The notes below the pieces were generated by a model. That model was not told where the DNA came from, did not search any database, and was given only the letters and a program-made list of their open reading frames with translations. Source: a virus (taxonomy: Duplodnaviria > Heunggongvirae > Uroviricota > Caudoviricetes). Taken from it: a stretch of 4,711 nucleotides of DNA. The translations under genes were made by a program, and so were the position numbers. Positions 1 to 4,711 of the stretch are shown here, piece by piece (within the stretch, counting starts at the first letter, position 1; the number at the start of each line of letters is the position of its first letter). Where the stretch lies: positions 1 through 4,711 of the IMG/VR virus record IMGVR_UViG_2547132270_000004; one strand, 5' to 3'.

Positions 1-19
1 GCATCACAAAATTCACTTT

Positions 20-61
20 AAAAAGGGCGGCAGAGCAGTCACGGAGTAAAACTGATACCGC
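20..61 (-). terminator. Rho-independent terminator forming the 3' end of DicF
   Basis: On the minus strand GGCGG (61-57) pairs with CCGCC (29-25) around an imperfect extended stem, followed directly by a TTTTT run (24-20). Confidence 0.55.
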
Positions 62-77
62 CAAACGCCACCAGAAA
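25..77 (-). ncRNA. dicF: DicF small regulatory RNA (ftsZ-targeting sRNA of the dic division-inhibition operon)
   Basis: Minus strand reads TTTCTGGTGGCGTTTGGCGGTATCAGTTTTACTCCGTGACTGCTCTGCCGCCC followed by TTTTT. This is 53 nt and matches my recollection of E. coli K-12 DicF at all but one position (G for A at the 10th nt). It lies at the distal end of the minus-strand operon downstream of the DicA-like repressor, as in Qin. Identity is from memory, not a search. Confidence 0.8.
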
Positions 78-413
78 ATTGATAACAGAGGGCGTTGTAG
101 CGGGGTTGTCACTTAAGCGTATGGTCAACCTGACAACCCGGTGTCCTCAACGGGGAAGGAATAACCCCGCCATACTTACCGCCGCGCCATTTCGCGGAGT
201 GCCACAACCGGAAGCGCACGGTCGAATTAAATTTAACGACACCGTACAGAGAGACCAATTTCGCCGTGTGCTTTCGCGTTATGCCCTGGCTTTTCAGGGA
301 TATATCCTTTCAGTAAACTGTCAGTACCGGATTCTTATCCGTGTCCGGCGCACGACCACACGTGACAGCGTGTTGGTCTCCATTTTTAACCCAGAACCTC
401 AATGGAGGATAAA

Positions 414-623
414 ATGCCAAACAAAAAAAGAAATCCGCTTATTGAAAAACAGATTGAATGCCTTGTAAATCAACTCAGGCAATCAGGGTTATTAAAAACT
501 CATTCAGAGTTGAGGCTCACAGAATCAGCATTCGACGATAAATTAAATAATGTCCTTTATAATGGCATTATTGATTTTAATCGTTCTGTTGGTCGCCGCG
601 GCCCTGCTGGTGTTTCCTTATAA
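414..623 (+). CDS. Hypothetical small protein (69 aa), convergent with the minus-strand operon
   Basis: ATG at 414 has a perfect GGAGG (404-408) 5 nt upstream; the ORF-track start at 402 has no RBS. Open frame to TAA 621-623. No recognisable domain. The C-terminal third overlaps an alternative-frame hydrophobic ORF, so the true coding frame is uncertain. Confidence 0.4.
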   Translation: MPNKKRNPLIEKQIECLVNQLRQSGLLKTHSELRLTESAFDDKLNNVLYNGIIDFNRSVGRRGPAGVSL

Positions 624-1262
624 TTACCAGTCAATCCAGAGCGGACCGTGTTCAGCGTAAATATAACTGTACACATCCAGATTATATTTGTGGTCTGTTA
701 AGAACAGGCCGCAAATACATGCCGAAGCTTCAAGGGCAGCGGCTCTGTTACTGAATAACCATGTAGCAACATTCCAGCGTTTTTCTGCATCCCAGTCTTT
801 CTCAAGGCCTGATACCATGAAGAAACCGTTAGTGTTGCCATCAAATAATTCTGTTTCCAGATTTTTAAGCAATGCCTGATGGACTCTTGCCAGGTATTCC
901 GCCGGAATTTTGCCACGAATTCTGATGAGATTGTCATAAACAAACATGTTCCCCGCATATGGCGATTTTTCTTTCTTGTTTTTTAAACCAGCATCATGAG
1001 CAAACTGATCAATTTCTTCTTCCGTTGGTTTCGTATTGATGTTTTGCGCTGTCGTTTCTGCAATTTTATTTGCCACACTCTCTGAGTCGTGTTTATTTAT
1101 AGACGCACAGAAATACAATCCGGTAAACGCATCGCGCACATTACGAGCTATATTATCAGTGTCTTTTTTCGTTACCGATTCCAATGCAAGTTCGTTCAGA
1201 CGATGACGAAGTGTATGTGCTGCAATCTCCTGGATTGAAGTAGGTAAATCTTTAAATTCCAT
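624..1262 (-). CDS. Hypothetical protein (212 aa), unrecognised cargo gene in the repressor-controlled operon
   Basis: Long minus-strand ORF (216 codons in the track). Preferred start is the internal ATG at 1260-1262, preceded by GAGG with a 6-nt spacer (minus strand TGATGAGGTTGACGATGG). The alternative ATG at 1272-1274 overlaps the upstream stop (TGATG). Predicted soluble and acidic, with no motif I recognise. Confidence 0.75.
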   Translation of the reverse strand: MEFKDLPTSIQEIAAHTLRHRLNELALESVTKKDTDNIARNVRDAFTGLYFCASINKHDSESVANKIAETTAQNINTKPTEEEIDQFAHDAGLKNKKEKSPYAGNMFVYDNLIRIRGKIPAEYLARVHQALLKNLETELFDGNTNGFFMVSGLEKDWDAEKRWNVATWLFSNRAAALEASACICGLFLTDHKYNLDVYSYIYAEHGPLWIDW

Positions 1263-1273
1263 CGTCAACCTCA

Positions 1274-1426
1274 TCAGTCAGAGTTTCTTGCTAACCAGCG
1301 ATGCGCGCCAGCTTCGGTTTTAAACGTTTTACTTTTGGTATACGTCATCGCGGTGAACGTGCCGTCCTGGTTGGGAAACACGTCGTACACCAGAGATTCG
1401 TTGTTGCCAAGATCGATAGTATCCAT
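1274..1426 (-). CDS. ydfA: Small protein (50 aa), YdfA-like (DUF1391-type) directly downstream of the dicA-like repressor
   Basis: The track ORF 1274..1519 has no RBS at its first ATG. The internal ATG at 1424-1426 is preceded by GGGGAAATGAGG (SD GAGG, 5-nt spacer). Size (50 aa) and position match ydfA (51 aa) of Qin and ydaF of Rac. The family assignment rests on synteny and size, not on verified sequence identity. Confidence 0.6.
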   Translation of the reverse strand: MDTIDLGNNESLVYDVFPNQDGTFTAMTYTKSKTFKTEAGAHRWLARNSD

Positions 1427-1503
1427 GCTGACCTCATTTCCCCTTAACGCCGGGGTAGCGGAACTGTTTGCTGAGAACACCGTGCGGTGTCTTGATGAAT
1501 GAT

Positions 1504-1555
1504 AATTTAGTTTTCTCATGTTAATTGGTCAAGTATTTTTGATGAGAAAACTCAA
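1504..1555 (-). promoter_or_regulatory. Putative sigma70 promoter of the early-left (dicB-type) operon with two flanking operator-like sites
   Basis: Minus strand: -35 TTGACC (1532-1527), 17-nt spacer, -10 TAAATT (1509-1504). Operator-like TGAGAAAACTCA at 1543-1554 sits just upstream of the -35. An 11/12 copy TGAGAAAACTAA (minus strand, 1518-1507) overlaps the spacer and -10. Confidence 0.45.
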
Positions 1556-1560
1556 TATTT

Positions 1561-1599
1561 AATGCAAAATAAAGCCAATACATTGAAATGTAAGGCTTT
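1561..1599 (-). terminator. Weak AT-rich hairpin plus T-tract downstream of the repressor gene (possible attenuator or terminator)
   Basis: Minus strand AAAGCC (1599-1594) and GGCTTT (1576-1571) form a stem, with an inner ACATT/AATGT pairing, followed by ATTTTGCATT (1570-1561). The stem is AT-rich, so termination efficiency is doubtful. Confidence 0.25.
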
Positions 1600-1616
1600 A
1601 AAATTTGTGAAGGGAG

Positions 1617-2024
1617 TTATTGATGTTTGTTACGTTTGCGAGCTTCTAGTAGCTCGGTGAATAGGCGATTAAAATTCTCAACGCGGGCACGGAGTTCGCT
1701 GATTTGTGCTTGCTGCTCTGATTTTGGAAGTGCGCGATACAATCGCAACATCTCCAACTCATCTTCCGATAAGTCTAAGGCGCTGTTGAGTGCAACTGGT
1801 GGATCTGGTGTTTTATCCTCGTCACCAAACAGTATCCAAGTTGGTGAACATTGCAATACCTCAGCCAGGCGATGCAAATTTTGCCCACGCGGGGCTGTAT
1901 GGTCGCTTTCCCATAGTGAAATTGATGAGCCAGATACGCCAGCAGCTTTGCTTAAATCGTTTTGACTTAAACCAACCTGTTTGCGTCTTTCTCTAATTCG
2001 TTGACCTAAAGTTTTCTCGTTCAT
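1617..2024 (-). CDS. dicA: DicA-like HTH (XRE/Cro-C1 family) prophage repressor, 135 aa
   Basis: N-terminal HTH (QRIRERRKQVGLSQNDLSKAAGVSGSSISLWES) and the motif LQCSPTWILFGDEDK, which I associate with DicA/RacR-family repressors. Start chosen at the ATG at 2022-2024 (MNEKTLGQ...), giving 135 aa as in K-12 DicA. The track start at 2075 would add 17 residues and leave no room for the divergent promoter. Confidence 0.85.
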   Translation of the reverse strand: MNEKTLGQRIRERRKQVGLSQNDLSKAAGVSGSSISLWESDHTAPRGQNLHRLAEVLQCSPTWILFGDEDKTPDPPVALNSALDLSEDELEMLRLYRALPKSEQQAQISELRARVENFNRLFTELLEARKRNKHQ

Positions 2025-2045
2025 ATTTAGATATCTTAATAACCC

Positions 2046-2088
2046 TTGACTTGAGATTCCTTGAGTGATTACCATTGAGAAAACTCAA
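2046..2088 (+). promoter_or_regulatory. Putative promoter of the cro-like gene with an overlapping inverted-repeat operator
   Basis: -35 TTGACT (2046-2051), 18-nt spacer, -10 TACCAT (2070-2075). The 14-bp inverted repeat TTGAG-AAAA-CTCAA (2075-2088) overlaps the -10 and the predicted +1. Extra TTGAG half-sites occur at 2051-2055 and 2061-2065. SD GGAGGGG (2093-2099) precedes the ATG at 2102. Confidence 0.45.
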
Positions 2089-2101
2089 TTTTGGAGGGGC
2101 G

Positions 2102-2329
2102 ATGTTTAAATCAGACGTAATTAATTTTTATGGGACGAAAGCCAAAGTAGCGAAAGCTGCTGGTGTTGATCCATCTGCTGTTTCTCAATGGGGGGCACTG
2201 GTTCCTGAAGGTCGCGCGATGCGCCTGCAAGAGGCATCCGGCGGGGAACTTCAGTACGACCCCAAAGTTTATGACGAATATCGTAAGGCAAAGCGGGCGG
2301 GGCGGCTGAACAATGAAAATCACCCCTGA
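2102..2329 (+). CDS. dicC: Cro-like HTH regulator (DicC/YdaS family), 75 aa
   Basis: Divergent from the repressor gene. ATG at 2102 follows a strong SD GGAGGGG; the track start at 2075 is a TTG lying inside the operator. HTH-like segment GTKAKVAKAAGVDPSAVSQW. Size matches DicC (76 aa). Confidence 0.8.
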   Translation: MFKSDVINFYGTKAKVAKAAGVDPSAVSQWGALVPEGRAMRLQEASGGELQYDPKVYDEYRKAKRAGRLNNENHP

Positions 2330-2834
2330 ACAGGTTTGTGAGGCTCTGGATGCCTGGGTATGCCGACCAGGAATGACACAGGAGCAGGCGACGATATTAA
2401 TCACGGAAGCATTCTGGGCTCTGAAAGAACGCCCGAACATCGATGTTCAACGCGTCACGTTTGATGATGGCGCGGTTGATCAACGGGCGCTGGGCGTCAA
2501 CCGGGTGAAGATATTCGAACGCTGGAAAGCTATTGATACCAGGGATAAGCGGGAAAAATTCACGGCGCTGATTCCGGCAATTATGGAGGCTATCCGGATA
2601 AGTGATTTCAGGTTGTATCGTGAAATTACTGACGGAAAAAGCATTACATACATGATCGCCGGGTTAAACAAAGAATATGGCGACGTGGTGGAGTCAGGTC
2701 TGCTTTTTGCAGATCCGGCTGTTGTGGATCGTGAAACCGACGAACTTATAGAAAAAGCCATTGCTTTCAAGCGTGCGTATCGTCAGCAATATCAACAAAA
2801 AGCCGGATGGAATTATGAGTCTTCTGTTTGCTGA
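2313..2834 (+). CDS. cII-position regulatory protein (173 aa), possibly YdaT-like CII functional equivalent
   Basis: ORF overlaps the cro-like gene by 17 nt (2313-2329) and sits where lambdoid phages carry cII. It shows no resemblance to lambda CII itself. The YdaT-family assignment is by synteny and vague recollection only. Confidence 0.75.
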   Translation: MKITPEQVCEALDAWVCRPGMTQEQATILITEAFWALKERPNIDVQRVTFDDGAVDQRALGVNRVKIFERWKAIDTRDKREKFTALIPAIMEAIRISDFRLYREITDGKSITYMIAGLNKEYGDVVESGLLFADPAVVDRETDELIEKAIAFKRAYRQQYQQKAGWNYESSVC

Positions 2835-3780
2835 ACGCCCACTGGTTATTAACACGCAGCTGGCGATGAAAATTGGCCTGAATGAAGCCATTGTACTGCA
2901 GCAGCTGCATTACTGGTTGAGAGATACTAATTCCGGCATGGAATGTAACGGGGTTCGCTGGATTTATAACACAACAGAACAATGGCTGGAACAGTTCCCG
3001 TTCTGGTCAGAGTCAACGTTAAAACGCGCATTTGCAAGTCTGAAAACGCTGGGGCTTTTGCGTTGCGAAAAGCTCAACAAATCAAAGCGTGACATGACTA
3101 ATTTTTACACGATTAATTACGAGAGTGAGCTTTTAGATGGTGGCAAAGTGAGCGAATCCATCAGGTCAAAATGCGCCGCTCCATCAGGTCAAAATGACAC
3201 GATGGAAGAGGTCAAAATGGCACGCTCCATTGGTTCAAAACGACCCAATGTCATCGGGTCAAAATGGCCTGATGATCTTACAGAGAATACAACAGAGAAT
3301 ACAACAGAGAATAAAAACACTTCTCGTCCGGAAGCTTCGCAACCGGACCCGCAGACGGCTGAACAGGATTTTTTAATCCGACACCCTGATGCGGTTGTGT
3401 TCAGTGCGAAAAAACGCCAGTGGGGAAGTCAGGAAGATTTGGCGTGCGCACAGTGGATCTGGGGACGAATCGTGAGTCTTTACGAGCAGGCGGCCAGCGA
3501 TGATGGCGAGATCACGAGACCGAAAGAACCCAACTGGACAGCATGGGCCAATGACGTGCGCACAATGCGGATGCTGGATGGCAGAACTCACAGACAAATT
3601 TGCGAAATGTTTGGGCGGGTACAGCGGGATCCATTCTGGGTAAAAAACATCATGAGTCCGTCAAAGCTCCGCGAAAAATGGGACGAACTGGTCATCCGCC
3701 TGGGGCGTTCATCTGTACAGCGTTGTGTGAATCATATTTCTGAACCGGACACCGAAATTCCGCCGGGGTTCAGGGGGTAA
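2815..3780 (+). CDS. Phage replication initiator / replisome organizer (lambda O-like), 321 aa, with internal iterons
   Basis: ATG at 2815 is chosen over the track's TTG at 2761; it overlaps the upstream gene's stop by 20 nt. The N-terminal domain has the look of a replisome-organizer DNA-binding domain. The central low-complexity linker is encoded by the iteron array and tandem repeats. It lies immediately upstream of the DnaC-like loader. Confidence 0.85.
   Translation: MSLLFAERPLVINTQLAMKIGLNEAIVLQQLHYWLRDTNSGMECNGVRWIYNTTEQWLEQFPFWSESTLKRAFASLKTLGLLRCEKLNKSKRDMTNFYTINYESELLDGGKVSESIRSKCAAPSGQNDTMEEVKMARSIGSKRPNVIGSKWPDDLTENTTENTTENKNTSRPEASQPDPQTAEQDFLIRHPDAVVFSAKKRQWGSQEDLACAQWIWGRIVSLYEQAASDDGEITRPKEPNWTAWANDVRTMRMLDGRTHRQICEMFGRVQRDPFWVKNIMSPSKLREKWDELVIRLGRSSVQRCVNHISEPDTEIPPGFRG
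3157..3266. repeat. Iteron array (five direct repeats, about 23-bp phasing): putative phage origin of replication inside the initiator gene
   Basis: Core GGTCAAAATG occurs at 3164-3173, 3187-3196, 3210-3219 and 3257-3266, with a variant GGTTCAAAACG at 3232-3242. Extended consensus is about TCCATCAGGTCAAAATG. The arrangement is analogous to ori-lambda within gene O. Confidence 0.6.
3280..3315. repeat. 12-bp tandem repeat ACAGAGAATACA, 2.9 copies, A-rich, encoding TENTTENTTEN
   Basis: Two perfect copies (3280-3291, 3292-3303) and an 11/12 third copy (3304-3315), immediately downstream of the iterons. Confidence 0.7.
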
Positions 3781-3786
3781 CGAACC

Positions 3787-4533
3787 ATGAAAAATATTGC
3801 GACAGGCGGCGTTCTGGAACGTATCCGCAGACTGACCCCGCCACATGTAACCGCCCCATTCAGAACGGTAGCGGAGTGGCGCGAGTGGCAGCTTGCTGAA
3901 GGCCAGAAGCGTAGCGAGGAGATCAACCGCCTGAATCGCCAGTTGCGGGTGGAAAAAATTCTGAATCGCTCAGGCATCCAGCCGTTGCACCGTAAATGCT
4001 CGTTTGCGAATTACCATGTACAGAACGACGGCCAGCGATACGCGTTAAGTCAGGCGAAATCCATCGCTGATGAACTGATGGCCGGATGCACAAATTTCGC
4101 GTTCAGCGGAAAACCTGGTACCGGAAAAAACCATCTGGCGGCGGCTATCGGAAATCGCCTGCTGAAAGACGGCCAGACAGTGATAGTGGTTACTGTGGCT
4201 GATGTTATGAGTGCCCTGCACGCCAGCTATGACGACGGGCAGTCAGGCGAAAAATTTTTGCGGGAACTGTGCGAAGTGGATCTGCTGGTTCTTGATGAAA
4301 TTGGCATTCAGCGTGAGACGAAAAACGAGCAGGTGGTGCTGCATCAGATTGTTGATCGCCGGACAGCATCGATGCGCAGTATGGGGATGCTGACAAACCT
4401 GAACTATGAGGCCATGAAAACGTTGCTCGGCGAGAGGATTATGGATCGCATGACCATGAACGGTGGGCGCTGGGTGACTTTTAACTGGGAAAGCTGGCGC
4501 CAGAATGTCGTCCAGCCAGGAATCACGAAGTAA
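3787..4533 (+). CDS. dnaC: DnaC-family AAA+ replicative helicase loader (prophage DnaC paralog), 248 aa
   Basis: Walker [18 protein letters not shown] and Walker [10 protein letters not shown]. Collinear similarity to E. coli DnaC along the whole length (MKN..., [33 protein letters not shown]). RBS GGGGG at 3772-3776. Confidence 0.95.
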
Positions 4534-4555
4534 TTTTTACCAGGAGAAAAATTTA

Positions 4556-4711
4556 ATGGAGACTGTTTTTGACGCACTGAAAGCAATGGGAAAAGCCACA
4601 TCCATAGAACTTGCGGCGCGACTTGATGTCAGTCGTGAAGAAGTGCTTAACGAACTATGGGAACTGAAAAAGGCTGGCTTTGTTGATAAAAGCGCGTACA
4701 CCTGGCGTGTG
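4556..4711 (+). CDS. Partial small ORF (5' part, 52 codons, runs off the window), possible winged-helix protein
   Basis: ATG at 4556 with GGAG (4543-4546) upstream; open to the window end. Translation begins [52 protein letters not shown]. It occupies the slot after the helicase-loader gene. Confidence 0.5.

Follow-up and report, generated by a model that had tools for sequence, protein, structure and literature searches.

The prophage small RNA DicF, which blocks cell division, has reportedly been under study since 1989. In the Qin prophage of Escherichia coli K-12, its gene belongs to the arrangement ydfABC-dicF-dicB-ydfD, and the RNA is represented in Rfam as RF00039. The 5′ end of DicF is made by RNase E and transcription termination gives a 53-nt form, while a 72-nt form arises from read-through transcripts in an RNase III-dependent manner (review PMC9438474, citing Faubladier et al. 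1990). Regulation in trans has been demonstrated genetically in K-12 (PMC5069750, PMC5861419). Mutational work places the pairing of ftsZ and pykA mRNAs in the 3′ region of DicF and that of xylR mRNA at its 5′ end, with the xylR pairing site required within the first 10 codons (PMC5069750), and manX mRNA pairs with the 3′ end through a published site, G145-C162 (PMC5861419). Related modules occur in other phages and prophages. Phage Evi (LR597642.1) and prophages adjacent to mtfA, including that of Escherichia albertii EC06-170 and those of related genomes, carry dicF together with kil. E. coli E24377A and similar ETEC-like strains carry dicF-dicB-ydfD, and phage P1 has an annotated ‘dicF-like region’ in the leader of its C1-controlled ban operon.

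The DNA analysed here, called the window in what follows, is the entire 4,711-bp draft contig AEJY01000228.1 (GCA_000208505.2), and it ends 24 nt past a DicF homolog. Rfam cmscan gave a single above-gathering match across the whole window, which is DicF at 76..25 on the minus strand. This match reaches 76.4 bits (gathering score, 48; E = 3.2e-16), spans the full RF00039 covariance model (1-52 of 52) without truncation, and retains standard base pairs at all consensus pairs. The minus-strand sequence from 77 to 25, UUUCUGGUGGCGUUUGGCGGUAUCAGUUUUACUCCGUGACUGCUCUGCCGCCC, agrees with K-12 dicF (NC_000913.3 1649382-1649434) at 52 of 53 bases; the sole difference is the change of A10 to G (C on the plus strand), and the 43 nt at the 3′ side (nt 11-53) are identical. 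A simple terminator scan did not pick up the DicF hairpin, whose loop and bulges presumably lie beyond the limits of that scan, and the covariance-model structure was used for it. With its terminator hairpin and U-tract, the RNA carries a module that is expected to bind Hfq.

These results bear out the central claim of an earlier note on this DNA, which had proposed a DicF homolog with its terminator. The covariance-model search that it had suggested as a check is the one reported above, with its match over the gathering score, and the alignment to K-12 dicF confirms the K-12 sequence that it assumed, the coordinates and the position of the variant. The T-tract at 24..20 and the tail that follows it to the end of the window are likewise as described there. 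Judged on sequence grounds, then, the minus strand encodes a genuine full-length DicF, and every defining feature that can be tested in sequence is present: the covariance-model score, the homology, the terminator with its U-tract, the complementarity to ftsZ and the upstream operon context. DicF has long been known as a family, and public genomes as well as a sequenced phage already contain this exact allele.

Table 1. Features of the DicF locus and its leftward operon in the 4,711-nt window
Feature	Position	Strand	Evidence
DicF small RNA, 53-nt mature form as annotated in K-12	25..77	-	RF00039, 76.4 bits; 52/53 identity
Variant base G10 (A in K-12), in the 5′ single-stranded seed	68	-	Comparison with K-12
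Rho-independent terminator: stem-loop of DicF nt 16-52 (62..26), C53, TTTTT (24..20)	20..62	-	Rfam consensus structure
Tail, 5′ arm of a long-range helix of ~21 bp, presumed RNase III site for 72-nt DicF	1..19	-	Folds of the homologous stretch
Untranslated leader / DicF precursor	78..330	-	Strong conservation with K-12 Qin and other prophages
212-aa ORF, same leftward operon, phrog_2151	624..1262	-	ORF call, phrog match
DUF1391 (ydfA-like) gene, first of the leftward operon	1274..1426	-	Pfam PF07151, E 1.9e-27
Candidate leftward early promoter (PL / dicBp equivalent), TTGACC-17-TAAATT	1504..1532	-	Consensus scan only
DicA-like CI-type repressor, 135 aa	1617..2024	-	56% identity to K-12 DicA, E 2e-51; Pfam HTH_3, E 1.2e-16
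Cro / DicC-like regulator, divergent from the repressor	2102..2329	+	Pfam P22_Cro, E 3.6e-17

From its gene content, the window is the part of a lambdoid prophage that carries the functions for immunity and replication (Table 1). Read along the minus strand, the order is the DicA-like repressor, a promoter-like site, the DUF1391 gene, the 212-aa ORF, approximately 550 nt without a minus-strand gene, and DicF. The operon continuity upstream of DicF, whose absence the earlier note would have counted against its proposal, is therefore present, from the repressor through the DUF1391 gene, the 212-aa ORF and the leader to the small RNA. The plus strand beyond the Cro-like gene carries genes for a YdaT/CII-like protein, an O-like replication initiator and a DnaC-like loader, and the start of a ydaW-like gene (phrog_630). 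E. coli prophages and the phages mEp460 and Evi have annotations with the same order of genes, and the arrangement is that of K-12 dicA / ydfABC-dicF-dicB. The putative leftward early promoter is a weak sigma-70-like consensus match in a region where the count of promoter-like sites in the consensus scan is not above the shuffled expectation; its position agrees with that in K-12, whose dicB operon begins in the interval from dicA to ydfA. On the opposite strand, antisense to the leftward operon, there is also a conserved 69-aa ORF (414-623; phrog_4274, WP_001133037.1 in relatives) between the 212-aa ORF and the DicF leader, with a promoter-like site at 386-415 (+).

The leader contains a 9-bp hairpin at 139..103, GGGTTGTCA...TGACAACCC, and closer to DicF an AACGCC segment (96..91) that pairs with DicF nt 9-14 in the predicted fold of the unprocessed RNA. 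Part of the leader, 86-208 on the minus strand, is conserved alone at approximately 90% identity in phages that lack DicF proper (Stx2c phages such as the one compared at L030 2501-2623, cdtI and 2H10), and it gave no match to an Rfam family. Leader sequence is also present in P1 and P7, where it lies directly behind the C1-controlled ban promoters and overlaps the annotated ‘dicF-like region’ of P1 (L029 2501-2595). In P1 the likeness extends over approximately 95 nt at 78-82% identity with window ~101-197, and the position directly behind a repressor-controlled early promoter is shared as well. However, the P1 region gave no DicF covariance-model match at E <= 0.01, and the likeness is that of the precursor leader rather than of the mature small RNA. 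A role for the leader in processing or antitermination is only a guess.

Compared with the Qin locus of K-12, the window has the same terminator, U-tract and tail and a conserved leader, and in both loci a DicA-type repressor gene and a DUF1391 (ydfA-like) gene precede DicF. The differences are the G at position 10, the replacement of ydfB and ydfC by the 212-aa ORF and the opposite-strand 69-aa ORF, and the presence of kilR rather than dicB in the nearest relatives of the window. Because the repressor is just 56% identical to K-12 DicA, immunity differs between the two. The closest relatives over the left part of the window are eight mtfA-type prophages fetched via the 212-aa ORF (L006-L013, including AP014857.1 of E. 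albertii EC06-170), which are 99.9% identical to the window over 1-1497 and 98-99% identical over 2204-4711, with another allele of the immunity segment between these two stretches. They and phage Evi share with the window both G10 and the tail, and their dicF-kil modules share the spacer that follows; unlike the window, which stops at the tail, the Evi and mtfA-type records run on into kilR, an exonuclease gene and an integrase gene. The dicF-kil prophage of E. coli 377323_2f also lies next to tRNA-Ser. E24377A and similar ETEC-like strains carry G10 as well and are 98.9% identical over window 1-1464, which is slightly less similar than the kilR-type relatives, and in contrast to these they have dicB-ydfD after DicF.

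The immunity segment at 1498-2203, which includes the 5′ part of the leftward promoter region together with the repressor, operators and beginning of cro, had no megablast match in the relatives that are otherwise 99.9% identical, and its best match is to other E. coli prophages such as tcmA_3. By this pattern of matches the segment is a classic mosaic exchange of an immunity module. Because the segment differs, the longer contigs were ruled out as the continuation of the window itself. The prophage of E. coli tcmA_3, which is also the best whole-window match, has a divergent DicF-like RNA (L001 4025-4076) that scores 32.4 bits, below the gathering score of 48. This RNA is missing 9 nt of the 5′ seed and has several changes in the stem and loop, and it keeps the U-tract, the tail, the spacer and dicB. 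It is possible that this copy is a DicF paralogue with different targets.

After the U-tract, the minus strand continues from 19 to 1 as AAAGTGAATTTTGTGATGC (transcript AAAGUGAAUUUUGUGAUGC). Folds of the homologous stretch from K-12 and from the closest relative (L015) pair this tail with a segment that would lie approximately 130 nt beyond the window, just 5′ of the ribosome binding site of dicB or kilR. The folded stretch, which runs from the start of DicF up to the start codon of the following gene, has z = -4.2 in K-12 and -4.3 in L015, and in neither case was any of the 200 shuffled sequences as good. Read from the alignment, the sequence changes on either arm preserve pairing: K-12 has U where the others have C on the 5′ arm, opposite G, and likewise U for C on the 3′ arm, opposite G, while the kilR-type sequences differ by one extra A and by a change from A to G opposite U. 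Adding 19 nt to the 53-nt form places the end of the longer RNA within the helix arm, at about window position 6. Since the 72-nt end falls inside the arm, the window would hold the 5′ arm of the processing helix, with the 3′ arm off the contig, and the predicted long-range helix fits the RNase III site known from the literature.

The gene that follows can be approached through the relatives. In all 12 of those fetched by an exact match to the 212-aa ORF or to the O-like protein (L006-L013 and four longer contigs, the latter via the O-like protein), kilR follows DicF, with its ATG 156 nt past the edge of the window, and E. coli 377323_2f likewise has kilR 156 nt beyond the equivalent position. 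KilR in the relatives is a 73-aa protein that carries PF27398 on precomputed calls and matches phrog_294, ‘Kil protein for bacterial septation inhibition’. In K-12, E24377A, tcmA_3 and phage mEp460, dicB is at that place, 151 nt past the K-12 equivalent of the window edge. Alignment shows that the intervening spacer of approximately 150 nt, GGTGAATGCGGCTAAGCGCAC..., is conserved in both dicB-type and kilR-type loci, and that the two types diverge only from GCATC(A)ACAAA(A/G)TTCATT, just 5′ of the ribosome binding site. Both modules are widespread. With at least 80% query coverage, dicF-spacer-dicB is found in 3,838 of 5,426 complete E. coli genomes and dicF-spacer-kilR in 1,840 of them, although among the latter some Rac-type matches start at query base 50, so that most of DicF is absent from these; phage Evi also contains dicF-spacer-kilR at 99.1% identity. 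The earlier note had expected dicB immediately to the left of position 1, and as written this does not hold, given that a conserved spacer precedes the next start codon in all relatives examined and that the closest relatives of the left 1.5 kb have kilR there. By linkage to the nearest relatives, the next gene is probably kilR, while dicB is possible and less favoured.

Several further observations concern the spacer and the ends of the contig. In several RefSeq records (L004 4872-4955, E. coli 377323_2f and others), dicF and kil are separated by an annotated 84-nt pseudogene with the label ‘DicB, incomplete’. This candidate was rejected as a gene remnant because the stretch is the ordinary conserved spacer, which also lies upstream of intact dicB. 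The call is likely artefactual, produced by resemblance to DicB annotations with an N-terminal extension, and not a sign of a decayed dicB. The spacer also gave a full-length match to the Rfam family STnc100 (RF02076) in two records (L015 5039-5224, minus strand, and L001 3804-4027), which at 36.4 and 34.0 bits (E ~2e-4 to 7e-4) is below the gathering score of 47. The contig breaks off 24 nt after DicF at one end and inside the ydaW-like gene (phrog_630; PF07789/DUF1627 in relatives) at the other, and both end sequences recur among several prophages of one genome: an E. coli genome has 2 matching places in the median case and as many as 11. Collapse of repeats during assembly probably caused the breaks, in which case the source genome would hold more than one such prophage.

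The G10 variant is a minor but established allele. Of 5,426 complete E. coli genomes, approximately 3,950 have some DicF; exact matches to the 61-nt G10 allele are found in 30 complete genome records and to the K-12 allele in 3,052. All 12 of the fetched kilR-type relatives have G10, three of them with a second change, G7A, and phage Evi has G10 as well. The variant is found together with dicB in E24377A and approximately six other E. coli genomes, including 720632 and IrN, and together with kil in 377323_2f, EC12 and Z1323CEC0019. Its occurrence with both genes rules out G10 as a predictor of the downstream gene. In the Rfam consensus for DicF, nt 10 is in lower case, which we read as variable within the family. 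A scan of genome contigs for a DicF pattern that allows either purine at nt 10 returned only two matches, both in E. coli species-representative records and both with A10. In RefSeq records of E. coli other than K-12, no feature is annotated under the DicF match.

We predicted pairing with the K-12 targets, which may not equal those of the host, and used region-restricted duplexes together with opening energies in place of whole-sRNA duplex prediction, which gave over-extended duplexes and was set aside. On these terms the predicted duplexes with ftsZ, pykA and manX involve DicF nt 19-53 and are unchanged by G10, at -29.4, -28.0 and -33.9 kcal/mol, respectively. The predicted manX site is an 18-nt stretch running from G to C, in agreement with the published G145-C162. 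The predicted xylR site lies at +8..+21, inside the first 10 codons, and forms a 13-bp duplex with DicF nt 5-17 in which the A10-U pair becomes a G10·U wobble, shifting the duplex energy from -20.3 to -19.7 kcal/mol. Once the cost of opening the small RNA is included, the net energy for xylR is predicted to change from -11.6 (A10) to -7.9 (G10). The earlier note had placed the variant in the 5′ region used for target pairing and had named ftsZ and manX as the mRNAs to examine with the variant base. The first part is right for xylR, whose published pairing is with the 5′ end; it is not right for ftsZ and manX, which use the 3′ region, and G10 falls outside both of these duplexes.

Taken together, these results lead us to a best explanation in which we have very high confidence: the locus encodes the Hfq-dependent small RNA DicF of a lambdoid (Qin-type) prophage, situated within the leftward early operon of the immunity region. 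The comparisons made here supply its identity, the compatibility of its structure, its upstream context, the helix in relatives and the frequency of its allele. For expression, the processing enzymes and the targets, the account follows the literature. A lysogen would be expected to keep the operon repressed. Relief of the repressor would allow transcription of the leftward operon, and RNase E would cut the leader to create the DicF 5′ end. The 3′ end could then be formed by either of two routes, namely at the DicF terminator with its U-tract, or after read-through by RNase III cleavage in the long-range helix between the tail and the segment just 5′ of the next gene. Mature DicF would pair through its 3′ half with the ftsZ, pykA and manX mRNAs, which would block division and alter metabolism, and through its 5′ end with xylR mRNA. 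The gene beyond the end of the contig would encode a protein inhibitor of division, either DicB or KilR. Because the G10 RNA is predicted to fold differently once processed, its activity on targets of the 5′ seed might differ from that of K-12 DicF.

This last point can be taken further, to the proposal that G10 marks a functionally altered DicF, in which regulation of the xylR type through the 5′ seed is weakened and that of ftsZ, manX and pykA is kept, making it a natural separation-of-function allele. We consider this unlikely, although the folding predictions speak for it. In the processed G10 RNA, nt 6-12 (GGUGGCG) are predicted to pair with nt 46-52 (UGCCGCC) in a 7-bp helix that displaces the usual 5′ strand of the terminator stem and occludes the seed. 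This alternative fold has a minimum free energy of -18.5 kcal/mol compared with -15.9 for the canonical one, and the probability of the canonical stem falls to approximately 0 for G10, compared with 0.98 for A10, the K-12 allele, for which the canonical fold has the minimum free energy. The predicted refolding is stable between 30 and 42 C, under both dangle settings and in 58- and 72-nt species, and the predicted energies for xylR pairing given above are weaker for G10. In addition, the G7A change of three relatives brings the canonical fold back, with a probability of 0.82. A more specific form of the same idea is that A10G acts as a natural structural switch, in which the seed (nt 6-12) would invade the terminator stem after RNase E processing, so that control of ftsZ, manX and pykA would be retained and targets of the xylR type lost, with G7A as a second-site restorer; we regard this modelled switch as rather improbable. 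Both forms are thermodynamic predictions only, and the energy gap between the two G10 folds is just 2.6 kcal/mol. When 23 upstream nt are included, the precursor is predicted to form the canonical terminator in both alleles (probability 0.97-0.99), with the seed paired to the AACGCC segment of the leader. Given this canonical precursor fold, a switch would need refolding after RNase E cleavage, possibly while the RNA is bound to Hfq. Moreover, G7A would weaken the xylR pairing further (-13.0) and is thus not a clean compensation, and nt 10 appears to be a variable position of the family. In the isolated mature G10 RNA, the alternative closing helix is still predicted to stand directly before the U-tract.

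Other readings give DicF pairing little or no part. The element might act mainly in cis, as an intrinsic terminator and processing site that gates expression of the division inhibitor gene and of the recombination genes that lie downstream, with at most a small role in trans in this host. Its place fits such a function, in that the terminator stands mid-operon, upstream of dicB or kilR, an exonuclease gene, xis and int in relatives, and the long-range helix encloses the spacer and ends beside the downstream ribosome binding site. The divergent tcmA_3 copy, moreover, keeps the terminator and tail while lacking 9 nt of the 5′ seed. However, the 43-nt part that pairs with ftsZ, manX and pykA shows no difference from K-12, which is more than a terminator needs, and regulation by DicF in trans is known from K-12 genetics; the two roles do not exclude each other. 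As the main function, a role in cis seems very unlikely to us. The DicF match might also be incidental to a protein gene on the plus strand. A 129-aa ORF with a TTG start does exist mechanically at 79..468, and the phage mEp460 record annotates a small plus-strand ‘hypothetical protein’ across dicF. This ORF nevertheless begins outside DicF, RefSeq annotations of relatives call nothing at its position, and the covariance-model score, the uniformly standard pairing and the U-tract all point to an RNA gene, so that we give this explanation almost no weight. The reading that we prefer is that of a trans-acting DicF within the leftward early operon, with which a terminator function in cis is compatible.

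The locus bears on several wider points. It is unsafe to assume as a rule that dicF implies dicB next door, given that a single dicF-spacer module can be joined to either dicB or kilR, and the point where the module joins these alternative genes lies at the distal arm of the helix presumed to be cut by RNase III. Annotation pipelines leave the DicF locus unlabelled. The influence of the 5′ seed, and of how accessible it is, on the targets that DicF chooses could be tested with G10 as a natural variant. On differential media, E. albertii is negative for xylose fermentation (PMC11903357), which would make a seed directed at xylR dispensable in that species. If the proposed loss of the xylR seed were true, and if the source of the window were E. 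albertii, then such a loss would fit a host without xylose fermentation.

Follow-up and report, generated by a model that had tools for sequence, protein, structure and literature searches.

A conserved structured RNA domain and a candidate RNase III stalk in the probable untranslated precursor of prophage DicF RNA

Positions 78-354 of the window (the whole 4,711-nt stretch of viral DNA analyzed, 4.7 kb) are probably the untranslated body of the DicF precursor RNA, which on the minus strand would be composed of a stalk, a structured domain and a linker for RNase E. This assignment was based on homology to Escherichia coli K-12, an absent coding signal, covariation of the stalk and domain, and the distribution of the domain. 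In K-12, both the precursor and the RNases that process it are already known; the 115-nt RNA module appears to be undescribed so far, and only candidate functions can be proposed for it. The stalk, the pseudoknotted domain, the competition between their strands and the spread over P1 and other phages appear to be new with respect to Rfam and the accessible literature, although parts of the structure may have been described before; no description of the stalk, of the multi-helix pseudoknotted domain or of its spread beyond dicBF loci was found in the accessible papers on K-12 DicF.

The window was found to carry the immunity and early region of a lambdoid prophage of the Qin/dicBF type (Table 1), with its closest relatives among E. 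coli prophages such as that of E24377A, in which DicF is followed by dicB, ydfD and an exonuclease gene. The direct homologue of the stretch 5' of DicF is the ydfC-dicF region of K-12, where the end of ydfC (1649041) and the start of dicF (1649382) are separated by the same 340-nt gene-free spacer at the same position, before DicF, dicB and ydfD. By alignment, window positions 78 to ~354 are homologous to this spacer, with near identity over 78-215 and ~90% identity up to 354. One A.C mismatch is carried by the stalk of the window and one substitution by its DicF, at nt 10 (window 68), which is G compared to A in K-12. A ydfC-DicF distance of ~340 nt was likewise observed in phages Tritos and 640R1. 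The earlier note had described the stretch as lying where K-12 has ydfB and ydfC, a premise that does not hold, as K-12 itself has this non-coding spacer before dicF; in the window, ydfB/ydfC are replaced farther upstream by a 216-aa ORF and an opposite-strand 69-aa ORF. The junction block that adjoins the latter has no homology to the K-12 spacer, is found next to different plus-strand ORFs in other prophages, and includes a hairpin, CUCCAUU/AAUGGAG (378-384/401-407), that covers the Shine-Dalgarno GGAGG of the 69-aa ORF. The proximal part of the pR operon of the window is composed of overlapping genes with no credible terminator.

Table 1. Features of the window, listed from DicF toward the repressor and pR genes.
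Feature	Coordinates	Strand	Basis or remark
DicF terminator U-run	24-20	minus	terminator hairpin in MFE fold
DicF sRNA	77/76-25	minus	Rfam RF00039, 76.4 bits, E=3e-16
Linker, 16 nt, GCCCUCUGUUAUCAAU	78-93	minus	between domain and DicF, MFE fold
Conserved structured domain, 115 nt	208-94	minus	four helices and pseudoknot with closing stem; covariance model R1
Closing stem P1	208-201 (GUUGUGGC) with 101-94 (GCUACAAC)	minus	covariation, MFE fold
Helix H1, CCGCG-AAAUGG-CGCGG	197-193 with 186-182	minus	second hairpin of the earlier note
Helix P2	181-178 (CGGU) with 142-139 (ACCG)	minus	encloses pseudoknot 5' strand and H2
Helix H2, CGGGG-UUAUUCCUU-CCCCG	169-165 with 155-151	minus	first hairpin of the earlier note; variable loop
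Helix H3, GGUUGUCA/UGACAACC	138-131 with 111-104	minus	
Pseudoknot, GUAUGG with CCAUAC in H3 loop	175-170 with 124-119	minus	
Long-range helix LH, candidate RNase III stalk	283-261 with 225-203	minus	RNAalifold, RNAduplex, covariation
Upstream leader, three small hairpins	284-354	minus	alignment, RNAalifold A5
Leader hairpin CCGGA/UCCGG	348-344/331-327		
Leader hairpin CAG/CUG	320-311		
Leader hairpin CCCUG-AAAAGC-CAGGG	299-284		
Junction block	355-413	either	goes with opposite-strand ORF 414-623
69-aa ORF	414-623	opposite to operon	PHROG 4274
216-aa ORF	624-1274	minus, right of DicF	PHROG 2151
DUF1391/YdfA gene	1274-1426	minus	
pL-like promoter match	1532-1504	minus	
DicA/CI-type repressor	right of pL-like match	minus	
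pR, then cro-, cII-, O- and P-like genes		plus	

Judged by sequence comparison, 78-354 is non-coding on both strands. All minus-strand ORFs in 78-413 were short (49 aa from TTG, 31 aa from GTG and 36 aa from TTG), which agrees with the previous finding of no credible ORF on the operon strand; the accompanying statement that no minus-strand ORF has an ATG overlooked a 20-aa ATG ORF at 321-383. Of the 11 indel events observed in 49 distinct full-length homologues of 78-354, 10 had lengths other than a multiple of three, and variable columns were distributed 37/37/35 over the codon phases. Decay of ydfB/ydfC, one of the origins considered in the earlier note, or an unannotated small protein on either strand of 78-413 is thus highly improbable. 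ORFs are annotated over the homologous stretch in some phage records and a 129-aa TTG ORF does extend across 79-468 on the plus strand, but this frame is broken in 24 of the 49 homologues, the indels are frame-breaking with no codon-phase bias, and K-12 and RefSeq annotation place no genes in the homologous stretch. The tblastn comparison that had been proposed as a check returned only noise for YdfB and YdfC against the window (best E ~1-2), and a match for YdfA at 1426-1280 (E=3e-29). No conserved coding frame, the outcome that had been named as speaking against a noncoding role, was detected among the 49 homologues.

In K-12, DicF is detected as 190-nt and 53-nt forms (Faubladier 1990, as cited; Ragunathan 2023, PMC10448788). 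The 190-nt form is lost in an rnc deletion strain, its 5' end being RNase III-dependent, and the 53-nt form requires RNase E; the 190-nt form increases on inactivation of RNase E and is stable, accumulating in stationary phase (PMC10448788). No internal promoter for DicF was found in K-12, and terminated and read-through transcripts were both inferred from band sizes, with the 53-nt and 190-nt forms and a 1146-nt transcript prominent as terminated products (PMC10448788). An Hfq-enriched interval has been reported upstream of dicF (PMC4152368). The stretch 5' of DicF in the window is a sequence homologue of the K-12 long-form precursor, on the same strand and contiguous with DicF. With a length of 190 nt measured from the DicF 3' end, the long form would be expected to begin at ~209-214, a placement based on the reported length and not on a mapped K-12 nucleotide.

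This expected end is positioned in the 3' strand of a long-range helix (LH), which is therefore a natural site for RNase III. The 5' strand of LH is CAUAACGCGAAAGCACACGGCGA and its 3' strand is UCGACCGUGCGCUUCCGGUUGUG, with a variable apical part (260-226) between them. RNAalifold of 19 dicBF-type leaders predicted a long helix of CAUAACGCGAAAGCGCACGGCGA with UCGACCGUGCGCUUCCGGUUGU, and in the window LH has 19-22 bp, with one mismatch and one bulge, at -26.8 kcal/mol. By use of RNAduplex, a partner of <= -19 kcal/mol was identified in all 120 lambdoid copies with enough upstream sequence and in none of the 14 P1-like copies. In the LH alignment (A7), in which the register was set by hand and the bulge filled with an N placeholder, 92.9% of cells were paired compared to 27-45% in slid-partner controls, and 8 of the 19 pairs changed on both sides. 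In the cdtI/Citrobacter, F1055/L047, Trabulsiella and Serratia types, the sequences differed but pairing was maintained. LH thus has the duplex of about two helical turns at the expected end, and the compensatory upkeep among relatives, that befit an RNase III substrate, and is considered a candidate for the site at which the 5' end of the 190-nt form may be generated. The suggestion of the earlier note that the stretch may be a structured precursor for RNase III/RNase E processing is supported by this covarying ~20-bp stalk, which contains the expected RNase III-dependent end.

The six nucleotides GUUGUG (208-203) are common to the 3' strand of LH and the closing stem P1 of the domain, and LH and stem P1 are therefore mutually exclusive; in addition, the CAYAAC of the stalk repeats the 3' strand of stem P1. 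The stalk loop includes a conserved TAAATT which, together with the own transcription start reported for KilS (see below), still allows for an internal promoter. A boxA/nut reading of the GUGCUCU-like motif 5' of the domain was rejected, since this motif is the 3' strand of LH and covaries with its partner. Similarly, no lambda-type nut site was found, the boxA-like GUGC(U/G)CU covarying in the stalk and CCCUGAAAAGCCAGGG having no boxB register. The leader upstream of the stalk was conserved only in dicBF-type prophages and is a mosaic block in other prophages; its hairpins displayed one compensatory variant (CUCUG/CAGAG).

The domain that overlaps the stalk was analyzed for covariation in two alignments, one of 25 non-redundant copies from viral and genome contigs (A3) and the other of 74 distinct copies aligned to the model (A4). 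In A3, 92.4% of cells were paired and 11 pairs changed on both sides compared to 4.3±1.4 in shuffled alignments; in A4, these values were 95.5% and 12 pairs compared to 5.6±1.5, and in each case 0 of 500 shuffled alignments reached the observed count. When partners were slid, only 30-55% (A3) and 31-55% (A4) of cells were paired. As the copies are related and were mostly collected with exact-match patterns from the domain, the independent compensatory events number roughly 10-15.

Support differed from helix to helix. For stem P1, three to four of the eight pairs changed on both sides, and phages P1/P7 were found to keep this stem with a different sequence. Helix H1 was 93-96% paired with one-sided (wobble) changes only and zero compensatory changes, and helix P2 was 99.7-100% paired with a U-A to C-G change in P7-like copies. 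Compensatory variants of H2 were CUGGG/CCCAG (phage P1), CAGGUG/CACCUG (L047) and CAGGG/CCCU (pPE4), while three to four pairs of H3 changed on both sides (GUUGCCA/UGGCAAC in P1/P7 and GGGCUGU/AUAGCCC in Serratia). The 19-nt loop of H3 (GGUUGACCAUACGCUUAAG) was near-invariant, an invariance that is overstated because the copies were found with domain-derived patterns. The pseudoknot was 99.3% paired with a single covarying position (U-A in 68 copies, C-G in 3 P1-like copies and U-G in 3), and its covariation support is thin because its other five pairs are invariant. Of the two hairpins noticed previously, CGGGG-N9-CCCCG (H2) is exactly at 151-155/165-169; CCGCG-N6-CGCGG (H1) is likewise present, but at 182-186/193-197, 2 nt off the 180-195 at which it had been placed.

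Helices of the domain were recovered by unguided RNAalifold, and the single-sequence MFE fold reproduced stem P1, H1, H2 and H3. Covariance model R1 scored 150.6 bits in the window and 149 bits in K-12, within a range of 94-149 bits over K-12, cdtI, F1055, Trabulsiella, Serratia, P7 and P1. A strand comparison revealed 95.5% of cells paired on the operon strand versus 92.0% on the complement, with 142 G-U cells. Long-range pairs predicted from the single sequence (139-150/233-244 and 251-258/373-380) were not kept in relatives and were treated as chance. Single-sequence folding z-scores were modest (-1.4 to -2.8), short GC hairpins are common, and two 5-bp GC hairpins alone would be unremarkable, all of which would fit with functionless chance features of a GC-rich spacer. 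Such an origin is nevertheless extremely unlikely, as the covariation of domain and stalk was above the shuffled and slid controls and the module is conserved in otherwise unrelated phages. The folding and covariation analysis across homologous prophages that the earlier note had called for therefore brought out compensatory changes in both the stalk and the domain, and the lack of conserved structure that it had weighed against its own proposal was not encountered.

Comparison to known RNA families gave no assignment for the domain. An Rfam search of 60-420 detected only a truncated 16-bit piece of DicF itself, and the domain matched no family even at E<=10; the RF00039 gathering score (48 bits) was reached only by 25-76 (76.4 bits) and not by the leader. 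No tRNA was found by ARAGORN, and the sole tRNA-like hint in Rfam was mascRNA (14.3 bits, E=3.7). R1 detected a single copy of the domain in the window, with no second one on the pR side.

Between the domain and DicF, the RNase E-dependent 5' end of DicF is expected from the K-12 dependence at the 3' edge of the linker, 78/77 (between AAU and UUUC). The linker was predicted to pair weakly with DicF nt 6-13, in a hairpin with no covariation support, and other subfamilies have unrelated linkers of 9 to >60 nt at this position. An intrinsic terminator follows the domain in 134 of 138 copies, 87 with the DicF seed and 47 with unrelated linkers and other terminators. In having a conserved pseudoknotted fold of several helices, invariant bases in junctions and loops, and an intrinsic terminator downstream, the domain is reminiscent of transcription-terminating riboswitches. 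By contrast to riboswitches, however, the domain has no mutually exclusive pairing to the terminator and no Rfam match. Complementarity between terminator arms and the domain was at chance level (absolute z<2) and not at homologous positions, and a riboswitch of the terminator type was rejected, as the spacing varies from 9 to >60 nt with no strand shared between fold and terminator.

The domain was found to be widespread. By BLAST, window positions 86-208 recur at 77-90% identity in phages without DicF, and copies that lack the DicF seed are carried by cdtI, Ayreon, Stx2c phages, 2H10, F1055 and pPE4, in each of which the domain lies a few hundred nt past the repressor gene. In dicBF prophages the domain comes after ydfA-type genes, and in P1/P7 it comes ~27 nt after the Pban start. 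Copies were detected in 4310 of 5426 complete E. coli genomes (79%), at 8967 places and with up to 8 copies per genome; among the best matches listed, none had annotation under the copy. The domain was also identified in 511 plasmids of ~90-115 kb that were typed as non-mobilizable, and size and typing suggest that these are P1-like phage-plasmids. Further copies were found in E. albertii, E. ruysiae, Shigella, Citrobacter, Trabulsiella, Serratia symbiotica and a Salmonella phage. A gapped pattern scan of genome contigs for distant relatives gave mostly random matches, with ~15 true, and BLAST with the Serratia copy added zero new phage groups.

The "dicF-like region" of P1/P7 (NC_005856) was found to contain the same domain (R1 94-101 bits, ~77-82% identity), with compensatory changes in stem P1, P2, H2, H3 and the pseudoknot and with an intrinsic terminator after it. 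This region differs in that it has no DicF seed, has another terminator, is followed by tRNA genes and the ban operon, and is transcribed from the C1-controlled Pban. The stalk is absent from P1/P7 because the RNA starts ~27 nt upstream at the promoter. The converse arrangement was observed for KilS of the K-12 Rac prophage (Bar 2021). KilS is similarly placed in the early-left operon, flanked by a sieB-like gene and a kil-type division inhibitor; its 5' 20 nt correspond to the 3' strand of the stalk and pair with an upstream CACAAC...GCGCA, and its terminator is DicF-like. Unlike DicF, KilS has no ~110-nt domain, GGUUGU running straight into the linker, and an R1 search of K-12 Rac gave zero matches to the domain. 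KilS has been reported to have its own transcription start, possibly with its own promoter (Bar 2021). Since KilS has the stalk and terminator without the domain, the domain is dispensable for making a small RNA, and since the domain is kept with compensatory changes where DicF is absent, DicF maturation alone is an insufficient explanation for it. Judging from its distribution, the domain is a self-contained module that moves together with an intrinsic terminator in early operons under repressor control. A further noncoding RNA, the remaining suggestion of the earlier note, is upheld in part, to the extent that a 115-nt domain is conserved independently, including without DicF.

Excision from longer transcripts by RNase III has well-known precedents. 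In rRNA precursor stems and the RNase III site of the lambda N leader, a duplex that flanks or precedes a structured RNA is cut, and the product is freed from a polycistronic transcript. A ~20-bp duplex is present here too, but it does not enclose the product, and its 3' strand overlaps the closing stem of the product. Because of this strand overlap, cutting would, we infer, also permit refolding. In the proposed model of maturation, the stalk would form first in the primary transcript. RNase III would then cut the stalk, separating the RNA from the upstream mRNA and setting the 5' end of the ~190-nt "long DicF", and the domain, which lies directly 3' of the cut, would close only afterward, so that cutting may license its folding. 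An RNase E site in the 16-nt linker would release the 53-nt DicF, the 3' end of which would be made by its own terminator.

Three functions of the domain were considered, none of which is more than tentative. The possibility to which we give the most weight, though well short of probable, is by analogy to the put sites of phage HK022: the domain may be a cis-acting RNA that modifies its own polymerase by processive antitermination or anti-pausing, such that the terminator downstream could be passed by early-left transcription in phages without N and by transcription from Pban in P1. The domain always lies in an early operon under repressor control, ahead of genes whose transcription depends on read-through (in lambdoids dicB, kil, exonuclease, xis and int; in P1 tRNAs and ban), and the terminator that follows it in nearly all copies is consistent with this possibility. 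Among the early-left genes of the phages examined, none was found to encode an N-like protein, HannyBb having a Q-like antiterminator only, and the single domain copy of the window fits with the terminator-free, overlapping genes of the proximal pR operon. Read-through transcripts were inferred beside terminated ones in K-12; by contrast, the prominence of the terminated products indicates that read-through is far from complete (PMC10448788). The remainder of the HannyBb early-left operon, moreover, had no excess of terminators (8 found versus 7.8 expected), and release of the domain by RNase III within a discrete, stable RNA suits a product better than a tether.

Resemblance to put is one of location. 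Both putL/putR and the domain are structured RNAs in an early operon of a lambdoid phage without N, with terminators downstream. The put sites suppress termination in cis and depend on the zinc-binding domain of the beta' subunit. Each is ~70 nt long and made up of two stems and a short triplex, compared to four helices and a pseudoknot in 115 nt, and HK022 has one site per early operon, compared to one domain copy in the window. The domain has no similarity to put in sequence or architecture: the best local matches to putL (from the HK022 record) were 9-13 nt, at chance level, and R1 had no matches in HK022, including its immunity region.

A second possibility, held with nearly the same reserve, is that the released RNA (domain, variable linker and terminator, ~150-190 nt) may be a stand-alone early phage RNA, the domain of which would bind a host or phage factor in trans, with DicF as only one of several 3' "seeds". 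The same RNA would then be made in two ways, by an RNase III cut in lambdoids or by a start 27 nt upstream in P1, and terminated in both. Its stability and accumulation in stationary phase in K-12 (PMC10448788) and the Hfq enrichment upstream of dicF (PMC4152368) are consistent with this possibility, as is a layout of variable, single-stranded, seed-like linkers and a U-tail terminator, which is the usual one of Hfq-dependent small RNAs. Near-invariant loops in P1 and lambdoid phages likewise suggest one common partner, but this invariance is inflated by how the copies were collected, and zero protein genes co-occur with the domain in all of its contexts. Furthermore, an RNA that acts in trans would have no need to lie consistently ahead of early genes carried by the same strand.

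The domain may instead be a protective or timing device, although this is rather unlikely. An untranslated leader of 340 nt would otherwise be open to Rho. As a compact 5' structure, the domain would hide the monophosphorylated end left by RNase III, shield the untranslated stretch from Rho, and control how fast DicF is released by RNase E. Only a few nt separate the expected 5' end from stem P1, and the rise of the 190-nt form upon RNase E inactivation (PMC10448788) is in line with such a device. By contrast, a pseudoknotted multi-helix fold in which a 19-nt loop is near-invariant is under far more constraint than end protection by a hairpin would need, identity between P1 and lambdoid copies is 77-90% while seeds and terminators change, and KilS manages without the domain. 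The put-like function, at its tentative level, is thus nearly tied with factor binding in trans and with the 5' protective cap. Similarly tentative is the combined proposal that the domain may represent a new class of phage regulatory RNA acting on the host transcription machinery, a structurally unrelated counterpart of put, of which stalk cutting would license the folding and to which DicF would have been grafted later.

Few bacterial small RNAs have been known for longer than DicF, the 190-nt precursor of which was already visible on gels in 1990. The 135 nt by which this precursor exceeds the mature RNA have so far been regarded as spacer, and the comparative evidence points to two selected structures within it. 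In E. coli the domain ranks with the most common conserved RNA structures that lack annotation, and it is an early-operon RNA module common to lambdoid phages and P1, while the stalk and linker provide a concrete model of maturation for DicF and related prophage small RNAs such as KilS. One candidate function of the domain bears on how early-left terminators are read through in lambdoid phages without N protein. If a put-like class proves true, it would allow transcription in N-less lambdoid phages and in the P1 ban operon to get past the ever-present terminator that follows, and DicF would be a secondary addition to an antitermination or early-RNA cassette of older origin.

Based on sequence comparison, KilS of the Escherichia coli K-12 Rac prophage looks like a paralogue of long DicF (DicF with its precursor leader) from which the conserved structured domain is missing. 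The stalk, the long-range helix of the leader, was found to have a match in Rac, where GGGAGUGCGCCUCCGGUUGU corresponds to the first 20 nt of KilS and pairs with an upstream ACAACACGAAGGCGCAUUUCC. Following GGUUGU, the domain of about 110 nt is absent from KilS, and a linker and then a DicF-like terminator are found instead.

The apical loop of the stalk (window 226-260) carries a conserved TAAATT, especially at about 231-236, the counterpart of which in Rac is TGTTAAATT, located 7 nt upstream of the KilS 5' end (L255, K-12 Rac, ~5505-5520). This Rac element resembles an extended -10 element, and KilS possibly has a transcription start of its own (Bar 2021); because of these two points an internal promoter within the stalk loop is possible, but data for K-12 Qin favour processing. 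Within DicF, nt 10 (window 68, minus strand) is G in this prophage compared to A in K-12 (UUUCUGGUGGCG vs UUUCUGGUGACG), and the 5' region that includes this nucleotide has been tied by work in K-12 to pairing with xylR and pykA.

Coordinates and annotation of the repeats, ORFs and sRNA considered here.
Feature	Coordinates	Strand	Remarks
KilS region	L255 5406-5640	minus	validated sRNA KilS, E. coli K-12 Rac
69-aa ORF	window 414-623	+	PHROG 4274, function unknown
36-aa ORF	window 550-660	+	very hydrophobic, MSFIMALLILIVLLVAAALLVFPYNYQSIQSGPCSA; overlaps 3' end of 69-aa ORF (414-623) in a different frame
216-aa ORF	window 624-1274	-	PHROG 2151, without Pfam match
23-nt repeat, 5.3 copies	window 3144-3266	+	inside O-like replication gene
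Perfect 12-nt repeat, 2.8 copies	window 3280-3313	+	O-like replication gene, after 23-nt repeat

Among relatives, the loop of the terminator 3' of the domain is greatly enlarged in Salmonella phage F1055, Serratia symbiotica and Trabulsiella (L011 ~2640-2740; L201, L245) and contains a GGAGG-like site with an AUG or GUG start, an arrangement suggesting that the hairpin holds a small ORF or serves to couple translation. In phage P1, a permuted-tmRNA model gave a weak match, under the family threshold (L008 2134-2238, 24 bits, E=0.007), just 3' of the domain's terminator and upstream of the tRNA genes. A P7-like domain copy (L025 4662-4813) has an insertion of 20-odd nt in helix H2, including a run of 11 G, and is still scored at 85.9 bits by the covariance model R1. 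This insertion may mean that the H2 loop, which is variable, tolerates such an enlargement, or it may have arisen as an artefact of assembly. Qin-like (E. coli) or P1-like sequence with the domain was also detected in metagenome-assembled genomes labelled Veillonella parvula, Collinsella sp. and Bacillota (L229, L244, L224); these copies are probably mis-binned or contaminating enterobacterial DNA.

Elsewhere in the window, the repeats of the O-like gene are likely origin iterons. Beside the DicF leader, the place of ydfB/ydfC is taken by the 216-aa ORF, which lies between the ydfA-like gene and the leader, and the 36-aa ORF could encode a small membrane peptide or be due to chance. The Shine-Dalgarno GGAGG (404-408) of the 69-aa ORF is within a hairpin (378-384/401-407), and the junction block of this ORF adjoins other plus-strand ORFs in other prophages. 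The 69-aa ORF opposes the early-left operon, and thus pL transcripts must traverse it antisense.

What the first reader, a model, noticed from the sequence alone, without database searches (positions are those of the whole stretch)
414..623. Plus-strand small ORF with a perfect Shine-Dalgarno, antisense to the DicF-containing operon
All surrounding genes from dicA to dicF run on the minus strand, yet this 69-codon ORF is on the plus strand with GGAGG 5 nt from its ATG. No minus-strand ORF of meaningful length exists anywhere in 78-623. Its mRNA would be antisense to the operon transcript that must cross this region to make DicF, which suggests an inserted convergent module or a cis-antisense regulatory arrangement.
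Basis: seen in the sequence. Interest (0 to 1): 0.55.

Follow-up and report, generated by a model that had tools for sequence, protein, structure and literature searches.

The report
Convergent small prophage gene beside DicF
The plus-strand 69-codon ORF is a real, conserved but uncharacterised prophage gene that sits, with its own structured leader, in a swappable slot facing the DicF operon, almost always next to the same partner protein domain.

Summary
ATG 414 to TAA 623 on the plus strand has GGAGG five bases upstream. It lies between DicF (25-76, minus) and a 212-aa minus-strand gene (624-1262), and no meaningful minus-strand ORF exists in 78-623.

It is a real gene. NCBI already annotates it as hypothetical protein WP_001133037.1, and it matches phrog_4274. 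dN/dS is about 0.2 in this frame only. The frame is intact in 84 of 94 loci. Homologs of 45-56% identity exist in Salmonella.

No function can be assigned by homology or fold.

Three features stand out:
- It belongs to an insertion that K-12 Qin lacks.
- It follows a conserved leader of about 87 nt, with a promoter-like site, two hairpins and an anti-SD:SD helix. That leader precedes at least 12 unrelated small ORFs in other prophages.
- In three of four gene contexts it converges on the same ~120-aa C-terminal domain.

Most likely it is a separately transcribed accessory gene whose basic product works with its acidic partner. Its mRNA must be antisense to the DicF-producing transcript. Expression, binding and antisense control are all untested.

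The parts
414..623 (+). ORF69 coding sequence: 69 aa, basic (pI 9.7), two predicted helices and a conserved GRRGPAG tail
   Evidence: Searches give the sequence and ORF. PGAP annotates it as WP_001133037.1. It matches phrog_4274 at E 1e-51. dN/dS is 0.18-0.29 in this frame only. 36 of 68 polymorphic sites fall at third codon positions. More distant homologs exist. pI is and the helices.
404..408 (+). Shine-Dalgarno GGAGG, five bases before the ATG
   Evidence: The same ATGGAGGATAAAATG context precedes unrelated cargo ORFs in other loci.
291..319 (+). Putative sigma-70 promoter: TTTTCA (291-296), 17-bp spacer, TAAACT (314-319). The predicted start is about 326, just before HP1.
   Evidence: It matches 8 of 12 consensus positions, which is below the tool's cut-off. 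However, a -10-like hexamer ends 6-7 bases before HP1 in several unrelated upstream contexts: TATAAC (L005, 9/12), TTGAGA-17-GATAAT (L093, 10/12), TAAAAT (L077) and TATATC (L213). This is an inference, not a demonstrated promoter.
327..348 (+). HP1: conserved hairpin CCGGAU..GUCCGG at the predicted 5' end of the plus-strand RNA
   Evidence: It is invariant in 26 diverse leaders. Its U.G wobble pairs can form only in the plus-strand RNA. It is also present in K-12, Evi, L088 and Salmonella loci.
354..378 (+). HP2: hairpin GACCACACG-UGACAG-CGUGUUGGUC. The structure is kept while the sequence is replaced or inverted in other loci.
   Evidence: Fold. Variant hairpins at the same place are CUCCAC..GUGGAG, CCCAAC..GUUGGG and an inverted copy.
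378..407 (+). HP3: CUCCAU (378-383) pairs with AUGGAG (402-407) and would sequester the Shine-Dalgarno
   Evidence: RNAalifold predicts a 5-bp helix with an A-U to U-A covariation in 7 of 26 sequences. The single-sequence fold prefers a smaller local hairpin that also covers the SD.
423..429 (+). A7 run in codons 4-6; site of frameshifted alleles
   Evidence: Nine IMG/VR loci read MPNKKEIRLLKNRLNAW* and then continue out of frame.
624..1262 (-). Convergent partner gene, 212 aa, acidic (pI 5.5). The C-terminal domain (about 624-982) always accompanies ORF69. The N-terminal 'MEFKDLP' domain (about 983-1262) is shared with many other proteins.
   Evidence: Its stop codon abuts the ORF69 stop with no spacer. 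Matches phrog_2151. Co-occurrence is shown. The domain mosaic is shown.
78..354 (-). Conserved non-coding block upstream of DicF (DicF precursor region), shared with K-12 Qin and many phages. The mosaic junction with the cassette lies at about 327-354.
   Evidence: The 190-nt RNase III product of DicF is described in PMC10448788.
25..76 (-). DicF small RNA
   Evidence: Rfam RF00039, 76.4 bits.

Best explanation
Shown here: ORF69 is a genuine protein-coding prophage accessory gene. It is the plus-strand half of a two-gene cassette inserted into the repressor-controlled early-left (dicBF-type) operon, between the ydfA-side genes and the DicF precursor region.

Inferred: it is transcribed from its own weak sigma-70 promoter, which ends 7 bases before a conserved 5' hairpin. 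Its leader of about 87 nt can mask the Shine-Dalgarno. Because it faces the operon, it can be made while the operon is repressed in the lysogen. Once the operon fires, the two transcripts are fully complementary across ORF69, so each should interfere with the other by polymerase collision or cleavage of the RNA duplex.

Also inferred, from strict co-occurrence and opposite charge: the small basic protein most likely acts on or with the ~120-aa acidic C-terminal domain of the convergent early gene, as an antidote or partner pair.
For: Coding:
- dN/dS is 0.18-0.29 in the ORF69 frame and mostly above 1 (0.64-6.4) in the other two plus frames. Against Salmonella, 23 of 40 differences are at third positions.
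- Across 24 intact alleles, polymorphic sites by codon position are 17, 15 and 36 (p = 0.003).
- The frame is intact in 84 of 94 loci, with 17 protein variants among the intact alleles.
- Homologs of 64-78 aa at 43-56% identity keep the motif QI..L..QL..SGLLK.PS.L..F..KL...GI..N...GRRGPAG.

Inserted cassette:
- It is absent from K-12 Qin and phage Evi at the same junction.
- It is present in 597 of 5426 complete E. coli genomes.
- GC is 36.7% against about 51% in the flanks.

Own expression signals:
- The conserved leader precedes at least 12 unrelated cargo ORFs, all starting at the same ATG.
- Promoter-like hexamers sit at a fixed distance from HP1 in unrelated upstream contexts.
- Wobble pairs in HP1 favour the plus strand, and the anti-SD:SD helix shows one covariation.

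Partner link:
- Every one of 86 ORF69 loci first examined has the C-domain convergent and abutting.
- Salmonella L005 keeps only the C-domain ORF next to ORF69.
- Distant pairs in Cox/integrase-type (P2-like) Salmonella elements keep ORF69 (49-56% identity) overlapping a 217-220 aa protein. That protein has the same C-domain (28-38% identity, E 1e-11 to 1e-14) but a different N-domain.
- pI is 9.7 for ORF69 against 5.5 for the partner.

Antisense geometry: DicF is processed from the transcript that starts upstream of ydfA (PMC10448788).
Against: - There are no expression data. Neither transcription nor translation of ORF69 was shown, and searches of Ribo-seq and TSS supplements found nothing usable.
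- The window's promoter matches only 8 of 12 positions and was not called by the scan.
- No terminator is predicted on either strand, so this is not a textbook self-contained moron.
- The partner link could reflect physical proximity alone, since there is no spacer between the genes.
- One distant homolog (P0040, L212) has no C-domain partner nearby.
- In another cargo family, one 133-aa minus-strand gene occurs with two different plus-strand ORFs.
- No homology or fold hit supports any biochemical role, and the structure models are of low confidence.
- K-12 keeps the promoter-like site and both hairpins without any plus-strand ORF, so these elements might serve the minus-strand transcript instead.
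Confidence: 0.55

Rival explanations
1. ORF69 is an autonomous lysogen-expressed effector, for example a superinfection-exclusion, defence or host-modulating protein. It has no functional tie to the 212-aa protein. The two stay together only because they abut and are exchanged as one recombination block between the conserved leader and the conserved N-domain.
For: - The slot holds at least 12 unrelated cargo families behind one leader, the pattern expected of an arms-race hotspot.
- One minus-strand gene (133 aa) pairs with two different cargos.
- P0040 lacks the partner.
- Eleven loci have a cargo ORF but no N-domain gene, and 20 have the N-domain gene but no detected cargo ORF.
Against: The pairing of ORF69 with the C-domain survives three different contexts: the MEFKDLP N-domain, no N-domain at all, and the MFNVKRN N-domain in Cox/integrase-type elements. 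It holds down to about 30-50% identity. That is hard to explain by linkage alone across such divergence and rearrangement. There is no match to any PADLOC defence model.
Confidence: 0.25
2. The main product is the plus-strand RNA, not the protein. A convergent promoter with a structured leader limits read-through of the toxic DicF/DicB part of the operon by transcriptional interference or RNase III cleavage of the duplex. The ORFs are secondary passengers.
For: - The leader is more conserved than any cargo. In K-12-type loci it persists without a plus-strand ORF, where it would run antisense into ydfC.
- No terminator separates the convergent units.
- RNase III is already known to act on this operon's RNA (PMC10448788).
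Against: - There is clear purifying selection on the ORF69 protein sequence, and protein-level conservation at about 50% identity.
- A strong SD is kept in front of every cargo.
- No antisense start was found in the one K-12 data set that could be searched. That set lists 3' ends, so the test is weak.
- This reading does not exclude a protein function.
Confidence: 0.15
3. The ORF is a chance open frame in the non-coding DicF precursor region, and the annotation is spurious.
For: A frame of this length appears in 8.6% of shuffles of the region. Nine loci carry a frameshift in the A7 run. There is no Pfam family.
Against: - The codon-position bias and dN/dS of about 0.2 are specific to this frame.
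- Homologs at 45-56% identity are of the same length and lie in other genomic contexts.
- K-12's DicF precursor region lacks this sequence altogether.
Confidence: 0.02
4. The real product is the 36-aa hydrophobic peptide in the +1 frame (550-660), a type I toxin-like membrane peptide. ORF69 would then be incidental.
For: A hydrophobic ORF, MSFIMALLILIVLLVAAALLVFPYNY..., exists. A similar one is present in Salmonella L005.
Against: - dN/dS is mostly above 1 in that frame (0.64-5.05).
- The frame is cut by stop codons in L012, L075 and L084.
- It is absent from all distant homologs.
- It has no SD.
- It is explained as the off-frame reading of the GC-rich GRRGPAGV codons.
Confidence: 0.02

Closest known systems
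Lambdoid prophage 'morons' (autonomous accessory genes such as lambda bor and lom); comparison from general knowledge
   Same: ORF69 is a small accessory gene that is present or absent among otherwise similar prophages. Its base composition differs from its surroundings, it is oriented independently of the surrounding operon, and it has promoter-like signals of its own.
   Different: No terminator is predicted. It abuts or overlaps a convergent gene. It shares one conserved structured leader with at least 12 unrelated cargo ORFs. Expression in the lysogen has not been shown.
Immunity genes of pore-forming colicin operons (immunity gene on the opposite strand between the colicin and lysis genes, with its own constitutive promoter); comparison from general knowledge
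   Same: A small gene converges on an inducible, repressor-controlled gene. The arrangement lets the protective partner be made while the inducible gene is silent. The pair is inherited together.
   Different: ORF69 is soluble and basic, not a membrane protein. There is no sequence or fold similarity to anything known. Toxicity of the partner is unknown. The setting is a prophage early operon rather than a plasmid.
Lambda oop RNA / cII, and similar convergent cis-antisense pairs in phage early regions; comparison from general knowledge
   Same: Convergent transcription units give complementary 3' regions. RNase III is known to process the sense operon's RNA (PMC10448788).
   Different: Here the plus-strand unit encodes a protein under purifying selection. 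The overlap of the coding regions varies from 0 to 77 bases among cassettes. No antisense effect has been measured.
Variable accessory-gene hotspots of temperate phages and satellites (for example the P2/P4 defence hotspots); comparison from general knowledge
   Same: A fixed genomic slot with conserved flanks holds many unrelated small cargo genes across related elements.
   Different: None of the cargos or partners matches a known defence model. The conserved left flank is an RNA leader joined exactly at the cargo's start codon. The right flank is the N-terminal coding part of a gene.
phrog_4274 / RefSeq WP_001133037.1
   Same: Full-length match (residues 1-69 of 69, E 1.2e-51). The identical protein is annotated in RefSeq genomes and was seen on at least 1000 contigs.
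   Different: Nothing differs: this is the same family. It carries no functional annotation.

Membership tests
phrog_4274 (phage protein family of unknown function) | Full-length profile match | tested here: met
   E 1.2e-51, residues 1-69 against profile positions 1-69 of 69.
Prophage moron | Dispensable: present or absent among closely related prophages at the same site | tested here: met
   Absent from K-12 Qin and phage Evi at the same junction. Present in 597 of 5426 E. coli genomes.
Prophage moron | Own promoter | tested here: inconclusive
   The window has TTTTCA-17-TAAACT (8/12), which the scan did not call. Promoter-like hexamers lie at a fixed distance from HP1 in unrelated contexts, up to 10/12 in L093. 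There are no transcript data.
Prophage moron | Own terminator | tested here: not met
   No terminator-like site on either strand of 1-1600. The stop codon abuts the convergent gene's stop codon.
Prophage moron | Base composition unlike the neighbours | tested here: met
   GC is 36.7% against 51-52% for the leader and the DicF-upstream block.
Prophage moron | Expressed in the lysogen | not testable with these tools
   Needs strand-specific RNA-seq or Ribo-seq of a carrier strain.
Type II toxin-antitoxin or toxin-immunity pair | Two adjacent genes inherited as a pair | tested here: met
   ORF69 occurs with the C-domain in all 86 loci, in L005, L088 and L213-L220. The one exception is L212.
Type II toxin-antitoxin or toxin-immunity pair | Co-directional, co-transcribed operon | tested here: not met
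   The genes are convergent, and abut or overlap by 0-53 bases.
Type II toxin-antitoxin or toxin-immunity pair | Similarity to a known toxin, antitoxin or defence family | tested here: not met
   No match in Pfam, PADLOC, PDB or the fold libraries.
Type II toxin-antitoxin or toxin-immunity pair | One product is toxic and the other neutralises it by binding | not testable with these tools
   Only the opposite net charges (pI 9.7 against 5.5) hint at binding.
Type I toxin-antitoxin | Small hydrophobic toxin peptide that is conserved | tested here: not met
   ORF69 is hydrophilic (GRAVY -0.53). The 36-aa hydrophobic off-frame ORF is not conserved.
dicBF operon genes (ydfABC-dicF-dicB-ydfD) | Encoded on the operon strand and part of the dicBp transcript | tested here: not met
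   ORF69 is on the opposite strand. K-12's operon has no counterpart.
Known RNA families (for the leader) | Match to an Rfam covariance model | tested here: not met
   Only DicF was found at E <= 1, plus one chance-level hit to anti-hemB (E 0.57) on the minus strand of 425-497.

The most novel reading that the evidence does not exclude
The slot upstream of DicF may be a polymorphic two-gene system. An early-operon protein carries a conserved N-domain and an exchangeable C-terminal effector domain. It faces an exchangeable small protein that is expressed from a shared, translationally masked leader. Each cassette would be a cognate effector-antidote pair, or a defence and self-immunity pair. 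The convergent layout would couple the switch between them to prophage induction and to DicF/DicB output. ORF69 and its C-domain would be the most widespread example, shared by lambdoid and P2-like elements.
Probability: 0.2. Interest if true: 0.7.

Novelty: new member of a known kind. Interest (0 to 1): 0.42.

Why it matters
DicF and DicB are toxic prophage products, and their control is still being worked out. The published model has one promoter and no convergent unit (PMC10448788). In about 11% of complete E. coli genomes, including O157, O145 and O111 strains (hit list), a conserved protein-coding unit points straight into that transcript. Many more genomes carry the same leader with other cargo ORFs or with none.

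If the unit is active, it adds a layer of control over DicF/DicB. It also marks a hotspot of at least 12 uncharacterised small-protein families. These would be candidates for screens for prophage-encoded defence, counter-defence or antidote functions.

If the unit is silent, this is simply one more hypothetical prophage gene.

Tried and rejected
- Homology and fold: Pfam, PADLOC and PDB searches gave no significant hit for ORF69, its partner or nine other cassette proteins. AlphaFold models were of low confidence (pLDDT 58 and 56). Fold searches returned only generic helical or weak ACT-like matches. I draw nothing from them.
- Collections: tblastn against 50,697 isolated phage genomes found no ORF69. 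Both scans of species-representative genomes found nothing. One IMG/VR pattern scan was wasted on a wrong spacer length. Scans with P0037, P0038 and P0040 found nothing in IMG/VR.
- Literature: there are no hits for the protein accession, 'ybl81' or the leader sequence. Two DicF papers do not mention plus-strand ORFs. The Sakai small-gene supplements do not contain the sequence. One K-12 3'-end data set has no entry at the predicted start. Thomason 2015 is not held.
- Rejected readings: a chance ORF, the 129-aa TTG ORF at 79-468, and the 36-aa hydrophobic off-frame ORF. HP2 plus the U-rich tract as a plus-strand terminator remains only a possibility. The scan did not call it, and Evi-type leaders lack the U run.
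- Strand of the hairpins: wobble pairs in HP1 favour the plus strand. In HP2, by my own reading of the aligned variants, five single-side variants fit the plus strand and two fit the minus strand. This leans towards the plus strand but does not settle it.

Full report
**What the window is.** It is the immunity and early region of a Qin/Rac-like lambdoid prophage, read in reverse relative to K-12.
- DicF lies at 25-76 on the minus strand (Rfam 76.4 bits).
- Upstream of it in the operon sense are a 212-aa gene (624-1262), a gene whose homolog PGAP annotates as a DUF1391 (ydfA-family) protein (1274-1426) and a DicA-like repressor ORF (1617-2075).
- Plus-strand ORFs with cro/DicC-, YdaT-, replication- and DnaC-like counterparts in related loci run rightwards.
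- A TTGACC-17-TAAATT site at 1532-1504 on the minus strand sits where dicBp would be.

**The observation.** The plus-strand ORF runs from ATG 414 to TAA 623, and GGAGG at 404-408 lies five bases before the ATG.
- No minus-strand ORF longer than 49 aa exists in 78-623.
- A frame of this length occurs in 8.6% of shuffles of the region, so length alone proves nothing.
- The stretch 2-354 is 91% identical to the non-coding DicF/ydfC-dicF spacer region of K-12. Only 355-623 is peculiar to this kind of locus.

**It is a real gene, and already annotated.**
- PGAP calls it hypothetical protein WP_001133037.1 in E. coli 377323_2f and in O145:H28 RM12581.
- It matches phrog_4274 over its full length (E 1e-51).
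- The identical protein occurs on at least 1000 contigs, always as 'hypothetical'.
- Pairwise dN/dS among five diverged alleles is 0.18-0.29 in this frame and mostly above 1 (0.64-6.4) in the other two plus frames. Against the Salmonella allele (77% protein identity), 23 of 40 differences are at third positions.
- Across 24 intact alleles, polymorphic sites by codon position are 17, 15 and 36 (p = 0.003).
- Of 94 loci, 84 keep the 69-codon frame. Nine share a frameshift in the A7 run at 423-429, and one has a C-terminal frameshift.
- A profile search of 1.8 billion representative proteins, followed by a second search, found homologs of 64-78 aa at 43-56% identity with the same motif pattern and the GRRGPAG tail.
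- The 36-aa hydrophobic ORF in the +1 frame (550-660) is not conserved in these homologs and is rejected.

**It belongs to an inserted cassette.**
- Phage and K-12 matches to the DicF-upstream block stop at window 354.
- In K-12 the block is followed directly by the end of ydfC.
- In phage Evi the same gap holds a different plus-strand ORF (77 aa) converging on a different minus-strand gene (135 aa).
- ORF69 has 36.7% GC against about 51% for its left flank.
- The ORF69 locus is present in 597 of 5426 complete E. coli genomes. The 90-base leader alone is present in about 370 more.
- ORF69 is absent from 50,697 isolated phage genomes.

**A shared leader with many cargos.** The sequence from 327 to the ATG recurs in front of unrelated plus-strand ORFs. 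I scanned IMG/VR for the HP1 pattern and combined the hits with the loci already in hand.
- This gave 204 occurrences. At least 12 unrelated ORF families of 57-100 aa start at the same ATG, and 60 occurrences have no ORF, as in K-12.
- The leader has a conserved hairpin HP1 (327-348).
- It has a second hairpin HP2 (354-378). The hairpin is kept although its sequence is replaced (CUCCAC..GUGGAG, CCCAAC..GUUGGG) or inverted in other loci.
- It has an anti-SD, CUCCAU (378-383), complementary to AUGGAG (402-407).
- RNAalifold on 26 diverse leaders recovers HP1 and the anti-SD:SD helix. The helix shows an A-U to U-A covariation in 7 sequences. The U.G wobbles in HP1 pair only in the plus-strand RNA.
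- A -10-like hexamer ends 6-7 bases before HP1 in unrelated upstream contexts: TAAACT here (with TTTTCA 17 bases upstream), TTGTCC-18-TATAAC in Salmonella L005, TTGAGA-17-GATAAT in L093 and TAAAAT in L077. Random positions reach the window's score in 1.9% of trials.
- I take this as reasonable but indirect evidence for a plus-strand start at about 326. The tool's own scan did not call it, and no terminator is predicted.

**The partner.**
- The ORF69 stop codon abuts the stop codon of the 212-aa gene.
- In all 86 loci first examined, a homolog of that protein lies convergent and adjacent.
- The protein is a mosaic. An N-terminal 'MEFKDLP' domain of about 55-75 aa is shared with proteins that have quite different C-termini. 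Each of those faces its own plus-strand cargo, with overlaps of 0-77 bases.
- What follows ORF69 specifically is the C-terminal ~120 aa.
  - In Salmonella L005 the N-domain is gone, and the C-domain stands as its own ORF next to ORF69.
  - In L088 and in the Salmonella Cox/integrase-type (P2-like) elements L213-L220, ORF69 homologs (46-56% identity) overlap, by 11 and 53 bases respectively, a 203-220 aa protein. That protein has a different N-domain and the same C-domain (28-40% identity, E down to 1e-14).
- There are exceptions. P0040 (L212) has no such neighbour. In another family, one 133-aa gene occurs with two different cargos.
- Across all leaders, 130 have both an N-domain gene and a cargo, 38 have neither, 20 have only the gene and 11 have only a cargo. 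These counts are not corrected for relatedness.
- ORF69 is basic (pI 9.7) and the partner is acidic (pI 5.5).

**Function.** Nothing can be assigned by similarity. Pfam, PADLOC, PDB sequence search, AlphaFold (pLDDT 58 and 56) and fold searches were all uninformative. The mechanism I commit to is therefore architectural.
- ORF69 is a separately transcribed accessory gene that faces a repressor-controlled early operon. It could therefore be expressed when the operon is off.
[quoted passage not shown] That transcript must therefore cross ORF69 in antisense. Mutual interference is expected but untested.
- The conserved pairing and the opposite charges suggest that the protein acts on or with the C-domain of the early gene, in the manner of an antidote or immunity protein encoded convergently to an inducible gene.

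The rivals are an autonomous lysogen effector linked to its neighbour only physically, and an RNA-first antisense regulator. Neither is excluded.

**Novelty and score.** The gene itself is known as an annotated hypothetical. I found no description of the convergent slot, its shared leader or the ORF69/C-domain pairing. I file it as a new member of a known kind, a prophage accessory cassette. Interest is moderate: the coding status and architecture are solid, but function and expression are unknown.

Noticed in passing
window 550-660 (+): A 36-aa strongly hydrophobic ORF (MSFIMALLILIVLLVAAALLVFPYNY...) lies in the +1 frame across the end of ORF69. A similar one exists in Salmonella L005. It is cut by stop codons in L012, L075 and L084 and is absent from distant homologs. 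It is most likely the off-frame reading of the GRRGPAGV codons.
   Followed up: yes
window 423-429; L063-L070: An A7 run in codons 4-6 of ORF69 is the site of a frameshift shared by nine IMG/VR loci. Alleles that read MPNRPIHP lack the run. It could be simple decay or a slippage-prone switch.
   Followed up: partly
L003 (K-12 Qin) 3560-3660, minus strand of the record: K-12 keeps the promoter-like site, HP1, HP2 and the anti-SD-like CUCCUU, but no plus-strand ORF. Any transcript from there would run antisense into ydfC. The predicted start is near genome position 1,649,130. No record of such an RNA was found.
   Followed up: partly
L075, L078-L087, L091 leaders (equivalent to window 354-378): In some loci the HP2 hairpin is present as an inverted (reverse-complement) copy of the window's version. 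The stem is kept but the loop is flipped.
   Followed up: no
L005 4314-4508 and L091 1587-1781: A second copy of the leader in the same Salmonella element drives a different 64-aa ORF (MSEQELKLGACYY...). That ORF overlaps the end of a 119-aa MEFKDLP-type gene by 33 bases. The same pair occurs in E. coli, where the minus-strand gene carries a premature stop.
   Followed up: partly
window 3144-3266 and 3280-3313: Inside the replication-initiator-like gene there are about five degenerate 23-base repeats (CCATCAGGTCAAAATG-type, probably origin iterons). There is also a perfect 12-base tandem repeat, ACAGAGAATACA, of 2.8 copies.
   Followed up: no
L005 1236-2562: The Salmonella element that carries the ORF69 homolog has three C4 antisense RNA copies and two isrK copies (Rfam, above gathering score) among Phage_ASH genes. 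It has no DicF at the gathering threshold.
   Followed up: no
window 1504-1532 (-): A TTGACC-17-TAAATT promoter-like site lies upstream of ydfA, in the position of dicBp.
   Followed up: no
window 284-299: A further small hairpin, CCCUG-GCUUUU-CAGGG, overlaps the putative -35 of the plus-strand promoter. It is conserved in DicF-type loci. Its role and strand are unknown.
   Followed up: no
L088 3429-3896: In one Salmonella-type locus, a 155-aa plus-strand ORF with hydrophobic segments ends just before HP1. There the ORF69 homolog may be co-transcribed with an upstream gene rather than from its own promoter.
   Followed up: no

Follow-up and report, generated by a model that had tools for sequence, protein, structure and literature searches.

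The window analyzed here is a stretch of 4,711 nucleotides of viral DNA (Caudoviricetes; IMG/VR record IMGVR_UViG_2547132270_000004, positions 1 to 4,711). Between a ydfA-like gene and the gene for the DicF small RNA, it encodes a protein of 212 aa. In K-12 Qin, this interval holds only ydfA, ydfB and ydfC, a statement of the first-pass annotation that is borne out by the Qin gene content. K-12 YdfB and YdfC were both read as possible sources of the N-terminus of the 212-aa protein and show no similarity to it. The locus raises the question of what this additional protein is and what it might do in an operon of this kind. As regards anatomy, the answer proposed here, to which we assign a probability of roughly 0.85, is that the gene encodes an accessory, early-expressed two-domain binder whose C-terminal domain forms an exchangeable cassette with a small gene located tail-to-tail with it.

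The 212-aa gene and its operon

The features that define the setting of the gene are as follows.

2027-1617, minus strand: DicA-like repressor gene, identified by family search (HTH_3; E-value: 1e-16)
1504-1532, minus strand: promoter-like site of the early-left (dicB-type) operon, TTGACC-17-TAAATT, from a sigma-70 consensus scan
1505-1518 (minus strand) and 1543-1556 (plus strand): two copies of the operator-like motif TGAGAAAACTCAAT, inverted around the promoter, from a motif count and inverted-repeat analysis
1274-1426, minus strand: YdfA-like gene (DUF1391; Pfam PF07151, E-value: 2e-27), the first gene of the operon
1269-1272, minus strand: Shine-Dalgarno sequence GAGG, read from the sequence, just past the ydfA stop and with a 6-nt spacer before the ATG at 1262
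624-1262, minus strand: 212-aa gene, with ATG at 1262 and TAA at 626-624 (ORF list and direct reading)
85-250, minus strand: conserved, probably structured RNA leader between the cassette and dicF (conservation and RNAalifold)
25-76, minus strand: DicF sRNA gene (Rfam RF00039; 76.4 bits, gathering score 48)

On the minus strand, the order is repressor, sigma-70-like site, ydfA-like gene, 212-aa gene, approximately 550 nt and DicF. The 212-aa gene lies between a DicA-type repressor and promoter and DicF, on the same strand as both, as in a dicBF-type early-left operon; dicB is found further along in matching genomes. In every genome match, the prophage order is int-xis-exonuclease-DUF1482-dicB-(dicF)-...-ydfA-repressor-cro-ydaT-O-P/DnaC. 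Sigma-70-like sites in this region do not exceed the chance count, and the promoter is assigned by its position and by the operator-like motifs around it. The 14-nt motif TGAGAAAACTCAAT has two copies that flank or overlap the promoter-like site and a third, the only other one, at 2076-2089 between the repressor and a Cro-like gene (3 matches compared to 0.06 expected, a number reached in 0 of 200 shuffles). Because these copies are found at both the early-left promoter and the repressor/cro interval, it is reasonable to infer that the two are controlled by the same repressor. Based on this arrangement and on the biology of the K-12 dicBF operon (PMC5069750), the 212-aa gene is presumably transcribed within the operon and repressed by the DicA-like protein. 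The earlier assignment of the gene to a repressor-controlled early-left operon agrees with the repressor, the promoter-like site, the TGAGAAAACTCAAT copies and the presence of DicF on the same strand.

The start codon had been described as overlapping or abutting the ydfA stop. The sequence elements behind that description, TGATG and GAGG, are present: an in-frame ATG at 1274 overlaps the ydfA stop (TGA, 1276-1274) and would yield a protein of 216 aa. However, the start common to all homologues (MEFKDLP...) is the ATG at 1262, and RefSeq entry WP_000394546.1 has the identical 212-aa start. At 11 nt from ydfA, the gene abuts its neighbor and does not overlap it. Given this spacing, translational coupling to ydfA is plausible.

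The 212-aa protein is acidic, as first described (computed pI 5.5), and hydrophilic (GRAVY -0.44). It matches PHROG 2151 over its full length (E-value: 8.7e-145; residues 1-212 on positions 1-212 of the 212-position profile). Although the first-pass annotation called the gene unrecognized, it is already annotated as hypothetical protein WP_000394546.1 and, in some sources, as 'Ybl81'. The PHROG 2151/WP_000394546.1 family is the same protein over its full length (64-98% identity) and has no described function. That the protein has no recognizable motif is confirmed by these searches. Neither it nor the 69-aa product of the convergent gene described below matches Pfam, NCBIfam or PADLOC (including the defense models of PADLOC-DB v2, at E-values up to 1), and both match PHROGs of unknown function only. 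PDB sequence searches with the single protein and with a profile gave no match, and no HTH family was found in the 212-aa protein at E-values up to 1. A literature search found no description of the gene or the cassette.

Of 5,426 complete E. coli genomes, 559 contain the gene with its flanks (coverage of at least 80%). Its C-terminal half alone is present in 592 complete E. coli genomes at 739 places, with at most four per genome. In the protein database there are approximately 150 clusters at 90% identity, nearly all from Escherichia and a few from Salmonella. Compared to diverged copies, the gene has a dN/dS of 0.23-0.38 overall (Nei-Gojobori), with values of 0.16-0.24 for codons 96-212 and 0.4-0.7 for codons 1-95 (the N-module and linker, see below). 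Because of the overall value and that of the C-terminal half, the ORF is not a chance ORF. Both the 212-aa gene and its convergent partner are intact in 45 of 56 IMG/VR copies. The view that the gene is real, intact and conserved is thus upheld by the ORF, the RefSeq entry and the dN/dS values, and a check for disruption or lack of conservation found the ORF conserved and mostly intact.

Two modules and a convergent partner

A new observation is that the 212-aa protein is built from two modules, which are joined by a linker.

1089-1262, minus strand: N-module, codons 1-58 (MEFKDLP..GLY), predicted to be helical (PHROG matches, clusters and AF2)
972-1088, minus strand: acidic linker, codons 59-97, partly helical, pI 4.8 (pLDDT 48-65 over aa 51-100)
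627-971, minus strand: C-module, codons 98-212, a compact beta-beta-alpha-beta-beta-alpha-beta domain (AF2, relatives and dN/dS)

PHROGs 1363, 9419, 6937 and 33007 match the protein at aa 1-50/75 only. An exhaustive profile search of 1.84 billion representatives matched 51 proteins, and approximately 40 clusters (50% identity) share only N-terminal positions 1-35/93, after which they continue into unrelated C-termini of 42-200 aa. The codon region of the N-module is mosaic. AF2 places the helices of this module at residues 8-24 and 32-55. For the whole protein with the family alignment (pLDDT 66), it predicts a helical N-half and a beta-beta-alpha-beta-beta-alpha-beta C-half; for the C-half alone with an alignment of E. 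coli and Salmonella sequences, pLDDT is 77 and pTM 0.71, with a core above 90. The conserved core motif of the C-module is IRIxGxIPxxYL...FDGxxNGxF...AxWxF. Fold searches returned generic alpha/beta-sandwich and helical-bundle similarities only. Among these, ACT, ArgR C-terminal and SUI1 (eIF1, YciH) sandwiches score at the level of a generic fold (9-17% identity, no shared motif), and homology is not claimed. The profile and fold searches that the first-pass annotation had called for gave no match to a housekeeping phage protein.

The only relatives of the C-module among the 1.84 billion representatives are from Salmonella (P0140 and P0152). These are prophage proteins with the organization MFNVKRNG...(+/- HTH_3)...C-module, and they are encoded directly after int, repressor and Cox. 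Half of them lack the HTH, and the forms that carry it match a CII-like regulator (PHROG 4836). The E. coli and Salmonella C-modules are 26-30% identical. The N-termini from the two genera were also compared as possible distant homologues, a relationship that was rejected (hhalign probability 1.5%).

The C-module is associated with a small gene on the opposite strand.

414-623, plus strand: convergent gene for a 69-aa basic protein (PHROG 4274, E-value: 1e-51), with stop TAA at 621-623 and a strong Shine-Dalgarno sequence, GGAGG, at 404-408
291-349, plus strand: possible promoter of the small gene, TTTTCA-17-TAAACT (291-319), with a 5' hairpin (approximately 327-347), suggested by an alignment

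The stop codons of the two genes abut with no intergenic base (TAA followed directly by TTA), and no terminator was found between the genes. As a result, the two transcription units must collide. The 69-aa protein family is basic (pI 9.6-9.9; 9.7 for the window protein) and the C-module is acidic. The small gene has a dN/dS of 0.21-0.25. Its putative promoter matches 8/12 consensus positions, too few for the scan threshold; the aligned Salmonella position reads TGnTATA, and the small-gene 5' UTR is conserved in Salmonella and in the different cassette types. A LexA box was sought by eye at this promoter, and no CTGT-N8-ACAG is present in 280-420.

The association is found in both genera. In E. 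coli, the tail-to-tail pair of C-module and small gene follows ydfA; in Salmonella it follows Cox, and a convergent gene for 64-69 aa there shares 11 nt with the 3' end of the C-module gene. The small proteins from E. coli and from Salmonella are homologous (44-51% identity) and share the pattern QL..SGLLKT.S.L....F..KL......II.F....R.PAGV.L. All 74 of the 74 IMG/VR loci that encode the small protein have a C-module tail-to-tail with it. In complete E. coli genomes, the small gene is found at 744 places and the C-module at 739, and the two are jointly present in 594 of 600 genomes. Among 5.8 billion proteins, both families are confined to Escherichia and Salmonella. A scan of the contigs of representative genomes with the small protein gave no match, and the cassette is apparently absent from them. 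Since the genes abut with no conserved junction between them, co-occurrence is expected from linkage alone. The argument for a functional link is instead that the pair is kept together across deep divergence and replacement of the N-terminus. These findings do not fit the earlier picture of the gene as one unit that is coupled to ydfA: there are two modules in the protein, the small gene at 414-623 is linked to one of them, and homologues with the N-module are found without ydfA in PPompW, Evi and Stx phages.

The pairing of C-module and small gene is not obligate. Clusters with a WIDWFKG tail account for 17 of 110 full-length clusters (approximately 15%) and for 185 of approximately 1,690 member sequences (11%). 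In all seven such loci inspected (L082 and L257-L262), most of the small gene is deleted and the forward gene is intact. Within this small-gene-less lineage, the C-module has a dN/dS of 0.46-0.58, based on few substitutions, which hints at relaxed constraint after loss of the small gene. In the opposite case, L071 has a frameshifted forward gene and a fully intact small gene. L031 also has a frameshifted forward gene, and its small-protein match covers residues 4-69 only. The N-module proteins of Stx phages have no convergent partner.

Other pairs of genes occupy the same position. In E. coli, proteins of 112/119 aa with the same N-module are paired with a 64-aa protein whose gene has the same Shine-Dalgarno sequence and 5' UTR as that of the window; the translated string 'MEDKM' is merely this Shine-Dalgarno region. 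A further E. coli pair at this slot consists of a 186-aa protein and an 80-aa zinc-ribbon protein, and a scan for this type in other contexts returned near-identical copies only. PPompW and Evi carry a 135-aa protein with an unrelated 77-aa protein. Both of these pairs likewise have the N-module and the small-gene Shine-Dalgarno sequence and 5' UTR of the window. The Salmonella slot holds pairs of 163 aa with 88 aa, 214 aa with 60 aa and 200 aa with approximately 70 aa. The 3' overlaps within cassette pairs range from 0 to 44 nt. The forward proteins are acidic (pI 5.2-5.5). Three of four E. coli cassette types have a basic small partner (pI 8.8-9.9), and the Salmonella homologues of the window-type small protein fall in the same basic range. 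The small proteins of two other cassettes show weak matches to Anti-adapt_IraP (E-values: 0.06 and 0.007), below the curated cut-off.

Because different C-termini carry different convergent small genes, the slot is best described as a recombination hotspot with alternative two-gene cassettes. Judging by the pair content, the variable block begins where the N-module ends and stops at the small-gene start codon, and its flanks are constant. A second new observation is therefore that the C-module and its tail-to-tail small gene are an exchangeable cassette in a variable slot of the dicF/dicB operon. In a sample of K-12-like ydfA loci, the ydfA-dicF interval consists of optional units: ydfB, ydfC and an N-module gene that may or may not have a partner. 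The survey of the dicA-to-dicF interval across dic-type prophages, another of the checks proposed at the outset, thus shows varying content, as at sites where accessory or conflict genes are located. The leader at 85-250 is part of the constant surroundings: K-12 Qin, Salmonella and other cassette types have it at 83-91% identity. Its RNAalifold structure includes many one-sided changes to G-U pairs, and it matches no Rfam family. This near-invariant, probably structured leader may bear on the transcription or processing of a long dicF precursor.

Comparison with known prophage systems

The SieB/Esc system of lambda and P22 comprises an antidote made by the phage and an exclusion gene, which is located in the pL operon and has a promoter of its own. 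The antidote, Esc, is an internal product of sieB, and there is no separate convergent gene. The likeness to the window pair is a works-like analogy only, in that an early-left accessory gene expressed in the lysogen would be matched by a cognate, phage-encoded neutralizer. The two differ in that the antidote is internal to sieB in one case and a separate convergent gene is involved in the other, and no Pfam or PHROG match with a SieB annotation was found.

The immunity region of CP-933P contains the paaR2-paaA2-parE2 toxin-antitoxin system (PMC8630535). Like the window cassette, this accessory module has two genes and is located between the repressor and kil/dicB in the immunity region, and in L257 PaaA2 adjoins both ydfA and a 211-aa homologue. 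However, paaR2-paaA2-parE2 is co-directional, is co-transcribed with the repressor and includes a known toxin family, whereas the window genes are convergent, one of them is part of a repressed operon and no known family includes either. Variable hotspots that carry anti-phage systems are reported for P2-like phages and P4-like satellites (PMC9122126). These hotspots resemble the slot in having conserved flanks around alternative cassettes at a fixed position in a temperate phage genome. They are found in another phage group and at another position, and the window cassettes are tiny in comparison, each consisting of a fused domain and a gene for 60-88 aa. In addition, the hotspots hold anti-phage systems, whereas the window cassette matches no known defense model. 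CII-like regulators (PHROG 4836) are a fourth point of comparison: some of the Salmonella C-module relatives carry an XRE-type HTH, match this PHROG and follow Cox, but the window protein lacks an HTH and its N-module is unrelated to the Salmonella N-terminus. The SieB/Esc, CP-933P and P2/P4 systems resemble the locus in layout, and none of them is homologous to it.

A possible model and its alternatives

The explanation that we tentatively put forward is that the cassette encodes a small effector expressed in the lysogen and a cognate 212-aa binder expressed upon induction. In the repressed prophage, the promoter of the small gene (a weak consensus match) would drive synthesis of the basic protein, which might have an accessory effector role, for example in exclusion or in modulation of the host. 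The 212-aa protein would be made only once the DicA-type repressor releases the early-left (dicBF-type) operon. After derepression, it would bind and neutralize its cognate small protein through the C-module, and convergent read-through from the early operon would simultaneously silence the small gene. Cassettes would be swapped by recombination between constant flanks, with the N-module on one side and the small-gene 5' UTR and dicF leader on the other. In this tentative explanation, the two-module 212-aa protein would be cytoplasmic and non-enzymatic; its constant helical N-module typifies many early-operon proteins of lambdoid phages, and its C-module is exchangeable. The anatomy, the modularity, the retention of the pair in two genera and purifying selection on both genes are shown, and the expression timing, any physical interaction and any effector activity are inferred. 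The loci with an intact forward gene and no small gene fit the idea of an 'orphan antidote' and speak against the reverse arrangement, in which the forward protein would be toxic and the small protein its antidote.

These same deletions indicate that the forward protein may act alone. An equally tentative alternative is that it is a stand-alone early effector (for host takeover, anti-defense or exclusion) in which the N-module docks onto a common host or phage partner and the C-module sets the target; the small gene would then be an unrelated moron that is swapped along with it. In its favor, loci that have lost the small gene retain an intact and diversified forward gene, Stx and other phages have N-module proteins with variable C-termini but no convergent gene, the 212-aa protein is acidic and predicted to be early, and its operon neighbors DicF and DicB are directed at the host. 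Adjacency alone would explain the co-occurrence. What this alternative does not lead one to expect is that C-module and small gene stay together at 26-51% identity despite replacement of the N-terminus and the upstream gene, or that a small partner of its own accompanies each cassette type examined in dic-type and Salmonella prophages. There is also no match to a known effector, anti-defense or defense family. A larger reading, which we consider rather unlikely, builds on the cognate-pair model. It holds that the slot is an undescribed hypervariable hotspot in the first early operon, with a constant N-adaptor and swappable C-domains, each having a convergent protein of 60-90 aa made from a constant promoter. 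The pairs would be cognate sets of lysogen effector and induction-time antidote and would form a new class of prophage exclusion or conflict system with self-immunity, diversified by the co-resident dic-type prophages of EHEC-like strains.

It is unlikely that the locus is a regulatory module of the lysis-lysogeny or early-operon circuit, in which the C-module would be an oligomerization or ligand/partner-sensing domain (ACT/ArgR-C-like) and the small gene and its transcript would tune the toxic dicF-dicB genes by transcriptional interference. The Salmonella relatives with an HTH_3 between N-terminus and C-module match PHROG 4836, and their location directly after Cox is the position of cII in 186; the convergent, abutting genes with no terminator found between them also suit interference. 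However, neither the window protein nor half of the Salmonella relatives has an HTH, swapping among unrelated C-termini and absence from K-12 Qin are unexpected of a core regulator, and purifying selection on the small ORF at the protein level means that it is more than a transcription unit. A classical toxin-antitoxin addiction pair that stabilizes the prophage, as paaA2-parE2 does in the equivalent CP-933P slot (PMC8630535), is very unlikely. The combination of a larger acidic and a small basic protein would suit it, as would the PaaA2 next to ydfA in L257. Type II systems, however, have co-directional, co-transcribed genes of which neither is lost alone. Here the genes converge with abutting stops, the placement of one partner in a repressed operon would preclude co-expression in lysogens, each gene is disrupted or deleted in loci where the other stays intact (L082, L257-L262; L071), and no toxin or antitoxin family is matched in Pfam, NCBIfam or PADLOC. 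A reading of the 212-aa gene as a cryptic-prophage ORF that is decaying or without function is scarcely credible. Most of its occurrences are in defective prophages and a few copies are frameshifted (L031 and L071), but the selection analysis contradicts decay (C-module dN/dS 0.16-0.24), AF2 predicts the fold of the C-domain confidently, both genes are intact in most IMG/VR copies and the C-module is conserved between genera.

The effector, defense or anti-defense function suggested by the first-pass annotation is not supported by the searches, which gave no PADLOC match and generic fold similarities only. The gene is nevertheless a good candidate for an accessory role or one in phage-phage or phage-host conflict. 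By itself it is one of many orphan prophage ORFs, and if the proteins are inert it is an ordinary orphan accessory gene; the cassette architecture, which spans two genera and is easily tested, lifts it above this level. If the cassettes are cognate pairs of effector and neutralizer, they would constitute a compact new type of prophage conflict system, and the variability of the slot would be explained. The constant flanks make cassette-swap experiments simple. About one in nine complete E. coli genomes carries the gene pair, some of them in up to four copies, and O157:H7 and other EHEC strains are among the carriers. The pair lies directly upstream of DicF and DicB, regulators of division and metabolism. 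The strain used in a published division-inhibitor screen has the K-12-type interval.

A conserved element upstream of dicF

The cassette (the C-module of the 212-aa gene together with the 69-aa small gene that lies tail-to-tail with it) is separated from dicF by a conserved element.

85-250, minus strand (operon sense): conserved element (approximately 130 nt), located between dicF and the cassette

This element shows almost no variation among the dic-type prophages of E. coli, including the ydfC-dicF spacer of K-12 Qin. It is 81-87% identical to sequences from Salmonella prophages, in which the flanking proteins are just 26-51% identical. The structure predicted by RNAalifold has a closing stem of 8 bp, a CGCG hairpin and a hairpin of 9-12 bp enclosing a variable loop. 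The alignment contains numerous one-sided substitutions to G-U, pairs that form on the minus strand only. No compensatory double changes are present in the RNAalifold structure, and the element matches no Rfam family. It possibly serves the long dicF precursor as a site of processing or antitermination.

Operator-like motifs, rightward genes and repeats

The motif TGAGAAAACTCAAT is found three times in the window (chance expectation: 0.06 matches). Two copies are inverted about the early-left promoter-like site and one is in the repressor/cro intergenic region, making them candidate operators of the DicA-like repressor.

1505-1518, minus strand: TGAGAAAACTCAAT
1543-1556, plus strand: TGAGAAAACTCAAT
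2076-2089, plus strand: TGAGAAAACTCAAT
2102-2834: P22_Cro-type and YdaT-type genes (Pfam), rightward of the repressor
3159-3274: five tandem repeats of a 23-nt unit (CATCAGGTCAAAATG...), within the O-like replication gene
3280-3315: three repeats of a 12-nt unit (ACAGAGAATACA), following the 23-nt repeats in the O-like gene

The P22_Cro-type and YdaT-type families are labeled 'toxins' in Pfam; in a study of CP-933P, the families of these genes are argued to be Cro and CII analogues (PMC8630535). Both sets of repeats in the O-like gene resemble iterons, as in a lambda-type origin that lies within its initiator gene.

Variation in the small convergent genes

The 69-aa gene carries a homopolymer shortly 3' of its start codon.

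423-429: A7 homopolymer, codons 4-6 of the 69-aa gene

All three IMG/VR copies read (L140, L141 and L146) have A6 at this position, which places the remainder of the ORF out of frame relative to the ATG. Five further copies likewise match from residue 4 onward only and may be in the same A6 state. Errors in the sequencing of old draft assemblies could account for the variant; alternatively, the tract could be an on/off site that is prone to slippage.

Seven E. coli loci (L257-L262 and L082) encode the 212-aa protein in its ...WIDWFKG form; in these, the small gene is mostly deleted, with its SD and 5' UTR remaining. Approximately 165 nt downstream, these loci have another convergent gene (170-211 aa), whose product has a coiled-coil and a C-terminal zinc ribbon, and a Phage_ASH/pRha gene lies between this gene and dicB. 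L257-L259 also carry a PaaA2-like antitoxin gene after the repressor, upstream of ydfA.

Two unrelated small convergent proteins of other cassettes show sub-threshold similarity to the Pfam IraP anti-adaptor family (E-values: 0.007 and 0.06; 14-17 bits, cut-off 23).

3518-3784 of locus L168, minus strand: protein with sub-threshold IraP match
Locus L067, among others: 64-aa protein paired in the 112-aa cassette, with sub-threshold IraP match

These matches are probably noise from helical composition. The same family, IraP, was recovered twice, for two unrelated small proteins.

What the first reader, a model, noticed from the sequence alone, without database searches (positions are those of the whole stretch)
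1504..1555. Repressor operator motif TGAG-AAAA-CTCA flanking the early-left promoter
The 12-bp inverted repeat at 1543-1554 and an 11/12 copy at 1507-1518 (opposite orientation) bracket a -35 TTGACC / -10 TAAATT promoter that reads into the ydfA-like and 212-aa operon. The centre-to-centre spacing is about 36 bp. This is the architecture expected if the DicA-like repressor shuts off the dicB-type operon in the lysogen, and it implies the 212-aa gene is silent until derepression. The predicted start site near 1497 also argues for the 1426 start of the small gene.
Basis: partly seen in the sequence, partly recalled or inferred. Interest (0 to 1): 0.55.

Follow-up and report, generated by a model that had tools for sequence, protein, structure and literature searches.

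The report
Prophage repressor operators at early-left promoter
These are the two binding sites through which a prophage's DicA-like repressor most likely shuts off the promoter of its cell-division-inhibitor (dicF/dicB-type) operon; this is an ordinary, well-understood kind of phage switch, here in a version with its own recognition sequence.

Summary
TGAGAAAACTCA lies at 1543-1554, and an 11/12 copy lies inverted at 1507-1518, 36 bp away centre to centre. They flank the -35 of a minus-strand promoter (TTGACC, 17 bp, TAAATT; start about 1496-1497). A third, perfect copy, not mentioned in this finding, sits at 2076-2087 on the divergent cro-side promoter.

This is not chance. No shuffle out of 2000 gave even two such matches. 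In the whole 45-kb related phage HannyBb the only three matches are these same three positions.

The window is a lambdoid E. coli prophage immunity region of the mEp460/HannyBb type. It carries DicF at 25-76 on the same strand, so the promoter is the counterpart of dicBp of prophage Qin.

The strongest evidence is covariation. At least four immunity types share the same layout, but the motif changes together with the recognition helix of the repressor and the HTH part of Cro. The neighbouring leader, ydfA and YdaT-like gene stay nearly the same.

This is a new member of a known kind, of low interest. A conserved leader RNA remains unexplained.

The parts
1505..1520 (-). OL1, the promoter-proximal operator. 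It reads CATGAGAAAACTAAAT on the minus strand (12-bp core 1507-1518) and spans -8 to -23 of the early-left promoter. Its one core mismatch (C to A) is the -11 A of the -10 hexamer.
   Evidence: The core is identical in 53 of 56 distinct haplotypes. A homologous type-specific site occupies the same place in the other immunity types.
1541..1556 (+). OL2, the distal operator, GATGAGAAAACTCAAT (core 1543-1554), spanning -44 to -59. It lies upstream of the -35, 36 bp from OL1.
   Evidence: The core is identical in 47 of 56 haplotypes, and the OL1-OL2 distance is 36 bp in all 56. It is conserved in Buttiauxella despite diverged flanks.
1504..1532 (-). Early-left promoter, the counterpart of Qin dicBp and lambda PL: -35 TTGACC (1532..1527), 17-bp spacer, -10 TAAATT (1509..1504). 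The predicted start is at 1496-1497.
   Evidence: The -10 is invariant and the spacer is 17 bp in all 56 haplotypes. The sequence shared by all immunity types begins at CATCAA, at the predicted +1.
1427..1497 (-). Conserved 5' leader of the early-left transcript. It has an invariant GTTCYG and two short hairpins. Its function is unexplained.
1274..1426 (-). ydfA-like gene (DUF1391, 50 aa), the first gene of the operon.
   Evidence: E 1.9e-27; annotation of relatives.
624..1262 (-). 212-aa gene of unknown function (phrog_2151), the second gene of the operon.
   Evidence: annotated at 639 nt in relatives.
25..76 (-). DicF sRNA gene, downstream in the same transcription direction.
   Evidence: Rfam RF00039, 76.4 bits (gathering score 48), E 3e-16, full length.
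1570..1600 (-). Hairpin followed by a U-tract after the repressor stop codon. It is a probable intrinsic terminator that insulates the early-left promoter from repressor read-through.
   Evidence: -11.3 kcal/mol, z -3.1.
1617..2024 (-). DicA-family repressor gene (135 aa; HTH_3; no S24 peptidase domain).
2074..2089 (+). OR1, a perfect 16-bp palindrome ATTGAGAAAACTCAAT spanning -8 to +7 of the cro-side promoter. It is the positional homologue of the Qin operator Oc.
   Evidence: Oc sequence from PMC3441716.
2050..2065 (+). OR2 candidate, CTTGAGATTCCTTGAG. It has one good half-site and overlaps the -35 of the cro-side promoter. It is a weak candidate.
   Evidence: Read directly from the sequence. 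Types B and C have an equivalent one-good-half-site sequence at the same place.
2025..2040 (+). OR3 candidate, ATTTAGATATCTTAAT (arms 10/12). It abuts the repressor start codon.
   Evidence: identical in 55 of 56 haplotypes; equivalents in types B and C.
2046..2075 (+). Cro-side promoter, the counterpart of lambda PR and Qin dicCp: TTGACT, 18 bp, TACCAT.
2102..2329 (+). cro/dicC-like gene (P22_Cro family). The N-terminal 32 aa are specific to the immunity type. The C-terminal 43 aa are identical in window, L004 and L005 and differ by 1-4 residues in mEp460, L003 and K-12.

Best explanation
The two sites are the left operators (OL1 and OL2) of a lambdoid prophage immunity switch.

Inferred mechanism: dimers of the 135-aa DicA-family repressor encoded at 1617-2024 bind 16-bp pseudo-palindromes with consensus ATTGAG-AAAA-CTCAAT. 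OL1 lies between the -35 and -10 and shares three bases with the -10, so a bound repressor physically excludes RNA polymerase. OL2 lies just upstream of the -35 at a fixed 36 bp. It probably strengthens occupancy by cooperative binding, or it blocks upstream polymerase contacts. The same protein binds OR1 over the start of the divergent cro-type promoter.

In the lysogen this keeps the leftward operon off. That operon runs ydfA-like, the 212-aa gene, DicF and, in relatives, dicB, ydfD and recE. The repressor has no RecA-cleavable peptidase domain, so release would come from an antirepressor or from flipping of the repressor/Cro switch, as described for Qin.

Shown here: the sites, their positions, their non-random occurrence, their conservation, and their covariation with the repressor and Cro HTH.

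Inferred: physical binding, steric occlusion, cooperativity and the route of induction.
For: - **Site statistics:**
- **Promoter geometry:**. The -10 is invariant, the spacer is 17 bp and the OL1-OL2 distance is 36 bp in all 56 haplotypes.
- **Phylogenetic footprint:** variable columns cluster between the -10 and +1, between OL1 and the -35, and just after the -35. The operator cores and hexamers stay fixed.
- **Covariation across immunity types with the same layout:**
  - Type A (window, mEp460, HannyBb, E24377A): TTGAG-N4-CTCAA.
  - Type B (PPompW): CTTAG-N6-CTAAG.
  - Type C (K-12 Qin): GTTAG-N6-CTAAC. The type C site at the cro-side promoter equals the experimentally defined DicA operator Oc.
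  - phiES15: ACTAAC-TTTT-GTTAGT.
- **Conservation across genera:** Buttiauxella repressors are 75-76% identical, share the type A recognition helix, and keep TTGAGAAAACTCAA at both promoters although the flanks have diverged.
- **Recognition helices differ as expected:** S-G/D-S-S-I-S-L-W-E-S in type A against S-H-V-S-V-S-Q-W-E-R in DicA.
- **Neighbours do not covary:** YdaT-like, ydfA and the leader are 82-100% identical across types.
- **Operon identity:** DicF is in the window.
- **Homologous experiment:** deleting dicA in K-12 derepresses dicBp 22-fold, while deleting dicC has no effect (PMC10448788).
Against: - There are no binding, footprint or transcription-start data for this sequence or for any type A phage. 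The motif appears in no phage paper in the searchable library.
- Even for K-12, the summary in the Reg-Seq paper calls the DicA site at dicB low-evidence, with its location unknown (PMC7567609).
- In K-12 only the symmetric Oc bound DicA in vivo; Om and Oa did not. The less symmetric OL1 (13/16) and the OR2 and OR3 candidates may therefore bind weakly or only cooperatively.
- A spacing of 36 bp is about 3.4 helical turns, which is not an obvious same-face arrangement for cooperative binding.
Confidence: 0.88

Rival explanations
1. The sites are mainly targets of the Cro/DicC-like protein (2102-2329) rather than the CI-like repressor. Cro would turn down leftward transcription during lytic growth.
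For: The N-terminal HTH part of Cro is as type-specific as the repressor and covaries with the motif equally well. In lambdoid switches Cro and CI share operators (established knowledge).
Against: In the homologous Qin system, deleting dicC did not change dicBp activity, whereas deleting dicA derepressed it 22-fold. Shared use by both proteins is the expected situation and is compatible with the main explanation. Only exclusive use by Cro would be a true rival.
Confidence: 0.06
2. The 15-nt inverted repeat (1505-1519 and 1542-1556) acts as a nucleic-acid structure, either an RNA hairpin/terminator or a cruciform, not as two protein-binding sites.
For: If transcribed, the region would fold at -11.2 kcal/mol with z -3.7. 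The Buttiauxella and type C regions also fold.
Against: - Any two copies of a palindromic operator will pair, so this fold carries no independent information.
- Type B lacks a consistent long hairpin.
- The third copy 533 bp away at the other promoter is not explained.
- A separate terminator hairpin (1570-1600) already ends the repressor transcript upstream of this region.
- The motif covaries with a protein's recognition helix.
Confidence: 0.02
3. The sites belong to the YdaT/CII-like regulator (2313-2834), which in Rac binds inverted repeats in the immunity region.
For: Rac YdaT binds ATGATT-N6-AATCAA-type repeats between racR and ydaS (PMC11879457). Lambda CII-type activators bind either side of a -35 (established knowledge).
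Against: The YdaT-like protein is 96% identical between type A and type C phages and 85-86% identical to type B, yet their motifs are different. The motif does not match the published YdaT box.
Confidence: 0.02
4. The motif copies are a chance repeat of an AT-rich sequence in AT-rich intergenic DNA.
For: Each 12-mer has only 4-bp arms. Such short palindromes are individually common.
Against: None of 2000 shuffles reached even two matches. The only matches in a 45-kb phage genome are the three homologous positions. The sites are conserved across genera.
Confidence: 0.01

Closest known systems
DicA / dicBp / dicCp switch of cryptic prophage Qin (E. coli K-12)
   Same: - Same gene order: ydfA ... 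dicF ... on one side, repressor, then a divergent cro/dicC followed by a ydaT-like gene.
- Same promoter positions and the same conserved leader and ydfA.
- A 135-aa repressor without a cleavage domain.
- One operator over the start of the cro-side promoter and two sites either side of the -35 of the leftward promoter, 35-36 bp apart.
   Different: - The repressor is only 54% identical, and its recognition helix differs at the base-contacting positions.
- The operator half-site is TTGAG rather than TTAG(T). The phage should therefore be heteroimmune to Qin.
- The operon carries a 212-aa gene in the place of ydfB and ydfC.
Phage P22 C2 repressor and its OL/OR operators
   Same: The N-terminal domain is homologous (PDB 1adr, E 2e-15). 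The operators are pseudo-palindromes with an A/T-rich central tetrad that the protein does not contact (established knowledge). The half-site occupies the same register (TT..G).
   Different: P22 C2 is 216 aa with a RecA-cleavable C-terminal domain, whereas this protein is 135 aa with a short helical tail. The half-site sequence is different.
Lambda CI with OL1-3 and OR1-3
   Same: The switch has the same logic: a divergent repressor/cro pair, the same operators at the left and right promoters, an operator overlapping core promoter elements, and an exchangeable immunity cassette.
   Different: Only two recognisable sites occur at the left promoter, 36 bp apart and flanking the -35, rather than three adjacent sites at spacings of about 20-24 bp (from memory). 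No N gene and no boxA were found. Induction is probably not by RecA cleavage.
RacR / YdaS / YdaT region of prophage Rac
   Same: It is the same kind of immunity region, with CI-like, Cro-like and CII-like (YdaT) regulators (PMC11879457). The window also encodes a YdaT-family protein.
   Different: The repressor family member and the operators are different. The YdaT box (ATGATT-N6-AATCAA) is unrelated to this motif.

Membership tests
Lambdoid CI/Cro-type immunity switch (OL/OR operators) | A CI-like HTH repressor gene transcribed divergently from a cro-like gene | tested here: met
   HTH_3 repressor at 1617-2024 (-) and P22_Cro-family gene at 2102-2329 (+).
Lambdoid CI/Cro-type immunity switch (OL/OR operators) | The same operator motif is present at both the leftward and the rightward early promoters | tested here: met
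   TGAGAAAACTCA at 1507-1518, 1543-1554 and 2076-2087, and at no other position in the window with at most 1 mismatch.
Lambdoid CI/Cro-type immunity switch (OL/OR operators) | Operators overlap core promoter elements | tested here: met
   OL1 spans -8 to -23 of the leftward promoter and OR1 spans -8 to +7 of the rightward promoter, relative to predicted starts. The starts are predicted, not mapped.
Lambdoid CI/Cro-type immunity switch (OL/OR operators) | Operator sequence and repressor specificity are exchanged together as an immunity cassette | tested here: met
   Four immunity types share conserved flanks. The motif changes together with the repressor and the Cro HTH. The cassette boundaries lie at about 1497 and at about codon 32 of cro.
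Lambdoid CI/Cro-type immunity switch (OL/OR operators) | The repressor physically binds the sites and represses the promoter | not testable with these tools
   This needs EMSA or footprinting and reporter assays. Only the homologous K-12 result is available (PMC10448788, PMC3441716).
dicB-type (dicBF) operon under a DicA-family repressor | The leftward operon carries ydfA, dicF and dicB downstream of the repressed promoter | tested here: met
   The window has ydfA-like (DUF1391) and DicF (RF00039, 76 bits). dicB lies just beyond the window in close relatives.
dicB-type (dicBF) operon under a DicA-family repressor | The repressor is a full-length homologue of DicA (about 135 aa, no S24 peptidase domain) | tested here: met
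   54% identity over the full length, including the conserved C-terminal part. Only HTH-type (Cro/C1-like) Pfam domains were found.
K-12 DicA regulon (same immunity as Qin) | The operator matches the DicA site Oc, TTGTTAGTCATAACTAACAA | tested here: not met
   The window's sites have TTGAG/CTCAA half-sites. A single base change in Oc abolishes DicA binding in vivo. The system is therefore predicted to be heteroimmune and is not filed under the K-12 DicA regulon.
Lambda N / nut antitermination at the left operon | boxA plus boxB downstream of both early promoters, with an arginine-rich N protein as the first gene | tested here: not met
   There is no boxA in the window. The leader element occurs once in phage HannyBb. 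The first gene is ydfA-like and is not arginine-rich.

The most novel reading that the evidence does not exclude
Two novel readings are not excluded.

1. The fixed 36-bp pair of sites around the -35 may reflect a repression geometry unlike lambda's adjacent-site cooperativity. A short, non-cleavable repressor would bridge the two sites and trap or wrap the -35.

2. The highly conserved about 70-nt leader that begins exactly at the predicted start may be a new cis-acting RNA signal for the whole dicBF-type operon, for example a factor-independent antitermination or processing element. It has an invariant GTTCYG followed by a hairpin whose stem sequence differs between relatives, and it is kept upstream of different first genes in several genera.
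Probability: 0.12. Interest if true: 0.5.

Novelty: new member of a known kind. Interest (0 to 1): 0.2.

Why it matters
- **Immunity specificity:** the result defines the operator sequence, and so the immunity specificity, of a prophage type present in about 15% of complete E. coli genomes (787 of 5426) and in the active phages mEp460_ev081 and HannyBb.
- **What it controls:** the switch governs DicF and DicB, which inhibit host cell division and modify phage susceptibility.
- **Prediction for K-12:** the comparison also gives explicit sites at K-12 dicBp (OL1 GATTAGCCATGACTAACA, OL2 TATGCTATAGCTAACA). The Reg-Seq paper (PMC7567609) describes the DicA binding location there as unknown.
- **Annotation:** the result settles the start of the ydfA-like gene. 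It also flags two over-long gene calls in the HannyBb record.

None of this changes how such switches are understood.

Tried and rejected
- **Hairpin or cruciform reading of the inverted repeat.** Rejected. Two palindromic sites always pair, type B lacks a consistent long hairpin, and the reading does not explain the third copy.
- **YdaT/CII-like protein as the binder.** Rejected. That protein is 96% identical across types that have different motifs.
- **A third operator between or beside OL1 and OL2.** None found. The interval 1520-1526 is the most variable stretch of the region, and the 16-mer scan finds nothing else there.
- **N/nut reading of the leader.** Not supported. There is no boxA, the element occurs once per phage, and no N-like first gene is present.
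- **Rfam.** No known RNA family matches the leader.
- **RNAalifold on a MAFFT alignment of leaders.** It gave no structure because the hairpins were misaligned. A per-sequence test gave only suggestive support.
- **Literature search for the motif string.** Only unrelated human and fish primer sequences were returned.
- **Inferring the K-12 start site from a published RNase III cleavage position.** If '813/814' (PMC10448788) is numbered from the transcription start, the start falls within about 5 nt of the predicted one. The numbering origin is not stated in the text I could read, so I give this no weight.
- **PADLOC.** No defence-system match for the 212-aa gene or the 69-aa convergent ORF; the ydfA-like product gave one weak AbiEi hit (E 0.005, 14.5 bits), not meaningful.

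Full report
**What is in the sequence**

On the plus strand, 1501-1560 reads gataaTTTAGTTTTCTCAtgttaattGGTCAAgtatttttgaTGAGAAAACTCAatattt. The exact 12-mer TGAGAAAACTCA lies at 1543-1554. Its reverse complement with one mismatch (TGAGAAAACTAA) lies at 1507-1518. The centres are 36 bp apart.

A consensus scan, run independently of the finding, reports one minus-strand promoter in 1200-2400. It has TTGACC at 1532..1527, a 17-bp spacer and TAAATT at 1509..1504. This predicts a start at about 1496-1497.

Relative to that start, the proximal site spans -10 to -21 (-8 to -23 in a 16-bp frame). The distal site spans -46 to -57. The sites therefore flank the -35, and the proximal one shares three bases with the -10.

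The single mismatch of the proximal site (C to A) is the -11 A of TAAATT. A perfect operator there would destroy the -10 hexamer. This follows directly from the sequence.

The finding does not mention a third exact copy at 2076-2087. It lies inside a perfect 16-bp palindrome, ATTGAGAAAACTCAAT (2074-2089). That palindrome sits just after the -10 of the only plus-strand promoter found, TTGACT-18-TACCAT at 2046-2075.

**Is it more than chance?**

With at most one mismatch there are three matches in the window. The mean in 2000 dinucleotide-preserving shuffles is 0.04, and no shuffle reached two. All three lie in the 267 non-coding bases on either side of the repressor gene.

In the complete genome of the related phage HannyBb (45,272 bp), the only three matches are the homologous positions, against 0.29 expected.

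**What the locus is**

Pfam assigns the following genes:

| Coordinates | Strand | Assignment |
|---|---|---|
| 1274-1426 | - | DUF1391 (YdfA) |
| 1617-2024 | - | HTH_3 repressor, 135 aa |
| 2102-2329 | + | P22_Cro family |
| 2313-2834 | + | YdaT family |
| 3787-4533 | + | IstB/DnaC-like ATPase |

PHROGs assigns 2815-3780 to an O-like replication initiator. Rfam finds a full-length DicF sRNA at 25-76 on the minus strand, at 76.4 bits against a gathering score of 48.

The 1.1-kb core is 97-98% identical to prophages of E. coli tcmA_3 and E24377A. It is 91% identical to the active phages mEp460_ev081 and HannyBb. In total, 787 of 5426 complete E. coli genomes carry at least 80% of it.

In relatives the leftward operon continues into dicB, ydfD and recE. 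The minus-strand promoter is therefore the positional homologue of dicBp of cryptic prophage Qin and of lambda PL.

**Comparative test of the operator idea**

I extracted the two intergenic regions from nine annotated relatives and from K-12 Qin. All share a nearly identical ydfA leader and the same promoter geometry. They fall into immunity types:

| Type | Members | Left promoter sites | Site at cro-side promoter |
|---|---|---|---|
| A | window, mEp460, HannyBb, tcmA_3, E24377A | TTTAGTTTTCTCA ... TGAGAAAACTCA | ATTGAGAAAACTCAAT |
| B | PPompW phages | TTTAGAATAGCCTAAG ... TGTAGAAAAACCTAAG | CTTAGGAAAATCTAAG |
| C | K-12 Qin and a second E. coli strain | GATTAGCCATGACTAACA ... TATGCTATAGCTAACA | TTGTTAGTTATGACTAACAA |

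The type C site at the cro-side promoter is the reverse complement of Oc. Oc is the only experimentally supported DicA operator, and a single base change in it abolishes binding in vivo (PMC3441716).

Cronobacter phage phiES15 adds a fourth type, ACTAAC-TTTT-GTTAGT, in the same layout.

The repressors of types A, B and C are about 54% identical to one another's type A counterpart. They differ in the recognition helix:

- Type A: S-G/D-S-S-I-S-L-W-E-S
- K-12 DicA: S-H-V-S-V-S-Q-W-E-R
- P22 C2: S-N-V-A-I-S-Q-W-E-R

The N-terminal domain is homologous to P22 C2 (PDB 1adr, E 2e-15).

Cro proteins are type-specific only in their first 32 residues. Their last 43 residues are identical in window, L004 and L005 and differ at 1-4 positions in the other three. 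The YdaT-like protein is 96% identical between types A and C.

The motif therefore tracks the HTH of the repressor and of Cro, and nothing else. The exchangeable cassette runs from about 1497, which is the predicted start of the leftward transcript, to about codon 32 of cro.

**Conservation within and beyond type A**

Ninety-three further loci encoding relatives of the repressor were fetched. Among 56 distinct type A haplotypes:

- The -10 is invariant.
- The spacer is always 17 bp.
- The OL1-OL2 distance is always 36 bp.
- The operator cores are identical in 53 (OL1), 47 (OL2) and 53 (OR1) haplotypes.

The variable columns cluster at 1498-1503, 1520-1526, 1534-1536 and 1541. These are the gaps between the functional elements.

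Two Buttiauxella prophages have repressors only 75-76% identical, with the same recognition helix and strongly diverged flanks. They still carry TTGAGAAAACTCAA-type sites at both positions of the left promoter and at the right promoter. A Citrobacter prophage with the K-12-type helix carries K-12-type sites.

**Mechanism**

The best-supported reading is classical repression. Dimers of the repressor bind OL1 and exclude RNA polymerase from the spacer and the -10. OL2 assists at a fixed distance upstream of the -35. OR1 blocks the cro-side promoter.

Weaker candidates lie 24 and 25 bp further along at the right promoter. They are OR2 (2050-2065) and OR3 (2025-2040, abutting the repressor ATG), and they have equivalents in types B and C. 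In K-12 the analogous Om and Oa did not bind DicA on their own.

All three strong sites have an AAAA centre, while the weak candidates do not. In the 434 and P22 systems, non-contacted central bases tune affinity (established knowledge). The same may apply here (inference).

The repressor has no peptidase domain. Induction is therefore expected through an antirepressor or by switch flipping, as shown for Qin with Rem and with DicC-dependent spontaneous induction. In Qin, deleting dicA derepresses dicBp 22-fold (PMC10448788).

Binding, occlusion and cooperativity are inferred, not shown.

**Rivals**

- **Cro as the only binder.** Unlikely by homology, because deleting dicC has no effect on dicBp. 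Shared use of the sites by Cro and the repressor is expected.
- **RNA hairpin formed by the two sites.** It does fold (z -3.7), but that is an automatic consequence of two palindromes. The long hairpin is not conserved in type B. It cannot explain the third copy. It also lies beyond a separate terminator hairpin at 1570-1600 (-11.3 kcal/mol, z -3.1).
- **YdaT as the binder.** Excluded by the lack of covariation.

**The small-gene start**

The ATG at 1519 lies at -22, inside OL1, so it is upstream of the predicted start. The 1426 start has three lines of support. It has a GAGG 5 nt upstream. It gives a 50-aa product that DUF1391 covers from residue 2 to 49. RefSeq annotation of relatives uses it.

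**Comparison and novelty**

This is the Qin DicA/dicBp/dicCp architecture with a different specificity, so it is predicted to be heteroimmune to Qin. It fails the test 'operator equals Oc' and should not be filed under the K-12 DicA regulon. It meets every testable feature of a lambdoid immunity switch and of a dicBF-type operon.

The motif string appears in no phage paper in the searchable library. The 2023 Qin paper notes only that mEp460_ev081 has dicA, dicC, dicB, dicF and rem homologues.

The verdict is a correct observation and a supported interpretation. It is a new member of a known kind, of low interest.

**Left unexplained**

The about 70-nt leader (1427-1497, minus strand) is 97-100% conserved across immunity types. 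It is also recognisable upstream of unrelated first genes in several genera. It has an invariant GTTCYG followed, usually 3 nt later, by a 4-5-bp hairpin whose stem sequence differs between relatives.

Support for structure is only suggestive: mean z is -2.3, and the whole-leader z is -0.13. It matches no Rfam family. No boxA is present. The element occurs once per phage.

Noticed in passing
window 1427-1497 (- strand); also L012, L014, L017-L022, L104, L105: The 5' leader of the early-left transcript is almost identical in all immunity types. It begins exactly at the predicted start. It recurs in other genera upstream of different first genes. It has an invariant GTTCYG followed by a short hairpin with differing stem sequences; some relatives have a lambda boxB-like GAAAGA loop. 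A second hairpin lies nearer the 5' end. Phage Tritos, which has a different CI family, shares only the 3' half, next to ydfA. There is no Rfam match, no boxA, and only one copy per phage. Possible roles are antitermination, processing or translation control.
   Followed up: partly
window 25-76 (- strand): A full-length DicF sRNA gene (Rfam RF00039, 76.4 bits) lies downstream in the same direction as the early-left promoter. This shows the operon is of the dicBF type.
   Followed up: yes
window 1570-1600 (- strand), U-tract to about 1562: A hairpin (-11.3 kcal/mol, z -3.1) followed by UUUAUUUU lies directly after the repressor stop codon. It is a probable intrinsic terminator that ends the repressor transcript just before OL2. 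The equivalents in types B and C have A-runs before and T-runs after, so they look bidirectional.
   Followed up: partly
window 2025-2040 and 2050-2065: Two weaker operator-like sequences lie 25 and 24 bp apart to the left of OR1. They are ATTTAGATATCTTAAT, which abuts the repressor ATG, and CTTGAGATTCCTTGAG, which overlaps the -35 of the cro-side promoter. Together with OR1 they give a lambda-like three-site arrangement. One half of the first is a P22-type half-site (TTAAG).
   Followed up: partly
window about 1497 to about 2198: The exchangeable immunity cassette has sharp boundaries. On the left it ends at the predicted start of the early-left transcript. On the right it ends inside cro at about codon 32. 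The Cro C-terminal 43 residues are identical or nearly so across immunity types (0-4 differences), and the YdaT-like protein is 85-96% identical.
   Followed up: yes
window 624-1262 (- strand): The 212-aa protein (phrog_2151, unknown function, no Pfam or PADLOC match) shares its N-terminal 50-75 residues with four other PHROG families. The first gene of a Buttiauxella prophage also begins MMEFKNLP. This suggests a conserved N-terminal module joined to variable C-terminal parts, in the slot that ydfB and ydfC occupy in Qin.
   Followed up: partly
window 414-623 (+ strand): A 69-aa ORF (phrog_4274, unknown function; annotated in relatives) lies convergent with the leftward operon, between the 212-aa gene and dicF. 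Its transcription would be antisense to the operon transcript.
   Followed up: no
L103 (phage HannyBb, PP925841.1) 29774-30085 and 30122-30580: The GenBank record calls over-long ORFs for the ydfA-like gene (312 nt) and the repressor (459 nt, starting next to OR1). These calls run through the predicted promoters and operators and are probably start-codon mis-annotations.
   Followed up: partly
L017 (Citrobacter sp. NCU1), downstream of its leader: A GC-rich hairpin is followed by CGCTCTTTAAAAATC, a good match to the boxA consensus. Nothing comparable is present in the window. Some relatives may therefore use N/nut-type antitermination in this operon.
   Followed up: no

Follow-up and report, generated by a model that had tools for sequence, protein, structure and literature searches.

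The switch most closely related to the locus studied here is dicA-dicC-dicBp of the cryptic Qin prophage of E. coli K-12, described by Bejar et al., as cited in PMC10448788. DicA represses dicBp, and the antirepressor Rem relieves this repression (PMC10448788). Its operator Oc is a 20-bp inverted repeat that overlaps the -10 element of dicC (Yun et al. 2012; PMC3441716). An in vivo repression assay showed that DicA binds Oc (TTGTTAGTCATAACTAACAA) and that one A-to-C substitution eliminates the binding, and cloning of the region on multicopy plasmids led to selection of Oc point mutations (PMC3441716). The same study reported that dicC is up 700-fold when DicA falls, that 5'RACE places the dicC start such that the -10 adenine lies exactly at -11, that a 122-bp dicA-dicC fragment suffices for DicA-dependent transcription of dicA, and that the predicted operators Om and Oa do not bind DicA alone (PMC3441716). 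Its authors called the dicA promoter “not obvious” (PMC3441716), and Reg-Seq found no RNAP site for dicA in the mutagenised window of K-12. ChIP-seq peaks of DicC flank dicA on both sides and contain a palindromic motif (PMC11430063). Homologues of dicA, dicC, dicB, dicF and rem are also carried by mEp460_ev081, a functional temperate phage (PMC10448788).

The DNA analyzed here, referred to as the window, is the whole stretch of 4,711 nucleotides, and its map is based on an ORF list, Pfam, Rfam and a RefSeq locus that is 97.8% identical. Judged by its sequence, the window carries the immunity region of a lambdoid prophage, with a switch of the Qin dicA/dicC (P22 c2/cro-like) type. On the minus strand, the gene at 1617-2024 encodes a DicA-like or P22 C2-like HTH_3 repressor of 135 aa (Pfam HTH_3, 1.2e-16; RefSeq CDS of 408 nt). 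It is divergent from a Cro/DicC-like gene of the P22_Cro family on the plus strand at 2102-2329 (75 aa; Pfam P22_Cro, 3.6e-17; RefSeq CDS of 228 nt), which has a Shine-Dalgarno sequence, GGAGG, at 2093-2097. The arrangement is that of a Qin-type module: an HTH repressor of about 135 aa without a peptidase domain and a divergent P22_Cro protein lie about 80 bp apart (here 77), a leftward operon contains ydfA (DUF1391) and dicF/dicB, and the palindrome that directly follows the cro-like -10 recurs downstream of the repressor gene, at the leftward (dicBp) promoter. The repressor has the five-helix HTH_3 N-terminal domain of the P22 C2/434 type (Pfam HTH_3; PDB 1adr), and no C-terminal LexA-like (S24) autocleavage domain was found in the 135-aa protein, in which Pfam matched only HTH families.

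The leftward operon begins with the ydfA-like DUF1391 gene (1274-1426, minus strand; Pfam 2e-27; RefSeq CDS of 153 nt), and an ORF with no family match (624-1262 or 1274, minus strand) and a DicF sRNA gene (25-76, minus strand; Rfam RF00039, 76.4 bits against a gathering score of 48) follow. The near-identical RefSeq locus has the 408-nt repressor CDS and the 77-bp gap, and dicB is annotated further downstream. On the rightward side, the cro-like gene is followed on the plus strand by genes for a YdaT-like protein (2313-2834), a replication-initiator-like protein with iterons (about 2815-3780) and a DnaC/IstB-like ATPase (3787-4533). At least 80% of the 1.1-kb region is held by 787 of 5426 complete E. 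coli genomes (about 15%).

Comparison with K-12 Qin delimits the part of the window that has diverged. Nucleotide identity is 85-100% in most 40-column windows at about 1300-1504 and 2210-2369, versus 30-65% in all 40-column windows of 1505-2209 but one (0.82 at 1825-1864). This divergent block is the immunity cassette, comprising the leftward operators, the repressor gene, the intergenic region and the N-terminal half of Cro. The immunity specificity of K-12 Qin, which would appear as the same operator and the same recognition helices, was not found in it. The combination of a different operator with different helices indicates a hetero-immune allele rather than the Qin specificity.

The cassette contains three strong copies of an inverted repeat. 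The initial annotation had described TTGAGAAAACTCAA at 2075-2088, a 14-bp TTGAG-AAAA-CTCAA, as a repeat of a motif at 1543-1554 in the same orientation, and our analysis bore this out: the 12-nt core TGAGAAAACTCA occurs exactly at 2076-2087 and at 1543-1554, both on the plus strand. The direct repeat reaches 17 nt with 16/17 identity, and none of 200 dinucleotide-preserving shuffles gave exact copies of the core. With A2074 and T2089 added, the rightward copy becomes a perfect 16-bp palindrome, ATTGAG-AAAA-CTCAAT. A third copy, TGAGAAAACTAA, which the initial annotation had not listed, lies on the minus strand at 1507-1518. The three copies score 21.4-22.4 against the position weight matrix. 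We predict that the core TGAG-AAAA-CTCA at 2076-2087 is the main rightward operator, equivalent to Oc, on the evidence of the exact repeat, a 13-nt invariant run, class specificity and the position of Oc in K-12. The copies at 1543-1554 and 1507-1518, both conserved in same-class loci, are predicted to be the distal and the proximal leftward operator, respectively.

Three further sequence matches were rejected. A matrix match at 997-1008 (TGAGCAAACTGA) lies within coding sequence and scores 10.6 versus 22.4, and it was taken as a chance occurrence. An 11-nt perfect inverted repeat pairs 2072-2082, the left half of the operator, with 2181-2191, the “VSQW” codons of Cro; we treated it as a coincidence, since other loci use synonymous codons there and show no nucleotide-level conservation. 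The TTGAG at 2061-2065 was considered as an extra half-site and discarded, as it reads TTGCG in most same-class loci. The TTGAG at 2051-2055 was retained as part of a possible middle operator, its TGAG at 2052-2055 being invariant. A literature search with the exact 12-mer returned only matches to unrelated human and fish primers, and the operator sequence was not found in the literature searched.

The main operator directly follows a conserved TTGACT-18-TAnnAT promoter. A promoter scan placed this PR-like promoter of the cro/dicC-like gene on the plus strand at 2046-2075, with the -35 element TTGACT at 2046-2051, an 18-nt spacer and the -10 element TACCAT at 2070-2075. CTTGAC is invariant, and positions T1, A2 and T6 of the -10 are kept in all loci. 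From the scan positions, the motif begins at the last base of the -10 (2075). When the -11A rule, derived from 5'RACE of K-12 dicC, is applied with A2071 as -11, the cro-like transcript is predicted to start at about 2082, in the centre of the palindrome. The motif thus overlaps both the -10 and the predicted +1, in agreement with the initial annotation. Similarity to the leftward promoter had drawn attention to another possible cro promoter, TTGAGT(2061)-18-TCAATT(2085-2090). This candidate was rejected because it has no adenine at -11 and would cut the Shine-Dalgarno sequence, and because TAnnAT is conserved at 2070-2075.

On the leftward side, the promoter scan identified a dicBp/PL-like promoter on the minus strand at 1504-1532 (TTGACC at 1532-1527, a 17-nt spacer and TAAATT at 1509-1504), a layout kept in all loci. 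The copy at 1507-1518 overlaps its spacer and -10, and the copy at 1543-1554 lies just upstream of its -35. The ydfA-like gene and DicF are located downstream on the minus strand, and the position of DicF at 25-76 indicates that this promoter heads a dicBF-type operon. Two apparent start codons prove to be created by the operator sequence itself: the TTG at 2075, which would start a cro-like protein with MRKLN..., is spurious, and the lengthening of the ydfA-like ORF to 1519, which also gives MRKLN..., is an artefact made by an operator copy.

We compared the window with 23 related loci, namely K-12 Qin, the near-identical E. coli locus, 12 loci from a species-representative scan, 8 from exact-protein look-ups and phage mEp460_ev081; nine look-ups were made, one of which (P0065) gave no match. 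Fourteen loci, including the window, were aligned as the same class on the basis of the repressor helix-3 sequence SxSSISLWE; their repressors share 68-100% identity. The loci span E. coli, Buttiauxella, Salmonella, Scandinavium, Citrobacter koseri, Kluyvera, Enterobacter and Yokenella (about eight genera), and the addition of phage mEp460_ev081 gave 15 fetched same-class loci in the motif count. Across the 14 aligned control regions, the longest invariant run between the two genes is TTGAGAAAACTCA (2075-2087; 13 nt), while the Shine-Dalgarno region, the inner -10 positions and the base after CTCA vary. In place of the 14 bp given in the initial annotation, the conserved unit is only TTGAGAAAACTCA, followed by A, G or T. 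The first T of this unit belongs to the cro-like -10. Information content computed over 36 sites, which include one wrongly picked site (the distal site of L017), gave the consensus TGAG-AAAA-CT(C/A)A with almost no information outside it.

The motif follows the recognition helices. All 15 same-class loci carried the pattern TGAGAAAACTMA, as opposed to none of the 10 loci from other classes, a contrast that overstates the number of independent observations, given the common descent of the same-class loci. In 11 of the 15 it occurs three times, in the same places and orientations, and the other four keep one or two exact copies plus near-matches. Loci of other classes have a different palindrome at the same spot, after a TTGACT/TAnnnT promoter, and repeat it at their leftward promoter; examples are TTGTTAGTTATGACTAACAA (K-12), TTGTTAAATAAACTCAACAA (Citrobacter braakii) and TTGTTAGGAAAATCTAACAA (Rosenbergiella). 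The Cro recognition helix tracks the operator class, being DPSAVSQW here, D/ERSAVSQW in a second class and RLASLYSW in K-12. All 15 loci with the motif pair the repressor helix SxSSISLWE with the Cro helix DPSAVSQW, and none of the 10 with other helices carries it. Three comparative lines of evidence favour the earlier proposal of one operator motif both here and at 1543-1554: the motif does not vary between genera, it changes together with the recognition helices, and its position is homologous to that of the DicA site Oc. It is very likely that the prophage repressor shuts off the adjacent cro-like gene through this inverted repeat. The AAAA centre is asymmetric yet strongly conserved, which a simple symmetric-dimer model leaves unexplained.

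Two readings of the repeat do without a DNA-binding protein. As RNA, the repeat might form a hairpin at the 5' end of the cro-like mRNA that affects stability or translation. The palindrome can indeed fold into a short stem-loop, and the minimum free energy of 2070-2104 is -5.3 kcal/mol; however, this corresponds to a z-score of only -0.99, and 32 of 200 shuffled sequences fold equally well. Moreover, the predicted +1 at about 2082 lies within the palindrome, of which the transcript would thus contain just the 3' half; the copy at 1543-1554 is upstream of the leftward -35 and hence absent from the leftward transcript; and it is the sequence itself, not pairing alone, that is invariant. We consider a role as RNA extremely unlikely. 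The three copies could instead reflect shared ancestry, with PL and PR derived by duplication from one sequence of promoter DNA and with no operator function. The proximal leftward and the rightward copies do occur in similar contexts, TTGACC-...-TGAGAAAACTAAATT and TTGAGT...TGAGAAAACTCAATT. Against this, the distal copy is inverted and outside the promoter, the flanks diverge while 12-13 nt are invariant across genera, the motif switches as a block with the HTH class, and the homologous K-12 site is a proven DicA site (PMC3441716). Duplication without function thus appears very improbable, and we retain the operator reading.

The remaining alternatives concern the repressor gene. The ORF list extends it to 2075 (1617..2075, minus strand; 152 aa), and the internal ATG at 2022-2024 gives 135 aa and leaves a 77-bp gap, 2025-2101, up to the cro-like ATG at 2102. 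The 152-aa form, as the real repressor or as a second isoform, has an open frame in its favour, and several homologues that were called automatically at 150-153 aa seem to share its 17-residue extension. This apparent conservation stems from the DNA beneath it, in which promoter and operator sequences are conserved. The extension is broken within the same class, in Buttiauxella (L005; ATA for ATG), Salmonella (L015; in-frame TAA), Enterobacter (L017; ATA and TGA) and C. koseri (L018; 2-nt deletion), and in K-12 and five more loci the frame runs into a stop 2-4 codons from the ATG. Its variable columns are spread evenly over the codon positions (5/6/7), versus 42/23/77 in the first 80 codons of the gene. 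Furthermore, the long form has no Shine-Dalgarno sequence, and its transcript would need to begin inside the cro leader. Most of the 120 repressor homologues listed are 132-136 aa long, RefSeq gives the short form, and residues 1-72 of P22 C2 (1adr) align to residues 1-72 of the 135-aa form, residue 1 to residue 1. The long form is thus scarcely credible, and the initial annotation was right to regard it as an artefact, with the start at 2022-2024 and a 77-bp control region. It was also right that the ORF reaches 2075, but this ORF does not run straight through the operator: the ATG at 2073-2075 shares only T2075 with the motif. The stop-free frame goes three codons beyond that ATG, to the TGA at 2085-2087, and the extended ORF crosses the whole cro-like promoter (-35, spacer and -10). 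The 17 codons at 2025-2075 (minus strand), which give the peptide stretch MVITQGISSQGLLRYLN peculiar to the 152-aa reading, are a spurious, non-coding extension that contains the divergent promoters and operators. A further suggestion of the initial annotation, that the repressor promoter lies in the cro-like leader or coding region, would give an mRNA with a long leader through the operator. The scan found no minus-strand sigma-70 consensus promoter within 2025-2101, and the “not obvious” dicA promoter of Yun et al. (PMC3441716) and the absence of an RNAP site for dicA in the Reg-Seq window point the same way. In opposition, the scan found no minus-strand promoter anywhere in 2025-2200, the cro coding sequence drifts synonymously as usual, and the 122-bp intergenic fragment of K-12 is enough for DicA-dependent dicA transcription (PMC3441716). 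In addition, a TAnnAT element, TA(A/G)(G/C/A)AT, stands within the 77 bp and at the corresponding position of every one of the 24 loci, 6-9 nt before the repressor start codon, and none of them has a Shine-Dalgarno sequence, which fits a leaderless mRNA. We therefore did not adopt the upstream location, which seems unlikely.

Instead, a weak PRM-like promoter within the 77 bp, giving an almost leaderless mRNA, probably drives the repressor gene. Its candidate -10, TAAGAT (2038->2033, minus strand), is 8 nt upstream of the ATG, with no Shine-Dalgarno sequence, and ATCTTAA at 2033-2039, which reads TTAAGAT on the minus strand, is invariant in the 14 loci. By the -11A rule, the repressor transcript is predicted to start at about 2026, with a leader of 0-3 nt. 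The cI mRNA that lambda makes from PRM is leaderless. The candidate promoter has no recognisable -35, the place being occupied by AGGAAT (2061->2056). The lack of a good -35 fits an activator-dependent promoter, as reported for K-12 dicA (PMC3441716). Operator centres would lie at about -55, -31 and -6 from the predicted repressor start, which does not match the geometry of lambda PRM. In the latter, OR2 is at -42. Since the candidate promoter is arranged back-to-back over the cro-like promoter, repressor at the main operator could activate it by removing polymerase competition.

Two weaker elements may belong to the same control region. A candidate operator of the Oa/OR3-like kind, TTAG-ATAT-CTTA (TTAGATATCTTA), at 2027-2038, overlaps the candidate repressor -10; it scores 9.9, ranks fifth in the window and reads TGAG-xxAT-CTTA in two loci (L018 and L019). 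We take it to resemble the P22-type half-site TTAAGAT. The spacer element TGAG(A/T)TTCCTTG at 2052-2063 is conserved, with invariant runs at 2052-2055 and 2057-2063. It may serve as a weak, Om-like middle operator, as the -35 region for repressor transcription, or as both. From its centre, the distance is 24 bp to the centre of the Oc-equivalent and 25 bp to that of the Oa-like site, a spacing that recalls OR3 and OR2. Both elements are rated as possible operators only, because Oa and Om of K-12 failed to bind DicA alone.

The observed sequence anatomy, conservation, co-variation and broken extension are consistent with a switch in which the 135-aa repressor, starting at 2022-2024, acts on TGAG-AAAA-CTCA operators and is made from its own PRM-like promoter, with the binding proteins, the transcription starts and the activation mechanism as predicted elements; we give this model a probability of roughly 0.85. 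A dimer of the HTH repressor would bind the main operator at 2076-2087. Because this operator immediately follows the -10 and covers the predicted +1, bound repressor would exclude RNA polymerase, and the cro-like, ydaT-like and replication genes would be silent. The same repressor would silence the ydfA...dicF (dicBF-type) operon through 1543-1554 and 1507-1518. As its recognition helix changes along with the operator class, the Cro-like protein probably uses the same sites. The repressor promoter would fire only when repressor on the main operator blocks the cro-like promoter and/or activates directly. The class may also be a minimal variant of the lambdoid switch, with one strong cro-side operator and a strictly conserved A4 centre that is oriented along the direction of transcription at the two promoter-proximal sites. 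Its near-leaderless repressor promoter would be turned on purely by polymerase eviction from the overlapping, back-to-back cro promoter, with no contact of the CI-sigma kind; the A-tract would be read indirectly through DNA shape, giving repressor and Cro different affinities at otherwise identical half-sites. We regard this variant as rather doubtful.

Our analysis corrects the annotation of a repressor gene present in about 15% of complete E. coli genomes, which should be read as 135 aa and not 152 aa, and removes two spurious MRKLN starts created by operator sequence. It also supplies a testable operator consensus, TGAG-WWWW-CTMA, for an immunity group found in prophages of several enterobacterial genera and in the viable gut phage mEp460_ev081. 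This group controls an operon of the dicF/dicB cell-division-inhibitor type. The consensus would permit the prediction of superinfection immunity and of possible host targets. The cassette is shared with phages mEp460_ev081 (LR597641.1) and HannyBb (PP925841.1), at 90.6% nucleotide identity over 1480-2330; both are complete phage genomes, whereas a prophage may be the source of the window. Phage mEp460_ev081 has each of the three operator copies, and its repressor is annotated at 408 nt. The operators are unannotated in both phages, and no description of them was found in the literature searched.

The locus resembles the P22 immunity region (C2, Cro and the OR/OL operators; PDB 1adr, 2r1j, 3jxb and 1rzs) in its proteins. 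Residues 1-72 of the repressor N-terminal domain align to C2 (E 2e-15; PDB 1adr), and residues 1-58 of the Cro-like protein align to P22 Cro (E 1.3e-11; PDB 1rzs). The P22 operator consensus consists of the half-sites TTAAGAT and ATCTTAA, with a 4-bp centre that is not contacted. The geometry is the same here (TTGAGAA and AACTCAA), with G in the half-site where P22 has A, and alignment shows the differences N32G, V33S, A34S and Q37L from C2 in the recognition helix. On the PR side, only one strong operator is seen here, unlike in P22. The 135-aa repressor lacks a LexA-like C-terminal cleavage domain, whereas P22 C2 is 216 aa long (PMC10448788). The locus shares with OR/PRM-PR of lambda the divergent repressor and cro genes and, as predicted, operators overlapping both promoters. 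A probably leaderless repressor mRNA and repressor-dependent self-transcription, the latter shown for K-12 DicA (PMC3441716), would be further points in common. It differs in that the repressor has no sequence homology to CI, the spacing of the operators from the candidate repressor promoter is different, and induction, in K-12, is by the antirepressor Rem and not by RecA cleavage (PMC10448788).

The closest correspondence is with K-12 Qin, which has the same gene order (ydfA <- dicA, dicC ->, with DicF downstream), a repressor of 135 aa, the -35 element TTGACT, a palindrome directly after the cro-like -10 and two more copies around the leftward -35 and -10; the repressor promoter is “not obvious” in both. 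The repressor is 56% identical to DicA, with the C-terminal QCSPTWILFGDEDK...NFN.LF.ELL conserved, and the Cro-like protein has 75 aa versus 76 aa. In contrast, the operator is a 12-16 bp TGAG-AAAA-CTCA instead of the 20-bp TTGTTAGT-N4-ACTAACAA of Qin, and the helices differ in both the repressor (SGSSISLWE versus SHVSVSQWE in K-12) and Cro (DPSAVSQW versus RLASLYSW). The palindrome centre is 2 bp nearer the -10 than in K-12, and the promoter spacer is 18 nt versus 17 nt. The locus adds a hetero-immune member to this known type and conceptually goes no further than the Qin and P22 paradigm.

The region at 1505-2209 is an immunity cassette, swapped as one unit. When the window was compared with the Qin locus of K-12, identity was mostly 30–65% within this region and 85–100% outside it, and the mosaic boundaries at its edges were sharp. 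The right-hand junction falls within the cro-like gene, immediately past the recognition-helix codons.

The AAAA centre of the operator (2080-2083, 1547-1550 and 1511-1514) is asymmetric and near-invariant in all three copies and in the homologues in the other loci compared (L002-L024). Its orientation is fixed, running along transcription at both promoter-proximal sites and reversed at the distal one of the two leftward sites. Neither the conservation nor the fixed orientation of AAAA is accounted for by a symmetric-dimer model. Two listed ORFs, 1274..1519 (minus strand) and 2075..2329 (plus strand), open with MRKLN because an operator copy provides (A/T)TGAGAAAACT. Neither 1519 nor 2075 is a true start; the genes begin at 1426 and 2102, respectively.

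A perfect 11-nt inverted repeat was found between CCATTGAGAAA (2072-2082) and TTTCTCAATGG (2181-2191), the second arm of which encodes VSQW of the Cro recognition helix. This repeat is probably a coincidence, since other loci of the class, which share the repressor and Cro recognition helices and the operator, have synonymous codons at this position.

A DicF sRNA gene (25-76, minus strand) lies at the distal end of the leftward operon; it matched Rfam RF00039 with 76.4 bits, where the gathering score is 48. Because this gene sits in the leftward operon, the putative operator pair at 1507-1554 is predicted from the sequence to control a dicF-type cell-division inhibitor. The leader of the ydfA-like gene (approximately 1440-1500, minus strand), located 3' of the leftward promoter, is also conserved and contains a short palindrome that reads ACACCGCACGGTGT in E. 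coli and AATCAC...GTGATT in other genera and is followed by GTTCCGCTACCC..GGG. This element is kept across operator classes, and an Rfam search of the leader returned no match. It may act as RNA, for instance as a signal for antitermination, processing or stability.

The ATG of the YdaT-like gene, at 2313, lies 17 nt ahead of the cro-like stop codon (2327-2329), and the overlap (2313-2329) suggests translational coupling. Within the replication-initiator-like gene, approximately five copies of a 23-nt repeat with the core TCAGGTCAAAATG (3144-3266, plus strand) are followed on their 3' side by 2.8 exact copies of ACAGAGAATACA (3280-3313, plus strand). Together, these repeats look like an iteron-type origin inside the initiator gene; the lambda O gene likewise has an embedded origin.

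Follow-up and report, generated by a model that had tools for sequence, protein, structure and literature searches.

A YdaT-family protein at the cII position of a lambdoid prophage and a candidate operator over its own start codon

The 173-aa protein encoded at the cII position of the prophage locus described here is, by sequence comparison, a diverged but recognisable member of the YdaT family, and we consider it likely, at a probability of roughly 80%, that this HTH transcription factor fills the role of lambda CII by driving leftward transcription of the repressor gene from a binding box. In lambdoid prophages of the Rac-like, CP-933-like and DicA/DicC-immunity kinds, YdaT-family proteins stand in for CII. 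The stretch of DNA analysed (the window, 4,711 nt) corresponds to a lambdoid prophage's immunity and replication region, in which the following features were mapped.

1617-2024, minus strand: DicA-type repressor gene (CI analogue), 135 aa; NF007257, 2.7e-71
2046-2075, plus strand: P_R-like promoter TTGACT-18-TACCAT, from a promoter scan
2074-2089: palindrome ATTGAGAAAACTCAAT, overlapping the P_R-like promoter (whole element 2046-2089); predicted DicA/DicC operator
2102-2329, plus strand: cro-like gene of the DicC subfamily, 75 aa; NF007282 over 75/75 positions, 1.9e-49; Pfam P22_Cro
2313-2834, plus strand: ydaT-like (cII-position) gene, 173 aa, ATG start; from the program-made ORF list
2815-3780, plus strand: O-like replication initiator gene, 321 aa; phrog_391, 2.2e-95
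3787-4533, plus strand: DnaC/YdaV-like helicase loader gene; family profile matches

As listed, the repressor ORF begins at ATG 2075 and encodes 152 aa, of which residues 18-152 align to positions 1-135 of the 135 in NF007257. Because the alignment begins at ORF residue 18, the repressor start is likely ATG 2024, in agreement with the RefSeq annotation of a 408-nt repressor gene in L001, a 93%-identical prophage integrated beside ompW. The longer ORF, from 2075, would cover the P_R-like promoter and the operator. The palindrome ATTGAGAAAACTCAAT is a probable DicA/DicC operator. More widely, the palindromic motif TGAGAAAACTCA(AT) has three copies in the window, at 1504-1518, 1543-1556 and 2074-2089. 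Two of them lie on either side of TTGACC-17-TAAATT (1532 to 1504), which resembles a leftward promoter and stands upstream of the DUF1391/ydfA-like gene, and the third (2074-2089) overlaps the -10 element and the start of the rightward promoter-like site at 2046-2075; all three are probably DicA/DicC operators, O_L-like and O_R-like.

A full-length DicF sRNA gene occupies 25-76 of the window on the minus strand; Rfam RF00039 matches it over all 52 model positions with 76.4 bits, its gathering score being 48. As in the Qin prophage, the DicF gene stands downstream of the leftward ydfA-like operon, and in the related locus L001 dicB comes next. Between the DUF1391 gene and DicF, the operon carries the gene for a 216-aa protein (624-1274, minus strand), which matches phrog_2151 (9e-145), is without a Pfam or NCBIfam match and is annotated 'hypothetical protein' in L001. 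A convergent 73-aa ORF (402-623, plus strand), also a 'hypothetical protein' in L001, ends 1 nt before the stop codon of the 216-aa gene. The O-like initiator gene contains five iteron-like direct repeats of ~23 nt (3159-3274; core GGTCAAAATG), and behind them, at 3280-3315, come three tandem copies of the 12-nt unit ACAGAGAATACA, which code for TENT repeats; by analogy with lambda O, the repeats within this gene are probably the replication origin. Terminator-like matches in the window were at chance level only.

The ydaT-like ORF had been described as lying between the cro-like and initiator genes with overlaps of 17 nt (2313-2329) and 20 nt (2815-2834), and these coordinates were confirmed; the annotations of L001 in RefSeq and of phage PhiR42_1 (L024) agree in the starts and in both overlaps. 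In homologues with as little as 44% identity, M1, I3, E6, L12, W15 and P19 are conserved, which supports the start at 2313. The two overlaps suggest that translation of the gene is coupled to that of its neighbours. Other members of its clade usually have a cro/ydaT overlap of 4 nt (ATGA) and a gap before the gene that follows ydaT. Within the coding sequence, in the codons of the predicted alpha2-alpha3 loop, lies a perfect 14-bp palindrome, GAACATCGATGTTC (2435-2448); it was set aside as an operator, as chance alone would yield ~0.3 such palindromes in the window and the palindrome is imperfect in the 93%-identical L001 and absent from distant loci.

A scan of genome contigs gave 9 loci only, so the diversity of the locus was taken instead from contigs encoding homologues. 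In all ten of the further loci, whose homologues are at 37-48% identity, the order of the repressor gene (minus strand) and the cro-like, YdaT-like and replication genes (plus strand) is kept. The cro-like gene in these loci is of the YdaS type or the P22_Cro type, and the replication genes vary. The fixed order, despite the varying cro and replication families, ties the ydaT-like gene to the immunity switch and not to one replication module. The same loci bear on the proposal that the protein is an accessory of the replication module, for instance a partner of the O-like initiator. The proposal is suggested by the 20 nt that the two genes share in the window and likewise in L001 and PhiR42_1. 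In other loci, however, unrelated replication genes (HTH_36, DnaT-like or unannotated) come after the YdaT-like gene, sometimes past a gap or an opposite-strand ORF, whereas the YdaT-like gene always stands directly after the cro-like gene. Moreover, the overlap is made by a C-terminal tail that is predicted to be disordered and is found in the E. coli subclade only. A replication accessory is therefore a most improbable reading of the protein, and the gene order favours a regulator of the immunity switch.

The original prediction had raised membership in the YdaT family as something for an HMM search to settle, and the search supports it: the protein scored 26.2 bits against Pfam PF06254 (YdaT_toxin), above the gathering cut-off of 21, with residues 59-131 aligned to profile positions 3-71 of 92. 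Residues 1-155 matched PHROG 163, 'CII-like transcriptional activator', at 3e-41, and in NCBIfam no model matched the protein. Proteins 92-96% identical to it carry the RefSeq name 'toxin YdaT family protein', and phage records (HannyBb, PhiR42_1) name close relatives 'cII' or 'CII-like transcriptional activator'. In E. coli, the close relatives make up clusters exceeding 1000 sequences, and isolated phages that carry the gene include mEp460, HannyBb and PhiR42_1. Gene copies of 93-94% identity also occur on contigs binned as Collinsella, Bacillota and Veillonella metagenome-assembled genomes (L010, L011 and L012), most likely E. coli prophage contigs that were mis-binned.

Pairwise similarity to Rac YdaT is weak (24% identity in a MAFFT alignment; BLASTP aligns 29 residues), and phmmer against 8bt1 gave an E value of 0.028. 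For a test of membership without circularity, we built a profile from 35 sequences of the 160-173 aa clade and excluded Rac-type sequences from it. The top PDB matches of this long-clade profile were 8bt1 (1.2e-4) and 3c4r (3.9e-4), and hhalign aligned it with a Rac-type profile at 97.1% probability (E 5.9e-11; residues 1-106 vs 1-90). When 1.84 billion representative proteins were searched with the long-clade profile, 81 clusters were found, and the distant full-length matches that we scanned were Pfam YdaT members in every case (10/10, 39-97 bits). A PDB match obtained with another alignment (8e-9) was discarded as evidence because that alignment contains Rac-type sequences. The YdaT-family identity is already known, since RefSeq, PHROGs and several phage records annotate it so, and the finding is correct but ordinary. 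This existing database annotation is based on homology and position only, and in the literature searched we found no experimental study of any member of the 160-173 aa clade.

Structure prediction, which had also been proposed as a check, gave a confident AlphaFold2 model (pLDDT 85.6) that matches the YdaT structures 8bt1 and 3c4r. The model is of a monomer and was made without templates from a 41-sequence alignment that contained Rac-type sequences; an earlier AlphaFold model from an 11-sequence alignment reached a pLDDT of 51.6 and was discarded. In a Foldseek search of the PDB, 8bt1_C (probability 1.00, TM 0.66) and 3c4r_C (probability 1.00, TM 0.59) were followed by a next match with E>1, and a search of the viral BFVD library gave no meaningful match. 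The N-terminal part is predicted to form a five-helix HTH (POU-like) domain with helices at residues 5-16, 23-36, 57-73, 77-97 and 99-106, and the alpha2-alpha3 loop has a predicted length of 20 residues, a loop for which 9-23 residues are reported in the YdaT family.

The recognition helix (57-73) carries R70 and W71, and neither residue varies in three alignments (46, 41 and 10 sequences) that cover the Rac and CP-933P types. They correspond to R57 and W58 of Rac YdaT, in which the H56A/R57A substitution abolished DNA binding, and R70 corresponds to Arg60 of CP-933P YdaT, the sole fully conserved recognition-helix residue in the family. The C-terminal part is predicted to consist of two confident helices, 111-130 and 135-164, with an A-D-P turn between them and a disordered tail at 168-173. 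Residues 107-173 do not align to Rac or CP-933P YdaT, and the region is common to other Pfam YdaT members of 145-162 aa. In 8bt1 there is one long C-terminal helix that forms an antiparallel four-helix-bundle tetramer and is needed for DNA binding; the crystallised YdaTs look like a short form of the family.

The names used by Pfam and RefSeq would make the protein the true toxin of a DicC/YdaS-YdaT toxin-antitoxin pair, and the Rac study (PMC11879457) reports that expression of Rac YdaT causes filamentation and death. The same study, however, explains the toxicity by activation of host rcsA, and toxin-antitoxin function was tested for the family and not found, with CP-933P YdaT being non-toxic (PMC8630535, PMC5917428). 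The original prediction had described proteins at this position as toxic on overexpression; this holds for Rac YdaT (PMC11879457), but not for CP-933P YdaT (PMC8630535), and it is not a trait of the family. The predicted HTH DNA-binding fold and the placement of the gene in a cro / cII / O immunity-replication layout also speak against a toxin, which we regard as a very remote prospect. The name 'toxin' is historical and misleading, and context and fold indicate a regulator of the lysis-lysogeny decision.

Two predicted elements for such a regulator were found at the cro/ydaT junction.

2306-2323: candidate YdaT-box CTGAAC-AATGAA-AATCAC, 18 bp, spanning the ydaT-like start codon; predicted site
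2280-2285, minus strand: TACGAT, candidate -10 hexamer for a P_RE-like promoter that reads leftward and has no -35 element; distance to the box, 20 nt

The box at 2306-2323 is an imperfect inverted repeat with the core TGA-N10-TCA; its halves match at 3/6 positions, a poor symmetry, and the exact motif has a single occurrence in the window. It is in identical register to the footprinted high-affinity YdaT-box of Rac, ATGATT-CATGAA-AATCAA, which spans the ydaT start codon (PMC11879457). Across 11 non-redundant long-clade loci, TGAAC-N7-ATCA is invariant at the cro/ydaT junction, and TGAAC and ATCA are the sole runs of at least 4 fully invariant columns within 100 nt in the 11 aligned junctions. 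The motif stays fixed despite a 3-nt shift of the ATG, a residue 4 that is T, S or N, and differing flanks, and it is also kept where TGAAC falls in another reading frame of another cro family. The canonical operator TTGATT-N6-AATCAA was absent near the gene at up to 3 mismatches, and elsewhere in the window it had chance-level matches only. We predict that the 2306-2323 element is a binding site for a YdaT-family protein.

The transcript from the TACGAT hexamer would start near 2273, which would place the centre of the box near -41.5, and it would read dicC in the antisense and the repressor gene in the sense direction. Across the family, 16/17 sites have a TAnnnT hexamer on the leftward strand at 20-21 nt from the box, against a same-strand background of 1.2% per position, and the hexamers vary in sequence and codon context. 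A naive binomial test of this spacing gives P ~2e-25, a figure inflated by the relatedness of the sites; it also overstates independence because the box and the -10 element both lie within coding sequence, where coding constraint is possible. The conservation of the box and the -10 element could in part reflect shared ancestry and coding constraints. TAnnnT is present at 10/11 long-clade junctions, the exception being L020 with CAGAAT, and it is found as TATGAT at the Rac junction and in a CP-933P-like phage, as TATCAT in a Klebsiella phage and as TAAGCT in a Stenotrophomonas phage, where the box is intergenic.

The remaining two of the 16 TAnnnT sites belong to boxes upstream of xis. In L001 (2983-3000) and in PhiR42_1 (2697-2714), outside the window, a second box lies 58-66 nt upstream of the excisionase start; its leftward-strand sequence is CTGATT-yTTAAT-GTTCAA, the spacer is near-identical, and TATAGT or TATTCT then stands at 20-21 nt. 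L001 has 3 exact motifs against 0.20 expected, and 0/200 shuffles reach 3; the third exact motif, inside int (2457-2472), was taken as chance, with no TAnnnT at the right spacing. The site upstream of xis is a candidate analogue of P_I and would transcribe xis and int. The layout of box, spacer and TAnnnT suggests lambda-like P_RE and P_I promoters, and this layout and the possible xis-int site are, as far as the literature searched shows, new if modest predictions.

The same elements could be read in another way, with the protein acting mainly as a repressor or autoregulator: binding over its own RBS and start codon would block rightward transcription or the translation of the ydaT, O and loader genes, and the expression of the replication genes would be limited without the driving of any leftward promoter. 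The box does span the SD-ATG region, the CP-933P paper terms YdaT a 'repressor', and Rac YdaT also binds over the ydaS promoter. No consensus leftward promoter was detected either, in strict or relaxed sigma-70 scans of 1990-2480, but this null result is uninformative because the scan requires a -35 element and missed the repressor's own promoter. Simple occlusion, on the other hand, leaves the fixed position of TAnnnT at 20-21 nt on the leftward strand in 16/17 sites unexplained, the boxes upstream of xis and in the Stenotrophomonas phage do not overlap any ydaT start codon, and box-dependent leftward activation has been measured in Rac (29-fold) and CP-933P. We find a mainly repressing role unlikely, although occupancy of the start codon could also lower synthesis of the ydaT-like protein, and the roles of repressor and activator are compatible.

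Activation of the repressor gene, the reading that we prefer, would proceed in the following way. After infection or derepression, translation of the rightward P_R-like transcript would yield the ydaT-like protein immediately after the DicC-type Cro, and the protein would oligomerise via its C-terminal helices. It would occupy the 2306-2323 box, the imperfect 18-bp inverted repeat that covers the start codon of its gene, and, centred at ~-41.5, recruit RNA polymerase to the -35-less leftward promoter (TACGAT, 2285-2280). Transcription from there would cross dicC in antisense orientation and continue into the DicA-type repressor gene, so that Cro would be lowered and the repressor raised, as with lambda P_RE. 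The near-identical second box upstream of xis-int in closely related prophages would be the counterpart of P_I, at which the protein would switch on xis and int. In CP-933P and Rac, YdaT activates a leftward promoter towards the repressor (PMC8630535, PMC11879457), and in Rac the box-dependent activation of leftward transcription amounts to 29-fold (PMC11879457).

In Rac (E. coli K-12, L002, ~3652-3657), a good -10 hexamer, TATGAT, stands on the leftward strand, with a spacing of exactly 20 nt to the YdaT-box footprinted at the ydaT start. It lies inside the published reporter constructs, and the published study is silent on it. Against the preferred reading, published work puts the activated promoter at other positions: the Rac study attributed the box-dependent activation to PracR4, ~190 bp away (PMC11879457), and in CP-933P the start of the activated promoter was reported within O_M.

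A broader proposal is that all YdaT regulators are class II-type activators, with the box 20-21 nt from a -35-less -10 element at the cro/ydaT junction and, in this clade, also at xis-int; the box would then be centred near -41.5 or -42.5. We advance this generalisation tentatively, at slightly less than even odds. If it is true, the activation 'from a distance' of PracR4 in Rac may stem from an unrecognised proximal promoter with TATGAT, and the protein of the window would match CII fully in function, acting on two or more promoters with a half-site specificity of its own. For an unstudied and widespread clade, the analysis offers a concrete prediction of an operator, the position of a repressor-establishment promoter and a second site before xis-int. 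The spacing rule extends to Rac and CP-933P and provides an alternative reading of published reporter data.

Among known systems, the proteins of PHROG 163 and those named 'toxin YdaT family protein' in RefSeq show no difference of substance from the ydaT-like protein. CP-933P YdaT (8bt1; PMC9986795) and 3c4r are its sole confident structural matches and its best PDB sequence matches. The protein shares with them the POU-like HTH and the long alpha2-alpha3 loop, at ~26-30% identity over the structural alignment, and its R70 corresponds to Arg60. It differs in that 8bt1 has a single 29-residue C-terminal helix in a four-helix-bundle tetramer, whereas two helices with an A-D-P turn are predicted here, and in that the canonical YdaT operator, TTGATT-N6-AATCAA, is absent from the window.

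With Rac YdaT (b1358; PMC11879457), the ydaT-like protein shares the gene position in the order repressor / cro-like / ydaT / O-like / DnaC-like, a homologous N-terminal HTH domain (hhalign 97.1%) with the R-W pair of the recognition helix, and a candidate box in the same register over the ydaT start codon with TAnnnT 20 nt leftward. Rac YdaT has 140 aa, in contrast to the 173 aa here, where the alpha2-alpha3 loop is longer and an extra C-terminal helix is predicted. The half-sites are CTGAAC/AATCAC here and ATGATT/AATCAA in Rac, the partner is a DicC/P22_Cro-type cro here and YdaS in Rac, and the genes overlap here, whereas intergenic gaps separate them in Rac.

The absence of any resemblance to lambda CII, claimed in the original prediction, was upheld: BLASTP against the CII of NC_001416 gave no alignment at E<=100, and the protein has no Pfam CII match. 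YdaT and lambda CII have been argued to share the R-W pair of the recognition helix (PMC11879457), which is R70/W71 here. The target of lambda CII, which it contacts as an unusual dimer of dimers, is the direct repeat TTGC-N6-TTGC; the sites of YdaT proteins are inverted repeats instead. The predicted P_I analogue is placed upstream of xis, whereas P_I of lambda lies inside xis. What the ydaT-like protein shares with lambda CII is the position of its gene between cro and O and, as a prediction, its mode of action: from a site over the -35 region, it would switch on leftward promoters that read towards the repressor gene (P_RE) and that precede int (P_I).

Follow-up and report, generated by a model that had tools for sequence, protein, structure and literature searches.

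The window, by which we mean the whole stretch of 4,711 nt that was analysed, covers the early region of a lambdoid prophage of the Rac/Qin type (Table 1). Its replication initiator gene opens with an ATG at 2815, so that its first 20 nt overlap the cII/YdaT-like gene, and the N-terminus of its product (MSLLF...) lines up with the starts of homologous proteins. The initiator matches PHROG phrog_391 ("replication initiation O-like") at 2e-95 and finds no family in Pfam. The protein encoded directly downstream matches NF009043 at 2.4e-151, above the cutoff, and the DnaC equivalog at 1.5e-91 (NCBIfam), in addition to IstB_IS21 and Bac_DnaA AAA+ models, and is 49% identical to E. coli DnaC. The pR-like promoter candidate (TTGACT-18-TACCAT), placed by analogy with lambda pR, would drive transcription through the element described below; such sites are not more numerous in the window than expected from shuffled sequence, which makes this weak evidence. 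A promoter and terminator scan returned nothing inside the repeat array.

Table 1. Features located in the 4,711-nt window
Feature	Position	Strand	Basis or remark
DicF sRNA	25-76	minus	Rfam search
Gene of no assigned function and DUF1391 (ydaF-like) gene		minus	
HTH repressor gene	1617-2075	minus	
Candidate pR-like promoter, upstream of cro-like gene	2046-2075	plus	Consensus scan only
P22-Cro-like gene	2102-2329		
YdaT/cII-like gene	2313-2834		
Replication initiator gene, 321 aa	2815-3780	plus	ORF list; PHROG phrog_391
Coding region of N-terminal winged-helix domain (predicted, ~aa 1-107), putative iteron-binding domain	2815-3135	plus	
Degenerate sixth (leftmost) iteron	3136-3158	plus	In register; TRF array start 3144; synonymous constraint from ~3130
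Iteron 1	3159-3181	plus	CATCAGGTCAAAATGCGCCGCTC; repeat search, shuffle test
Iteron 2	3182-3204	plus	CATCAGGTCAAAATGACACGATG; best dyad symmetry of the units
Iteron 3	3205-3227	plus	GAAGAGGTCAAAATGGCACGCTC; repeat search, shuffle test
Iteron 4	3228-3250	plus	CATTGGTTCAAAACGACCCAATG; variant core, 6-bp perfect outer arms
Iteron 5	3252-3274	plus	CATCGGGTCAAAATGGCCTGATG; opposite lambda iteron 4 via protein alignment
A-rich tract with three 12-nt boxes ACAGAGAATACA (3280-3315)	3277-3320	plus	Candidate DNA-unwinding/helicase-loading element
Coding region of C-terminal domain, aa 183-294, lambda O CTD homologue	3361-3696	plus	tblastn, BLASTP
C-terminal tail VNHISEPDTEIPPGFRG	3727-3777	plus	Common to DnaT and Rac YdaU; candidate DnaC-type loader contact
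DnaC/YdaV-type helicase-loader gene, 248 aa	3787-4533	plus	NF009043 and other matches

A repeat search found five abutting 23-nt units within the initiator gene (3159-3274), starting at 3159, 3182, 3205, 3228 and 3252 with unit-to-unit spacings of 23, 23, 23 and 24 nt, and TRF reported the array with a period of 23, 5.3 copies and a score of 74 (3144-3266). The core GGTCAAAATG is present in four exact copies, all on the plus strand and all within the array (3164, 3187, 3210 and 3257), with a variant core, GTTCAAAACG, in the fourth unit; exact matches to this 10-mer occurred in 0 of 200 dinucleotide-preserving shuffles. Each unit has internal dyad symmetry, forming the imperfect palindrome CATCnnGTCAaaaTGACnnGATG, and in unit 2, which is identical in 75 of 81 sequences (the window and 80 related loci), 8 of 11 pairs are symmetric. 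A degenerate sixth unit carries TGGCAAAGTG at 3141-3150, exactly 23 nt upstream of the first core, and at the same position (offset +326) relatives from Enterobacter and Raoultella possess an intact iteron. The sequence-only reading had described five copies at intervals of about 23 bp, which the repeat search, TRF and shuffles bear out; its 17-bp-class unit and its array end at 3266 give way to abutting 23-nt units that extend to 3274. Three 12-nt repeats directly 3' of the array, which that reading did not mention, belong to the same element and are the only other tandem repeats that TRF detected in the window.

Because 23 is not a multiple of three, the core is read in all three frames, giving RSK, GQN, VKM, GSK and GSK across successive units, and the repetitive peptide (SGQN / GSK) to which attention had been drawn is a mere by-product of a period that shifts the frame. 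It could nevertheless be argued that the DNA repeats are a slippage product or protein-level repeat in a low-complexity, flexible linker and have no function of their own: the linker is poorly conserved and probably disordered (predicted pLDDT <50 from aa 117, raised diversity at first and second codon positions), and the 12-nt boxes are read in frame as TENT TENT TENK. However, a 23-nt period is incapable of encoding a peptide repeat, and the pattern of selection is at odds with this explanation, as synonymous sites are held more tightly in the segment than in the folded domains and non-synonymous sites are not.

This pattern was seen in 80 close relatives from IMG/VR, all encoding a 321-aa protein at 93-98% identity and comprising 58 distinct gene sequences. 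Among the latter, diversity in both folded domains is 0.13-0.18 at third codon positions and 0.02-0.04 at first and second positions, whereas the third-position value is ~0.035 for the iterons and as low as ~0.009 for the box tract, and in both segments it does not exceed that of the first and second positions. At every codon position, diversity within the gene reaches its minimum in the box tract. Of the third positions, 13 of 54 vary within 3159-3320, as compared with 163 of 268 in the rest of the gene (Fisher p = 8.9e-7, a value that overstates the independence of phylogenetically related sequences), with no difference between inside and outside for variable first and second positions, and the synonymous constraint is confined to 3130-3340. 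A recent sweep does not fit these data, since it would reduce diversity at all codon positions together. We conclude that constraint on the protein is relaxed in the array and box segment, that constraint on the DNA has taken its place, and that the repeat works as DNA and not as peptide.

Searches of phage genomes by tblastn reveal the initiator to be a two-part protein, the N- and C-terminal halves of which have different relatives. Residues 183-315 are 36-39% identical to the CTD of the O proteins of lambda, 434, 21 and 933W, and BLASTP aligns aa 147-294 with aa 135-270 of lambda O (34% identity, 6e-27). The N-domain, on the other hand, does not match PF04492 (Phage_rep_O) even at E ≤ 10, as compared with 5.7e-36 for lambda O itself, and the term "O-like", as first applied to this gene, suits the C-terminal half and the architecture of the protein and not its N-domain. 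The N-domain is predicted by AF2 to fold as a winged helix (pLDDT 82.7), with confidence collapsing from residue 117, which is where the iteron-encoded part begins. The closest solved fold to this model is that of a RepA_N plasmid initiator, with the B. subtilis DnaB N-terminus and MarR/CRP-type winged helices coming next; at the sequence level there is no match to RepA_N (PF06970), and identity is only 11% in the comparison with pSK41 / pTZ2162 RepA. The initiator is a chimera, in which a RepA_N/DnaD-like N-domain, by prediction a winged helix, is joined to a lambda-O-like C-domain and accompanied by a DnaC-type partner.

It is well established that lambda, its relatives and RepA_N plasmids place origin iterons inside the initiator gene, and the element described here is familiar in kind. 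The anatomy and function of oriλ have been described elsewhere (PMC7466680). In the lambda record, gene O contains four iterons (aa 117-145) with an AT-rich tract after them, and in the protein alignment its iteron 4 (encoding ~aa 139-145) and AT-rich segment lie opposite iteron 5 and the A-rich boxes of the window. The array is located between the predicted winged helix (~aa 1-110) and the lambda-O-like CTD, at aligned positions, just as had been proposed by analogy with ori-lambda. In both cases tandem dyad-symmetric iterons with an A-tract centre (TCCCTCAAAACGAGGGA, spaced by 20-24 nt, in lambda; GGTCAAAATGACC, spaced by 23-24 nt, here) occupy the middle of the gene, where the linker is encoded, and an A-rich, purine-skewed tract comes after them. 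The two differ in the number of iterons (five or six here against four), in the organisation of the A-rich tract (three phased 12-nt boxes here) and in the partner protein, which is a DnaC-type AAA+ loader in place of lambda P. No palindrome or inverted repeat of the lambda kind was seen 3' of the A-rich tract, and the single one-mismatch DnaA box (TTATCCACA) in the window, at 4681, is no more than expected by chance. As regards family membership, the locus has the CTD of the lambda O family, without the PF04492 N-domain and P-type loader; as regards the type of origin, it has at least three dyad-symmetric tandem repeats between two domains (boundaries set by homology and pLDDT), an adjacent meltable AT-rich tract, a position equivalent to oriλ and selection acting on the DNA itself.

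A second parallel is provided by RepA_N initiators, which bind Rep boxes located centrally in their own gene, tolerate loss of the ori-encoded linker as protein, and have exchanged NTD and ori as a unit, for example in pPR9 with its PF13730 domain (PMC5703833). The likeness to the present initiator consists of the winged-helix fold of the NTD (predicted here) and of origin repeats placed centrally within the rep gene. Unlike the lambda-O-like CTD found here, the RepA_N CTD is DnaD-like and binds primase, and RepA_N systems are found in Firmicutes theta plasmids and not in phages.

Residues 1-130 of the initiator are ~45% identical to the N-termini of initiators from Staphylococcus, Bacillus and Lactobacillus phages (tblastn). 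All fetched homologues of the N-domain, with the exception of uncultured phage clone 2F_1, carry repeats of a similar core directly after the domain, including Staphylococcus phage P954 (core GGACAAAATGGCC, period 22-23), Bacillus phage vB_BhaS-171 (core TGGTCAAAATGACCA, period 22-23), Hafnia phage yong2 (core GGGACAAATTGTCC, period 23) and Lactobacillus phage mv4 (period 22-23). Weaker arrays are present in Vibrio phage KF3 (CCGACAAAATGGCGG, three copies with irregular spacing) and a Flavobacterium phage (TTGCAAAATTGCAA, two copies 22 nt apart). The N-domains of P954 gp20, vB_BhaS-171 gp52 and mv4 ORF292 (DnaD-like/replisome organiser proteins) are true homologues of that in the window, with 41-50% identity, and these Gram-positive phage initiators have nearly the same core (GGACAAAATGGCC compared with GGTCAAAATGACC) at the corresponding position, with the same CAGAGAnTAC boxes after it. 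Their C-terminal halves, however, are unlike that of the window (a DnaB_2/DnaD-like domain in P954), and they have DnaB-type helicases or other loaders as partners; no experimental origin mapping was found for initiators of this group.

The converse situation is seen in the initiators of phage Kati and Klebsiella phage Kp4879-1, which share the C-terminal half with the window (46% identity from aa 67) but differ in the N-domain over the first ~66 aa, that of Kati being PF13730 HTH_36. They also have an array at the same spot, which is made of 15-nt units (GTCAAAATCTGACnC, 5-6 copies) and lacks CAGAGAnTAC boxes, and DNA homology between Kati and the window restarts directly after the box tract. 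Since these phages differ from the window in both respects, the type of N-domain and the type of iteron travel together, following the same logic of exchange as NTD and ori in RepA_N plasmids. Such co-inheritance would be expected if the N-domain binds the iterons.

Wider sampling, with one genome per species and a four-sequence N-domain alignment as the query, returned 80 loci. At least three copies of a self-derived 10-mer with 20-25-nt phasing were present in 35 of the 79 loci analysed, control segments giving mostly 2, and TRF found arrays with a period of 20-25 at the equivalent segment in 37 of 78. In these loci the central CAAA(A/T)TG is kept, and the arms vary (GGTCA, GTTCA, GCTCA, GGGCA, GTGCC, GGATC). 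Arrays of 21-24 nt occur at the same place in N-domain homologues of many bacterial genomes as well. For about half of the distant homologues a clear intragenic array was not found by the criteria used; these are mostly from Bacillaceae and have a different, DnaD-like C-terminal half, and ten of the array-less homologues have boxes upstream of the gene instead.

Downstream of the array, the tract 3275-3325 has an AT content of 69%, and A accounts for 51% of its top strand. Within the gene, duplex stability over 40 bp is lowest at 3277-3317 (z = +2.2), an instability that is only moderate, several intergenic stretches of the window being less stable. When 78 homologous loci were searched for CAGAGAnTAC with one mismatch allowed, boxes were found 3' of the iterons in 55. 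A total of 149 boxes fell within the 290 nt that follow the domain; of the others, 29 plus-strand boxes were less than 400 nt upstream of the gene, 26 were elsewhere on that strand and 11 were on the minus strand. Successive boxes are 12 nt apart in 77 of 88 pairs, spacings of 10, 11, 13 or 14 nt making up the others. They come in 2-5 copies, and their sequence is nearly invariant in Escherichia, Bacillus, Lactobacillus, Hydrogenimonas and Taibaiella, in contrast to the divergent arms of the iterons. We infer that they serve as the unwinding and helicase-loading element.

Most boxes are translated as T-E-x-T, and where a protein-level search detects this motif, ACA encodes Thr in 67 of 69 cases and GAG encodes Glu in 67 of 69, as against 27% ACA and 43% GAG in the same genes outside the boxes (p = 3e-34 and 5e-22, respectively). 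Firmicutes show the bias when taken alone, and so do the remaining loci, Proteobacteria among them. Codons fixed in this way against the genes' own usage speak against a repeat maintained for its peptide, as does the occurrence of boxes in other frames (TRDY, QRLP) and in non-coding DNA, and we therefore give the linker-repeat explanation next to no weight. The non-coding example comes from Neobacillus bataviensis (L150), where iteron-like sites and four boxes are situated between groEL and the homologous gene.

The same locus bears on the possibility that the palindromic units act in the initiator mRNA as hairpins that control its translation or its stability. RNA folding of 3136-3330 does give a z-score of -3.25, with 0 of 200 shuffles folding as well, but the hairpins are simply the dyad-symmetric units, as palindromic binding sites would produce, and in the Neobacillus locus the same composite lies in non-coding DNA upstream of the gene. 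Furthermore, relatives retain the tandem 21-24-nt phasing despite having different arm sequences, as would suit an array of protein-binding sites, and no Rfam family matches at the array. A primary role in mRNA structure is consequently most improbable.

As the boxes follow the arrays, including the non-coding copy, and are missing from Kati, the N-domain, the iterons and the boxes form one cassette exchangeable across phyla.

At the other end of the protein, the last 17 residues of the initiator, VNHISEPDTEIPPGFRG, are nearly the same as the end of DnaT, VNTVSEPDSQIPPGFRG (NCBIfam DnaT), and match the DnaT chains 2ru8, 6aep and 9zbt in the PDB with E-values of 5e-4 to 1e-3. A junction alignment extends the resemblance to the end of Rac YdaU. 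Given that the tail is shared by three proteins, each encoded directly upstream of a DnaC-family gene, it suggests a docking peptide for loaders of the DnaC type. How DnaT recruits DnaB/DnaC was left unresolved in a 2026 study of the preprimosome (PMC13377028). Rac YdaU had also been considered as a homologue of the initiator as a whole and was rejected, as it is a DUF1376 protein in which only the C-terminal tail is common.

Taken together, we think it very probable that the array is the initiator-binding part of a prophage replication origin of the oriλ type, located where the initiator gene encodes the linker. The proposal of an intragenic iteron array of this type, made initially from the sequence alone, is supported by the position between the domains, the synonymous constraint, the homologous arrays and the unstable tract. 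Binding of the iterons by the N-domain, unwinding at the boxes, recruitment of the loader by CTD and tail, and transcriptional activation would then be the steps of the proposed mechanism. Dimers of the N-terminal winged helix would bind to every one of the dyad-symmetric 23-bp iterons, of which five are good and the sixth is decayed, and build an O-some-like nucleoprotein complex on these A-tract-centred sites. The resulting stress would be relieved as the A-rich tract next to the array, which contains the three CAGAGAnTAC boxes, opens. To this tract the lambda-O-like CTD and the DnaT-like tail would bring the phage DnaC-type loader together with host DnaB, and the helicase would be loaded where the DNA has opened. 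The origin would also be traversed by transcription starting at the pR-like promoter upstream.

Plasmid iterons also serve in copy control. It may be, then, that the repeats are mainly control sites bound by the initiator (for autoregulation, titration/handcuffing or as a transcription roadblock) and not a start site, and their location within the initiator's own transcript, as well as the boxes upstream of the gene in some distant homologues, could be seen in this light. We find this very unlikely, because the array, also in its non-coding copy, is constantly accompanied by an adjoining A-rich box tract that melts readily, and this is the anatomy of an origin rather than of an operator. The position is also equivalent to that of oriλ, and TRF revealed no second candidate origin array in the window.

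A somewhat stronger case, although still an unlikely one in our opinion, can be made for an array that is derived from an origin and is now dead, a remnant in a defective prophage that does not fire in this copy. The module is Rac/Qin-like (DicF, DUF1391, YdaT-like, YdaV-like), prophages of this kind are often cryptic, and the leftmost unit has decayed. At the same time, the genes of the module are all intact in the 4.7-kb window (ORF list), purifying selection at the DNA level is evident in iterons and boxes across the 58 distinct variants, and the isolated phages PhiR42_1 and HannyBb carry near-identical modules.

Returning to the preferred interpretation as a functional oriλ-type origin, a literature search found no experiment on this initiator, its origin or a close family member and nothing specific on this type of origin (a paper on Eru typing of Stx phages mentions neither iterons nor DnaC); a full-text search with the repeat sequences returned unrelated primer matches only. 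A bolder extension, which we put forward tentatively and with more doubt than confidence, is that the boxes may be a second recognition element of the cross-phylum origin module, read by the N-terminal helix GLNEAIVLQQxHYW, which is invariant in this family of initiators, possibly as ssDNA, and that the SEPDxxIPPGFRG tail may be a generic docking peptide for DnaC-type loaders in phage initiators, YdaU and DnaT. The boxes would in this respect be analogous to DnaA-trios or to plasmid unwinding elements bound by Rep, and, if this is true, they constitute a previously undescribed element and more than an AT-rich spacer.

What is new here is that an N-domain without a Pfam family moves, together with its iterons and conserved boxes, as a cassette between phyla. 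This can be of use in annotating the origins of phages, prophages and satellites, in choosing minimal replicons, and in predicting whether co-resident prophages will be incompatible in replication or will cross-activate each other. The analysis also allows the origin to be annotated concretely in a replication module that is very common among E. coli prophages: among 5,426 complete E. coli genomes, parts of the initiator gene are present in 3,931 and the full-length gene in 1,748, annotated mostly as "hypothetical protein".

The iterons within the initiator gene share a TCAAAA(T/C) centre, set between palindromic arms, with iterons that lie behind two other classes of initiator N-terminal domain, so that PF04492 (lambda), PF13730 (Kati), and the unnamed domain of the window are all represented. 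Either the three inherited this centre from one ancestor, or all of them may need an A-tract bend. Downstream of iterons, CAGAGAnTAC boxes, usually spaced at 12 nt and with the codons ACA and GAG fixed within them, occur in Enterobacterales, Bacillaceae, Lactobacillaceae, Campylobacterota, and Bacteroidota; the literature open to searching did not yield any account of such a box. Several Bacillaceae loci encode a homologue of the N-domain without an intragenic array, and there the boxes are located 200–300 nt upstream of the gene. At one of them, in Neobacillus bataviensis, the boxes are in non-coding DNA and are joined by iteron-like sites. The N. bataviensis element adjoins the 3' end of groEL, a position like that of an integrated island or satellite.

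The predicted winged-helix N-domain itself (window 2815-3135) belongs to no Pfam family, yet it spans several phyla, with 136 phage records and some 400 protein clusters containing it. N-domains 97–98% identical to the Escherichia one also turn up in metagenome bins (L094, L095, and L124) under the labels Bacillota, Veillonella parvula, and Collinsella; these are probably stretches of Escherichia prophage DNA placed in the wrong bin.

At the other end of the initiator, the last 17 residues, VNHISEPDTEIPPGFRG, are almost the same as those that end E. coli DnaT, and they bear a resemblance to the end of Rac YdaU. The three proteins are unrelated to one another apart from this tail, and in each case a DnaC-family gene comes directly downstream; DnaC-type loaders may use the tail as a docking peptide.

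The presence of a DicF antisense sRNA shows that the window is part of a Qin/Rac-type prophage early region. Genes here are tightly packed, the initiator start codon falling 20 nt before the cII/YdaT-like gene ends (window 2815-2834) and only 6 nt separating the initiator stop from the DnaC-like gene start, which suggests translational coupling along the operon.

Coordinates of features in the window and in comparison loci (L-numbers; those for the boxes are examples)
Feature	Locus	Position	Strand	Remark
DicF antisense sRNA	window	25-76	-	Rfam RF00039, 76.4 bits, full-length
TCAAAA(T/C) iterons	window	3164-3266		
TCAAAA(T/C) iterons	L087	535-621		lambda
TCAAAA(T/C) iterons	L082	1534-1610		Kati
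CAGAGAnTAC boxes	window	3280-3315		
CAGAGAnTAC boxes	L088	1877-1910		
CAGAGAnTAC boxes	L085	1895-1925		
CAGAGAnTAC boxes	L150	1230-1320		
Upstream-box locus, Bacillaceae	L150	943-1422		Neobacillus bataviensis
Upstream-box loci, Bacillaceae	L119, L120, L134, L139, L152, L160, L162, L167			
Initiator tail	window	3727-3777		last 17 residues
dnaT end, tail counterpart	L172	2479-2530	-	
ydaU end, tail counterpart	L001	about 5925-5977

Follow-up and report, generated by a model that had tools for sequence, protein, structure and literature searches.

An A-rich 12-bp tandem repeat follows the iterons inside the replication initiator gene of the prophage DNA examined here, and the question that it raises is whether such an array is kept as a DNA element of the replication origin, as a peptide linker, or as a product of slippage or module exchange. 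The whole stretch analysed, hereafter the window, comprises 4,711 nucleotides (positions 1 to 4,711 of IMG/VR record IMGVR_UViG_2547132270_000004, Caudoviricetes). The array is probably a functional origin element, and the reading given here somewhat better than even chances is that it would serve as the DNA-unwinding element of a lambda-style origin located inside its own initiator gene, with sequence-specific capture of one strand. The features involved are the following:

2815..3780, + strand: gene of the replication initiator (321 aa), which contains the origin in its central part (phrog_391 'replication initiation O-like', E=2e-95)
2815..3144, + strand: N-terminal winged-helix DNA-binding domain, aa 1-110 (alignment of array-bearing initiators; winged-helix regulator profile matches; AF2)
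3159..3274, no strand assigned: five 23-nt near-palindromic iterons, presumed initiator binding sites, CATCAGGTCAAAATGnCnCGATG
3276..3279, + strand: TCTT, a spacer that separates the array from the last iteron and recurs across lineages
3280..3315, + strand: proposed unwinding or strand-capture element, three tandem 12-mers ACAGAGAATACA / ACAGAGAATACA / ACAGAGAATAAA, encoding TENT-TENT-TENK
3313..3314, no strand assigned: junction of exchanged modules (mosaic), where the perfect repeat ends on its 3' side (Klebsiella phage and E. coli partial matches)
3316..3780, + strand: lambda-O-like C-terminal domain with the tail ...IPPGFRG (BLASTP to lambda O; phrog_2357, phrog_277)
3787..4533, + strand: DnaC-like helicase loader (NF009043, 502 bits; IstB_IS21/Bac_DnaA Pfam matches; phrog_50)

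The 12-bp repeat that the initial annotation had placed directly 3' of the iterons is real. Tandem Repeats Finder gives a period of 12 with 2.8 copies and 100% matches at 3280-3313, while a repeat search resolves two identical units (3280-3291 and 3292-3303) and a third one with a single mismatch that ends at 3315 (3304-3315). At up to two mismatches, the 12-mer is found in the window only at these three sites, against an expectation of 0.28 from shuffles. The iteron copies are spaced 23-24 nt and the last of them ends 5 bp before the array, across which translation of the ORF from 2815 gives ...DDL TENT TENT TENK NTS.... The repeat encodes, as had been proposed, TENT-type residues of the initiator linker, namely part of an inter-domain segment (aa 110-177) that AlphaFold2 predicts to be unstructured (pLDDT about 27).

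Iterons and array together occupy aa 115-167, between a folded N domain (10-105; AF2 pLDDT 70-88) and a folded, helical C domain (203-297), and the origin lies within the initiator ORF between the DNA-binding and the partner-binding parts, as in lambda-type origins. Such origins are further recognized by at least three inverted-repeat iterons, here five near-palindromes, and by an adjacent AT-rich, purine/pyrimidine-asymmetric tract of ~40 bp, here at 3282-3317. The C-terminal domain of the initiator is lambda-O-like, as in the Phage_rep_O family, with 34% identity to lambda O in a BLASTP alignment (E=6e-27) that covers only aa 147-294. This alignment pairs TENTTENTTENK with the part of lambda O that is encoded by the A-rich tract of the lambda origin, which bears out the earlier placement of the repeat in the position of the lambda-type AT-rich region. 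The window initiator protein has no Pfam match, and the PF04492 (Phage_rep_O) N-domain is matched neither by this protein nor by 18 diverse relatives; Foldseek on the AF2 model returns weak wHTH matches only, with E-values of 0.016-0.4. The C-terminal domain likely has the DnaC-like loader as its partner. The tail of the initiator resembles the C-terminus of DnaT.

Physically, no 36-bp segment of the gene is less stable than 3282-3317 (z=+2.1), which has 72% AT and a purine fraction/skew of 0.78, the maximum of the whole window, the purines being on the coding strand. The AT-richest stretch of the window is found elsewhere, and promoter regions are less stable than the array. Across contexts, the initiator gene has its stability minimum at the array in 89% of those with GC 0.48 or above, but in 15% of those with GC below 0.36. 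Since in low-GC hosts the minimum usually lies elsewhere in the gene, low stability is not enough to account for the conservation of the array, which may have some other, sequence-specific role. Neither single strand of the array folds better than shuffles, and no Rfam family covers it, the sole match above the gathering score being DicF, far upstream. A weak, sub-threshold anti-hemB match was also observed at 425-497, far from the array.

The purine skew could alternatively serve transcription, if a purine-rich mRNA formed an R-loop with the pyrimidine-rich template or if rightward transcription were coupled to opening in some other way. Consistent with this, the coding strand is always the purine-rich one, array RNA and ssDNA are unstructured, and the lambda origin requires transcriptional activation (PMC5043065, PMC3985674). 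However, purine richness would suffice for such a role and a fixed 12-mer with invariant C2, G4, and T9 would be unneeded; moreover, no promoter-like or terminator-like site is present in 3050-3550. A transcriptional role is thus considered quite unlikely as the basis of the array.

The conservation of the 12-mer extends far beyond this locus: it is found at the same spot in initiator genes across phyla and is not a local slippage product, which constitutes a new result. In many bacterial phyla, the initiator genes of one winged-helix family carry the consensus ACAGAGAnTACW after their iterons, and the exact 22/23-mer occurs in more than 119 IMG/VR contigs and 49 species genomes, versus roughly 0.03 expected by chance. 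Its hosts include isolates of Proteobacteria, Firmicutes, Bacteroidota, Cyanobacteria, and Campylobacterota, as well as Chloroflexi and other MAGs, and almost all matches to the exact motif sit in an initiator-like ORF and in its TENT frame, 3 of the 49 in genomes being exceptions. Array-bearing proteins belong exclusively to one N-terminal wHTH family (clusters of 130 and 8 by single linkage), and the N-domain is the only part that all of them have in common, being joined to C-terminal domains of at least 21 unrelated clusters in 19 combinations. With at least two in-phase units after palindromic iterons, the TENT frame, and a winged-helix N-domain containing ...LxQIxYW..., the window belongs to the (ACAGAGAnTACW)n motif class, of which it is itself one of the defining sequences. 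Beyond the usual upstream repressor, no gene neighbour that could be a candidate reader is constant across array-bearing loci. Searches of the literature by sequence, peptide, and Pfam names found no description of the motif, most older lambdoid-origin papers lying beyond their reach.

Of the lineages from other phyla that were inspected, most have palindromic iterons just 5' of the array and a few showed no clear repeat; the distance from the last iteron to the array is 2-6 bp in all lineages inspected. The spacer is likewise recognizable from its flank frequencies at positions -4 to -1 (T.83, C.62, T.66, T.91). This short distance, together with the exclusive association with one N-domain family and a 12-bp period of about half the 23-bp period of the iterons, could also be expected if the 12-mers were duplex binding sites for extra initiator protomers or for a host architectural protein, extending the nucleoprotein complex. 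Nevertheless, the 12-mer shows no resemblance to the iterons, to DnaA boxes, or to promoters, and by inspection neither an IHF site nor similarity to iteron half-sites was seen in it. Moreover, no host factor except core replication/transcription proteins is common to all phyla involved, and purine-rich, weakly stacked direct repeats fit a melting site better. Duplex binding sites are, on balance, an unlikely explanation.

Regarding copy number, three units are present in 76 of the 80 nearest IMG/VR relatives and in all 38 sampled E. coli copies, and three is also the mode among all contexts (96/149). Variants with 1, 4, or 5 units exist and a sister lineage contains forms with 2.8, 3.8, and 4.8 perfect copies, but these are rare variants only, not the frequent polymorphism among close strains that characterizes hypervariable repeats. 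The proposal that the array is a length-variable linker is therefore weakly supported: the slippage variants that it implies do occur, but the length is constant in the E. coli copies and nearly so in the nearest relatives. Unit 2 is ACAGAGATTACT in 76 of the 80 nearest relatives, unlike the window, whose units 1 and 2 are identical, which suggests that unit 2 of the window stems from recent conversion or slippage. This identity and the forms of the sister lineage are what would be expected of a neutral microsatellite, generated by slippage and drifting in copy number. Such an origin is contradicted, however, because the motif is conserved across phyla, three units are the mode, and length is constant in the sampled E. 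coli copies and nearly so in the nearest relatives; it is hardly credible for this array.

Whether the DNA or the encoded peptide is the object of selection can be addressed through codon usage. In a codon-degenerate scan, all exact-motif matches (93/93) lie inside initiator-like ORFs and all further matches in initiator context (17/17) use ACA/ACT GAG AAT/AAC, while TENTTENT peptides outside initiators use the codons GAA, ACT, and AAC. Inside arrays, GAG outnumbers GAA by 385 to 5, AAT outnumbers AAC by 333 to 2, and ACA+ACT outnumber ACC+ACG by 807 to 3, whereas outside the arrays of the same ORFs the corresponding fractions are 42% (GAG), 48% (AAT), and 50% (ACA+ACT); this choice is near-invariant even at 29% GC. 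In units that were not used as search anchors, the synonymous positions 3 and 9 are fixed at 100% and 96%, and the amino-acid-changing positions 6, 8, and 11 vary. Likewise, loci selected by protein only keep nCAnAGAnTAnn while their peptide drifts. Since synonymous sites are near-invariant while amino-acid-changing sites vary, selection acts on the DNA.

The opposite view would be that the peptide is the selected object and the DNA repeat is incidental; between the DNA-binding domain and the one that recruits the loader, the T-E-N-T residues would then serve as a flexible, hydrophilic linker or as a short motif for docking. The TENT frame is used in nearly all initiator-like ORFs although the 12-mer is stop-free in all six frames, the array lies inside the segment predicted to be unstructured, and length changes always involve whole units, all of which would suit a peptide. 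Yet the amino-acid-changing sites are less conserved than the synonymous ones, the preference for GAG holds even in genomes of 29-35% GC, degenerate arrays keep the nucleotide pattern while the peptide drifts (T/K/Q/A, E/K, N/I/T/S), and unrelated TENTTENT-containing proteins use other codons. Selection on the peptide with an incidental DNA repeat is hence improbable. As part of the favoured explanation, and with the same slightly better than even chances, the TENT peptide would be mainly a by-product that is tolerable as a disordered linker. Against this, some constraint at the protein level may also act, given the constancy of the TENT frame.

The 3' edge of the array also coincides with a site of module exchange. 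Klebsiella phage matches stop at window positions 3310-3313, and among the 2837 E. coli records that match window:3200-3400, 1768 cover at least 80% of it and about 1,070 are partial; in the listed sample of the latter, 22 of 23 start at 3314 and are joined to a different N-domain and origin. The main reason for keeping the array could then be recombination: as an in-frame patch of homology, it would be a linker that lets phages swap origin/N-domain modules against C-domain/loader modules. This possibility would agree with the 21 C-domain clusters and 19 combinations on one N-domain family, with the position of the N/C module junction, which is 3313/3314 in Klebsiella phages and also, to go by the listed sample, in the majority of the partial E. 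coli records, and with misc_recomb marks at the equivalent place in the lambda record. However, the junction is found beside the array instead of inside it, the partner lineage L003 has the same breakpoint without any 12-mer array, and selection for future recombination, being second-order, would not fix a 12-mer across phyla at 29-55% GC. Recombination as the main reason for the array is consequently rated as rather unlikely, and the exchange of modules is better explained as resulting from a functional element that is conserved.

Returning to the unwinding element, opening of the origin might proceed in four steps. Firstly, dimers of the N-terminal winged-helix domain would bind the five palindromic iterons. 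Secondly, the resulting stress would melt the adjacent array, which is weakly stacked and strand-asymmetric. Thirdly, one strand of the repeated motif would be held sequence-specifically, most plausibly by the initiator itself. Finally, the C-terminal domain would bring in the DnaC-like loader and DnaB. The anatomy of the origin, the position of the array equivalent to lambda's A-rich tract, its local instability and skew, its nucleotide-level conservation across phyla, and its exclusive link to one N-domain family are observed, whereas we infer, by analogy with other origins, that it melts, that one strand is captured, and which protein reads it.

Such an element bears on the manner in which non-AAA+ initiators, i.e., lambda O, plasmid Rep proteins, and phage replisome organisers, open DNA, which is still unsettled; reviews state that the exact sequence of unwinding elements matters but give no reason for it. 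A 12-mer that stays constant at the nucleotide level while iterons, encoded peptide, and partner-recruiting domain change is a concrete and easily mutated target, and synonymous recoding can separate the cis role of the array as DNA from its trans role as protein. Moreover, the motif with its upstream palindromic repeats locates replication origins in prophages and metagenomic phage contigs, and also marks the boundary of replication-module exchange.

Several known origins share part of this organization. RepA_N-type plasmid initiators of Firmicutes also have their origin iterons mid-gene, flanked by the coding parts of a winged-helix domain on the N-terminal side and of a variable domain on the C-terminal side, and the RepA_N NTD shows weak similarity to the N-domain of the window initiator (4pql, 5kbj; Foldseek E 0.016-0.4) in structure comparison. 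No equivalent conserved 12-mer is known from RepA_N origins.

The 13-mer unwinding repeats of E. coli oriC (L/M/R) and RK2 oriV are short tandem AT-rich repeats beside initiator sites, as are the three 12-mers of the window. In those systems, the exact sequence matters and not just the AT content, and one strand is captured, strand-specifically by TrfA at RK2 (PMC5043065). Their period is 13 instead of 12, and their initiators are DnaA or Rep_3-type instead of a winged-helix phage protein. A direct match to the 13-mer consensus GATCTnTTnTTTT was discarded: the bottom strand TCTCTGTTGTATT agrees with the M 13-mer at 10/13 positions, which was equalled in 700 of 5000 shuffles (14%).

The closest counterpart in place is the A+T-rich region of ori-lambda, to the right of the four iterons in gene O. 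Its location corresponds to that of the array both within the gene and in the protein alignment; it follows palindromic iterons directly, spans about 40 bp, encodes part of the inter-domain linker, and is also purine-asymmetric (PMC5043065); furthermore, lambda O binds single-stranded DNA of its own AT-rich region (PMC7466680). The C-terminal domains of the two initiators are homologous, but their N-terminal DNA-binding domains are of different families, the partner is lambda P in lambda and a DnaC-like loader in the window, and the lambda tract is ACACAAAAGACA...AAAAGAAAAAAG in place of a tandem 12-mer. Lambda-type origins carry a conserved tandem A-rich motif of their own at the equivalent place, and a scan with the lambda N-domain returned only loci 100% identical to the query; the 12-mer of the window is conserved far beyond lambdoid phages. 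Lambda TCAGAGAATTCT, after the A-rich tract, was considered as a relic unit, but it shows three mismatches and is part of the conserved SSENS sequence with which the C module begins, so that this assignment is uncertain.

Finally, the DnaA-trio is also a repeated motif beside the last duplex initiator site, with fixed orientation and DNA-level conservation across phyla, and its proposed role is to specify the binding of the initiator to a single strand, as would be the case for the 12-mer. The DnaA-trio has a period of 3 nt, an unrelated sequence, and an AAA+ initiator; the window array has a period of 12 nt, a non-AAA+ initiator, no DnaA box, and none of the 3'-[G/A]AT-5' trinucleotide periodicity. 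More tentatively, and with rather less confidence than in its role at this locus, ACAGAGAnTACW in 2-6 tandem copies may be a nucleotide-level origin element of thousands of phage, prophage, and possibly plasmid/ICE initiators of one Pfam-less winged-helix family, from Proteobacteria to Firmicutes, Bacteroidota, Cyanobacteria, and candidate phyla, in which it could act as a strand-specific ssDNA 'handle' for non-AAA+ melting and, thus, as the mobile-element counterpart of the DnaA-trio.

The array of tandem 12-mers beside the iterons can be assigned a function at the level of DNA with high confidence. It lies where a lambdoid prophage (dic/Qin- and Rac-like) has its immunity and replication genes, and the DicF sRNA at 25-76 places this region in a dic/Qin-type prophage.

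Features of the region
25-76, minus strand: full-length DicF antisense sRNA (Rfam RF00039, 76 bits, E=3e-16)
1617-2075, minus strand: cI-like HTH repressor
2102-2329: P22-Cro-like gene
2313-2834: cII/YdaT-like gene
2815-3780, plus strand: O-like initiator (phrog_391 'replication initiation O-like', E=2e-95)
3787-4533: DnaC-like helicase loader

No Pfam family matches the window initiator. Its ATG (2815) precedes the end of the cII/YdaT-like gene, and the resulting 20-base overlap (2815-2834) suggests translational coupling. Its last 22 residues (...EIPPGFRG; window 3715-3777, plus strand) weakly resemble the C-terminus of the DnaT model (NF002770, E=0.003), and the P-x-GFRG tail also terminates the otherwise unrelated C-domain clusters C1 and C8. 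The DnaC-like loader or the helicase may dock on this tail.

The A-rich 12-bp repeat that had been noticed next to the iterons is real. ACAGAGAATACA is repeated with a period of 12 for 2.8 copies at 100% identity (3280-3313, TRF), and a repeat search adds a third unit, ACAGAGAATAAA, ending at 3315; in the initiator frame, the array reads TENT-TENT-TENK. Five near-palindromic 23-nt iterons (3159-3274) lie 5' of the array, the last of them 5 bp from its start, and no other match to the 12-mer with up to two mismatches is found in the window (0.28 expected). Because the iterons are translated (plus strand), they give rise to a degenerate peptide repeat, SIRSKCAAPSGQNDTMEEVKMARSIGSKRPNVIGSKWPDD, and other lineages contain equivalent peptide repeats, each tracking its own iteron sequence.

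The placement of the array matches that of the lambda unwinding region, as had been proposed. When initiator residues 147-294 are aligned with lambda O residues 135-270 (BLASTP, 34% identity, E=6e-27), TENTTENTTENK stands opposite TKDTITKEKRKD, the residues encoded by the A-rich tract directly to the right of lambda iteron 4. According to nearest-neighbour calculations, 3282-3317 is the least stable 36-bp stretch of the initiator gene (z=+2.1 relative to the whole window), with the intergenic promoter regions of the window being even less stable. The purine fraction per 40 bp reaches its window maximum (0.78) at position 3280, and purine asymmetry is a known property of the lambda tract (PMC5043065). 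An AlphaFold2 model of the initiator, obtained from a 33-sequence alignment, has low overall confidence (mean pLDDT 59.6), which limits its use to the layout of domains and linker. In it, a winged-helix domain is folded at the N-terminus (residues 10-105, pLDDT 70-88), and the C-domain (203-297) is helical. The stretch between them that the iterons and the array encode (residues 110-177) is predicted to be unstructured (pLDDT around 27, without secondary structure), consistent with the earlier view that the array encodes a linker.

The initial annotation also regarded this linker as length-variable and prone to slippage, a claim with weak support. Whole-unit variants exist: in a sister lineage that includes E. 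coli O91 RM7190, perfect arrays of 34, 46 and 58 bp (2.8, 3.8 and 4.8 copies) are found between identical flanks, protein-cluster variants read TENT-TENT-TEIT-TENK, TENT-TEIT-TEIT-TENK and TEIT-TEIT-TENK, and TENK is the only unit in one relative at 75% identity. However, the initiator gene is present at no less than 80% coverage in 1,748 of 5,426 complete E. coli genomes (megablast), and all 38 full-length matches in an evenly spaced E. coli sample (window 3200-3400) have exactly the query length. Moreover, among the 80 IMG/VR loci ranking highest in N-domain similarity (at least 97%), 76 carry ACAGAGAATACA-ACAGAGATTACT-ACAGAGAATAAA (TENT-TEIT-TENK). Since ACAGAGATTACT is the second unit in these relatives, comparison of the sequences indicates that the perfect repeat of the window is a derived state; two positions set its unit 2 apart from the common form and make it identical to unit 1, which suggests conversion or slippage. 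Across 149 distinct sequence contexts, two units occur in 34, three in 96, four in 12, five in 5 and six in 1. Thus, whole-unit slippage occurs, but three units are strongly preferred; the array is not a hypervariable locus, and its interpretation as a neutral microsatellite is contradicted. The RM7190 locus (L001, 1966-2023) has a natural perfect 4.8-copy array of 58 bp (four TENT units and TENK), the rest of its initiator gene being 86% identical, and would lend itself directly to testing how copy number acts.

The codon pattern of the arrays indicates that selection acts on the DNA and not on the peptide, contradicting the alternative in which a peptide-level linker or docking motif is the selected object.

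Codon choice within arrays and in the same ORFs outside them
GAG vs GAA: 385 vs 5 in arrays (all 5 GAA from non-initiator hits); 42% GAG outside
AAT vs AAC: 333 vs 2 in arrays; 48% AAT outside
ACA+ACT vs ACC+ACG: 807 vs 3 in arrays; 50% ACA+ACT outside

Since the sample for these counts was partly chosen by the exact motif, the unbiased tests are a degenerate scan, the non-anchor units and loci chosen by protein. Among the IMG/VR matches listed, codon-degenerate ACNGARAAYACNACNGARAAYAC is found in 93 exact-motif loci and 26 others; ACA/ACT-GAG-AAT/AAC is the codon usage of all 17 initiator-like loci with non-exact motifs, whose contigs range in GC from 0.29 to 0.51, and chance TENTTENT in non-initiator proteins uses the codons ACT, GAA and AAC. 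In 139 non-anchor units, positions 1-6 are A.97, C1.0, A1.0, G.94, A1.0 and G.70/T.30, and positions 7-12 are A.99, T.63/A.28, T.96, A.97, C.53/A.42 and A.73/T.24. Positions 3 and 9, which are synonymous third codon positions, are fixed, and the amino-acid-changing positions 6, 8 and 11 (E/D, N/I, T/K) vary. Four loci picked by protein similarity alone (L367-L370, GC 0.32-0.54) contain degenerate arrays, e.g., ACAGAGATTATT ACAGAGAATACT AAAGAGAATACT ACAAAGAATATG ACAAAGACTATA GCAGAGAATACT, where the peptide has drifted to TEII-TENT-KENT-TKNM-TKTI-AENT and nCAnAGAnTAnn is kept. Furthermore, the array region contains the least stable 30-bp stretch of the initiator gene in 89% of contexts with GC of at least 0.48 but in only 15% of those with GC below 0.36, and, therefore, AT-richness alone is insufficient to explain the retention of the sequence.

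The motif is widespread. An exact scan finds ACAGAGAATACAACAGAGAATA in more than 119 IMG/VR contigs; among the matches listed, nearly all are in the TENT frame, around residues 125-175 of a 260-350-aa ORF, and directly 3' of iterons whose sequences differ widely between contigs. The 23-mer ACAGAGAATACWACAGAGAATAC is found in 49 GTDB species-representative genomes (about 0.03 expected by chance), three of which (a Gracilibacteria MAG, a Clostridia MAG and Segatella) were set aside as not containing it in initiator-like ORFs. Its hosts include Acinetobacter, Pantoea, Enterobacter, Edwardsiella, Photobacterium, Glaesserella, Arcobacter, Lysinibacillus, Planococcus, Coprococcus and other Lachnospiraceae, Desulfotruncus, Veillonella, Sediminibacterium, Chlorogloeopsis PCC 6912, and alphaproteobacterial and Chloroflexi MAGs. 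Most lineages inspected share one layout, in which the array follows palindromic repeats (period about 23 bp) after a gap of 2-6 bp, often TCTT; in a few, no clear repeat was detected 5' of the array.

The N-terminal domains constitute one family (single linkage with a 30% identity cut-off gives groups of 130 and 8), with the common pattern ...A(I/V)LLxQIxYW...(W)IYKT...ETGL...L...G(I/L)I... in their alignment (A2). The family profile matches winged-helix regulators in PDB, and the domain (window 2815-3144, plus strand) has no Pfam model. At the C-terminus, 21 unrelated clusters are distinguished, with 19 N/C combinations in all, and no constant neighbouring gene accompanies array-bearing initiators. 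Core host machinery aside, the winged-helix domain is the only constant partner of the array and, hence, the most economical candidate for its reader. The profile gives 4,747 matches among 8,000 candidates scored, a phmmer search with the whole initiator (N- and C-domains together) gives 12,365 clusters at 50% identity, and at least two T-E-x-T units occur at the expected place in about 60% of full-length N-domain representatives. Most database copies are labelled 'hypothetical protein'. In two Firmicutes-like metagenome contigs (L367, L369), family members with a DUF6017 C-domain lie directly 3' of a ParB_N gene, which suggests that plasmid-like or integrative elements, besides phages, also use this initiator/origin module.

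The 3' edge of the array (3313/3314) is a sharp mosaic junction in these comparisons and the exchange point between the origin/N-domain and the loader-recruiting module, since Klebsiella phages match only window 2872-3313 (80% identity, including three degenerate units) before diverging and partial E. coli matches begin at 3314 (22 of 23 in the listed sample; in all, window 3200-3400 is matched incompletely by about 1,070 E. coli records). In the one partial match inspected (L003), the C module follows an HTH N-domain of a different kind, whose iterons are 15 bp long, and there is no 12-mer array. A role of the array as a recombination linker more likely results from the conserved element than accounts for it.

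An AT-rich unwinding region beside iterons in the O gene is textbook knowledge. What appears to be new is a specific 12-mer whose nucleotide sequence is conserved across phyla within a large, Pfam-less initiator family; no description of the motif (sequence, complement, peptide or related Pfam names) was found in full-text literature, whose coverage mostly lies outside the older lambdoid-origin papers. Its lambda-like anatomy and the adjacent strand-opening repeats of other origins incline us, modestly, to read the array as an unwinding or strand-capture element of a second, much more widespread initiator family: the DNA would melt at the array, one strand would be held, and the initiator would be the holder. 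A transcription-coupled R-loop would explain why the coding strand is invariably the purine-rich one but leaves the fixed 12-mer unexplained. The array may instead be a duplex site for an extra initiator or a host protein.

An unwinding or strand-capture element would have several counterparts. In the lambda origin, too, the iterons are followed by an A-rich tract with purine asymmetry, and the AT-rich region is bound in single-stranded form by lambda O (PMC7466680). Lambda-type (PF04492) origins (loci L198, 520-560, of lambda, L359 of P22, L360 of HK97, L362 and L363) possess their own conserved tandem A-rich motif in the same place, directly 3' of the final iteron. Lambda, P22, HK97, mEpX1 and phage 3W have ACACAAAAGACA in identical form, and the N-domains of the phages that share it are just 43-60% identical to that of lambda. 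P22 and HK97 contain ACAAAAGACAATAT-ACAAAAGACAATAA. In oriC 13-mers and DnaA-trios, duplex initiator sites are paired with an adjacent repeated strand-opening element, and the RK2 13-mers are bound on one strand by TrfA (PMC5043065); the array and its iterons resemble this pairing of duplex sites with an adjoining repeat.
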